Part shown: one piece after another, positions 1-64,000 of the stretch
Layout: the number at the start of each line of letters is the position of its first letter
Position numbering within the stretch: position 1 is the stretch's first letter
NCBI RefSeq assembly: GCF_009914755.1
Contig: NC_060944.1
DNA: 64,000 bases
Source: the human T2T-CHM13v2.0 reference genome, Homo sapiens
Direction: 5' to 3' (one strand)
The notes under the pieces: generated by a model
Database searches by the model: none
The model's input: only the letters and a program-made list of their open reading frames with translations
What the model was told of the DNA's origin: nothing
Program-made: the position numbers and the translations under genes

Positions 1-257
1 GATTAGTTCTTCTATAATAGTACATGTGGATAATAGCTGAGTCATAACTACTCTATCATTTATTCAGCTTTCACTGGTATTAAGTTCTTAGCTAACTGGT
101 TCATTTAATTTTAACAGCAACCCAGATACAGAGTTCTTTTCATTATCCTCATTTTATTAAAGAGAAAACTAATCCTCAAAGTGATTACATGACCTGCCTA
201 AGGTCAGGCAAATGATAAATCACAGGGGTCAAAATGCAGACCCAAGTCTGTTGCTTT

Positions 258-660
258 TGTCTTGGTTTGCTTCCCCCAGCAGCAGACCTTGAGACACGGA
301 TGTAATCACAAGTCACTTATTCAGAAAGTGATGCCAGGAAGCACCAATAGGTGACCAGGGCACAGGAAGGCAGCCAACATGGTGCATTGTCAAGCAAGTG
401 ACCAGAGTGGACAACAGGACCTCGATTCTACTAGGAAACTCTGGGTGCCAGGATAGATAACTCACTGTTATCCCTACCTGTGGGCTGAGGGAGCTGAAGT
501 ATTTACCCACAAATTCCCATTTGTGACTGATTGAAGGCTGCTCCCTAATCAGGCTATGTTCCCACAGCCAGAAAAAGAGCTCTTAGGCAAAGAATGGCCT
601 GTGTTTGCATGAAGAAGCTGGGCTGAGAGGGTATAGGCAGGATGTGCACAGCACTTGTTA
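258..660. mobile_element. LTR33-like (ERVL) solo LTR relic
   Basis: tgtcttggtttgcttcccccagcagcagaccttgagacacgga...gtgatgccaggaagcacca resembles the LTR33 consensus as recalled; ends approximate. Confidence 0.6.
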
Positions 661-1051
661 ACACTCTTAACCACTAGCTGAGTCCAGCTATTTGCTGCCA
701 GGCCATATGTAGGAGTCAGAAAGCTATGGTCCCTTGTGTAAAACTCAGTCCAGTGTGATGGCTAATGGAGCCCTATCCTGTTAGTAGCCTCAATTTCAAT
801 TCAGAATGCTGAAGTTTGGCCTCTGCATTCTTGCTCGCTGAGTATTAAAAAGATCTCTTTGCATTTTCTACTGTGGGCAGCTTCAGGGACATAGCCAACC
901 CTCAGGCTGCCCTTGTGCTATCCAGCCATTCTCCAGCCATTTCACGGCCTCAGCTACAGAGTCAGCTGCAACCAGGAACCAAAACATTTGTTCTCCATGG
1001 TGTTTCTGGTGCATTTTGAGGAAATGAGCAAATAATGAAGTTATTTTTCCC

Positions 1052-1226
1052 CAATATTTCTCAGGCTTTCATATGCACACGAGGTACTTGGGGGCTCTTG
1101 TTAAAATGCAGACTCTGAGTGAGCAGGTCTGGGTGGGGGCCTGAGATCCTGCATTCTGACAAGCTCCTGGGTGCTGCTGCTGCTACTGCTGCTGCTGCTG
1201 CCATGCAGAACCACACTCAGAGCAGC
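1052..1226. mobile_element. MER5A-type (hAT-Charlie) MITE with an internal (CTG)n stretch at ~1172-1201
   Basis: cttgttaaaatgcagactctgag..aggtctgggtgggggcctgagatcctgcattctgacaagctcc is the MER5A core. Confidence 0.75.
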
Positions 1227-1323
1227 GAGACTGCAGGCAACCTCGGTCCTCAAGTGAGTCACTAAGACTTTCTTAAGCTAGCCTCGGAGAAAAGCTGTTT
1301 CTTCAGCTTAGAGAGTTGTCATG

Positions 1324-1346
1324 AGGTCAGAGGTCCAGGCAGGTCA
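1324..1346 (+). promoter_or_regulatory. Putative composite nuclear-receptor element (DR1 overlapping DR4)
   Basis: AGGTCA-g-AGGTCC-aggc-AGGTCA. Motif match only. Confidence 0.35.
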
Positions 1347-3574
1347 AGAATTTGGAGTAGTTTAAAAGAAAAAGTGGAAAGGAAGAACCAAAATTCTGCC
1401 TACTAAAGACCAAGAGGAGGAAGAAAAAGAAGGCCAGTGTTTGCCAGAAAACTCTGAGCACTACCTAGTCTGCAGAACAAGGGCTCGAGAGGTTGTTTAA
1501 GTAAAAAGTTAAACCCGTAAACATGGCTTAGACTACTTTGCAAGCCATGATCTTTTATATTTCAATGTCCAACTTGGATTTCTAAACTAGGTTGCTTAAT
1601 AAAGCCAGCAATTGCCTCCCTATCTTTTAATGATAATTAAAAGGTATTGAGCCTTCATTGTAATGAGCCATTTACATTCACCAACTCATTTTAGCCTCAT
1701 AACTACAAAATGAATCACCTGCTACTCTTATCTCCTTTTTGACAGATGAAGAAGAAACATCTATAAAGTGGTGAAGTGACTTAGATACACAGAGCTAGTA
1801 AGAGTCAGAGCTGGTAAACTTAGGAAGTCTGACTCCAGAGTCTCCGTTTTTAAGCATGACACGCTACCTCCTTTCCTGGCCTTTTCTACCCTCTGTTTGC
1901 CCCTGGATGGCAGAGTGATGAATGTAATACTTGGTAGCCTCCATCTCCCGTACACCTCTCCCAGGGCCAAGGCAGTTTTGGTTAGGTAGATGCTGCCAGC
2001 ACCCACCTGACTGAGAATCCTAACCACTGGGCTCCTACACTGTTCCCTGAATCATGTCTCACCTTGGTGCATTGAGCCCCCTCATTTAGAGATCCCATCT
2101 CAGTACTTTGTCTCATTCCACAATCTCCTTCCTGAGGATCAGAATCCTATGCATTACATCAAGCCCAGAGCCCAAGCCTATTGGACACCCTGTCCCTGGT
2201 TTCTAGGTTCTGCCTGTCCTTCATCTCATGCCTACAGAGTCAAAAGTTGCTGCAATTACCCCCTCCCCCTGCAGGGTAAACAGGCCCTGTCCCTAGCACC
2301 TGCCTCACCCATAAGCCCAACCCAGGTCACCTGCTCTCAGCTGTCTTTTGCACTCTTCCAAGAAGATCCCTTTGCTTCTTTCAACTGCCTAAGGCTGTGC
2401 GACATCTATCCACATGTTTAAAGAGCCATCCAGAAAACCTGAGCCAAAGTCCTTGCACAATCTGCTTTATAAAACTTAAAGGCACCAGATTTTCAGTCAA
2501 AAATGCCCTCTGTGATCTCATGGAGAACAGACCCCATAAATGTGACTTTCAAAAAATAATTGTTTTGCTTGACAAAATTGGTCATTGTGATTTTGTTTCC
2601 GCCGAAAGGCTAAAAAAGGGGGACAGTCCTCCCCACCACCATCTTAAAAGTAAGAATAATTTCTTTGTCATCATTCATAGCTATTTAAATACCCGCTACT
2701 TACTATTTCACATTTGGGCTGAATCTTGAAGGATGAAACTGCATGTCCAAAGGAATAAGAGGAGTGGATATAGAGATGGGGGGTAAGGGACTAGGAACAG
2801 TAAAAAGTGACATTCATTCATCATCCATCCATCTTTTCATTTACAAAATATGAGTGCCGCTGATAGGCAGACACAAAAATATTTTTGCTGAGCAACCCAG
2901 AGAGTAGGGAACCAAAGGGTGTCTCTAAATGCAGATGAAAGTAGTTTTTGTGGGGTCATGGATGACAAAGAATAAACCACCAACCACACCAGGAGCATAT
3001 GGAAAGTGGAGGCTGAGTTTCAGCCCCAATCTCGCATTCCTGGATCCATAGGAGAGGGAGCAGGGGCACTGAGAAATGGGCAGTGAGTGAAGATCTCACA
3101 GTAGATCTAGGCCTTTGGAAAACCCACAGCTGCACAAGAGAAGAGAAAGGAGGAAGCCCTGATGTATGCAACAGTGTTGCCATTTGACAGTGAAATAAGA
3201 GGAAAGCTAAATGTCTGGGTTTTTTCTTCCGGAAGACACACTATGAACTATGCCCTACCTTCTTGGAAGATTCTGGGTCCCTTGCTGCCTTGTGCTTTCT
3301 TTTCACAAAACTGCATCTTCAGCTTTTCCAGATCCAGGAGGCTTGCTATTATTAGGGTTTTGAATGTAAGAACAGGCACAGGCTCAGGCTGGCTAAGAGC
3401 ATTTGTCACCTAAGCCTGATTGTAGCTTTGGACACATAGTTGGATTATTCCAAGTATTTAGTAATTCAGTAATCCAGTTAACTATGCTGGCAAAAGGCTA
3501 GGACTGTTTTGCACTAGGCACCAGAACATGGTCTCCACATTTTCATTTCTTATAGCTAGATATTTATAACCATC

Positions 3575-3934
3575 TGATAGGGTTTGGCTGTGTCCCCACC
3601 CAAATCTCATCTTGAATTGTAGCTCCCATAATTCCCATGTGTTGTGGGAGGGACCCAGTGGGAGATAATTGAATTATGGGGGCGGTTCCCCCTATACTGT
3701 TCTCGTGGTAGTGAATAAGTCTCACGAGATCTAATGGTGTTATAAAGGTTTTCCCCTTTCACTTGGCTCCCACTCTCTCGTCTGCCATCACGTAAGATGT
3801 GCCTTTCCCCTTCCGCCATGATTGTGAGGCTTCCCCAGCCACGTGGAGCTGTAAGTCCATTAAACCTCATTTTCTTTATAAATTACCCAGTCTCAGGTAT
3901 GTCTTTATCAGTAGCGTGAAAATGGACTAATACA
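3575..3934 (+). mobile_element. THE1 (MaLR) solo LTR
   Basis: Begins tgatagggtttggctgtgtccccacccaaatctcatcttgaattgtagctccc and ends ggactaataca (TG...CA). Near-matching 5-bp TSD ccatc/ccacc. Confidence 0.93.
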
Positions 3935-5381
3935 CCACCAAACCAGCTCAATCCTTTTAGTCCTCTACAAACCAAAAGAAACCTCCTTAGTGAGTCAAAT
4001 TTTGTGCTGAGTAACACCAAGGCATTATTAATGCTCAAATAGTGGTCATTTTAAGTCCGTGGTGTGTCATTGTGACTCAAGAACCACACTGTACCATAGC
4101 ACCGTGTGTGTGTGCCTAGATGGTGTCAAAATTATACTTTTATTTTAATTTCCGTATCTCAGAATTTTCTTATTAAATCAACAAGAACAGGTTTGTTTGG
4201 AGGGCTTTTGTTTGGGGAACTTTTTTTAACAAAACTTCTGGCATTGTTTTTTTCATCTGCAAAAAACAAAAACCTAACAGTCCTTCCCTACTTCTCAGAG
4301 GTGTCATGGGGATTAACATAATGCAAGTGTAAGTGCCTTAATAAGCATCATTATTTTAAAAAAAATCCCTTGCAGATGTAAGCATGCAGCTTGCTGAAAC
4401 GGTAGAATCCCATAAGGCCTACAGAACATAAATCACAATCCCTTAAATCTGCGGGTTTGTAACCCACGCACTGTAGCCTTGTAGAACGACAGAGAACCAG
4501 AGAGGAACATGCCAGGAGCTAAGGTGGGGCCAGAATCCAGGCCGAGCGCAGTCTTCCCTTTTCCTGTGTAGCTTCTGTGATTCTAAGAGGTCGGAGAGTT
4601 CATCCCCTGCAGGAGGAAAAAAAAAATGGCTAATTGATTTTCCTTCTGCTCAAGAATCCTGGTGTGTTGACCCTGGGGGGCTGTGAACTCCACCAAAAGC
4701 CACTCCCATGGCAATCTCCATTCAAGTCAAACACAACGAAGTCCCTGACTTGGAAAAGACTGGGATTCCTCTTGCTTCCCTCCGCAAAATGTATAAAACA
4801 CAGCGCGGCCACCGAAAGTCTTGTTTTCATGTCTTGCGTGTTATTTTTAAAAATGGAGAAAAGCTTCTCTTTAGGACTCGTGGTGTTCATTTTAAAATTC
4901 TGGATTAATCCATCGTGTTTATGTGACCTTTTTGGTGCAAAAACAACACAGTGGCCTCTGAATTTACATATTTTTTCCAAATCTTAGAATATTCATTTTA
5001 AAATGACTACTAATTTAGTTCACTTGGGTTTAGTTTTTATTCCAGTGTCGTCGGAGCCACATTTACCATCTATCATTTCTGCACAAAAACTTATAAATTC
5101 CAAGTCCCAAAGGGAAAACATTCTTAACAGGAATGCTTTTATTCACCATCTCTTTATTCCATTCAGAGGATTTGGTTATAGAAGATGAATAATAGTATAA
5201 AATATTATAGACATAATAAATAAAAGATTATAGGAAAGGAAGACTGGTTCTCCAAGTCGCAAGGTTTTCTTCAATATTTTAGGAACTCTGCCTAAAGCAA
5301 AAGTGAAAAGAAGATACCCAAATAGGTGAAAGTTTATTAACTGAAAATTTCAAAACAAGAAAGCCGCTTTTTGTTTCCTTG

Positions 5382-5396
5382 GCTGCCATCTAGTGG
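5382..5396 (-). promoter_or_regulatory. CTCF core motif (reverse orientation)
   Basis: Reverse complement reads CCACTAGATGGCAGC, a strong match to the CTCF core CCAsyAGrkGGCrs. Confidence 0.65.
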
Positions 5397-5966
5397 TTAA
5401 TAATGTACGCTAAAACACGCTCTTGGGAACGTTCAAAAAATATCTATCTGCTCGTTTTAAAACAAAACAAAAGATACCATCAATTTTTGAAAATATATTG
5501 CAGGTAGGAGATATTTATCTTTTCTAATAATTCTTATTTCTATCCACAAGTGGCATTTCCTTGCCTGTCTCCTAGTCTACGTTCTTTCTCCAGGAAAAGA
5601 ACATTGATGCAATTATTAGGTAATGATTGAGCCTAGTACTGTGTACTAAGACTAGGGCGAGAAGGATGAGGACGAGGTCCCTGACTTCATGGAAGAGAGA
5701 CATGAAAGCAAAAAACGAACATCGCGATGAGTGCTTAAAAAATAATAGACAAGTCGGGAGGGACACCAAGGAGGAAGCCCTTAACTCTGTTCTGTATTAT
5801 TGACGAGAAGAGTTTGGGTTAAGACTTCAGTGATGAGTGAGCATTCTCCAGACAGACAAGAGGAAAAAAAGCATGGAGGAGAATCAGGAGGCTGTGTGTT
5901 GGGGGATGTTGACAAACTATGTCAGAAAGACAGGCAGAGGCTATATCAGGAAGGGCCATTCGAGAT

Positions 5967-6366
5967 TGTATTAGGCAACTATTACTGGAACAAACCTCAG
6001 TTGCCAATAATAATCAGCAAGTATTTCTCACTGGAGGCTGCAGGTGAGCTGGGGTAACCGTGCCCTACGTGCCATTAATCCTCTCCCAGGGCCAACCTGA
6101 GACCAGGGGGCTAGCCTGGGCATTTTCTTTTCCTGTCACTAGCAGAAGCACAAGAGAAAGAGTAGAAATGCATAAGACCTCTTCAGATCTAGGTTTGGAA
6201 CTAGCAAACTGTCTCTTCTCTGTATTCCGTTAGCCAAAGCAAGTCACTTGGCTGAACCCAAGCCAAGGGGCAGGGAAACGTTCTCCACTGGTGAGAGGAA
6301 AGGACTGCAAAGTCACAGAAGAAGGAACTCAAATGAGGTGGAAAATGGGCCAGTAATGTAGTCTGC
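5967..6366 (-). mobile_element. MLT1-type (MaLR) LTR relic
   Basis: tattccgttagccaaagcaagtcacttggctgaacccaagccaaggggcaggg..ctgcaaagtcaca is a typical MLT1 segment. Confidence 0.6.
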
Positions 6367-6469
6367 AGCAAGTTCCATCTTGGAAATGGGTTTGAGGTTC
6401 CCATATTTGTCTAAAAAATGGTAAGAAAAACATTATGTCGATCAAAGTAGAGGTCTCGCTTTGCGTTAT

Positions 6470-6622
6470 GGGTTCCAGACCCCAGGGATACTGAGCATAC
6501 AAACGTCTGGGCCCTGACCCACACCAACTGATTCAAAATCTCTGAGTAGAAATTTCGAGAATCTGCGTTTTAACTGGTTACCCAGATGATTATTTCTATT
6601 CATCCTGAAGGTTGAGAACCAC
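6470..6622. mobile_element. MER5-type DNA transposon relic
   Basis: ctgggccctgacccacaccaactgattcaaaatctctg..tctgcgttttaac..ttgagaaccactg. Confidence 0.6.
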
Positions 6623-7822
6623 TGGAAGATTAATGAGAAAATAGAAAAAAAAGTCAAGGAGAAAACATAAAAGGAAAATGGGTTAAAAGAGGAAATAGTG
6701 CTCACAAAGAATACTAGAAATAGTGGGAAAAGGAATAAGAAAAACTAATGAAAAATGGTGTCCAGATGGCAGAGGGAAGAAGCTTAAAAGATAAGTGTGT
6801 GTTGAATTGTGTCAAATGCTGCCCACGGTCAAGTAGAACAAGAACTGAAGAAAGCTCTGTAAATTTGTCAATTAGGTAATATTATGTGAAAAGAACACAA
6901 TAGTGATGCCAGGATATCAGGAGGCCTGTTTTGCAGATAAAAAGAGAAAAAAACAAAGAAAAGGAAAGTGGCATGAAATAAAACAAAGATCCACCATTCT
7001 TCCAATTCTTCTTTCACGGGTCCTTACGATCTTGGTGAAATTGATTAATTCCACATTTAAACTGACAAAGCACCTAAAGAGTTAGTTTCTGGCTAGTGAT
7101 TAAAGAAAGGAAAGGAAAATGACCTTTTTTTTTTTTTTGTATCTGTTGGTTCTGATAACATGCCAGATATTATTGGTAGCATACAGGTAGCATACTATAT
7201 CTAATACCTAAGGCTTTATATATTTGAATAAAGAATTATTCCCTTAATTCTTCATTATTTCATTATATATTTCCTTTATTTTTTCATTATTTATGTGATG
7301 TTTTCTTAAGGACGTTAAAGGAAGTCAAATAGTGTATTAACACTACTGTTTGGATTTCCAAGAGATCTTGCTAGTATGCAGCATCTTATTCATGTCACAT
7401 GCTTTTTCTGAATTTCAGGACCCGATACCCAGTCTCTAGTGGGTGGATGCTGAGGACAGCTTGGAAGGTGCCATGCTAACAGGGGCCTCTCAGAGATGAG
7501 GTTCTGATATTGCACTATCAAATTCTGACTTGTCCTATCCCACTCCAAGTCATAGGAAGTCACCTTTATTTAAATGTGGTTTGCTTAAATGTACTTGATA
7601 ATTAAAAAGAAACACACACACACAAATATATTCACAACTCTATTTCAAAGAACTATCTTGTGGCCTCATTGAATGTGGCAGAGTTGCAGTGTGGAAAAGT
7701 TAATGCAGCCACTAATGCATTCACTCAGCTTTGGGGGAAGCCCTAAAACAGATCTGAGCACAGACTGGAGACTCAAAGACAAAGTTGAAGGGCTCTCCAT
7801 TGAGACCAAGAACTGCAGCTAA

Positions 7823-8203
<381 letters not shown>

Positions 8204-8669
8204 TAATGCCTGGTGAACATTGCATAACAGTCAAGCCAGCAGTTAAGTAGCATCTCCATCTTTTAAAATTAAGATTGGATTCTGGACCTAAGTATTTCAG
8301 TTTCATCTTCTCAAAAAAGGGAAAGCTTAGGAAATGCAAAAAATACACAGTACAAATATAATCAGTCTAAAAAATATGCCCATAAACCTCGGCCATTTTT
8401 TTCTTGCTAGGCTTAAATGTTAAAAACAAAATAATACACACACATGTACATATATACCAAACAGCTAGGTTGGTAGGCAAGTTCTTCTAAATGACCTCTC
8501 AACCCAAGCCCAGTCATCAACCTCTGATAGCAGATAAATGAATTGTCACTATTGATTATATTTGACATTAGAAGTTAACAAGATTATTCTGCCAGACATT
8601 CATCCTCCCTTGTTCTACATCACCATTTCATTTGAGAAGAAGGGACAATGGCTTTCACATAAGGCAGCA

Positions 8670-8920
8670 AAGGGTAGTGTTACAAATGTGGATTACAGTA
8701 CAGACTACATGGGTTCAAATCCTGATTCTGTTGCTTATGATAGACCTCAGGCAGTTTACTCAACTCCTCTGTGTCTCAGTTTCCTGAACCACAGAATGGA
8801 AATGCTACTAGTACTTCCTCCAGATGGTTCTTATGAGGATTAAATGAGGTATGACAAAAACTGAGCTTAGAAGGGTGCCTGGCACACAGATAGGGCTCAA
8901 TAACTGTGAGCTATTATTGT
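8670..8920 (+). mobile_element. MIR SINE (representative; other MIRs at ~50-250, 1650-1860, 13290-13400, 21870-22070, 22710-22945, 27320-27545, 30680-30850, 43720-43900, 51430-51680, 55780-56140)
   Basis: gggttcaaatcctgattctg..ctctgtgtctcagtttcct..gaggattaaatgag..gtgcctggcaca is the MIR core. Confidence 0.8.
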
Positions 8921-9460
8921 GTTCAGAGATCCCCAAATATTTTGAAAAAGAGGCTTAATTGTCCCACTGCTTTAAAGTTTTGAAACTTCTAAGACTGGGG
9001 GATGTCAGAAATCAAGGCTCAAAGTGTAGGAAGTGAGATCCGTGCAAACTCAGCTAAACTCTAACATGCTCATGTCTACACGATTGATGAGTGGTATTAA
9101 TTATGTCTCTCAGAGTTCATTTCAGCCTGCAACAAAGCTTAGACCTAAGAGATGCATTTAACGTAGAATTTCAATCTCTCTAAGGCAGGCGGGGAGAGCC
9201 TTTAAGAGCCTAGGAAACCATGCCCCACTGGTGAGAGTTTACTCTGCCTACTTGTACAAATCCAACTATTTGTCTTGTCAGAGTTAAGTTCTACTGAAAA
9301 ATAGACCTCTGTCTCTCTCTCCCTAAGGGTTCTCTGATTCTGAATTTGTTCTCTGAAAGTTTAGGTCTGAGTGTGAACATAAAACATCTGGAAAAAGAAA
9401 GTGGAAAAGGAAAAGTAAACCCTTTCATGACTCAATTTTTTTTTTTCGTATTATTTAAAG

Positions 9461-9566
9461 ACACACAAAGCCTAGAGAAGCTCCTGAGAGATGCTGTCAT
9501 CTATGGCCAGCCTCGAACCCGCAGAGCTTGGAAAAAGATTCTCATCCTGGTGGAGGGTGTCTACAG
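9461..9566 (+). CDS. SPTLC3: SPTLC3 internal coding exon (exon 7, 106 nt; phase 1 to 2)
   Basis: Encodes (N)[34 protein letters not shown](S), matching SPTLC2/LCB2-family SPT subunit SPTLC3. Poly-T tract plus ttatttaaAG acceptor; donor AG|GTATGT. Confidence 0.97.
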
Positions 9567-10674
9567 GTATGTAAATAACAGGACACATTTTACGACTCGG
9601 AGGCCTGCAGCAAGCTGACCAGTGCGGAAAGGCTCACCTTTCCTAGCTAAACAGAGAAATGACTTAGAATTGGTTATATGACACAGGGACCTGAGACAGA
9701 GCCACCAATGGGAGCTGTCAGACGTGGGTTATCTGTCTTTTTGATGACTCTATATATGGCACAGCAGCTTGGAGGCTGGCCGGCTTGTGAAGGCTTCCTC
9801 AGAAATATCCTCTCAAGGCATTGCTAACTTGAGTTGATCTTTCCACTACCTTTGACTGCCCCAGAGTTTCAAAGGCGTTTCGCAGCTGGGTTATTCAAGA
9901 TCAAAACACTCCTTGCCTTTATGACTGGTAGAAATTGTTGATGGGTGGCCCAGATGCCCCTACCTGGACAGCACGCCCAACCCCCAGCTGCTTGCTGAAC
10001 TTTGTTAGTGATTGCCATCAATACAAAAGATCTGCCTGTTTTCCCCAAGGTAGGAGTAACCTGGGGTGCAATTCTTGTTCCAGAGCCAGCGGGTAGGAAT
10101 GGGCTGATGTCTAGTCCATAAGCCAAGGAGACATTATTTCAGAGTGCCCAATCCTGAATCAATTCTCAAACAATCCTGACGTTAGGCAAATTGAGGGGGA
10201 TATCCCCTATAATGATAGAAAAGTGAAAAATATTAAAAGGAAGGAAGTGAAGGCTGTTCAACTTTAAGACAAGGAGGAGTGTGGCTACAAAGGAGACTTG
10301 AGGATAGACATAGGATTTCTTTCAGCCCGCTAATCTCATTAGTCCCTGAGTGCACATTTTTTCTGCTACATGAGTGGATAATGAGCAGCAGCAGAAGTGT
10401 GCCTTTATTCCTTTTAAGAAAAAAAAAGTGAATTCTCCCAACTCTAAAATAATAATAATAAGAAGCTTGGTTTCATTTTATTTTTAACATTTTTAACTCC
10501 AGTACTTCTGCCCCCATGGTTAGGGTTCTGGATGTTCCCAGTCCTACTGTGGGAAATGCAAAGTTTGCATTTCCAGTTTCTACCAGCTCACTTTCTGCAT
10601 CACCTACCATTACCTCCTCCAGCCAGCCCAGAGAGTATGTACTGTTGATGAAGTCTTTGGGAGCACTCTAGACA

Positions 10675-10881
10675 TAGTAGTTCTCCAGGGTGAGCTTGTC
10701 CTTGCCCCAGCCTAGGCACATTTGGCGATTTTCAGTCATTATAACTGCAGTAGTGTGTGACTGGCATATGGTGGACAGAGGCCAGGGATGCTGCCAAGCA
10801 TCCTACGATGCATGGGACAGCCCCTACAACACAGAGTTATCTAGCTCAAAATGTCGATAGTGCTAAGGCTGAGAAAACCTG
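10675..10881. mobile_element. MER20 (hAT-Charlie) element
   Basis: ctggcatatggtggacagaggccagggatgctgccaagcatcctacgatgcatgggacagcccc..aaaatgtcgatagtgctaaggctgagaaaacctg. Confidence 0.85.
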
Positions 10882-11399
10882 TTCTGGTATAACTGACAAC
10901 TCGTAGGCCTTAACTTGCAATTTTAAGAAATAATCTCATATTGACTCTGGGCTGTCATAACCTCAAGCATGGATCTTTTTCCCTGTGTGATTTGTGCCTG
11001 CTGCCAGCCTGGGAGGGGAGCAAATAGCCCTTATCTAAACACCTGTCATTCAGGCCTAGATTCGTGGGAACACAGATCAGCTGAGAGAGAGCAGACTGGG
11101 CATCTCCTTTAAGCAGAGTAAACAAAACCCAACTGCAAATAAATAGAACTTGGCTCCAGTAAATGAAAGTTAGGTCTTAACCACTTTGATCATGGCTGAA
11201 ATTAAGTAGACAACTGGCATTTTACTGGCAAATATTCCCATCAGCTACACAGAGAAACAACTCCAGCAGCAGGGCTTCTTAGTGGCCATGCCAGGCGCCT
11301 GCATCCCACCACTTCAGAAGGACAAGGGACCCAGGTGTGGACTTCCAGCTCCAAGCCAGAGTGGTACCAAACCACAATTTTGGTTGCACTAGCAATAGT

Positions 11400-11938
11400 G
11401 ACTGCTCAGTTACCTATTGCCATGTAACAAACCACCCAAAGCATAATGGCTTACACAGCAATGATTTATTATTTCCCACGCTACCGTGGGTTGTGTGGAC
11501 CAACTGGGCAGTTCTTCTACTCCACATGGCATTGGTTGGAGGCCTCTCATGGAGGCCACTTCATTCAGCTGACACTTTGTCTGGGGCTGGAACATCCAAA
11601 ATTACCCCACTTGCACATCTGGCCCTCGGTACTGGCTCTCACCTGGAGTGCCATGCTCTCTTCCACACAGCTTTCTCTATAGATAGTCTCTTCTCATTCT
11701 GTAGTCTAGCCAGAACTCCCTTACAACGTGGTGCTGGCTTCCAACAGAGCAAAAGCAAAGGCTGCCGGCACTGAGACATTATCACTTCTGCCCTGACCCA
11801 TTGGCTCAAGTACATCATGAGGCCAGCCCCGATTCAAAAGAAGGTGAAATAGACCCTACCCCCTGATGGAGGATCCACTTGTATGTATAAGGATGGGAAG
11901 CTTTGCAGGCAGCCATCTTTGGAAGCCATCCACCACAG
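11400..11938 (-). mobile_element. MLT1-type (MaLR) LTR
   Basis: Starts with the antisense MLT1 signature tattgccatgtaacaaaccacccaaagcataatggctta and ends gcagccatctttggaagccatccaccaca. Confidence 0.75.
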
Positions 11939-12249
11939 TGGCTCAATCAACCTGGTGATGACACAGAGTGAAGTCCCCACTTTCCAAGAATTTTCCTTCA
12001 CAAGAAAGTTCCTTTCATTTCACCCACACAGGAATGTTGACTTTAAATGAGACCAAGACCTAAAAGGCCACATTCACAGATAGGTAACAGGGCATCTCTT
12101 TGACAAGCCTCAATCGCTCTTGGGGGCTTCAATTTCCTCATCTGTAAAATAAAGATAGCCTAGAGTTGAGTTCTACAGCCTTAAACCTCAAAGGAAAAGC
12201 CTTTATACAGGTGTTCTAATTTGCAACTATCACCAGATATTTCCCATAA

Positions 12250-12596
<347 letters not shown>

Positions 12597-15500
12597 TCAA
12601 TAGTTCACAAATGCACTCCTACTTTTCGGAGGTATATTAGGAATGCATATCTTGTTGGTACCTACACAAAGCCTCCTTTGAATTTTAACTTCCAGATTTT
12701 TTCTCTTGCTTATGGTCTGCCACCATGGGTAAAGCACCCCCACATACATCACCACAGAGCCCACATACATCAATTTTTTCATAACCCCCAAAGAGAGCAG
12801 TCAGCCAAATCAGAAAGTTTCAGGGAGATATCAAGATAGAAAAGGCTAGATACCCAGTCTGAGAAGTCAGACAACTCCACAAAACTAATAATAATAATGT
12901 CACCATTCATAGGTATTATTATTCATATGTAGAATATAGAGGAGTCAGGATTTGGAGGCAGGCCTGGGACCTAGGTTCAAATCCTGGCATCACCACCTAC
13001 ATCTGTGTGGCCTCCATAGGGTACTTTGGTAATAATAAATATTCAATGAGGTCATATAAGCTAGTGTTGGCAGAGGCCCAGCCCATAGAAAGCTCACAAC
13101 CAAGAGTGGCTGTCTTTATTGTCACATTGATTTTCAGTCTAAGAAGTTGCAACTCAGAAAACAATAAGTCATCTATGTTGCAAGGCTGTTTGCTCTTCTT
13201 CCATCCAGAAAGTGGCTGTTAGAGAAAGAAACTCACACTGACCATGTGTCTACTCCTTGCTAAACATTTCCCATGTGCAGCCTTGAGTAAGCCTCCAAGT
13301 ATTCCTGAAGTTATTGTGAATATGAAGAAATTGAGGCTCCGAGGCTTAGATTACTTGCCCCAGGACAGATAACCGAGATGAGGCAGAGCGGGGATTAAAA
13401 CCAGGTGGCCCTGATGGGACAAAGGCTCAATGTAAATAGAAGAGTCAGCCCATGTGTCCACATCCAATGAAGTAAACATGGAAAATGCAAGATCACCCAT
13501 TTGACCTTTACCATTAACCTATCTAGGCCTCAGTTTCTTCATCTGTAACACAGGGGCATTGAAACGTAAAACCCAAAGTTTCATGAATGCATGATTTGGG
13601 GTTTAAAACTAAAATAGTATTATTTCAGTGTTCTGATCTGTATGTTTTCATTAAGTATCATTTTAAAATCACATTTTCTAATTTCATGTCTCTGAGAAGT
13701 CTAGATCCCTTATCAACTCATAGTGGTTGAGAATCTCAAAATTATTCAAAAATATCCTTGAGGTGTGGTGTCCCAAATAACCTGGGACATAAACTAGCAT
13801 AGCTGGAGCACTAACTTTCAAAATAAAATTAATCAAGGAATAATAGTCAGCTCTTCTAAAACAAATACATATATAAACATATGCACATGTGCTGTAGCCT
13901 CAGAATACCATTTACTCTAAGAATGTAAGCTATTCTCCTATGCTCAAAATAATGTAAATTTAAGGATTGAGAACTTCAGTGGTAAACTGTCACCTGTATC
14001 TCTATGGTTTAAACAAATAAAGAAAAGAATAAGAAAACATTTGTTACTTTACTTTTAATTGACCTTAACTTTCTTTTTCTCTCTTTCCACCTTGCTTTCT
14101 TGTTTTGAGTTACACTTTGGGCCCACCAAGGAGATTTTTCCACCATGTGAGTTAGCTAGCCGGTGGTTTAATTCTCCATCTGCCAGTGGCTAATATGGTT
14201 TATATGTGGAGGGAAAAGTGGTGAGAGGGAGATTTCAAAAAGGAGGCTTTTCACTTAGCTAAGACATTATGTAATAGAAAAGATATAAAGGAATTATTCA
14301 CTGGCTTGCTGGTTTAAGAATAATTCAAGTCCCTGCACAGAGCTTCAAATTAACTCGTGGAATTATCTTTACCTACAGTCGTGTTTTAGTTGTTTTTCTT
14401 CTATTGAAGTCAAAAGAAAAACACAACCTTCCATTCAGGAAGAAAGAATAAATTGCTGTTCTTGTTTTCTGTATCATTTTTGGCACTGTTTTTTGACAGC
14501 AATTCATGGGAATAACATAGATAGCCTTTTTATGCATGCGCTAGACTCAATATCCCACTATGGGAAAAGGCTCAATTCAAATTTGATCACATTGTGAAAA
14601 TGAAAACTTAGTGTGGGTGAATATAACTCTATAAAAGCTGAATTCTCCCTAGGACTCTGTGTGTGCCCTGCATTAACTCCAAAAGTCAGCAGTATTGTAG
14701 AGTCATTAATCTTAGAGGAAGAAATATAAACCAGGTGGGCAGGCTCCTAACATCAGCTAGACCAGCCCCATGGAAGGATGGTTAATTAGCTGCCCGCAGT
14801 GTCTACAAACACTGTGGGCCATTAACTTTGGCTTCTGTCAAATTCAGTTCCAGAACAAAAAAATGGCTATGTGTGGCATGTCAGGTTTTTTGGCATATTT
14901 GTGTTACCAACTTATAACATTTTAAAGAGAAGAAAATTCTAGATTTCTGAGGACCTGCAGCCATTTATTATGTATGACATCCAGCATGACACCCACATGC
15001 CTCGCTCCTATAAGATTCAACACAGAACATTGTCAAGGGCTCCCACTTTCCCAAGTTAGGACTCGTTGCAACCATTTCCTCCTAAGCTCCTCCTCCTGAG
15101 GGCCGTAACGATTCACTAAATGCCCATCATGGATCAGGTAGTTTACAAGCATGATTTCAAGTGATTGTTATAAAGACCCTGTGAAGAGGGGCCCATCATC
15201 CTGTTTGTATTGCATATGAGGAAACTGAAGCAGAGAACATCACGCAAATTGCCCAAGCTCACAGTTAGTAAGCTTAGGCAGCCAGATGGCCAGACTGTCT
15301 TCCCCTCAATGGAAACAATTTTAACAAGCAATTAATTTAAGAACATGTTGGAATTAACTCACAAACTTACATAAGAAAAGACAACTGTATTTGGCCTTTA
15401 TTTCATTAAAATCTGAACTCGGCCATCCAAAACTACCTCGTGGAACACACAAATGCTGCACCCAGTGATCATGATACTCTCTCCAAACCAACACCCGTTG

Positions 15501-15900
15501 GTCTGGGTGACTGTGCACACAGCCAGCTGGACTGTTTTGACTGAATCGACCCAACACTTAAGCTTATTTTTTAATACATTAAATTTAATCTAATAAATAA
15601 TTAGGGGAAAAAGGAGACGTTCAACTCTGTTTGATTCAATGAATTAGCTCTTGAACTAACCTAAACGGTTGTTTGAATTGTTTGACAAGTTCCTTTGTGT
15701 GGTGAGTGTGTCTGTGTGTTTTCGTACAACTTGCCTGTCAATGCAGTCAAAACTGTGTGCAACATAGACACAGCTTGCAAAGTGTTCTGAGAACTGATTA
15801 CTGTCAGATTTTTTTAATCCATTGAGTCCCAGAGGTGCCATGTAAATAGAAATTTTAATTTTATTTATTCATAGACTACATTTTTTTCCCTTTGTGCCGG

Positions 15901-16045
15901 AGGATGTACCAAAGCTTCCCAGGAGGATCTTTGTTAATTTAGAGCATTTCTGTCTCTGCCCTAGCATGGAAGGTTCTATCGTGTATCTGTCCCAGATCAC
16001 AGGACTTGAAGTACTTTTGCAACTTACAATATCATGAAAAATAAA
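15901..16045 (+). pseudogene. Degenerate local duplicate of the exon-8 acceptor and first ~38 exonic nt (pseudo-exon / possible alternative last exon)
   Basis: agcttcccaggagga..gagcatttct..ctgccctAG|catggaaggttctatcgtgtatctgtcccagatcacag versus the true ..ctgccctAG|catggaaggttccatcgtgcatctgccccagatcatag. In-frame TGA at 16035-16037; AATAAA at 16040-16045. Confidence 0.85.
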
Positions 16046-16077
16046 ACAGTTAGGGCTAAAACAAAAGAGTTCATCTA

Positions 16078-16255
16078 CAGCAGTGGCCCTCTATGTGTGG
16101 TCCGCAACCATTGGTGGCAGCATCTCCTGGGAGCTTGGCAAAAATGCACGTTCTCAGCCCACCCAATACCGACTGAATCAGAAACTCTGGGGTAGGAGTC
16201 TAGCAATCTGTGTTTTAACAAATCCTTCAGAGGATTCTGATGTTCACTCAACTTT
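16078..16255. mobile_element. MER5A-type element
   Basis: cagcagtggccctc..gcagcatctcctgggagcttg..actgaatcagaaactctggggtagg..aatctgtgttttaacaa. Confidence 0.8.
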
Positions 16256-16853
16256 CTGTTCCTCTGTCTAAAGGAACAGAAAGAGGAGACACCTCGGTCT
16301 TTGACTTGAAGTGGGTATTGAACAAGAGGTCTCAAAGACTTCCTATTTTACTTTAATTAACACTATGATGTCTTAAATAAAGTTCTGTGTCTTTTTAATT
16401 CCCTCTTTTAATCTATGGCAATTCAAGCACCAAATTTAAGTCAAACAGACCTGGCCAAAAAGGCAATGCCAGGCTGATAAAGGGAATGACTATAGGGTAA
16501 TTTAATCAATTCTAGCAGAATATCTAGAATCCAGAATGGTCAGTCTAGTTACACCAGTTGGCTTTACAAATAAATTGGATCAATAATGCAGTGAGCTGAT
16601 TGTTTGCTTGAGAATTAGCTGAAACCAAAAGCACTTAAATCCATTGAATGTAAATTATTTTATCCAAGTAGCATAGAAATGCCCAAGTGGCCTTACAAGA
16701 TTGAAAGGGTTGTCTCAGCCAAATAAAACATGCCTTCAGAACAAAGGAATGGCGTGTGTCAGGGAAGACTGTCTAGGATGTATTGATGGGGAAACTGACA
16801 GAGCTTCCCAGGAGGGTATTTGTTAGTTATGAGCATTTCTCCTTCTGCCCTAG

Positions 16854-17073
16854 CATGGAAGGTTCCATCGTGCATCTGCCCCAGATCATAGCTCTAAAGA
16901 AGAAATACAAGGCTTACCTCTACATAGATGAAGCTCACAGTATTGGGGCCGTGGGCCCAACCGGCCGGGGTGTCACGGAGTTCTTTGGACTAGACCCTCA
17001 TGAAGTTGATGTGCTCATGGGCACATTCACCAAAAGTTTTGGAGCTTCAGGAGGTTACATAGCTGGAAGGAAG
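16854..17073 (+). CDS. SPTLC3: SPTLC3 coding exon (exon 8, 220 nt; phase 2 to 0) with the PLP-binding motif
   Basis: Encodes (S)[77 protein letters not shown] and GTFTKSFG are alpha-oxoamine synthase motifs; the Schiff-base Lys codon is at 17032-17034. Acceptor ttctgccctAG|C, donor AAG|GTAAGA. Confidence 0.98.
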
Positions 17074-19028
17074 GTAAGAGAGGGCCTGCTTGTGTCTGTT
17101 TAAAACCTGAGCGCCCTGGGGATGCCGTGTGTAGGGCTTCTCTGAATTTCATGAAAGCTTCAATTCAGTTCACCACACCTCAGCTGATCACTCCAGCCTG
17201 GCTACAGTGGGTTCACAGCCAGATAAGGCCCAGAATATCGAGGAGCTCTCCCTCGAATAGTGAAGAGGAGCATGTGATGAGTGATCACACTATAATGAAA
17301 TGGCAACACTGGCCGTGTACATAAGATGCAAAGTACCAGGCAGAGGAATAATTAACTCTGTTAAGTAGTATCTAGGACATGGTTTAGAATGAATATCCAT
17401 CTGGTAGACAAATAATGGGGGGCCATATTTAACACACAGAGAGAATAATGTATACCAAGCCAGAAGTGATAAGGGATGTTCTGAAAACTATAAGCATTAA
17501 AAAACACAAAGAAGATAATAGCAACAGTAGGCAATGTTAGTTATTAGGGAGGCTGACCCTATGCTACAAGTTGTGGGTTTTAAGAGTTTTAATCAAAACG
17601 GTGGCAGGAATGTACTTTTAAGAAATATTCTCTGCAAAAAAAATTCTTTCCATAATGTTGCATACACCATAGGTCAAATCCTGCCATTCTCCAATATCTT
17701 ATCAATATGCCTTAAAAATTCTGATCTGCTGGGATTAGACTGTTAAGTGAGTGTTGGCCCTGTCATTCTAGTGCCAATATCACCAAGAGGTTTGTGAAAA
17801 AAAAAAAAAAAAAAAAAAAACAATAAATATTTGAGAGAAATTTAAAAGGAGGGAAAGGAAAGGGACAAAGAAAATCCAATATTCAAACCTGGGTTTGAGA
17901 GATAAAGGAGCCAGTTATCTGAACAATGAGAGGATAGCCTTGTCCAAATTCTGACACCTATCTCAGACAAACCTACACCTGTCCCAAAGAGCAGGTGTGA
18001 CAGTGATGTTGGCTCAGCCTAGGATGCCACACCAGGCCCAAAACCAGTGCATGCAAGTGGTATCAACAAAAATCCCCACTTTCTTACCTATTGTGATGAA
18101 CAGGAACAAGAGTTCAGACTTCTGGTAAACCAGTTAGACAAACCAAGAAGTGCAGCAGAAAACAGTCCTCTCATTGAAAGCTCATGATTTAAAACAACAG
18201 ATTTAATTCTGGCCACTGGCCCTGCCATGAAATGCACAGATGCTTAAAATGTTCAGAGTTTTAAGTGGCCTTTACCCTTCAATAAGCACTGCTTTCTTTC
18301 GGGCTCAAAGCATTGTTTTTCATCCCCTCTTCACTGGCCTGTGGGAATCAGCTGGGTAATGCTAAAACCATTGGGAAAGCCCAGGATCTTACAAAATTCA
18401 GCTAAATCTGGTGAAAGGTTAAATGTTTCCTCCCTAGACTGTCGAAGCAGTAGGAGCAGAGGGTCTCAAATTTAGGAGCTCCCTGATCCTGGCTACATTG
18501 CTCTGTGAGCTTGTGGTTTTGTGATTACTTTAGCAGCAGTTCTGAACTACAAAATTTTTAACGAAGCATAACTCTACTTCCTGAACCAAAGGCACCTGAA
18601 TAAACCGAAGCAAGCCAATTCTTGAAATGTTGTCAAATTTGGTGGATGTCACATTTTTCCCCCTAGAGTAGCTTCATTTGATACCCACTTTAAACAAAGG
18701 CTCGCGACTAGCAGAAGTAAACACCAGTTCACCATGATTCTCTCTCATGCTCTCCATTCTGATGTCAGCTAGAGTATTTTTAAGATGTAGGCGTTCTTGT
18801 CCACACAATTTCTATTCATTTGGCATAGATACTGAGCAATTGTGAAAATTACCATTATTTACATTAATCGGGATGCAGAAAAAGTATGTACATCTGTTCA
18901 TTTTCTTATCTCTTAAAATGCTCATTTTATGCATATTTGGATACAGAGGGTCGCATTGTTCATTCCCTCTCCTCTCCCTCCTTTTTCCTCCCCACCTTTC
19001 TCTGTCTTCTCTTCCCTTCATGTTACAC

Positions 19029-19060
19029 CGCAGTGTCTAAATTTACCACTAGATGGCAGC
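19029..19060 (+). promoter_or_regulatory. CTCF motif (forward) with a likely upstream module
   Basis: Core CCACTAGATGGCAGC at 19046-19060, preceded by CGCAGTGTC (19029-19037), which resembles the TGCAG upstream module. Confidence 0.7.
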
Positions 19061-19569
19061 AAGAATTAGAGCGTGTCTGGCAGAGATTCGTTAGCCTACG
19101 CTGAGATCTGCCCTAAAACAGCAAGATGCAAAACCTTGAAAACATAGGAGCTGTTTCCAAGACCTGGGCGGTGAGCAGGAGGGCATTTGAGAAAATGCCT
19201 GTATCCCTGATGACTTAAAAATCAGTCAGATACACACCTGTGTGGAATGATTTTGGTCAGACTGTGATAAACCTGGGTAAACTGGCTTCCTTTCGGCTTA
19301 ATGAGCCCATGATTTGATGGAACTTATGTATCTGTTCCTTTGTACCTTTAATTCTTTTTAATTATGTTAAGTTTCATTATGTATAATTTCAAGTCAAACA
19401 TATATTTTATTCCTATGAACTTCAGATAATTTTGTGAAGAATTTTTACTTTGAGTCTGTTTAAATTAGGATTCGGCAAATACTAAAGATTTTTGTTTGAA
19501 AAAACTACTTCTACTAGTATGTTTAAATAATTAAGAGTAGAGTTTTCAAACTCTGATAACTGTACTGTA

Positions 19570-19608
19570 AGACAGATAGATAGGTAGATAGATAGTTGAT
19601 AGACAGAT
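19570..19608 (+). repeat. Imperfect (TAGA)n microsatellite
   Basis: agacagatagataggtagatagatagttgatagacagat. Confidence 0.8.
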
Positions 19609-20485
19609 GAATAATCTCCCAGATACTTCCCGTATATCTCAAATTCGGGGATTATTGCAAAATAGCTAGGATTCCAAACCAATGTATACAAAAGCAACAA
19701 AATTGAACATAAAAAAAGTTAAAGTACACACATTCAGACTTGCTGTTTTTCTGAAACTGTGTATAATTTCAATTTCACTGTTCTCATAGGGTTCTCAGTA
19801 AACCCTGAAATTTGAAAATAATCAGTTAGCTCCAAAAATCTAGAAAAAAGAGATAAAAACATCTGGCTCTTAACTCTCTTTTTAAGTGATGTTAATATTG
19901 GTATAGAGGGGCTGCATTCCCAGTAACAGTGTCTAGGAGGTTCTGGAAATCTTTATGGAATGGGTCAAGGTCAGAGTTTTATATATTAGCAACCAGATGA
20001 GACATGTAATGAAACACATTTGAAAACAAGGAGAAAAAAATGGTTTAGTATGACGATACTACTAGAGGAAACAGAGGTTTTGTTTTTATCTCAGAGCCTT
20101 TTCCTCACAAAGTGTCCTACAAATTCCCCTCTGCTAATTGGAAGTTGCTGCCAGGCTGTGATCCCCACTTTCCACCTCAAGGAAACTGCTAACAGTCTGT
20201 CCAGAGCCAGCAGAGTTTTGCTGTTTTGCTCACTTTGGGTTTGGAGCCGCTATAGATGCACAGTGAACAGCCTAACATGGAGGAGTCTGTCCTTTCAAGA
20301 CCTTCCTGATGAAATTCCAGATCACTACTTCTCTCCACCTGTCAGAGCTCCGTGCCATGAATGGCTTCTTTGAAGGAAAGCCTAAGCTGATGGGACTAGG
20401 TTTCTTATTTTTATTCTTTCACATTTGTATTGATCCTGTTGCTGGGAAATGTGGTCAATGCCGAAGACCCCAAACTTTTCCCCAG

Positions 20486-20656
20486 GCAAGGATCTTGAGT
20501 CCACCTGCATGCCTGGTGCCGAACACTGGCTCCCACAGCCTCCACAGGCTGACCAGAGACTTGCAAATGAATGAAGCGATGGTAGCCCTTGTAACTGATA
20601 GGTTGCAGGGCTGGAATTCTGGAGAAGGGAACTGGGACAGGGCAGACAAATTTGGG
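20486..20656 (+). other. Candidate in-frame cassette exon in SPTLC3 intron 8 (171 nt, 57 codons)
   Basis: Acceptor cttttccccAG|GCA, donor GGG|GTGAGC. Phase 0-0 and stop-free (lies within ORF 20309..20734). Confidence 0.4.
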
Positions 20657-22399
20657 GTGAGCATTAGCCCCAGAAGCCTGCATGCCAGCCAAAGCCAGGT
20701 CACTCTAAAAAGTGAGCTCTGCCCTGCACGCTAGGCCCTGGCTGTATTTAACATCCCTTTGAAGTAAGCAGGGGTCAGGGAGTGAGCTCTAAGATGTTTA
20801 TTCTAAGAGTCTCCTGTCTGATTTCCTCCCAAAAGGCCACCCTTGCCCTTGAACTTCAGGCCTGTGTGTAGAGAAAACAATCAGGGTTTTGAACTTCCAA
20901 ATGGACGTGGAAACCTCGATACGAGGAGACCTCTAACCCATCCTGAAGAAGACACGACCCAGACTCGCCTTGCAAAAGACCAAAGCCACCTCTTAACTCA
21001 TGGCTCATAGCACCCAATGGGGGAACGAGAGGGGGAATCAGTAGCCAGGAATCAAGGCTCTCCCTGACACTCTCCAGAAGTTACTCAAAGAGCTCCATTT
21101 TTTGAACCACACAAGCAAATAAACTTCCATCCAGAAACTCAGACCCTGAGAGAAAGCAAACTCAGTCCAAAAAAAATAAAATTTTGGGCAAGATAGTCTT
21201 AACATTAAAAAGAACCAGTGCTGCACCGATGAGGTATTTATTCAAACTAAGAAGGCTCATGACCTTGACTTTAAAAAATGTCTCAATCTGTGAATTAGGG
21301 TTGGGGACATTGGGAAGAGCCCTTTTCAAGATCAAAGGAAGTTTTGTTTTACTTCCTTGTCTGATCTTTGTCAGTGATGGCCCCCAAGCTAAGAGACAAT
21401 TGCTACACTTGTCCCTGAGAATGCAGTTGAGTAATACCCTATATGCTTTGAGGCCCCTGGCCACCTTTCCTCCATCTCTAAAACCCGTCTGTTTTCCATT
21501 AGACGGTCAATATTTAGCAGGCCACCACTAGGTATCCACCACTATGGATTTTAAAAGAAGTGTAAAGCTCCATCCCTGCTCTCAAGGAAGTTTCAGTCCC
21601 TTTTGGAGAAACAAGAGAGATAGACATGAAACATTTGGAGACCAATGTGACTCAATCTGTGACTTAGTACCATATAGATGAGTAGATCAGGAACTCCCCA
21701 CCTGCTCCAAAAAGAGGAACAGTCTCTGGGTTAGGGAAAGTACCGCAGGGTAAGGAGAGTGGAATTGGGGTCTGTGTTCTCCTGGACCCCCTAACACCAC
21801 ACCAAGCTTACTCTTCTGGGGAGAAGTCTGGAGAAGTCGAGTGTGGCCTAAGGGTGGGGCTCTACAGCCAGCTTCTTTAGGTCCAAATCCTTGTTCTACC
21901 ACCTTTTGGGAATAATTGTGTAAACTTTTCTGTGATTCAGTTGTTCTGTCTATAAAATGGGAATTAAAACAGTACCTACCTTAAAGAGTTATTGTGAAAT
22001 TTAAATGTATTAATGCATACAAAGTTCTTAAAATGGAACCTCAGGCCACCAGGGAATATCAGCTATGCTGTTAGCTTCTAGCCTTATTATCTCTTCAGGG
22101 TCATTCAACCTGTCATCAAGCCTGGGTACTCCCTTATTGAAAATGTCTCTCTTTTCCTTTCTTTTCACTCCTACTGCCACCCCTCCCCATAAGGATGGAG
22201 GAAGAGTTAGGCTGAAAATCCTTGGTTTGATGTATGGGTCTACCAATGCGTAGTCACACAACCTTAGAATGTAACCCTGTGCAAAATGAGAGAGTTGAAA
22301 CAGAGACACTCCAAGAAGCTTTTATATTTTGGTCCCTTCCTCCCGCCCCATGCTCCCAGTTCTAAGAATCTTTCAATTGGCCATTGATTAACAATACTC

Positions 22400-22693
<294 letters not shown>

Positions 22694-23644
22694 GTCACCA
22701 ACTGCATCAGGTATTCACTGTTTCACTGTGTACCAGATGCTTTTCTAAGCATCCCATATATGTATTCACCCATTTCATCCTCATAAACTCCGAGGTAAGT
22801 ATTACTATGATCTAATTTTTCAGAGAAGCCAACTAAGGCACAGAGAGATTTAGTAACTGGCCCATGGTCACACGGCAGTAAGTGGCAAAGCCAGGATTTG
22901 AATCTAAGCTATTGGGCATCAGAGGCTGCACTGTAACTCCTGCGTTATATTCCCTCCAAGGGGACAGTTCCTCATCCCCTTGTCTCAGAAGCACTGGCTT
23001 CTCCCTCTCTTCCCAATTGACACCTCCATTCTATGCCCATAAGATGTCATCCTTATTCCTAATTTTAGGACAGGCCCATGCCTTTTTGCTCCTCTGCATC
23101 TATCCAAATCTCCCCATCCCTCATGGCCAGATCACACCCTTGAAACACCTTGTTCCTGACACAGGTCCACGTAAGCCTCCATCATCCAATTCCCAGGACC
23201 CACCCACCCACTCCTCATTGGCTTCCCCAGCATCCTGTAGGGAGATATTCACTCTCAATAGAGAAAGGCAATCCCTGCTGCTGCTCCTCAGGAGCACGGA
23301 ACATGCCACTGTGAAGGACAGCCCTGGCTGTGGCTACTCTGGCAAATGACTGCTGCTGTCTCTTTGAGGCGCCTCAGATACTCCAAAGTGAACTTTCCGG
23401 ATACCCTGTGGCTGATGAATTCAGTCAGGCCAGCATCATGCACATACTCTTCAGATATGGGGAAAACCCACCCAGCTTTTTTCATGAGGCTCACCAAATA
23501 AAAGAATCATCAGAAACTTAATTTCATTTATATAAATGGATAATGGATGCCAGGGACTAGCCTTATGGTCCCTTTCTATCCTCCCTCCCCTCCTGGACTC
23601 CCACACATGTCTAGGACAGAGAAGGTTATTGGTATATACTTGCT

Positions 23645-23940
23645 GGAAGGAAAGATGGAAGGGGGGAGGGGGAGAAGAAAAGAGGAAAGAAGGAAGGAAG
23701 GGAGGAAGGGAAGAAGGGAGGGAGGAAGGAAGGAAGGAAATACTTTGAAATACAGAGAAGAAACAGATTTAAATAAAGAATTTGAAATGAAAAGAGAGAG
23801 AACTAGAGTAGAAGGGAAGGGGAAGGAAGGAAGCTAGAAGGAAAGGAAGAAACAAAAAAACAAAGGGAATAGTTTGAAGTGAAGGAGAAGATGGAAAAAG
23901 GAAGTCATAGAAGAAGGACGGGTGAAAGGGGGGGATTCAG
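23645..23940 (+). repeat. Polypurine (GGAA/GA-rich) low-complexity tract
   Basis: ggaaggaaagatggaaggggggagggggagaagaaaagaggaaagaaggaaggaagggaggaaggg... Confidence 0.85.
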
Positions 23941-24804
23941 AATGAAAGACATATTGAAGACAGCAGGAAGAACAGAACACATCCCTTGGTTCCCCTCATG
24001 GACCAGGCAGAGTCATCACATCATTAATCTAACCTTCACCGACCACTGTAAGGCAGGCCACACACTGTGCTGAGGAAGAGAAACTGTGAATGTTGAAAAT
24101 GCTTGTGAGCAACAATGCCCACACATACCTAAGAGAGATAGAAAAGTGATGGGCAGGGACCAGGCCCAGGCTCGGAAGTGGGAATGAATGTGACTAATGA
24201 AGGAGGGTGAGGAGGACATGAACCTACCCCAAAGCAGAGGATCTCGATTCCCAAGAGCTCTTTCCAAATCACCTTCATGAGGAAGGAAGACATAGCGAAG
24301 ACACCTGCCTAAGTGGGATTCTGAGCTGTGCCGTTATTCTAAAGAGAAGGCATCTGATCCTTTAAAGACCCCACTGCTAATGCAGAGGCCTGTCATCAGC
24401 CCATTAGCTTTTCTGCAGGACACTTGGAGAGTCCCAGGCCATGAGACACTGTATAGGTGGGCTGATGGAGGGTCTCTGCCACCCAACTGAGCACCTGCAG
24501 ATGCCAGCTCTGAGGCCCTCACCACTGCGGCATTAGATTACTGGAGCTTCTTAGGGCTTTCAGCAAGCTTACTTGGGACCTTATATTTGGCCTCAGGAGT
24601 CAGGCATACAGGTGAAAAATGGCTCCTACCACTGAAAACCAGCATTCTGGAGTGGCTCAGCATTCCAAAGAGTGTTACACAAAACACAAAATTCCAATAG
24701 TTCTCTGCTGCCAAAGGCATAACCAGAGTTTATCTGGTCCTAATATTCTGGTTTAATTTCCCACAAGCCTCTACTCAAACTGTCCTTTGCTGTCCTCCAA
24801 ACAT

Positions 24805-25252
24805 GCTGCCTCCATTCGTTTTTGCTGTGTAACAAACCACCCCCAAATTTGGTGTCTAAAAACACCACCATTTATTTAGCTTAAAACTCTGCCCATCAAC
24901 AATGTGGGCTGGGCTCAGCTAAGGAGTTCTTTTGGTCTCATCTGGGCTTGCTTCTGTACAACAGTCCATTGTTGAGTCAGCAGGGCACTGCTTGGCCTGG
25001 GGTAGCTTCAGCTGGAATGGTCCTTCTCTGTTCCACATGGTTGTCATCCTCCAGCAAGCTAGCTCAGGCTTATTCACATAGCAGCTGGAGAGAGTTCTGA
25101 GAGGACAAAAGCACTCAAGGCATTTTGAGGCATAGACCCAGAACCACCACACCATCACCTCTGCCATATATTACTGAACAAAGAAAATCACAAGGCCAGC
25201 CCAGATTAATCCGCCTTTTGATGGAAGCAACTGCGAAGTTGGATTGCAAAGA
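24805..25252 (-). mobile_element. MLT1-type (MaLR) LTR
   Basis: tgctgtgtaacaaaccacccccaaatttggtgtctaaaaacaccaccatttatttagct..tcacaaggccagcccagatt. Confidence 0.8.
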
Positions 25253-25941
25253 TGCATGGGTACAGACAGTGAGAGAATTACAGCTATTTTTGTAAACACT
25301 GCTATACATGCCTTCTGCTTTCTTGCTTCTGTTCCTTTGTTCAACTTCTCTCTTCTGCCACCCTCCCTCCACGTTTTCTTTTCCCCCTTAATTATCTTCA
25401 TTCTTCAAGGCCTAATCATATCTCCTCATTGGAACCTTCTCTAACTACTTCAGCTAGAAGGACCCTCTCTCTTTCCTCTGCATCTTGCAGGCCTGTTGCA
25501 TGTCCTAGTTTGCATGGACTGTGACTTATTCTACCATGCTTGTTCATGGGCACAATCATATGTAATATTCTCAAGGGCAAGGACCACATCCTGTATTCTT
25601 TGGGCACTGAACACAAAGTCAGTGCTCACACATAGTAGGTACTCAACAAATGCTTCAGGAATCATTTTTTCTTCACACATCTGGTTTTGCCTTAAAGTTC
25701 AACTCCAAACCTGCAGCATCCTGCTTTGCTGTAGATTCTAGGTTTTTGAGGGAGAGACTATGAAGGAAATAGAAAAAATAAATAGTTTGATGAAAACCAT
25801 TGAAAGTTGGACCCCATTCATCTTTTGAGCATGAGATCAAATGTCTTTTGCTATGAGGATAGGGATGGGACTAGATGTAATTCCCACCACCAGTGTTGAG
25901 ATTTATTTGCCTTCTTTTTGGGTTTCCCCTCTTTATTTAAG

Positions 25942-26068
25942 GACCTCGTGGATTATTTACGGGTTCACTCGCATAGTGCTGTTTATGCTTCATCCATGAG
26001 CCCACCGATAGCAGAGCAAATCATCAGATCACTAAAACTTATCATGGGACTGGATGGGACCACTCAAG
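25942..26068 (+). CDS. SPTLC3: SPTLC3 coding exon (exon 9, 127 nt; phase 0 to 1)
   Basis: Encodes [42 protein letters not shown](G). Acceptor ctttatttaAG|, donor AAG|GTAAGA. Frame continues from the previous exon. Confidence 0.97.
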
Positions 26069-27649
26069 GTAAGAGGATCTGCAGAGAGCACAGCTCCTGG
26101 ACCTCTCTGTCTCCCTTCTGCCTCATTAATCTCCCCGCTTCTCAAATACACACCTTTATCTTATAGAACCCTATTTGTAAATCAAGCCATGTGATAAATG
26201 CACAAAACTGCCGTTAGCACACCATACAAAAACCCTTTGTTAAAGCAAAGAAAACTTTCTAATTTACCTCATTGTGAACAGCAAATTTCGATAATTTTGT
26301 GTGATCAATTCTGTTGAAATTAAGCAAATATTGTTTGTGTGCGTGTGTGTGCGCGCACGTGAGCGTGCACATGTTTGCCTGTGCTTGCTTGGGGCTGTCA
26401 CTTGTGTTTCCCTAAGACCAAAGTAGCCAATTTAATATCCAATTTTTCAATCCTTTTATTTTTTATAGCCAGAGGTTGGACAGTGGAAGGCCACCACTGG
26501 CCATTGAGGATATATAGACAAAACACACACAATAAGCTTCCAGCCATTTCTTTGTCAGTGGGACCAGAGCTAAACTGTGCTACTTTGCTCAACCCAAATT
26601 AATCCTCTTTTTGAAAAATTGTTTCATAAAAGCCTCTTGGAACTCTCCCTCCATCTTGCAGAGATGGTTTATACAGATTCTACCACATGTCACACACCAG
26701 AGGGGATACGGTGCTGAATAAGGCAGTTCTTGCTGCCAGGCAAACTGGTGAGCACATTTATGGAAGTAGCAATTTATCCTGGCCACTGGACTGTACAATC
26801 TATGTGCCTCACCCCACCTCCCAGCTGACCTGAAGTCCTACATTGTTTAATGCAATGCTTCAAGCCTGCTATTTCAGTAGAAGTATGGGGTACTCCATCA
26901 GTTTTCAATATTATTAAAGCAGCAGAATATTCACATACAAATTTTGCTAGAAGCCTACTATATAAAACAGATAAGAACAAGGCTGATCTAGTTAAAGTAG
27001 TGTCTTCACTTACCCCCATACTGATACCCCCTGGGGCCCTTCTACTGAGCCCTAGTGCTCCCCAAGACACTTGTTTGAAAGACAAGACTTTTTCTTTTTC
27101 ACTAAAGCAGGGTAAAGGCCTGCAGGAGGATATTTTTTCCTCCATATGAAATGCGGTGATTGGCTGATCTCTAGGATCCCTTCCAGGCTTGCCTTTTCGG
27201 TGTTATGACTCTGCATCCTATTGGTTGGTCTTTGTGAAAAGAAAACGACAGTCCAGTCTAGGAAGCCCTTATGGTATGAGACTGAAGGTAGCTGCCTGAA
27301 TCTGCTCCTGTGATACTATTCACTCGTATGTGGCCTTAGATGAGTGACTTATCTATTCAACCCTGAGCAAGTTACTCAACTTCTCTGTACTTCAATTCAT
27401 CCAGTTATGAAGTGAGAAAAACAATATTTATGAGCCAAGGTTTTTGTGAGAAGTAGGCAAATTAATCTGTACAAAATATTTAACATTGTGTCTGGAGACA
27501 AGTATCAGTAAGCATTGTATAATTGCTTGCTACTATTATTTGCTGTTGTTTCTGAGGTGATCGACAAGTATTTGAAGCATTTCTCAGAGATGCTGTAGGA
27601 AGCATCCTTATGACAGAAGTGAAGTAGGACTAGATGTCCTCTAAGATCC

Positions 27650-27985
27650 TGGATTAGTCAGGATAAGGGAGGTTTTGCCACCATAACAAATAAACCCTGT
27701 AGATCTCAGTGGCTTAACAGAACCAAGGTATTTCTTGTTTGCATCACATCTAATACCAATCAGTCAACTCTCTACACAGTGCTTGTCCTTGAAGACAGTG
27801 ACTCAGGCTGCTTTCACCTTAAGGGTTCATCATCTCAACACATGGCCCCCATGGTTACCAAGGTAAAAAGAAAGAGAGGGTCAGCCTAGAGGTGACTCTT
27901 ATCACCTTGCTTACAATTATTGGCTAAAACTAGTCATATGGCCACACCCCTGAAAAGAGGTAGGGGTAAATTAAGGGATACAGAC
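27650..27985 (-). mobile_element. MLT1-type LTR relic
   Basis: attagtcaggataagg..ataacaaataaaccc..atctcagtggcttaaca..aactagtcatatggccacacc. Confidence 0.6.
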
Positions 27986-28029
27986 ATTGGATAAACAGGT
28001 ACCTTTTATTTTGGAGGGGGAGGAGGTTC

Positions 28030-28651
<622 letters not shown>

Positions 28652-30949
28652 TTAAACAGGTATCTTTTAACCTTTTAACATTGAAGCGAGATAGAGTGGC
28701 ATCTTTTCCTCCACAAGCTTTCTGCTGTATGAAAAACTGTTCTGGAACTACTGGCTTCCCACAAAGCCATATTAATTCTCTTCTTAAACTTCAAGTGTTT
28801 CTTAATGGAAAATCAATTATTTGAGATTTAAGCAAAAATGCAAGTTAACTGAATTGTCTCAGAATGACTAGAATTATTCTTTGGTCTTGTTTTAAAGACA
28901 AGTGACTAGGAAAAAGTTATTCTAGAAATTAGCTTGTGTCTCAACAAAAATTTTCACTCATTTCCGGAGTCCTTTGGTCTATATGTCATCCGAATCAGTT
29001 GCTTTACATGTATGCAACTTTGCAATCATGTCCTTCCCTCCTCCGATTGGTTCATCACAGACAAAACTTGCTCTATTGATCTGATCACAGTGGAAGATCT
29101 GCAGAAAGATTACATTAAAGACATGAGCATTTGCTCCTCAGTAATCATCTGCCATCAATTTTTCTTCCCCTGAGGTAGTAGATATTTCCCTTGCTTCTCT
29201 CTCTTAGCCTTATACCTAAAGAATTCTTTGGTTACTTTTTTAACCTCAGTTTTAAAGCTTCTCACTTTACTCCTCTTGTCATCTTAAGAGAGAAAAAAAA
29301 AACAGAGAATGCTATGTGTATGGTCTGGTTTTTTTAGAGGCAAAATAGGAGAATGAGGGAGAAATATAGGACAGTTTATTTTCAAAGAAACAAAGGAAAG
29401 TAGAAGAAAAAGAAAATTGACAGAATTATCAGCCAAGTTTCAGGTAGTTCTGCCTGACACATCTTTTGAAGCAGTGAAAGTCATACAGTGAATGATCACA
29501 CTGGCCTCATTTGCAACAATGGCTGCTTTAAATCAAATGAGCAGGACAGGTTAGGAATATTGCATTAGCTCACCCCTTTCTGCAGAGATAGACTCACTCT
29601 CAGGGTAAAGTTGCCCAGAGCTCAAAGGATGCACTGTTTCATGCAAGAGCTGCCTTACAGGATCTGAGAAAGAGAAGCCGGGCTCTGAGCCTTCATCTTC
29701 AGCCCACTCCACTACAACTGTGATTGGAGCCTTTCAAGGCTTTGTTTCAGGTTGAGTTTGGGGAGCAGTTGGCCAGATCTGTTCCTTGATGAATGTCTTC
29801 ACTTTAATCTGCAATGCAAAGCCATACGCTTCAAAGAAAGGCAAGCTACAGGAATAAGGTCAGTGTTCCTTTGATGCCAAGGTTCAAAGATGAAATAGCA
29901 GTCCCAGTGAAATGACAATGTTTATGCACAAACAGCCACCTTCACTCTGCAGCCAGGCTGCTTGTGGAGTTAATGCACACAGGCTGAGGGGCTGCAGGCC
30001 GTGCATGCATTCCATATGCACCAAGATCCTTTTAATCTCCTGGTCTGTCACTCTGAGGAGTGCAGTGAGCCCAAAAGTGGAGATTTGATTTCTCCATCCT
30101 AATGGATGCTGGGTGGTCTTCCAGCCAAGCCAATGTTGTAAGCCCCTTAAGGGCAAGAAATGTGTCTTGAATTATTCTGGTGTTCCTCTGAGTGTCAAAC
30201 TCAGTGCTCAGCTTAATAAATATGTCATGACTCAACTTCCCTCTTGCCAGCCTGCTCCATTTCAGGCCAATGTTTATGCTAAATAAGATCATGAGGATGT
30301 TTATCTCATAGGACTGGGAGCTGGGAATTGGTTCCACACCAGTTGTGGCAGCGGAAGGGATCACTCAGTGATTGAAGTTACTTTTGGAAAGGTCTAGAAA
30401 GATCGCAGCTCAGTCGTTTTCTTATCTAGACATAGCACACATAGCCTCAGGAAGGTGAGCCCCAAACCACACCGACTCCCCTGAGAAAGCATTGTCAAAA
30501 ATCATCTTATTACTCATGTTTAAATCTTCGATGTATATTTTTCAAGTAATCAATCAACATTTTTTGAACTCCCAGTCTTGATCTTACCTTACTACACCTT
30601 CTTTCCCCAACTCTGGGTAAAATTCCATTTCTCAGAGAAGATAGAGTTTGTATGATGTGGCTAATTCACAGTGTGCTCTGCAGTGGTGCCCGGCCTGACA
30701 TCTGCTCCATGAATGGCAAGTCACTTTCCCTCTCTTGGCCTTAGTTCCTTCATTGCAAATTAAAGGTTGTCAGAAGAATTAAGTGATGTGATACAGATAA
30801 GGAACTTAGCATGATGCTTGATACACACTAAACACTCAATAAAGTCATAGTACTTTCAACACATCTGCTTTATTCCCTTACTTCTGCAAATTTTCCAATA
30901 GCTTTACCCACCCTGGAGTTCTCCCTTTTTCCCCAAACTCACATCTTCC

Positions 30950-32000
<1,051 letters not shown>

Positions 32001-32802
32001 GAATTCTTCTCGCTATCCCTCTTACCTCAGCAAATAAACAGCTCTGATCTCTTTTACATCTCTGTGCTTGATTCTTTCCCTTTCCATCTTCTAAAGACAC
32101 CAGCCTCTTTTCACAAACTTGCACTTGTTGGTTTCTCTCATCCTAAAAAGACTTTCCTTGCCCCTTCTTTTTCCAACAGCCACCGAGCCTCAACCCATCC
32201 ATTGCAGCAGATCTCAAAAGAGTGAGCTATTCCGCTGGCTTCCCATCTACCCTTCTCATGAAGTTTCCAGCCCCTGCAGCCTGTCCCCCGCCTGTCCTCT
32301 GCCTCCTTGCTCCATGGATCCTGCTCCCTCTAAAGCCACTCCTGTAAGCACACTCCCCTGCTTCTCTGCCAGATTAAACTTGATCTCTCTGCATCATTCT
32401 CTCTCTTTGAAAACAGCCTTCAAAGACTGTCTTCGTTGTAGAGATGCTCTTCTCTTCTGGTTTTTCTCTTATTTTTCTATTTGTTCTTCCTCTCTTTTCT
32501 GCCAGGCCTCTTTCCCTATCACTATTTGCCCTAATCCCACACTCTGTTCTTTTTATAGTTCCCGCTGCACAAGTACCCTCACCTGTTTCCTTTCCAAAAC
32601 AGCTTGCGGACCCTCTACCCCCAGAGATTTCTGCATGACATGCTTGCTGCATTCTAACAAGCCCCAGGTGCTGCTGCTAGTCCAGGGACCAGCCTTTGAG
32701 AATCACTGCTGCATAATGACCCTGTAGTCACTCTTTCCCTCCCATCAGACATTAATGGCTTGTGGATTTCTTGTAGATAGAAACCATTAAATCTCCATAA
32801 CA

Positions 32803-33039
<237 letters not shown>

Positions 33040-33464
33040 AGGGGTAGCACCAGAGCTGAGAGGCCAAAGAAGAGACCCTGAGCCAGCAGACGAGATATGG
33101 GGTTTATTTAGGGGAACTTACGTACAGGGATGGTCCAGTGATTGTAGGCTGGACAGGAGAACTGCCACCACTTGTAAAAAGCATGTAGTTCATGTAGCAT
33201 TTTCACTTAACATCCTTTCCCTAACAACCCCCACCTGGCAACCTTTATTCAACCTTTACTCAGCCTTTATTCAAAGGGCCTCAATCCCCTGTATGACAAG
33301 CATCCCACTGGACAAGCTGGGTACTCAGATGTTCCTCATAGGTAAGGAATGAATCTCCAGGTTGGCCACGCTCAAACTGTGAACACACATTCAGGTGTGT
33401 CTGCCATACAGGGTCATTCTCAGGAAATGCTTAAACTGTCACGGTCAGGTGTACGTACCATGCA
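33040..33464 (-). mobile_element. ERV LTR, LTR47-like (family tentative)
   Basis: Reverse complement begins tgcatggtacgtacacctgac..aagcatttcctgagaatgaccctgtatggcagacacacctgaatgtgtgtt. An AATAAA lies on the minus strand (tttatt at ~33103). Confidence 0.65.
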
Positions 33465-35665
33465 CAGGTGCAGCTACCATATAACAATCCACACAGTTCC
33501 TGACACATCATAGGCCTTCAATACATACTTTCCAGTTGAATTGGAAAGAAATGTGTTAAGTCTCAGTTATGTCGTGATGCAGATGCTCACAAAATATCTG
33601 TTTAGGGCCATCTTTTCATCAAAAGAATTGTATCTCCGAATACTTAACATCAGCAATCTGAGTAAATAAACTTGCTCATCAAGGACAACTTCTTTCTTAT
33701 AATTCTTGTCTGCAGGCATGTCTAATTTTACTCATTATGCCTATCTGCTTATGATAGAGTCACTGATGTTGGGGAAAGTTCCCCCGCATGTCCCCAGTCA
33801 TCATTTCATATTTCATGATGATGGGAGTGCCAGACAGAAGGGAGAGAGTGATTACAAGGTCATCATACAGCAGTGGTTCTCAAAGAGTGGTCCCTGGACC
33901 ACCAGCAGCAATGTTACCTGGGGCTTGTTAGAACTGCAACAAAGCATTTCTGAATCAGCTGTTTTAACCATTCCTCCAGGAGATTCTGGTGCAGGCTCAA
34001 ATTTGATAACCATGTTTCTACGTAACAGAAAAGAAACAGATCTGTGCAGTGGGAGAAGTAAAGTGAACAGAGGATGGAATTCTGGCAGATGCAAACAAAG
34101 GTAAAGGACCTAGCAAAAAAAAAGAAAAAAGGAGGAAGAAGAGCAGGCAGAAGAATAAGAAAAAGCCCGAAAGAGAAAAGCATGAAATGTGTTTGGATCC
34201 ATTTCTTTAAATCTGTGTTTAAACCAAAACATCAACGCTGCCCTCTCAGTTACTACTAGCACCTTGCCTGTCCTTCAGTCCCCATGACCACTTTGGCATC
34301 AGGAATAGGAAAGGGAGTTTTGCTTATGAAATGCATGTGCCTCACAACAGTCACTCCCTAAGCCTGTGCTTTCACATAACTTTTTGAAGTATGTAAAGTC
34401 ATTAAGAGTTCATGGTCACAACATTCATTTTATTGTTTGATTTGATAGTAGACATCTGACAGAGATACTGCCATTTCTCCAATAACTGCTATCCCTTAGG
34501 ATAAATAGGGTAGCATTTATAATAATTATTTAAATTGTCTCTTCAGTGTATCTTCAATGGGTAGGATCAATTTGATGAAAGGAAATCCACAATGGGCAAC
34601 ACTGCTAGGTGTTGATTTATCATAGGATGACTCATGACAAAATATTCCATATTCCTAACTCAGAAAGAATGGTCTCTCCTATAATTATGTGGGATCTACT
34701 TAACTCATGCTATAACAGTCACCCTCCATTTGACTGCTGATCTTCCTCCCATGATCGTTACAATTTTGATGACATGGTGTTGAAATGAAATTGGCACTTT
34801 TTTGAAAAAAGATGATCTGCTTAACCTGATGCATCTAGTGAATATTAGATATTAAGATTCTTGTTATATTTTCAATTTCATGTCAGCTGTTTCATGAAAC
34901 AGCAACTATATATCTTACCAAGCACTTACTTTGCCTACTGGCTACTGTGTAGTTTTTAGATCTACGGGCCCACTTATCTGAAGATCTAAACGTTTAAATA
35001 TTTTAGAATTTTTGTGTAACATTAAGTCTTTCAAAATACAACACTTAACCAGAGACAGGAAAGTTGGAACGATTCTAGCTATATGAACAGGCCAGTACTT
35101 AAATTTGGATTACTCCATTGACGAGTTCATTTCTAATTTCACCAAAATGGCTATAAGAAAAATCATAATGTCTCTGACTTAATCAATTCTCTCTCAGCTA
35201 TTACCTCAGTGCCAGGCTGGTGGGATAATCACCAACTTTCTGAATCACAAAACCACATTTTGTATCACATGGATGAAAACGTGATTCATTTATAATCAAG
35301 TGACCAGTAATGTCGGAAAGGGAAACAGTAATGGAAATTTACTTACAAGAGAAAAGGTATACAGAATTTCAATTACTAATGTGTAATATCTGATTTCAGT
35401 AGAATACACCTGCATCATTGTTAATAACACCTAAACTTAAATGATAAATTTAGGAAAAATGAAATTCTCTATTTTTCTTCAAAGTCACACATGTCCCTCT
35501 CTGCCCTTAAACTGAAGGAGTTTCTGGGTGGTAAGGCAGGGGAGGGGACAATGTGTCTGGAAGAAAAGGAAGGAGAAAACTAAAGATAAAATTAAGATGG
35601 AATAATGACTTGTGTTCTTCCTGGAAAACAATAGCTATTTAAGATCCTCAGAAATAGAGGAATTT

Positions 35666-36106
35666 GGCCAGGTGTGGTGGCTCACACCTGTAATTCCAGC
35701 ACTTTGCGAGGCCAAGGCAGGTGGATCACCCGAGCTCAGAAATTCGAGACCAGCCTGGGCAACATGGCAAAACCCTGTCTCTACCAAAACATACAAAAAA
35801 ATTAGATGGCGGTGGTGGCAGACACCTGTGGTCCCAGCTACTCGGGAGGAAGTGGTGGGAGGATCACTTGACCCTAGGAGGCAGAAGTTGCAGTGAGATT
35901 AAATCGAACCACTGCACTCCAGCCTGGGCAACAGAGTGAGACCTCATCTAAAAACATATATATATATGTAATATACATGTAAAAATTATATACATGTATA
36001 TATAAATAAAAGTTATATATTATATACTTATATAGTATATAAATAAAAGTTATATATATTTATATATAATATATAAATAAAAGTTATATATATAATATAT
36101 AGGGAG
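35666..36106 (+). mobile_element. Alu with its tail expanded into a TA-rich minisatellite (35956-36100)
   Basis: Alu body 35666-~35953. Unit tatataaataaaagttatat occurs three times. TSD agaggaattt at 35656-35665 and 36107-36116. Confidence 0.93.
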
Positions 36107-38671
36107 AGAGGAATTTGGCAGGAAGAAATAACAATGCAATATTTTCTCTTTTTAATGTTATGTTTTCTCAATATAGTATTCAGGGATTATTGCTGCAAAA
36201 AAGGTCATAAATAGTTACTCTGTTACTATTATCCTTCTTTAATTATCTTAGATATTATCAATTAAACAGATACTATCCAGATAACTACTTCAATTCTCTA
36301 CTTTCCATAGGAAGAAAAAGCTTAACAAGCCTATCATAGAATGGAAATCCAGGTTTTGATGAGCTTTTTTAAGAAAGCCAATAAGAGAAGGATGGGGAAA
36401 TTGAGTCTGCAAATTAGAGCTAAGTCCCCCAATCATTGTGCTGGTACAAGTAGTTCCTCTTCAATCTGGGCTTCCTTTACCCTTTAAAAACTAATTGCTA
36501 TCAGACCAAGACCTGAGGAGGAAATATTCAATAGAAATGCTCCCTAGCAGAGGGCCTCCTCACAATAAATCTTTCTGAGGTTTTAGTTCTTGGATGAGTT
36601 GGGAAGTACTCAAAGCTTTCCATCTGTGGGGAAGTTGTTGCCTTGGCTGTAGAATTCTACTTGCACGTTACACACTGCCTTTAGCAGGGTTGGGGAATGA
36701 AGGCTTTCAGCTAATGGGATGCTCCTCTTTTCCTTTGGGTTTTGGCCTCTGGGAGAAGGCTCTCCATTCTTGAACTGCAGAAGTGATGGATTTTTTATTC
36801 ATATTTGGTTAAATTATGGTGTTATAATATATATATTAATATATTTGGCTATATAGTGTTATATTTTATGATGATATTCCCTATTCTAAAATTAAAACTG
36901 AGTGTTCTGTTCCTTCATTGTGAAGTCCCTGTTTCTGCTGAGAACATCAGAGAGGCTAAAGATGACAATTTGGTTTCTATGCCCTGGGAAAGAAAGCATA
37001 TATTCTGTTCATTGAAGTAGTTCAGATCATGTTTAAAAACATAGATAAGTAAACAGCTGTTGCTGATTAAATTGTTCTTATCCTCACAAACGAAGGGAAT
37101 CTCTCTACAAAATTAAAGAAAGCAATCCAGGCCTTCCGTGATTTCCCAGAGACTTGCAGACTGGGCAACAGCTAATCCTCTCATATTTCCCTCATATTTG
37201 CCCCTTCACCACACAGACCTTCCTGGCTCCTGACTCCAAACATAGGTCCCCCTGAGCTTTCTGCTACTCAAGCTCATCTCCCAGAACAGGTGCAGAGCCA
37301 AAACTTGAGACAAAGGAAATCTGGACTCAGAACAGCTTGGGGATTCAGGCTGGAGTGACCCTTCTAGTTCTTGCCACCAACCCAGGGAGACCTTCCCTAA
37401 ACATCCTTTCTAAAATATTGTCCCCTTTCCTGTGAGTTACTCAGTCCACCCCCACAGTCAGTATCATTTTCTTCATAGCACTTATTACCTCCTTGAATAT
37501 GAATTTTCTTTCTGGGTTGATACCTGTTTTTGCCAGGAGAATACAAGTGCCATGAGGGCAGAGACACTGTCCCCAAACTGAAGTAGTACATGTTGGCTGA
37601 ATAAATGACCCATTCAGCATCAGCTTTGGCCACATCTCCTCAACTATTCTGCAGGCAGCTTTTCCTCTATCTGGAAGGCTCTCATCCCTCCCCACAATAC
37701 ACTACCCCCATTCATTATCTCCTGAGCCCCTGGCCATCCTTCTAAGCCCTATCTTGATGGCCCCAGTCAGAAAATTATTCTTCCTTCCTTCAGTCCCTTG
37801 CGGTTTTTACTTCTATTATGTTAGTCACACACACCCCTAACCCAGCCCTCCAAATAGGTAGTGATTAGTTATTTAATTGCACCTTAAGCATCAAATACGT
37901 GAGTGAATGGGCACCGAACACTATACTTGGGACTAAGCAGATTTTCTGACAAGCTTGGGATCTAGTCACCATTTATAAACAATTAGAATGTTATTTCTTT
38001 GGAGGTTACTTATAGAATTATTTTAGTTCAAATACTGCTGTCATAACTACTTCATGGATGGGTGCATGCATAGGTCAAACTCTATAGCCTCTTTCCCATT
38101 CTTTTGATAAATGCATGGTTTTATATAACATACACTAGGGATTTGTCTAGACACCATCAGATATGGAGGTGAGCTGAGCATGCTGGATAATTCAAGCCAA
38201 TGCTACTTAAATAGCAGAAGCAAAAATGGAGTTTTTCCTTTAATTATCAAGCAGTTAGTTGAATCTCTCACTTAAAGTTTCCTATAGGAGACACAATCTG
38301 AAACTCAAAAGTGTATTTGACTTTTTCATACACAGTAATCAGCAGGCACTGGGCAACAGCTAATCCTCTCTATCCAAGTTGAGTACATTTCTAAAATAGA
38401 GGAGGGTAGCGTGATTCTTAAGCATCCAAAATGACATTTTCCATCCTCCCTCCTTCTCCTCCTCCATCTTAATAATGATTTGCACTTAGGATGTTTTTCA
38501 ATCAAGAAACTATGTTTTTGTGACATTACTTGGTGACTAGTAACAAGAGGTTGAGAAACTAAAACTCCCACAGAAAAATTTGGGTTTCTTTTTACAGACA
38601 ATGAAAGATAAAGGGGTATTGGGATTTTGAGTCTTTGAAAATTTTCCATAGTATCCTTCTTTGTGGGGTTG

Positions 38672-39083
38672 GTATTAGTTAAGTTATGTTACTTGTTGTA
38701 ACAGACAAATGCCAACAAAACTGTGGCTTAACACAATAGAAATTCATTTTTTCCTAACATAAAGTCCAAAATTGGTGTTTCTGTTGGGCAAGACAGTTCT
38801 CTTCCAAGAACCCAGCCTCCTTCCATTTTGTAGCTCCTCCAGCTTCAATGTACGGTTTCCAAAGTTGCTGACAAAGGGGTAAGAAGCATGAAGGATTGTG
38901 CCTTTTTCAGGCACATTTTCAAGGGCCATGGCTGGAAAGGCACATTGCATTTCTGCCCACATTCCATTGTTTGTAACTCAGTCACATGACTTTGCCTAAC
39001 CACAAAGGAACCTGGGTAATGGAGTTAACTATGTGCCTAGGAGAGGAAATGAGTTTGGTGAGTAAGAACCAGACTTTGCCACA
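38672..39083 (-). mobile_element. MLT1-type LTR relic
   Basis: ctgtggcttaacacaatagaaattc..atttctgcccacattccattg..aactcagtcacatgac..tatgtgcctaggagagg. Confidence 0.7.
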
Positions 39084-41907
39084 GTACTTAACCTCCACCC
39101 AGGACATTCTTTCCTCCGACTTTCTGATTCTTTCCAAATGCTCTCCTATTTTCTTCATAAATAAACTCTTGACCCGGAATAGAATAAAAGTATCTAAGAA
39201 CAAAAGAAAAATAAAGTCTAAAGGACTGAATATGGATCTCTCCTCCTTTTTTAGGGACTCTCGGGTCTACTAGTCTGGCTTTTACCACAACTACTTCTAG
39301 TTTCTTTTTCACAGAACTCATTCCTAGCACATGGCAGGTGTTGCTATCATTGCTGTGATTCTGTTGCTCAGTTCCCAAAGCTGTGTACTTTCTGGAAGCA
39401 GAAAATAGACCCTGAAGATAATAATTCCTCAGAAGAAATTAAAATGACATAAAATTGGAGTAGCTCTGGAAGTCATGCCAGAGGAGGGGAGAATGTATAT
39501 TTTGGAAATAGTAGCATACAGACATTAAGGACTTTTTTTCTTTGAAGAGGGGATGTGATGAGACAGAAAATGGCATCATTATCAGAAAATTAAAAATTGC
39601 AATTTAAAAACATGAACTGATTAGGCTAATTCTTTGAATTGAATGAGTTTGAGTGCACCCCAGTCACTCACTCAGCTCTCCTTGGGTACTTTTGGGACCA
39701 TAGACGAAAAGGAAGCTAATAAATTTGAACAGGCAGCAAACCTCTGATGTTCATCACATTGGCACCCAGCCCTTGAGTAACTAAGGTAACCAGGCACGAG
39801 ACTGAATTCTGAGCCCAGGTAGAGAAATAAAACTAGAGACTTCCTATCAGGATGGAGCTAATATTAGAATATGATTCCGATTAACATCACTTGCATTTTA
39901 TCTACTTTTGAAAGCCCTAAAATCTGTTTGCTTCTGTTATGTCTAGATGGGCAAGTTCACACCAGATAATTCATTCTACAGCATATCTACAGGATTAAAA
40001 AAACAGCTCTAAAGCTTAAATTTCTATTTTTTATTCAGTTATTAGGAGAAAAAAGTTGATTAAAATGTCAAGGTCTTTTAAGTAACTATTAATTTTTGAA
40101 TTTCAATCATTTTTATTTACCTTCTGCAGAGAAAAGATAAAGGAAAAAAGAGTGACACTTATAATGTATGTGCACTGAAAATACAACCATGCCTCTTTGT
40201 TAAATCACTTTGTGCGAATTATTTCATTTACTCTGATTATTTGTGAAATTTTATCATGAGATTGCCAGGTGAGGTACTGACCCTGCCTCTAACCCAATGT
40301 GGACTGGGAGAAAGTGGCACCAGCCCCTTCCAGCTGTGACCTACAACCTTTGCTCTGGTCCCTGCAACAAGGCACACATATTTTTACACTTGAGTTTGAT
40401 AGGTTTAAAAAAAACAGGGACTAAGTGGGAAGATTTAGGGCATTGAGGGGGGAAAGAAAGGAGTACACTGGGTGATAGAAATTAGCTCTTAAGAGAGGAA
40501 TTTTCTCTTTCCTACTGTTTATTTTTGACATGAGATACATTCACAAACTTCTCTCATAAGACATTGATTGTCTTCAGTGCAAACTGTTGGGAGCTGCAAG
40601 CTACACTATCCATTCACATCCTCAAACTTATCTTGTGGCTGTTATTGCAGATTTACTCCTCACTCAAATTCTGTCTCTTCTCTAGGGAAGAGGGAATGAA
40701 AAGCAAAGAGGAAAAGGACTGTGGTGCGGGTGATAAAACCATGATAATTCACACTTGGTTTAAAAAAAATCTTCTCACATTTCTCAGTGTCTACCTTGGA
40801 AGAGTGTTCACTGAATACAAAACTGGTTTCCTACAGCCTTTTTTCTCTCCATCCAACTCAGCCAGGACATGGTGTTTGCTCCATTTTTCTAAGGTCCCTC
40901 AATGAAAACAAGAGGCATCTACAAAAAATTCCGCCCAAAATGTACTGTCTGAGGGCCCCGGCATTCAAGGCCCTTGGCATTGTTGACAGAGGAGCTAGCT
41001 TCTGATTTCTAAATACATTTGCCACTTGGTTGCCAGCTGGAGAGACCGAAAGAGGCTGAGGGCATGGAGAGCTGCATTTTCTAAATGGTTTCAGGCCCCT
41101 GGCATTTCAGCAATAGCTAATACAAAACAGATGTTGGTGCTATGCTCCACTGGCTTTCAACTGAGGGCCTGCCTCAGTCCATGATTAATCACCTGTGCTG
41201 GGGGGCAAAAAAGTTCTACCTGGTCTTTTTGTGTGTGTGGACCTAAGGTCAGGGTTAGCAATCAAGGTGACAGACATTGCCTCTCTGCCTTGCTGTTGCT
41301 GCTTACCTACATGTGTGACAACTTGGGTTTGTCCAATAAATGCAAAATTAGCCAACAAACTGAACTCTAGTTAAGAGGGAAAGTTTGCCTGGTTGTGCAG
41401 AAATAGCTAGCAAACTGTTCCAGAACCTTCTGCCCCTTCATTTACTTTATCCAAAGAGTTAGCCAAGGGTAGACTTTTATGAAAGCTCAGTAAATTCTGC
41501 AGTTGATTTGAGTCTTTAAAAAATTTCCCTAGAAAGAATGTAAAGAGAATCTGTGTGTCTTTTAGATGGCACTGGGGCAAAAGATAGTGCAGCCACTTCC
41601 TTCCAGCCGTCCCACAAACAAGATATCCTTTTACATGAGCCCTACTGGAGCATCCTCTTCACATTTGCTTCCTCTGTGTGGTTGGACCCTGAGATGGGGG
41701 AGTGGTGATGTAATACATATGGAATTCCATGTTGGTTCAGTACAAGTGGGAAAGGAAAGAACATTATTCCATCTGTAGCATCTTCCAGGGTAAAGGGGAA
41801 CTGGTATTCCACACTGGCCTTTGTTTTTCCTTCCTACAGCTGGGGAGGATTAGGCAGGTGGATTTGTGCCTGAGGAATCCCAGTGTGTGGGTCTGGGCTA
41901 GAGAGAT

Positions 41908-42285
41908 TGTATTTGCTTTCTATTTCTACATTACGAATTACCACAAACTTAGTGACCATTGAATATATCAGTTTCCTTGGGTCAGGAGTCTGGGCACAGT
42001 GTATTCTCTGCTCAGGTTCTCATAATGCTGAAATCAAGGTGTCAGCAGCTGCTGTTTTATCTGGAGCTCAGGCACCTCCTCCAAGCTCACATGGCTGTGC
42101 CAGAATCCAGTCTTTTGGGGCTGTAGGACTGAGATCCCATTTCCTCTCTGGCTGTCAATGGGAACACTCTCAGCTTCTGGTGGCTGTTTCCGTCTCATGA
42201 GGGCCCCTCCATCTTCAAAGCCAGCAACGGAGAGTCTCCCTCACATCAAATACCCCGCCTCTCTCTCTCTCTTTGAATCTCTTTT
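41908..42285 (-). mobile_element. MLT1 (D/E-like) LTR fragment
   Basis: aattaccacaaacttagtg..ggtcaggagtctgggcaca..gctgaaatcaaggtgtcagca..ccctccatcttcaaagccagcaa. Confidence 0.8.
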
Positions 42286-42374
42286 AAAACTTCAGAGATG
42301 TTCACCTGTAGCTAAGACCTAATCAGGGCTCTCTTAATTAGGACTTCATTACTGGTGAACATCTCTGAAGTTTT
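42286..42374. repeat. 89-nt near-palindromic hairpin
   Basis: Perfect 21-bp outer stem aaaacttcagagatgttcacc / ggtgaacatctctgaagtttt; imperfect pairing continues to a ~3-nt loop. Confidence 0.9.
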
Positions 42375-43962
42375 GTGCCCTTTGTAAAATAGGAGGACTT
42401 TATGTAGTTAAATTCTCTGTGATCATCTGCTTCAACTTGAGCACTGAGAATGAAATTATTCTGATAAACATGTAATTCTTAAAAATAGGAATATATGGAG
42501 GACATGTCTTGGGCACCAAAAAGACCAAGAAGGAGACCGGGATGGCCAGGTTGGCTGTAGGTGCCGCAGGTCAGTTATGTAGACAAGAGGGACCCAGTTT
42601 TAGAGAGCAAATCCAAGTCAGTGAGTCCAGTCTTTGGTTCAAATTAATAGTTTTCAATATTTGTGAACCATAGAATTTTTCAAATAAATGTGTATGAAAG
42701 TATATATATATATTCTGTAGCACTCAAGTTATGTCAGACACCCTACTAACTGCTTAATATTTAATCCTCATAACAGTATGCAGTGGGCATTATTATTATT
42801 ATCCTTGTCATGATTCCCATTTTACAATGAAGAATCCAGGTCTCAGAAAGAGGAAGTACCTTGCCCAAGATGGTAGAGTTTACTTTGAACCCAGCAAATT
42901 GGCTTCATACTGTTTGAGTGCTTGGCTGAGAAGTCATTGTCCTGGGCACAAGGCAAAAGTCTGGGGGGCTTCCCCATCAATTTTTCCCCATACCCTCCTC
43001 CCTGAGGCCTGTTCAGTGCATCCTACCCTAGCAAAGCTCTGGAAACCAAAAGGTTTTAATTCTGCAGGCAGCTGCCTTGGATGGGGCTTCCTGGTGGCCA
43101 CCTTCATTTGCACGGTTTCTCAGAGCCCTTTCAAGGAACCACATTAACACAATTACTCAGCCTAGTATCTGTCTTTTGCCAATTCCTTTGTCTTCTTGCC
43201 ACAAATTGGAACAGTTGTCGACACAGCTCCTCGCCCATTTCAGACATTTGCTGCCACCTTGGCTTCCTGACTAGTCTTGCTACCTCCAGCTTTTCCCTCA
43301 TCCTGATCCATGCACTATACACTATGAGCTTTGTCTTCCTAACCCCCTCAGAGCATGTCATGTTTACTTACAATGCTTCCAGGGCTCTCTAATACCCATC
43401 AAAAAATTGTGACTCTCAAGGTGGCATTTTTAGCTTATGATGATCTAACTCTACTGATCTTTCCCATGACTGGAATCCAAACATTCTAGGCAAGTACTCA
43501 TCCCTTTCCTCCCCATCCCCAAACTTGTGTCCACAAGATGTTAAGTTACCATCTCTAGGTCTCCTTCAAACTCTCAGAGCACTTCTTTTATTGGGCACTT
43601 GATTTTCTATCTTGTTGTGATTAATTTTTCTAGTTTATAAGACCCTTGAAAATAGTGGACACACTGATATTTTAATCTTCCACTGAACACAACAGCCACT
43701 TACAAATAATAGGTACTAAGTAAGTAGATGCTGAATCAATCATCCTCCCAGAAGTCCTGAGAAATAGATGTAGTAGCTATTACTATCATCCCCATTTAAC
43801 AGATCAGTAAATTGAGGCTCAGAGATGATGAGTGACTTGCTCATCTCTATAGATATAGAGGCAGATAGAACCTAACGCACAAATCTATTGACTGAGGACA
43901 AAAATTTCTTGAGGCTGAATTATTCTCTGGTGTCTTCAGTTATTATCAATCATTATTTTTAG

Positions 43963-44490
<528 letters not shown>

Positions 44491-44494
44491 ATTT

Positions 44495-45788
44495 TGAGGC
44501 AAGAGAAAGAAATAAAGGGCACCCAAATAGGAAGAGAGGAAGTCAAACTATCTCTGCAGACAACATGATTATATATATCTAGAAAACCCCATAGTACTGG
44601 CCCCAAAGCCCCTCAGCTGATAAACGACTTCAGCAAAGTTGCAGGAAACAAAATCAATGTACTAAAATCACTAGCATTTCTATACACCAACAACAGCAAA
44701 ACTGAGAGCCAAATTAGAAAAGAATCCCATTCACAATTGCCACAAAAAGAATAAAATACCTTGGAATAGAGCTAACCAGAGAGGTGAAAGATCTCTACAA
44801 TGAAAATTACAAAACACTGTTCAAAGAAACCAGAGAAGACACAAACAAATGGAAAAATATTCCATGTTCATGGATAGGAAGAATCAACATCATTAAAATG
44901 GCTATACTGCCCAAAGCAATTTACAGATTCAGTTCTATGCCCATCAAACTACCAATGACATTCTTTACAAAACTAGAAAAAAAAAGATTTTAAAATTCAT
45001 ATGGAACCAAAAAAGAGCACAAATAGCCAAGGCAATCCTAAGTAAAAAGAACAAAGCTGGAGGCATCATGTTACCCAACTTCACACTATACTACAAGGCT
45101 ACAGCAACCAAAACAGCATGATACTGGTAAGAAAACAGGCACATAGACCAATGGAACAGAATAGAGTGCTCAGAAATAAGACTGCATATCTTCAACCATC
45201 TGATCTTCAACAAACTTGACAAAAACAAGTAATGGGGAAAGGACTCCCTATTTAATAAATAATCAGCATCATTTATTAAATAGGGACAAATATAAATAAT
45301 TCTGCCATAAAGCCACATGCATGCGAATGTTCCTTGCAGCACTATTCACAATAGCAAAGACATGGAATCAACCTAAATCCTTATCAATGACAGACTGAAT
45401 AAAGAAAATTTGGTACATATACACCATGGAATACTATGCAGCCATAAGAAAGAACAAGATCATGTCTTTTGCAGGAACATGGATGGAGCTGGAGGCTATT
45501 CTCCTTAGCAAACTAACACAGGAACATAAAACCAAATACCACATGTTCTTACTTATAGGTGGGAGGTAAATGATAAGAACTTATGAACACAAAGAAGGAA
45601 ACAACAGACACTGGGATCTGCTTGAGGGAGGAGGGTGGGAGGAGGGAGAGGAGCAGAAGAGAGAACTATTGTACTGGGCTTAACACCTGGCTGATGAGAT
45701 AATATGTACAACAAACCCCCACGACACGTGTTTACCTATGTAACAAATCTTCACATGTACCCCGAAACCTAAAATTAAAATTAAAAAA
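44495..45788 (+). mobile_element. 5'-truncated old primate L1 (L1PA13-16-like) with an internal deletion
   Basis: ORF2 remnant [39 protein letters not shown], 3' UTR and A tail. 15-bp TSD aagaatcactgattt at 44480-44494 and 45789-45803. Confidence 0.93.
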
Positions 45789-48069
45789 AAGAATCACTGA
45801 TTTACAAGGGTTCCCAGAAGGCCCTCAGCTTCCCATATTAGCTCATTTAATGTGTAAAATTACATAATTAATGGCTTGCTAAAATATTACTCTCTATTTA
45901 AATGCAAAGTAATATTATATCTTATCATTCATTTTATAAGTATTCAGGAAGCAATAATACTATGCAAATGTCTACATCTGTCTCATGGCACCTATTTTTG
46001 GTTATATATTATTTGATATCTGCCTTGCCTCCTGTTAGATCATTTGTTCCAAACAGTGTCAGAAATTTTTCATCTTCTATTGCCACCTCAGCAGCTGGCC
46101 TTGCTCCTGTACATAGTGAGTACTTTTCATTTGTGAAGTGTATAACTCCGTGAATGATGGAATTCACGCCTCATCATGAGCGAGTTTACCAGTTTTTCCA
46201 AAGAGCCAACTTTGATAATCTCCTAGGCACTGCCAATTTCCAGGTCAGCTGCGTAATGCCTTCATGATCTCCAAGCCTCTGTTTCCTCATCTGTGAAGTG
46301 GGCCCAAAAAGCCAGTTCCTGGCTCACAGTAGGTGCACAAGAAATGTCCATTCTCATCCTTGCTTGGGGATTAAATAGCTAACAGTGTATCTGAGCAGCT
46401 GGTGGGAGGTGGAGGCAGGGTGTTTTCCCAGAGCCCTCGAAATCAGGCCATGCCGACGGCTGCCCACCCCTGATGTCCAGCCTGCTCCTGCGTGCATTCC
46501 ACAGGGGCAAGACTGAGCAGCCTGGAGAGCCCTTGGAACATGTGTATGTGACTATAAAACATGCTGTAGCCCTGGAATCCCGACATCAAAAGGGAGAGCT
46601 TCAGTGCCTGATAAAAATGTGCATTCCTCTTAGCAAACCACTCCAAATGTTCTTTTCTCCACCCCACTGGGAAGCTTGTCAGTGCTAATGTGATTCTTAT
46701 GATTCTTGCTGCTCTGTAGCCTCTTGATCTTTACCGAGATCTCTCTGCCCCTGAGTGTGTTGGAAACAAAATGTCCTGTCTAGTGTTCAGTGCTTAAAAT
46801 AACAGACGCTGGCTTCCTGCTGTCCATTGAAACTTTACTCCAAGGTCTCTCCCCATCACCCTCTGCCCCCTTGCCAAGCCAGGGGAAAAAGTCCAGGGTA
46901 AACTGGCAGATAGAGAAGCAGGGAGGGGCAGGGGAAATTAGGCATTCTTAGACCACTGCAGGCATTCTTTAATATCAATTTGATTTTCCCTGGGTTAATT
47001 TTTCAGAAATATCAACTTCTTGAGATGTGAGAAATGTTTTATGGAATGTGACTTCCCATCTCTAAAGACAAGGACCTCATTTTCCAAGCAATGCTGCCTA
47101 GGAGCATGTATGAGGTCATGCAGTCTGTATTCTGGACAGTGGTCATATGCTAAATAATTGAAGGAGGGAATGAGCTGGGTATATTTCTGAACATATATTT
47201 TCAAGCCTGGGAAATAGTAAAATAAGTCATCCCATGGTATCTGGGCATATTCATGTTTTCTGTTAGAAAACGAGATTGCAAAGTCTGCAGAAAATAGACC
47301 ATGACAATGGTATTGGCTCACAAACTCACAAACTCGTCAACCCCATCTCTTTTGCTTAGGATTACGGGGGAAATGCATTCTCTTTTTTTGCATGCCAATG
47401 GTTTAACAGAGAAGAAATTTTCCTTCTTTAAGACAGGTCATTCTGGTAGTTTCAGCCATCTGTAATTCCTTCTGGGCCTCTGGGAGACTGAGTTGTCCTA
47501 AACATATTTTTGGAAATGCCACTGATCATTGTTTTTATTAGGCAACTGCAAAGCTTTGTAGTAAGAGGATTTGTGTTTTATTTGTTTTTCTTCCCCTGAC
47601 CCAGCTGGTTTTGTTTTAACAGCATTGGAGGGGAGGTTAAAGTATTTGTGGCCTCCGTTAACCTAGCCTGTCTCTCAAAGCCAGCAAAGCCAGAAATCAG
47701 AAGAGATAGAACAGGAACAGACAGGTCATCAGCCAAGATAGGTACACCCTTGATTTAACCACCCTCAGGGGTGGGGTCGACAGGGAGGTTGATCTTAAGA
47801 TGAGTGAAAGCTTCGGAGCATGTAGCTGTCGGGAGAGCAGGTCACCCCCACGAAAAGGTATCTCAGGAACCTGAGCACTCAGGAACTGCTGGGAAGTAAT
47901 CATGCCAAACAAGAGGCTACCACATATGCCCATTTTTATTTGCCACACCCAGTGAAGGAGCATAGCTCAGCCAGGCTGCAATCAGATACCCAGAAAAGGC
48001 CATGCATGGCCCTAGGGGTGGACCAGAAATGGCAGCTATTTCTGAGACATCCCAGTCTGCTTGGCTGAA

Positions 48070-48210
48070 CCTTGTTAAAACCAAAACTTATGCCAGGTCC
48101 CATCCCCAGAGATCCTGATTTAATGGGTCTGGGGTGCAGCCTGGACATAAGGTTTGCCAAGCTCTCCAGATGACTGTGAGGTGGCACTGAGGCTGCAGAG
48201 AACTATTGCC
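48070..48210. mobile_element. MER5-type relic
   Basis: ccttgttaaaa..atccccagagatcctgatttaatgggtctggggtgcagcctgg..aagctctccagatga. Confidence 0.6.
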
Positions 48211-51200
48211 CAGCAGAAAATGGCAATTCCCCTTTCAACGACCTACTAAATGCCAGATGCAGTAGTAAACACTTTTCCCACATTAATTTCTTGATTTCTC
48301 CCAATTTTCCTGTAAGATAAGCTTATCTCTAATTTACAGCTAAAACTGAGATTTTTAGATTTTTAGGCTGTTCAGGTGGAGTTTGATTCCCATTCCACTT
48401 AACTCCAAAGCCTATTCCTTTTCCACTCAACAGCCTCCTCAGAGAATCCAAAATATGACAAAATAAATACTTACGGAAACTCTCCAGAGGGCTACATAAG
48501 AGATTATTTCATTCACTTATTTATGTGAGTAGGGACTTTCCCTGACTTCTGTGTAATATGTAGAAGAAAGATCAGAAACTACTTAATTGGAGACTCTGAG
48601 TGTCTTGAAGGGGATGTGGCCGCAGTGCCCAATCTCCAAAGCTTCCCTTTGCCATCCTAGCATGGCTGTCCCTGTACAAAAGGACATGCACCAAATATTG
48701 CTTCTGCTTTTGCAAATCACTCTTCAAGCAAGAATCTCAAAGCCCAACATAATTAATAAAATCATTTGCATCCTGTTTAGATGAGTAGCGTTTTATATGT
48801 ACAAATTCCACCTCTGTCCCCAGGCCTTCCAAGAGTATGAGAATGTTTTCAATTTTAAAGAATGAGCAATAGAGTAATTGAAAGGAGCTGTATCTTGGCA
48901 AACGCAAAAGACCTCAAAGGCATTTGTAGTAACCTATATGAGAAAGCGTGGCAACCACAAAGTGTGTCATAATGGCTTGTCAGCCATGCTGTGCTAAATG
49001 GTTTAAAGATAGGAAAGATAGGGAAGAATAAAACATTTAGTTCTTAGGAGTCAGATACCCCTGGATATCATCTGTTTGGTCAAGTCTCTGAAGGATCTGG
49101 AAGCAGGGAAATGGTGACATTAGCTGATGATCCAGTTTCTTGGGTTAATCAAGGAAGTAGGGACAGCCGGGGCCAATTAAGTAGCTAGGCAGCCAATGAT
49201 AGATGAATCTTTATAGGCAAGCGCAAAGATAATGCCGTTGGGAAAAGCAATTGAAGTCATTCAGGCACTTCCAGGCCAGGAAATCCTCCTAGTCTTCAAG
49301 GGGGAACATGTAGGAATCATCAGGACCAGCCTGATGAAGTCATCTGTTCATTGTGTAGCTAATGATCCGCAAAAGTGCTGAATGCACACGGGGACAGGCC
49401 ATATGGAATACATTTTGGTGGCTGAGATGTATCTGTGTGCCTTGATTTCCATCACCTTTAAAATAATCCTTACCATAGCCCTCTTTTCCTTTCCTTCTGT
49501 CCACAATCTCCCCCTACTCTTTATGTTCTTAACTCTCTAAACACAGTTTCAATGTATGGGTGATTTTTCTTAAGTAAGGCAAATATTCTCCTTCTTAATT
49601 TCTAGTTCTGCACTTCCAATAGGCTCTGTAAACATACAAGTTTCCAAGGGACACATCAGCATGTTATAAAATTCCTTTTGTTTTTTTAGCACAAAGGAGA
49701 CTGTGTCTAAGCATATATATATACACAGATGTTTCTACACATCTCTGGATTCCTTACTTGTGTTCACATTGCAGATTTAGAATTGGGGATTTTGAAAGGA
49801 ATATGAACTAAGAAACCATACTTGGAACTGCCTATCTCTTTCTTTAAAACCAGAGTTCCATCCAGGGACTCCAAAGTAAAGGTTTTCAATGAGTTGTCAT
49901 GTTGATAAAACCAAGGAACACTATTCTATGTCCGGCTTTGTTTTCTCCCTCTCTGGTTGCTGCTATTTTGTCTCCCTTTCAGATTCATCCTACTCCTACT
50001 CCTTCCAATCATTAAATGTGGGATTCTTCAATTCCTGTAGTCTCACCTCATTTTTTCTTTTTTAGACAATCCATTCATCTTTCCAGCCTCATCTTGTCCC
50101 AGCTTCAACCACATCTTGCCTTGTTCACAACTTCTGTGTTCTTCCACAAATCACAAGACCATTGCACCTGTTTCCTAAGCCTGGAATACTCTCCTCTAGC
50201 TTTTTGTGTGGTTAGTACTTGCTTATCCTTCGGATCTTTGTTCATTCATCATTTATTGATTTTTTTCAGATTTGGTCCAGTCTCCCTCTTATGAGCTCTC
50301 ATAACACCAGATAACATTTCTCTACACTGTGCATCCCAGTTGCAATTTTACATCCATTTGTGTGATTATTTTATTAATGTCTGTTTCTCTCACTAGACTA
50401 TAAGCTCTTCTGTTTTTATATCTTACTGTTCCTATTGTTACTGACTCACCTTGCACTGCCCACCTCTCTTCTTTATAGGTTGCCACAGCTTCTACCAACC
50501 AATGGCTTACTCTGTCTCACAGATTCTGCTAATAAGCTTTTTTTCTGTGTCTTTCAATTTCTACTCTTACTACCAACTAAAGTTTACTACCATCCTCTCT
50601 AAATTTTTCACATCCACACTCTAATATCAAGAAGATCTGGTTTGTTTAATTTATATTTATTGTCTCTTTTTCAAAGCTCCTATGATAGACCAGTGTATGG
50701 CTTCCTTGCTAACACCCAAGTGGACTGCCTTTGGGTCAAGGGCATGCTCCATTCATTGTCTGTGGTCAGGATAGAGGGGCTGAGATGTCAGCATCCCTAA
50801 GAAAGAACAATAAGCCGGATGCTCTCTCCATCACAACCTGCCTGCTGGGAGCTGGCAGAGTTGGGGAGGGATCATCCTTGAGAACTGGAGTTGGGAAAAA
50901 GAAAGTAACAGAAAACAAGCATGGACAATTGGGGCATTTAGCATCCTCCTCCTTGGTCTGTGTTCCACTCAACTAAATCTCCATTTCTCTGCATATACCA
51001 TATTGTTAACACAATTAAGGTGTCACAGAAGTGAAGTTCATTTAGGCCTGATGAGCAAAGGAAAACTTAAAGGAATATTTGAAGTATTTTGGGAGTGATA
51101 GAGCCTAGTGAAAAAATGTTAGATGTCTGGGTAAAGAAAGTGCCCTTTGGGTGCTTGTCTACACCTGGTTCACCTTCACTCCTTGGACACAGCCCTTCAG

Positions 51201-53351
51201 GACCTCTACCTAAAGTGAAGGGGGCCCTAGACTCCAACCTAGCGATATCCTATGCTAGTGATACCTTACCTAACCGCTCACAACATGAGGCTGTCAAACA
51301 CTTGCTCAGCCTTCAACTCTCAACTGCCTCTACTAAAAAAAAAAGATATAATCATAATCCAAACAGCTGGCAGAAATGAGAGTTTTATTGATCTTCAGAA
51401 GAACCAATGACCACCATCCCTTACCTGGGTAGAGCATTATAGTGGAGGGGCTAACAACACAGATTCTGGAATCTAGGATTCTAGAATCCAATTCTGGCTT
51501 GGCCACCTACCAACTATGTAAATTTGTGTAAGTTACTTGGCTTCTCCTTGCGTATAACATAGGATTACAGTTCTTACACTAATTTGGTTGTTGTGATGAC
51601 TAAATCAATAAATGTCAAGAGCTTATAACAGTGGTGACATTACATATGGGTGAGCTATAATTATTGTCGTTATTACTATTGTCCTTTAGAGGCTACCTGA
51701 TCCAATTAGTAGCCACCACCTGAATTACTCATGACACATTTGGTTATAAGAGGCAGAAGAGGAAATGTATTGGCTGACACAGCAGGGACGTCCAAAAAAA
51801 TGGTCTGGCACAGCTGGACCCAAAGGTTCAGATGATCCATCAGGACTCTCAGTGTCCTGCGCAGTGGCTTCTATGTGAGTCAATATCATTCTCAAGCAGG
51901 CTTCCTCCAGGTTAGGACAAAGATGTAGCTTGATAATTATCCCATGCTTAGACTTCTTCCTCAGTGGATCTAAAAGAAAGACTCAAATAGTCCCTAGTTG
52001 TGCTCCATCATCAAACCAATAATCAGGGGGATGAATTATTCCAACTGATTAAGACTGGCCCTCATACCACCTTGTAGAAAAGAGGAAGGGCAGGGCCAAC
52101 CCTACTCAAACAGTATGGTTCTCTGGAGGAGGATGCTGAACACAAGATGCCCCCTGTTCAACCCTTTGAAAAGGCACAATCTGGGGCCATTTCTCTAAGA
52201 AGGGACCAGATGACTATGATTGACATGTTTACTGAAATGTTTACCCTATTTCCATCTGAAGAGTTACAAACACCCATGAGTGATGTTCAAAATATTGTAT
52301 AACCTCTAGAGCAGAATCTCTGACCAGTTCGTCTGAACATCTCACCACTCAGAATGGAGGTCTGCTAAAGACAACCAATAAGACGAAAGACTGTAGTGGC
52401 ACATTCCTGCCGAACAGCAATCCTGCATCAAATGCAAACTTTGGGCTGATTTCTAGGGGACTTCAATGTTTAATCCTATTCATTCTTATTGAGCAAACAC
52501 TATCTAGCTTTGGCTGGCTTACTTACCCACCTGTTTTGAAGCAGGACCCGAGTAGACAGGCATCTTCAGGATGGGACTTTCTGCTCTTTCATCACTTTTT
52601 CATCTCACATGCGTGAACTCTGCACTGGGACACACACTTAGGACACAGGCTATAAGAGCTGAAGCACCAATAACCTTGACATGGACCCATGTATGTACTT
52701 TGCTTGTCTTTCTGTTCTGGGCCAATGTTGTCCTTTTTTCTGGCTTGGGAAAGCAGGGGTCCCCCTCTTTCCTCCCTTCTATTAGTCTACCACCAAATGC
52801 CTCAAAAAACAGCCCTAATCTCAGCAGGACTTATCTTTGTCTATGAATATGCTATCCCTACAAATTCAGATTGGATGAAGGATCCTTTGATTAGAGATTT
52901 AAATGAGGGACAATTTAATGAGCCAATTCAGCTTAGCTAAAAAGCATCTACCAATATCTGCTATGAAGTGTGGGGGGTGGGGGAAGTGGTTATGTTCCTT
53001 CTTATCACACTCCCTTCTCTTGAGTTGATGTTTTTAAGGTACTTTGCACAGAGTCTATACAAAATAGATACCTCCCCTGCCTCCCACCAGCCCTCTAGCG
53101 TATCCTGGCTTCAGTTGCTTGCAGCACCTCGTAGAACCCTCCACCTCCCTTCCTGCCTTCCAGGTGCAAGGTAGTACCTGGGCATCAGTGCCCACACCTG
53201 CTCCCCAGGAGATATCTCCCTTCCCTACTTCCTCCTCCCAGCTAGTGCTGCTGGCCTGCAGAAAGACTTAAAGATGCTTGCCAAGTTGACCGGACCTTTA
53301 CTTCCCTCTTTCTAGTGGGAATTGATGGATTTCACGCCTGTCTCTTTTCAG

Positions 53352-53487
53352 GGCTGCAGAGAGTACAGCAACTTGCGAAAAACACAAGATACTTCAGACA
53401 AAGACTGCAGGAAATGGGATTCATTATCTATGGCAATGAGAATGCTTCTGTTGTTCCTCTGCTTCTTTATATGCCTGGTAAAGTAGC
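53352..53487 (+). CDS. SPTLC3: SPTLC3 coding exon (exon 10, 136 nt; phase 1 to 2)
   Basis: Absent from the ORF track and found by reading: (G)[44 protein letters not shown](A). Acceptor tctcttttcAG|, donor GC|GTAAGT. Confidence 0.96.
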
Positions 53488-54219
53488 GTAAGTATCCAAG
53501 GCATCTCATAATCACACCTAAACCCCAAGGTGACCTAAGATGGCTTTTTGGCACAGGCGTTAGATTATGCATCTGGAATGGGGTGAGTGAGTTCAGAATT
53601 CACTCGTACGGCTTCTCGGAAGCCACCTGTCAGTCTATCAGCTAGACCCTTCCCACAGGTCTTATAGAAAGGGAACCAAAGGTGCTGAGACTGAGCTCTC
53701 TCCCTAAATTCAAGTTCTGTGAATTTAGGGAAATCACTTATCTCCCTCAGCCTCACCTGTAAATTAAGCACAATCCTGAGCCTCCTTCTGACCCAAGATC
53801 GTTCTCAGGGAGAACTTCTGAAGATCATCTCTCCCCATATTACCATAAAAACAATGTGATCAGGCTCTGTGCTTTCTCCCATTGAACTCTGCAGCCGTCC
53901 TCAGAAGAGGACATTCTCATTTCAAGCGTGGGGAAGCTGAGGCTGAGAGCAGTTAAGCAACCTGCCCAAAGTCACACAAGTCAAACAGCAGTAAAACTAA
54001 GATGCAAAAACCCAAACTGAGGCTCACATTGAAGCTCATGCTCAGTTTCTCATGCCCTTACTGTGAACCTGTTTGGGGGTTGTTTACTTGATTGCAACTT
54101 TGAAACAGCATTAGCAACAACTGCATAAAGAGGAAAACATGACTTTTTGTCAGTTTGGCAGGGACAATTTTATACATGAGCCCTTCTCCAACCTGCTGGA
54201 GACTAATGTAATTATACTA

Positions 54220-54545
<326 letters not shown>

Positions 54546-54893
54546 GGAAGTTAACTAAGCTCCTTTCTCAAGGTAAAATGTTTATTTTTATCTCTGACCA
54601 AGCACATGATAGAAATTCATATTCAACATACTACGCATCAGATTCTAGAGGTCCTAACTCCCCTCCAATGTAACCCATTGCTGGAACTTTCTGTTTGACT
54701 CTCTAATAGCCTGACTAGATTGGCAGAGTACTTGAAGTATTGAAAAGTACCAATAAAAGAGGTTTGGGTCTTACTTGTGAAAACTCATGGAGGGCAAGAC
54801 TGAGTTATAAGTTCCTAAAAGACAGATTCTTCAGAGTATGCTCTTGGGTCATTTTACCACAGCAAAATCACAAGCAGTTAAAACACACATGAA

Positions 54894-55200
<307 letters not shown>

Positions 55201-56505
55201 TTAGCATGCCACATCATTCCCACCAGTTGGCCCTTTGTTCACAGATCTGGGTCAGGAAAACATTGCATGAAGTATCTGAGGACATAATGTGCTACAGACA
55301 TGTTATATATCATACTGCTCTGTGATAATGTTAAGGAGGGTTGACAACAGTGATTGAAAGTAGCAGACAATTCAAAGATCTTTAACCATCTGATTTTTGA
55401 AGACACATACAAACACACACACACACACAGACACACATACATTTATTCAAAATGATTGGGGAAATGATGTGTGTTGGAAGAAATATTCCAAACTTGGCTC
55501 AGGTTTATCTAATATTTTATCATTAGCTCAAAAGAAGGCACTGAAAATAAACTTGTCCAAGGTATAAAACACATAATTCTGGAGTGTTACAATGACAGTA
55601 GGGAGTGTTCTGGATAGTTCCAACTTTAATAATAAAAGCCAGAAGTAGAATCCCAACAGGTTGGAAAAATGAACCAACCCAATGAGAAGAGTCCGTAAGT
55701 AGTGAAAACAAATGCATGTAACTTCAAGAATTCACACAATATGCTATGAACGATATGCTTCATATAAAAGTTATGCTCTATGGTGTGATGAAAGGTTTGG
55801 AATCAAAAAGAAATTTGATTCTTCCTCTTCCTAGCTGGGGATTCTTGGACAAGTTACTCAGCTTTCTGAAGCTCCAGTTTTCTCATTTATAAAACGGGAT
55901 ATGATAGTATCTTATTTCATAAGGTTACTGTGAAGATTAAACAAAATGATGTCCATACAGCATTTGGCATGTTACCTCTTATATAAGAGCTATTCAGTGT
56001 TAGCTTTCATTATTAATAGCATCAATTAATAAAGTCATTAATAATGTCATTTTTAGTAATGTGTACAAAGCACTTAATATAGTAGTTGGCATGCCATAAG
56101 CATTCAATCAGTGGTAGCCATTTCACTACTACTCTGCAACAATGATGATCATTATCAGTTTCAACTGAGCGCAAGGTTGAATCACCACGGTTGCATGGCT
56201 CTCCAAAATAATTATTACAATTTTTGGTTGCATTACTCAAAATAAAATGTCCAGAAAAAATAGTAGGTAAAGATCCTGCTACACTCTGCTTCCATATTGC
56301 TATATTAGATGCTGGATAATATGTCAAACAATCTTGTTTCTTTCAACTTAAGATTGTTTTTTAAGAAGAGCTAATATCACAGAGTACTAAATATATGCTA
56401 AGTAAGGCTATTAGACCTCAGCGATTACCCACGGAGGGTAGGATGTTTAGCCCTAGTTTATAAATGAAGATGCTAAGACTTAGAAAGGTCAAATTACTTT
56501 CTAAA

Positions 56506-56797
<292 letters not shown>

Positions 56798-59352
56798 TTA
56801 CTCTCTAAGACTCACACAGGTTGTAGGCAGCAGAGCCCAGAATTCAAAGCCAGTTCCATTTGCTTCATAAACTAGAGCTCTTTTGAACACACAGCACAAC
56901 CTCTCAAGCTTTAGTCCATAGGAAAAAAATGCACATCTCATTAAAGCAACACAGAGTCTAATTATTTTTAATGTCATCATTGGTGATTCAAAAGGCAACA
57001 ATCACTACAAACAGAAAAAAAAAAAATCTGGGTCACCTAAGGAAACAGAACAGGTTAGTTACAAAAGGTAATATTATCTATTACAGGTAGGAGTTGCTGG
57101 CAAGAGTTTGCCCTGCTGTCTGGCTGTGTTTCCTTCTGTGATATTTCTTTGTTGGAAGTTTATATGTAGAGACATTTTTTGAAATAGGGCGTTAATTGTA
57201 TAAGCCACTGTGGAAGCACTTCTTCCATTTGGTCATTTAAAAACCTTTGATTTTATTAAAGAATGGTGATCTCTCCACATTTCCTACTATGCAGAATGAA
57301 AATATAGTCTGTAGCCAGTTATCCTTTTGAACAAAGCCTTGTTATAACTCTACCACTGGAATCTTCTATAGAGCTGTGCAATGTGGTTTTACCCATAAAA
57401 CATACACTTAAACAATCAAGAATATATTGTATTTGGTACTTGGTAAAGGGTTTGCATTTTTTCCCCTGTTCATGTAATACACTTGGAAGATGGTGTTATA
57501 CAAGAGGTAGTGATTCTGCATACAATGCAATGCTAATGTTTATTATCATTATTATTATTTCACAAAGTTTAGTTTCTTTTAGCCTATTGCCAATTGCTTT
57601 GGGGAGTACAAACACAGAGGCTCATTATATAAAATTTCCAGTGCAATCATATATATTAACTTAAGAACACTAGCTTTAGTAGTGTAAGGTTTAAATTCAA
57701 AAATGCTCCAGGGAGACGCCAGGTTAGACTAATGAATCAACAGAGTCATATATTTTGCCCTGCATTCTTTGGCAAAACGTGCTTCCTTTGGCACAAAGAG
57801 AAACATGCAGACAGTGAAAGCGGTCTTCTGGGAGTCCTGAAAACTGGCCTGAGATCATGGGTCAGGTGGTTTGTACTCTAGCAATAAAAGCACTTGACTT
57901 GTTTCTCAGACAATTATGAGCTCTCATTCTGTGCAGTTCCGTGGGCAGCCTTCCATAGGGTGATCAAGAAAGAGAAAGAACAGCCTCTGTTTTCAAGCTT
58001 TCTCAGCTAGAAAGCTTCATCTCCTTCTAACCTTCCTAGTTGAAATCAAAGGGCTAATGTTGCCTCGCCCAAGCCAGGGAGCCAGAGAGGCTGTGTGTCT
58101 TGTGGGTCCTGCAGTCTCCATTGCTTCATCTGATAACCTATGTTCTATCTGAAACAACCAAAAGGCAGACTGCTCAACAGCAAAACAAGTGAATGGAAGA
58201 GCAGGCTTATTCTCCACGTCTGGTTCAAGAATTCTTCCTGAGCTGTGATTGGAATGTTTCTCTGGTGCTGTCAGCTTCCAGCCTAAAATAATACACCAGC
58301 AATCTCTTAATGCTAAGAACAGATCTGAGGCATTTACCTCACTTATGGGTAAAGTCACTCAGTAGTTAAGTTTTCCTGCAAAGACTAACAGAGCCCAAAG
58401 GGGAAAAAGAGTCACTTGGGAGTACATGCCTTTTTGTCTGACCTTGGCTCTCAGCACAAGATATTTACAGCCTTTGAGCTTGATATTCTAGAATTGTTAC
58501 AGAGATTAGCTCTGGAAAAGAAATAGACTAGAAGGATAAAGGGAAGGAATCATAGCTTATGAAGGTTTTACTCTGCATCAGACCGCTTTCTAGTTCTATG
58601 ACTTAACGTCCTATAGGCTGTAAGGTTCTCTGCGTGAACACTTCTTTCCTGGCCTCCTTTCTGCCCCATTCCTCTTAAACTCAGTTGCTGAGTTTATTAT
58701 CCCTGTGCATCCCTGGGCATGTTCATTCACATATGAAACAATCAGGAGACCTTGCTATTTCTTATCTCTGATTTGATGGAAAATATAATCTTTGGCGCTG
58801 CAGTGGGAATATTGGCTTGGGGTTGGATACTACAGACCCTCTGATCTTGGTCTTCAAATTATACTCATTAAGTATAGGCTCATTGAAATTTCCACATTGT
58901 ATTATTGGTATTAAGTTTATAAAACATATAGGTTTACAATTAATATAGATTCTTTCTTTATGGAATTGCATTATAGGAACTATTTGGTTTTTATACCTAG
59001 GGACCCTGCAGATGGATTTTATATCACTGCAGATTTGTTAAACCAGAGTCATAAACATCAGCATTTTCTGCTTGGTGTCAAAGACTCAATATCCACAATT
59101 ATCTAATGAGTGTGTCAGACCCATAATACCACACACACACCATCATGAGTGGCACCAAGTGACTGACTGCCTGTTTATTTGTCAATTTTATTTGACAGAA
59201 GTTTAAAAACTTCAATCATCTTCCACTTATTATCATAAAAAAGAAAAAAGAAAAAAGAAAAAATCAATTAGCCATATTCCTTTTTTGTCAGGATAATTTT
59301 GTCTTTTCCCAACTAACCACTTTTTTTTTTTCTTTTTTTGCTTTTCCTTAAG

Positions 59353-59482
59353 GGCTTTTGCAAGGCATATGCTAGAGAAAAAAATTGGAGTGGTGGTCGT
59401 GGGATTTCCAGCCACTCCCCTCGCAGAAGCTCGGGCTCGGTTTTGTGTTTCAGCGGCACATACCCGGGAGATGTTAGACACG
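59353..59482 (+). CDS. SPTLC3: SPTLC3 coding exon (exon 11, 130 nt; phase 2 to 0)
   Basis: Encodes (A)[43 protein letters not shown], with the typical SPT C-terminal VGFPATP/RARFC motifs. Long polypyrimidine tract plus ttaAG|, donor ACG|GTGAGT. The last exon lies beyond the window. Confidence 0.97.
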
Positions 59483-62410
59483 GTGAGTACACCACAGGCC
59501 AACGGGATCTCAGTACCAGTACCTTGGATTCAAAGCAAGTCCTTTTGTTGAGACAGCTTGGGGTTCTCTGGGTTTCTCTTGGGTTATTTAGGAAAACAAC
59601 ACTGACAAAAGTCACTGCCAAAAAACAAGAGCTCGTCAACAACAGCCAACACTGTGACCACTCAGTAGATAGAAATGAAAATCAGTTTAGTGAAGATTTC
59701 AATCAGTGTTTTGGTTTCCTACAAAAGACTGACTGAGTAGCCAAATGTTCTTCTATTTACTTGATCTTAAATGCAAAAGCTGGTCTAAAATGCTGTTTTA
59801 GACTTAATTACATGCATCCTGACATTTTTCATAGCCACTAAATCTGCCATAATAAAATATGACCCAACTAAGCAACATGTTGGAAAACCAACAAGAACAA
59901 ATCTACATTACAGCAGCACCTAAGTGAGGTGGAAATGATTTTAAAATTGCCTTTTATTGTCCCTCGATTTCCATTGTTATGTGAATGAGTAATATCAGAG
60001 AACTAAGCCATCTACTCAGTTTGGAGTTAATGGGAAGAGTCACATAACATAAATGCAGTTTTGCAAACACTATTGAGAGTCAACTATGTGCAAACTTGGG
60101 GCAAAAAGTCTAGGAGAAGATGCTAATAAACAAGCAACACATATAATACCAGACAGAATGAATGAATCTTGAAGAAGAAATATAGAAAACTGTGGGATCA
60201 TGAAGGTGGGGTGAATTATTAGAGTGGAGAAGATTCACAGGGGAGGTGGCTTTTGAGCCAGGCCTTTTTAATAAAGCTTATCGAGCATCATTCAAGACTT
60301 CCAATCAGTGGAGTGACACAATCATGTCATTATGAAATAAACGTGACAAATGAACTGGAGAGGAAAGGGGCAAAAGGAAAGGATCTAAGATGTAGCTATT
60401 TAAACAAAACAAGAGATGACAAGGCTAATGGTAGTGGAAACAAAAGAAACTAATCCATGAACAAATATTACAAATGAATGGAACTGCCATGACTTGACAA
60501 ATGATTGGATGTGGTGCATATGTGGGAAGAGAGAATCAAAGACAATTTGAGGTCTTTAGCCCTGATGAATAGAAGGATGGTGAAGCACTTAAATGAGATA
60601 AGGTATACAGTAAGGAACAGCAAATTTTCAATGGGAGTGGGGGAATAGAATGAGCTCAGTCCTAGACATGTTGAGACTATGTGTCCATGGTCCACCTATA
60701 GAAGAAAAATAAGGTTCTAGAGCTTAGGAGAGTATGCAAAGCTGGAACTGCTATAGTTTAGGGAACTGAGGGATCCTTACAGCCAACAGTAGAAGATGTA
60801 ATTGTCCAGATATGAGCAAGAGTGAACAGGGCAGACTCCTGGGGAGTGCCTACATTCCAGGGTAGATACAGGAATCGCAGGTGGGGACCCAGACTTACAT
60901 GGAACTAGAGCAGTCAGGAAAGACATGTTCAGTGTAGTATTAAACTCCATACAGAGGAGAAAGTTTCAAGAAGGAGGAGGGTCAAAATGCCCCTCAAAAC
61001 TGCAGGAAGTTTAAATGCAGTGAGTGATGAGAAGAAACTATTGGATTAGCAATTAGTAGGAACTTGATGTTCCATAGAGTAGGCATTTTAAGGGAATGAA
61101 GGGAACAGAAATAATAAAAAAATAAAAGAGTAAAGAGGATAACTTGAGTTTGAAATTATACACGTACACATGTGCACACACACGCACACACACACAGAGT
61201 TGCCATGTCCTTCGTCTTCACCAGTATAGCCTCAAAACATAAACCATTGTATTGTACACAGTAGGTACACAGTACAAATTATTGAGTAGCATGTTAACAA
61301 CTGAGCTAACCAGATTTTGAGATGAGTGAACTTTGTTTTCTTTACACCCTTCTATATTTCCCAGATTCTCTAAAATGAGTATGTATTTCCAGAATGTGAA
61401 TTTTAACAAATTGTTTCTTTTAAATGAAATGAGTTGGTGTTAAGAAAAGACAGGCAAAACTTTCAAGAAGTCTGACTGTAGAAAGAAAAATAGGTTTAGA
61501 AAATACCCTTGAAAATGTAGAAGGCTTGAGCATGTTTACACATTAAGGGAAGAAGACAGTGAAGAGGGGACCTTGCACAGAAGGGAGAGAAGAGAGCATG
61601 GCCGGGAAGCAAGTTCCCTGAGATGGCAGGAGGGACACACAGCATGGATGAATTTGTAATTTTGTGCTCCAAGCAGCACTGAGGTATTCATGTATGTGAT
61701 TCTCTTCACAACTTCTTAATTGCTGCAAAACACCTGCTTTGAAAGGATACTGAGACATCAGTCATCTAGACAAATGCCTCTAAACTGTTGAGATCATGTG
61801 CCCATCTCAACAGAAAATTTTGAGCAGTTCCTTAATGTACATGTAAGAGAAAATGGAAAATGACCCTGATGAACAGCCAGTACATTAAGGTAGCAATTGA
61901 ACCTAAAGGCTCATAGACTAGAAATAATATTAGACAAATGCACTCTGCGACCACATTTGGACAAGACAGAGACAAGGCCACAATACTTAATGTCTCCCTC
62001 TTCTGACTGACATGTGTGACAGTTGCTCATTCACCAATAACAACTCTAGCCTCGCTTTCATTCTCTCGCCTTTCAGATAGAAATTATAAATATATAGCCA
62101 GCCAGTGAACTGCTCCCACTTCTTAACAGCATCCAACCCAGAACTGGTCCCTGCTTCCTTAGAGTCATCTCAGGCACAAGCTCAAATGCAGTGAGAAGCC
62201 ACTCCCATCTTCCTGTCACTAAGATGCCCACGGTTCTTCTGCAGTGTCCTCCCTCTCCCATCTCAGCAAGCTAAAGAAACCTAACTCTGAGCACGAGTGT
62301 GTTCTGGGTGGTCTTGGATCAGCAGACATTAACATAAATTCTTTATAAATGATCTATGCAATACCAATATATTACGTACATTATATAAGAGACACACAAA
62401 TAAAAGTTTA

Positions 62411-62869
<459 letters not shown>

Positions 62870-63250
62870 CTATCCCAGAGAGGTGTCATTTTAAAGATAA
62901 CTTTGGTTACTTTTTCTTAGTACTGAGATTTGATGTAGGAAATTTAGAAAAACAGGGAAGAACATTTTAAATACTCATACTCCTACCACCAAGAAATCAA
63001 TTACTGTTAACAAGTTGGAGGAAATCTTAATTAATGTCAGTTTGAAAGATTTCCCAAAGAGGAAAGTCCATAAGATCTATTAGTCACCCATTCTAACATT
63101 AACAACCCTCACCTTACCTTTTCAAAGCATTAGACCCTAATATTATCTTCCTCCTCATTTGGCAGGTTAAGAAAAACAGGCTCAGAAAGGTTAAAAAGGC
63201 ATGACCAATACCACAGGATTGGTGATATACTAGAATTGAAAATGACCTTT

Positions 63251-63467
63251 TTTTTATTTTATTATTAATATACTTTAAGTTTTAGGGTACATGTGCACAA
63301 CGTGCAGGTTTGTTACATATGTATACATGTGCCATGTTGGTGTGCTGCACCCATTAACTCGTCATTTAGCATTAGGTATATCTCCTAATGCTATCCCTCC
63401 CCACTCCCCCCATCCCACAACAGTCCCTGGTGTGTGATGTTCCCCTTCCTGTGTCCATGTGTTCTCA
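63251..63467 (-). mobile_element. Young L1PA (PA2-4-like) 3' fragment, antisense
   Basis: tactttaagttttagggtacatgtgcacaacgtgcagg..aggtatatctcctaatgctatccctcccc. TSD gaaaatgacctttt at 63238 and 63468. Confidence 0.93.
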
Positions 63468-64000
63468 GAAAATGACCTTTTTTTACTTCCTGGATCTCAT
63501 TTGTTTCATGTGCAAAATGGGGGATACATGTACCCACCTAAAGTAAGAGAGTTGAAACAGACAAGTTCTCAGTCCCTGTGAGTTAAGTTCTAGTATTTTC
63601 TGGGACACAGAGATGAGTATTTAAAAGCAGGAGGCCTGGGGTAGCATGAGAGGACAGAGGATGATGTTAATCAGCTCCCGCAACATTCCTCTTTGTTCTT
63701 GGCCAGGTGATTTGCTGTGTCATGAAGATATAACTTCAAATGCATTCTGCAACCTTATCTTTTTCTTCCACAAGACTACATATAAGTCACTACATTTTAA
63801 AATAAAACCTTTTAAGGGTAAGCATGGGTCACATGTTTTTATTCTTCTCTTCACACTCTCAAAATAAAATAAACATTCATAGTATGGAGTTAGACCACTA
63901 AATAAAATTAATTAGCATCTAACATTCCTCTAGGGTCTTAAACCACAACCTAATGGTACGGATCTTGCTTCTTTTCTTTAAAATCAAAGAAGCTAGCAAA

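What the first reader, a model, noticed from the sequence alone, without database searches (positions are those of the whole stretch)
15901..16101. Duplicated exon-8 acceptor 889 nt upstream that reads as a ready-made truncating last exon
Seen: ~100 nt copying the exon-8 3' splice region, from aggatgta..agcttcccaggagg through ctgccctAG. It includes 38 exonic nt with only 4 mismatches, all transitions. Splicing exon 7 to 15965 keeps frame and gives SMEGSIVYLSQITGLEVLLQLTIS-stop (TGA 16035-16037). AATAAA follows immediately (16040-16045), with a GU-rich tatgtgtggt ~45 nt downstream inside the MER5A. Inference: either a decoy acceptor met first by the spliceosome, or an intronic-polyadenylation isoform. 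Such an isoform would lack DEAH and the PLP lysine and so be catalytically dead, but it would keep the N-terminal regions and could act as a dominant-negative or off-switch SPT subunit. As a last exon it would escape EJC-dependent NMD.
Basis: partly seen in the sequence, partly recalled or inferred. Interest (0 to 1): 0.8.

Follow-up and report, generated by a model that had tools for sequence, protein, structure and literature searches.

The report
Partial copy of SPTLC3 exon-8 acceptor
A roughly 100-base copy of the start of SPTLC3 exon 8 and the intron just before it sits 889 bases upstream in the same intron; it looks like a usable splice acceptor followed by a stop and a poly(A) signal, but nothing available here shows it is used, so it is most likely an old duplication relic.

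Summary
Window 15910-16002 is an ungapped 93-nt direct copy (80/93, 86%) of 16799-16891, the last 55 nt of SPTLC3 intron 7 plus the first 38 nt of exon 8. It lies 889 nt upstream, with a probable 8-nt extension at 15901-15908. These are the only two such places in the whole T2T genome. The flanks share no homology, so it is not a tandem duplication.

- 4 exonic mismatches, all transitions
- in-frame reading from exon 7 to TGA 16035-16037
- AATAAA at 16040
- a GU-rich patch inside an old interspersed repeat

The acceptor is as good as the real one on paper.

Nothing supports use or function. RefSeq has no exon there, and five SPTLC3 literature searches found nothing. AATAAA occurs 11 times in this intron. 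No donor-like site follows. The copy changed residues conserved in SPTLC2 and SPTLC3. The truncated protein would keep under half of the aminotransferase fold.

Best reading: a neutral relic of a short patch duplication tens of millions of years old, at most a rarely used cryptic acceptor. RNA data are needed to settle use. Interest is low.

The parts
15901..15908 (+). 8-nt probable upstream extension of the copy (recurs at 16776-16783). A 14-nt length difference separates it from the main repeat.
   Evidence: Read directly. Not recovered by gapped anchored alignment.
15910..16002 (+). The copy: 55 nt of intron-7 3' end plus 38 nt of exon-8 5' end, 86% identical to the source.
   Evidence: Only two places in the genome match.
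15933..15937 (+). Branch-point-like TTAAT (A at -28). It arises from the A/G difference at 15937; the real acceptor has no YTNAY match in its 55 nt.
15945..15964 (+). Polypyrimidine tract and AG (15963-15964) of the pseudo-acceptor. It differs from the real acceptor only at -13 to -11.
15965..16037 (+). Potential exon reading in phase with exon 7: one completed codon plus 23 codons, then TGA 16035-16037 (P0001).
15982..15985 (+). UGUA upstream of the hexamer, created by the T/C difference at 15984.
16040..16045 (+). AATAAA hexamer, one of 11 on this strand in intron 7.
16092..16101 (+). GU-rich patch 47-56 nt after the hexamer.
16074..16268 (.). Old interspersed repeat. MER5A is a recalled name, not tested.
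   Evidence: at least 778 first-look candidates, 40 scored, 75-86% identity.
16799..16891 (+). The source: the real intron-7/exon-8 boundary (acceptor AG 16852-16853, exon 8 from 16854).
   Evidence: and the annotation table.
9461..9566 (+). Exon 7, ending in phase 2, with donor CAG|GTATGT (8 of 9 to consensus).

Best explanation
This is a neutral relic of a short, non-tandem patch duplication. About 100 nt spanning the intron-7/exon-8 boundary of SPTLC3 was copied once into unique intronic DNA about 0.8 kb upstream. The likely route is templated repair synthesis at a break; that mechanism is inferred, not shown. The event dates to roughly tens of millions of years ago, and the copy has since drifted without coding constraint.

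The copy happens to keep an intact 3' splice signal. It has no donor site to define an exon. The stop codon and AATAAA behind it are what AT-rich intron sequence supplies by chance. In the cell it is expected to be ignored, or used only as a rare cryptic acceptor or terminal exon with no role for its product.
For: **Shown: origin and uniqueness**
- One 93-nt block at 86% identity, with crisp ends.
- Flank alignments score no better than shuffles. Upstream scored 12 against a shuffle mean of 11.5 and maximum of 17. Downstream scored 11 against 11.0 and 14 (50 shuffles each).
- Anchored extension was matched by 184 of 500 shuffles downstream and 382 of 500 upstream.
- Only two genomic places match.
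- Both flanking stretches are unique DNA: 15500-15909 and 16003-16073.

**Shown: drift**
- JC distance is 0.155.
- 3 of the 4 exonic differences change the amino acid.
- Two of these hit residues (P, I) shared by SPTLC3 exon 8 and the SPTLC2 paralogue exon. The copy is therefore the derived, unconstrained side.

**Shown: no sign of use**
- No donor-like site of at least 6/9 lies within 345 nt. The best are 6/9 at 16311 and 7/9 at 16497, both out of frame.
- AATAAA occurs 11 times in the 7,287-nt intron and 66 times on this strand of the window.
- A longest identical run of 22 nt is expected in 30% of random placements of 13 mismatches.
- There is no special RNA structure: z = +0.62, and 141 of 200 shuffles fold at least as well.
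- RefSeq has no exon here (table supplied with the finding).
- No literature was found.
- The SPTLC2 acceptor has no such copy.
Against: - The pseudo-acceptor is on paper as strong as the real one. It has a single Y-to-R change at -13 and a better branch-point match.
- It carries 38 nt of genuine exon, which may hold enhancers.
- On my crude measures its hexamer ranks high among 62 intronic AATAAA in the window. It is 2nd for the best GU-rich 12-mer, 5th for GT/TG dinucleotides and 6th or better for upstream UGUA. It is only 43rd for T content.
- The 22 positions around the AG are all identical, which has a prior probability of 0.023 if that block is named in advance. It was named after the fact.
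- It is the only low-copy duplicate in the window that touches any of the 6 annotated exons.
- None of these points shows use.
Confidence: 0.7

Rival explanations
1. It is a low-level alternative last exon (the skipped-terminal-exon type of intronic polyadenylation). Exon 7 is spliced to 15965 and the RNA is cleaved some 15-35 nt after AATAAA 16040. This gives a short, NMD-insensitive mRNA that lowers full-length SPTLC3 output. The effect is at RNA level; the truncated protein has no role of its own.
For: - Intact acceptor with a branch-like TTAAT.
- In-frame stop 3 nt before AATAAA.
- UGUA 55 nt upstream and a GU-rich patch downstream, ranking 2nd to 6th of 62 hexamers on these measures.
- No donor-like site nearby that could recruit U1 to suppress the site (the U1 effect is established knowledge).
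Against: - RefSeq has no such exon among 7 transcripts.
- SPTLC3 is absent from the held supplement of the IpA atlas PMC5928244. This is weak evidence, because that atlas centres on immune cells.
- The exon-7 donor is strong, 8/9.
- T content downstream of the hexamer is below the median.
- There are 10 other AATAAA in the same intron.
Confidence: 0.17
2. It is a decoy acceptor. U2AF and U2 assemble on the copy, which is transcribed first. Without a partner donor this is unproductive, so it delays or tunes removal of intron 7 (the decoy-exon or intron-retention type of control).
For: Acceptor quality equals that of the real site, and it lies 889 nt earlier in the transcript.
Against: - Human introns hold many unused strong pseudo-acceptors (established knowledge).
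- No conservation or retention data are available.
- No structure links the two sites.
- The SPTLC2 paralogue has no equivalent.
Confidence: 0.08
3. One reading: the terminal exon yields a stable truncated SPTLC3 that still joins the SPT complex and acts as a dominant-negative or off-switch subunit.
For: Only the open frame, and escape from NMD in principle.
Against: - The product would end before Pfam PF00155 position 159 of 361. It would keep less than half of the PLP-dependent fold, so misfolding and degradation are expected; that step is inference.
- The tail has drifted at conserved residues.
- There is no annotation or literature.
Confidence: 0.03
4. It is a poison cassette, or a long alternative-acceptor form of exon 8 (15965-17073), that brings in a premature stop and sends the mRNA to NMD.
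For: The same acceptor and stop apply. The real exon-8 donor, 8/9, could close a 1,109-nt exon.
Against: - No donor-like site of at least 6/9 lies within 345 nt.
- A 1.1-kb internal exon is far beyond the usual range for exon definition (established knowledge).
Confidence: 0.02

Closest known systems
Intronic remnants of exon duplication (tandem exon duplications, some giving mutually exclusive exons). PMC9013439 and PMC8373072, seen only as search listing and start of abstract.
   Same: An exon-derived sequence with its acceptor sits in the flanking intron of the same gene, in the same orientation.
   Different: - Only 38 of the 220 exonic nt were copied.
- There is no donor.
- The flanks are not duplicated, so it is not tandem.
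- It cannot substitute for exon 8.
Intronic polyadenylation isoforms with a skipped terminal exon. PMC5928244: search listing, start of abstract, and one supplement searched.
   Same: The layout is an acceptor, a short open frame, a stop and an AAUAAA inside an intron. That layout would truncate the coding region.
   Different: No 3'-end or junction evidence exists for this site. SPTLC3 does not occur in the held supplement of that atlas.
Pseudo-exons, cryptic acceptors and decoy splice sites (general splicing knowledge, recalled).
   Same: A consensus-quality 3' splice signal lies deep in an intron and is not annotated as used.
   Different: Its origin is traceable to the neighbouring real acceptor rather than to chance or a transposon.

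Membership tests
Alternative last exon / intronic polyadenylation isoform | 3' splice signal (branch point, pyrimidine tract, AG) | tested here: met
   In -20..+3 it differs from the real acceptor at 3 positions, with one Y-to-R change. TTAAT lies with its A at -28. This is sequence level only.
Alternative last exon / intronic polyadenylation isoform | Poly(A) signal with auxiliary elements | tested here: inconclusive
   AATAAA at 16040, one upstream UGUA and a GU-rich patch 47-56 nt downstream. T content ranks 43rd of 62. The measures are my own crude ones.
Alternative last exon / intronic polyadenylation isoform | Transcripts that end there (junction and 3'-end reads) | not testable with these tools
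   No RNA data were available. RefSeq has no exon here, the literature searches were empty, and the IpA atlas supplement has no SPTLC3.
Tandem exon duplication / mutually exclusive exon | Whole exon copied with both splice sites, same length and phase | tested here: not met
   38 of 220 exonic nt copied. Homology ends at 16002. No donor.
Tandem duplication of an 889-nt unit | Flanks between and beside the copies are homologous | tested here: not met
   The interspersed repeat at 16074-16268 is not duplicated within 14000-19000.
Recursive splice site | AG|GT junction that regenerates a donor | tested here: not met
   The acceptor is followed by CA, not GT.
Poison cassette exon | Donor within the usual exon length | tested here: not met
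   No site of at least 6/9 within 345 nt.
Decoy exon / decoy splice site | Factor binding without productive splicing, and an effect on intron removal | not testable with these tools
   Needs CLIP or minigene data.
Transposon-derived sequence | Many copies in the genome | tested here: not met
   The 93-nt copy has 2 places in the genome. The neighbouring 16074-16268 stretch does meet this feature.

The most novel reading that the evidence does not exclude
The duplicated acceptor, with the stop and AAUAAA behind it, is a primate-acquired, regulated alternative last exon of SPTLC3. It switches the gene off at RNA level in some tissues, or yields a truncated N-terminal SPTLC3 fragment that competes for SPTLC1, ssSPT or ORMDL partners. 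That would be a built-in brake on the SPTLC3-type long-chain-base spectrum.
Probability: 0.03. Interest if true: 0.55.

Novelty: new member of a known kind. Interest (0 to 1): 0.2.

Why it matters
If used, the site would give a natural off-switch for SPTLC3, the SPT subunit that shapes the spectrum of sphingoid bases in liver, skin and placenta. It would also be a place where deep-intronic variants could change SPTLC3 output.

As it stands it is mainly a clean example of a short patch duplication seeding a ready-made pseudo-acceptor next to a real exon. It is useful as a caution for splice predictors and for read mappers. Reads over the first 38 nt of exon 8 differ from the copy at only 4 bases.

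Tried and rejected
**Rejected on evidence**
- Tandem duplication of an 889-nt unit: no flank homology.
- Longer, more diverged homology beyond 16002: I thought I saw one by eye, but the anchored alignment was matched by 184 of 500 shuffles.
- Transposon origin of the copy: only 2 genomic places match.
- Recursive splicing and a poison cassette: no GT after the AG and no nearby donor.
- RNA structure hiding or presenting the acceptor: z = +0.62.
- Selection on the acceptor, judged from the 22-nt identical block: the longest-run P is 0.30.
- An equivalent decoy at the SPTLC2 paralogue: none found. The only other match is the exonic part, at an intronless, frameshifted SPTLC2-like copy on C6.

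**Searches that could not answer the question**
I did not resend it, because clustering at 90% identity would probably hide such an isoform anyway.
- One literature search was badly specified: min_terms 3 of 6 without forcing the gene name. None of its 25 listed papers held SPTLC3.
- PMC10394034 mentions SPTLC3 only for 3'UTR lengthening, not an intronic site (passages).
- PMC3189193, PMC11895392 and PMC12101918 mention SPTLC3 without any isoform information (passages).
- PMC2785320 is not held.
- The paper reader closed, so the supplements of PMC9013439 (unannotated exon duplications) could not be checked for SPTLC3. They may bear on whether this copy is already listed.
- Earlier findings of the scan were not open.
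- No splice-site or poly(A) scoring model (MaxEnt, SpliceAI, APARENT), no repeat library, no other primate genome and no RNA data were available.

Full report
**1. The observation**

- A local alignment and the repeat finder both give one ungapped 93-nt direct repeat, 15910-16002 versus 16799-16891. It is 80/93 identical (86%), with start-to-start spacing 889.
- The repeat covers the last 55 nt of SPTLC3 intron 7 and the first 38 nt of exon 8.
- An 8-mer at 15901-15908 recurs at 16776-16783. The copy has 1 nt where the source has 15 nt between this 8-mer and the repeat. This is probably a real extension with a 14-nt indel. I put chance at about 1%, and a gapped anchored alignment did not recover it.
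- A match this good is not chance. The binomial expectation over all pairs of positions in the window is about 3e-23.
- There are 13 mismatches, 9 transitions and 4 transversions: 9 of 55 intronic and 4 of 38 exonic. All four exonic ones are transitions. With only four sites this is unremarkable.

**2. What surrounds it**

Homology stops sharply on both sides.
- Free local alignment of the flanks scores like shuffles. Upstream scored 12 against a shuffle mean of 11.5 and maximum of 17. Downstream scored 11 against 11.0 and 14 (50 shuffles each).
- Extension anchored at the repeat ends is matched by 184 of 500 shuffles downstream and 382 of 500 upstream.
- An 889-nt tandem duplication is therefore excluded. 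It would also have duplicated the neighbouring interspersed repeat, and no such second copy appears in 14000-19000.
- In the whole T2T genome the 181-nt query around the copy matches only itself and the real exon-8 boundary (2 candidates, both scored).
- The upstream 410 nt are unique (1 match), and so are the 71 nt between the copy and the repeat element.
- From about 16074 to 16268 lies an old interspersed repeat. It gave at least 778 first-look candidates; 40 were scored, and the 39 other places are 75-86% identical.
- A self-comparison of the window gave 194 non-self alignments. Only 2 pairs are low-copy within the window. This one is the only alignment touching any of the 6 annotated exon intervals.
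- The other low-copy pair belongs to a low-copy interspersed family (12 genomic matches).

**3. The reading as an exon**

- Exon 7 is read in frame 2 and ends in phase 2. Joined to 15965 it completes a serine codon, then reads 23 codons to TGA 16035-16037 (protein P0001).
- AATAAA follows at 16040-16045.
- The acceptor window -20..+3 differs from the real one at three adjacent positions (-13 to -11), and only one is a pyrimidine-to-purine change. Any matrix over that window must therefore score the two sites nearly alike.
- The copy has a YTNAY match (TTAAT, A at -28) that the real 55 nt lack. It is produced by the A/G difference at 15937.
- Downstream there is no donor-like site of at least 6/9 until 16311 (6/9), then 16497 (7/9). 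Both would give exon lengths that are not a multiple of three. The real donors of exons 7 and 8 score 8/9.
- The copy could therefore be defined only as a terminal exon, through the poly(A) signal.

**4. How special is the poly(A) context?**

- AATAAA occurs 11 times on this strand in the 7,287-nt intron (42% G+C) and 66 times in the window. One within 100 nt of any given point has a chance of roughly 14% (my arithmetic).
- I compared 62 AATAAA sites of the window on simple measures of my own. The 16040 site ranks:
  - 2nd for the best GU-rich 12-mer downstream
  - 5th for GT/TG dinucleotides
  - 6th or better for upstream UGUA, with one, created by the T/C difference at 15984
  - 43rd for downstream T content
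  - 24th for upstream T content
- It is a plausible but not outstanding site.
- RNA folding of 15880-16110 shows nothing unusual: z = +0.62, and 141 of 200 shuffles fold at least as well.

**5. Constraint and age**

- The SPTLC2 paralogue on C14 has its intron at the same position.
- Of the four exonic differences, three change the residue (H/Y, P/S, I/T).
- P and I are shared by SPTLC3 exon 8 and SPTLC2, so the copy is the side that changed. It has drifted without coding constraint.
- The 22-nt identical block across the AG is the longest run, but a run this long arises in 30% of random placements of 13 mismatches. The probability for that particular block, if named in advance, is 0.023.
- The JC distance is 0.155 overall, 0.185 intronic and 0.113 exonic.
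- With recalled neutral rates of about 1-2.2e-9 per site per year per lineage, this gives roughly 35-80 million years. The error is wide because it rests on 13 differences. This is an inference, and no other primate genome was available.
- The SPTLC2 acceptor region has no such copy. Its only other match is the exonic part, at an intronless, frameshifted SPTLC2-like copy on C6.

**6. What a product would be**

- The real exon 8 holds the DEAH and TFTK motifs. It matches Pfam PF00155 (aminotransferase class I/II) positions 159-234 of 361, E = 1.6e-11.
- That the lysine of the TFTK motif binds PLP is family knowledge, not tested here.
- A product ending in the pseudo-exon would stop before about position 159 of 361. 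It would keep less than half of the fold, which argues against a stably folded dominant-negative subunit (inference).
- The pseudo-exon peptide and the exon-7 peptide match no Pfam family.

**7. Evidence on use**

None could be obtained.
- The RefSeq table supplied with the finding lists no exon here among 7 SPTLC3 transcripts.
- SPTLC3 was searched together with each of five terms:
  - 'intronic polyadenylation': 1 paper
  - 'truncated isoform': 0 papers
  - 'alternative splicing': 42 papers, 25 listed
  - 'alternative polyadenylation': 1 paper
  - 'transcript variant': 5 papers
- None of these turned up any report of such an isoform.
- The one hit on polyadenylation, PMC10394034, concerns 3'UTR lengthening (passages).
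- Three further papers read at the SPTLC3 passages were irrelevant.
- The single held supplement of the intronic-poly(A) atlas PMC5928244 has no SPTLC3. This is weak evidence, since that atlas centres on immune cells.
- The paper reader then closed, so the supplements of PMC9013439 could not be checked.
- I therefore cannot say that the copy is unlisted in catalogues of exon duplications or poly(A) sites.

**8. Verdict**

The most likely account (about 0.7) is a neutral relic of a short, non-tandem patch duplication. Templated repair synthesis is my inferred mechanism. The relic kept its acceptor by chance and sits in front of chance stop and poly(A) signals.

The rivals are:
- a low-level alternative last exon (about 0.17)
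- a kinetic decoy (about 0.08)
- a functional truncated protein (about 0.03)
- an NMD-directed form (about 0.02)

The kind of feature is known: intronic exon-duplication remnants, pseudo-acceptors, and candidate intronic poly(A) exons. This particular one appears not to be described in the literature I could search. Interest is low unless RNA data show use.

Noticed in passing
window 32640-32740 and 33839-33947: Inverted pair of about 105 nt at 83% identity, 1.2 kb apart. It is the only other low-copy pair in the window. The arm also matches about 10 other genomic places at 80-89%. It is probably the two ends of an old low-copy transposon, or two copies of a small element.
   Followed up: partly
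L005 (G000:C6:169104241-169107447), about 1195-1988 minus strand: An intronless, frameshifted SPTLC2-like copy. Exon-7-like and exon-8-like peptides lie in two different frames of one continuous stretch, and it is 84% identical in DNA to the SPTLC2 exon. It looks like a processed pseudogene and lies outside the window.
   Followed up: partly
L006 (G000:C14:57800341-57803553), 1408-2070 minus strand: A 220-aa open frame, 41% identical to SPTLC3 exon 8, that runs on beyond the exon-8-like part without an intron. From recalled similarity it looks like a retrocopy of another alpha-oxoamine synthase, GCAT-like. It was not tested and lies outside the window.
   Followed up: no
window 15901-16101, minus strand: According to the supplied table the TASP1 gene span (4109..538349, minus) overlaps this part of SPTLC3. 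The finding therefore also lies inside an intron of the longest TASP1 transcripts on the other strand. Nothing on that strand stood out.
   Followed up: no
window 15984 and 15937: Two of the 13 differences between copy and source happen to create signal-like motifs in the copy: UGUA upstream of the hexamer, and a TTAAT branch-point match. With 13 changes this may be chance, and it cannot be judged without other species.
   Followed up: partly
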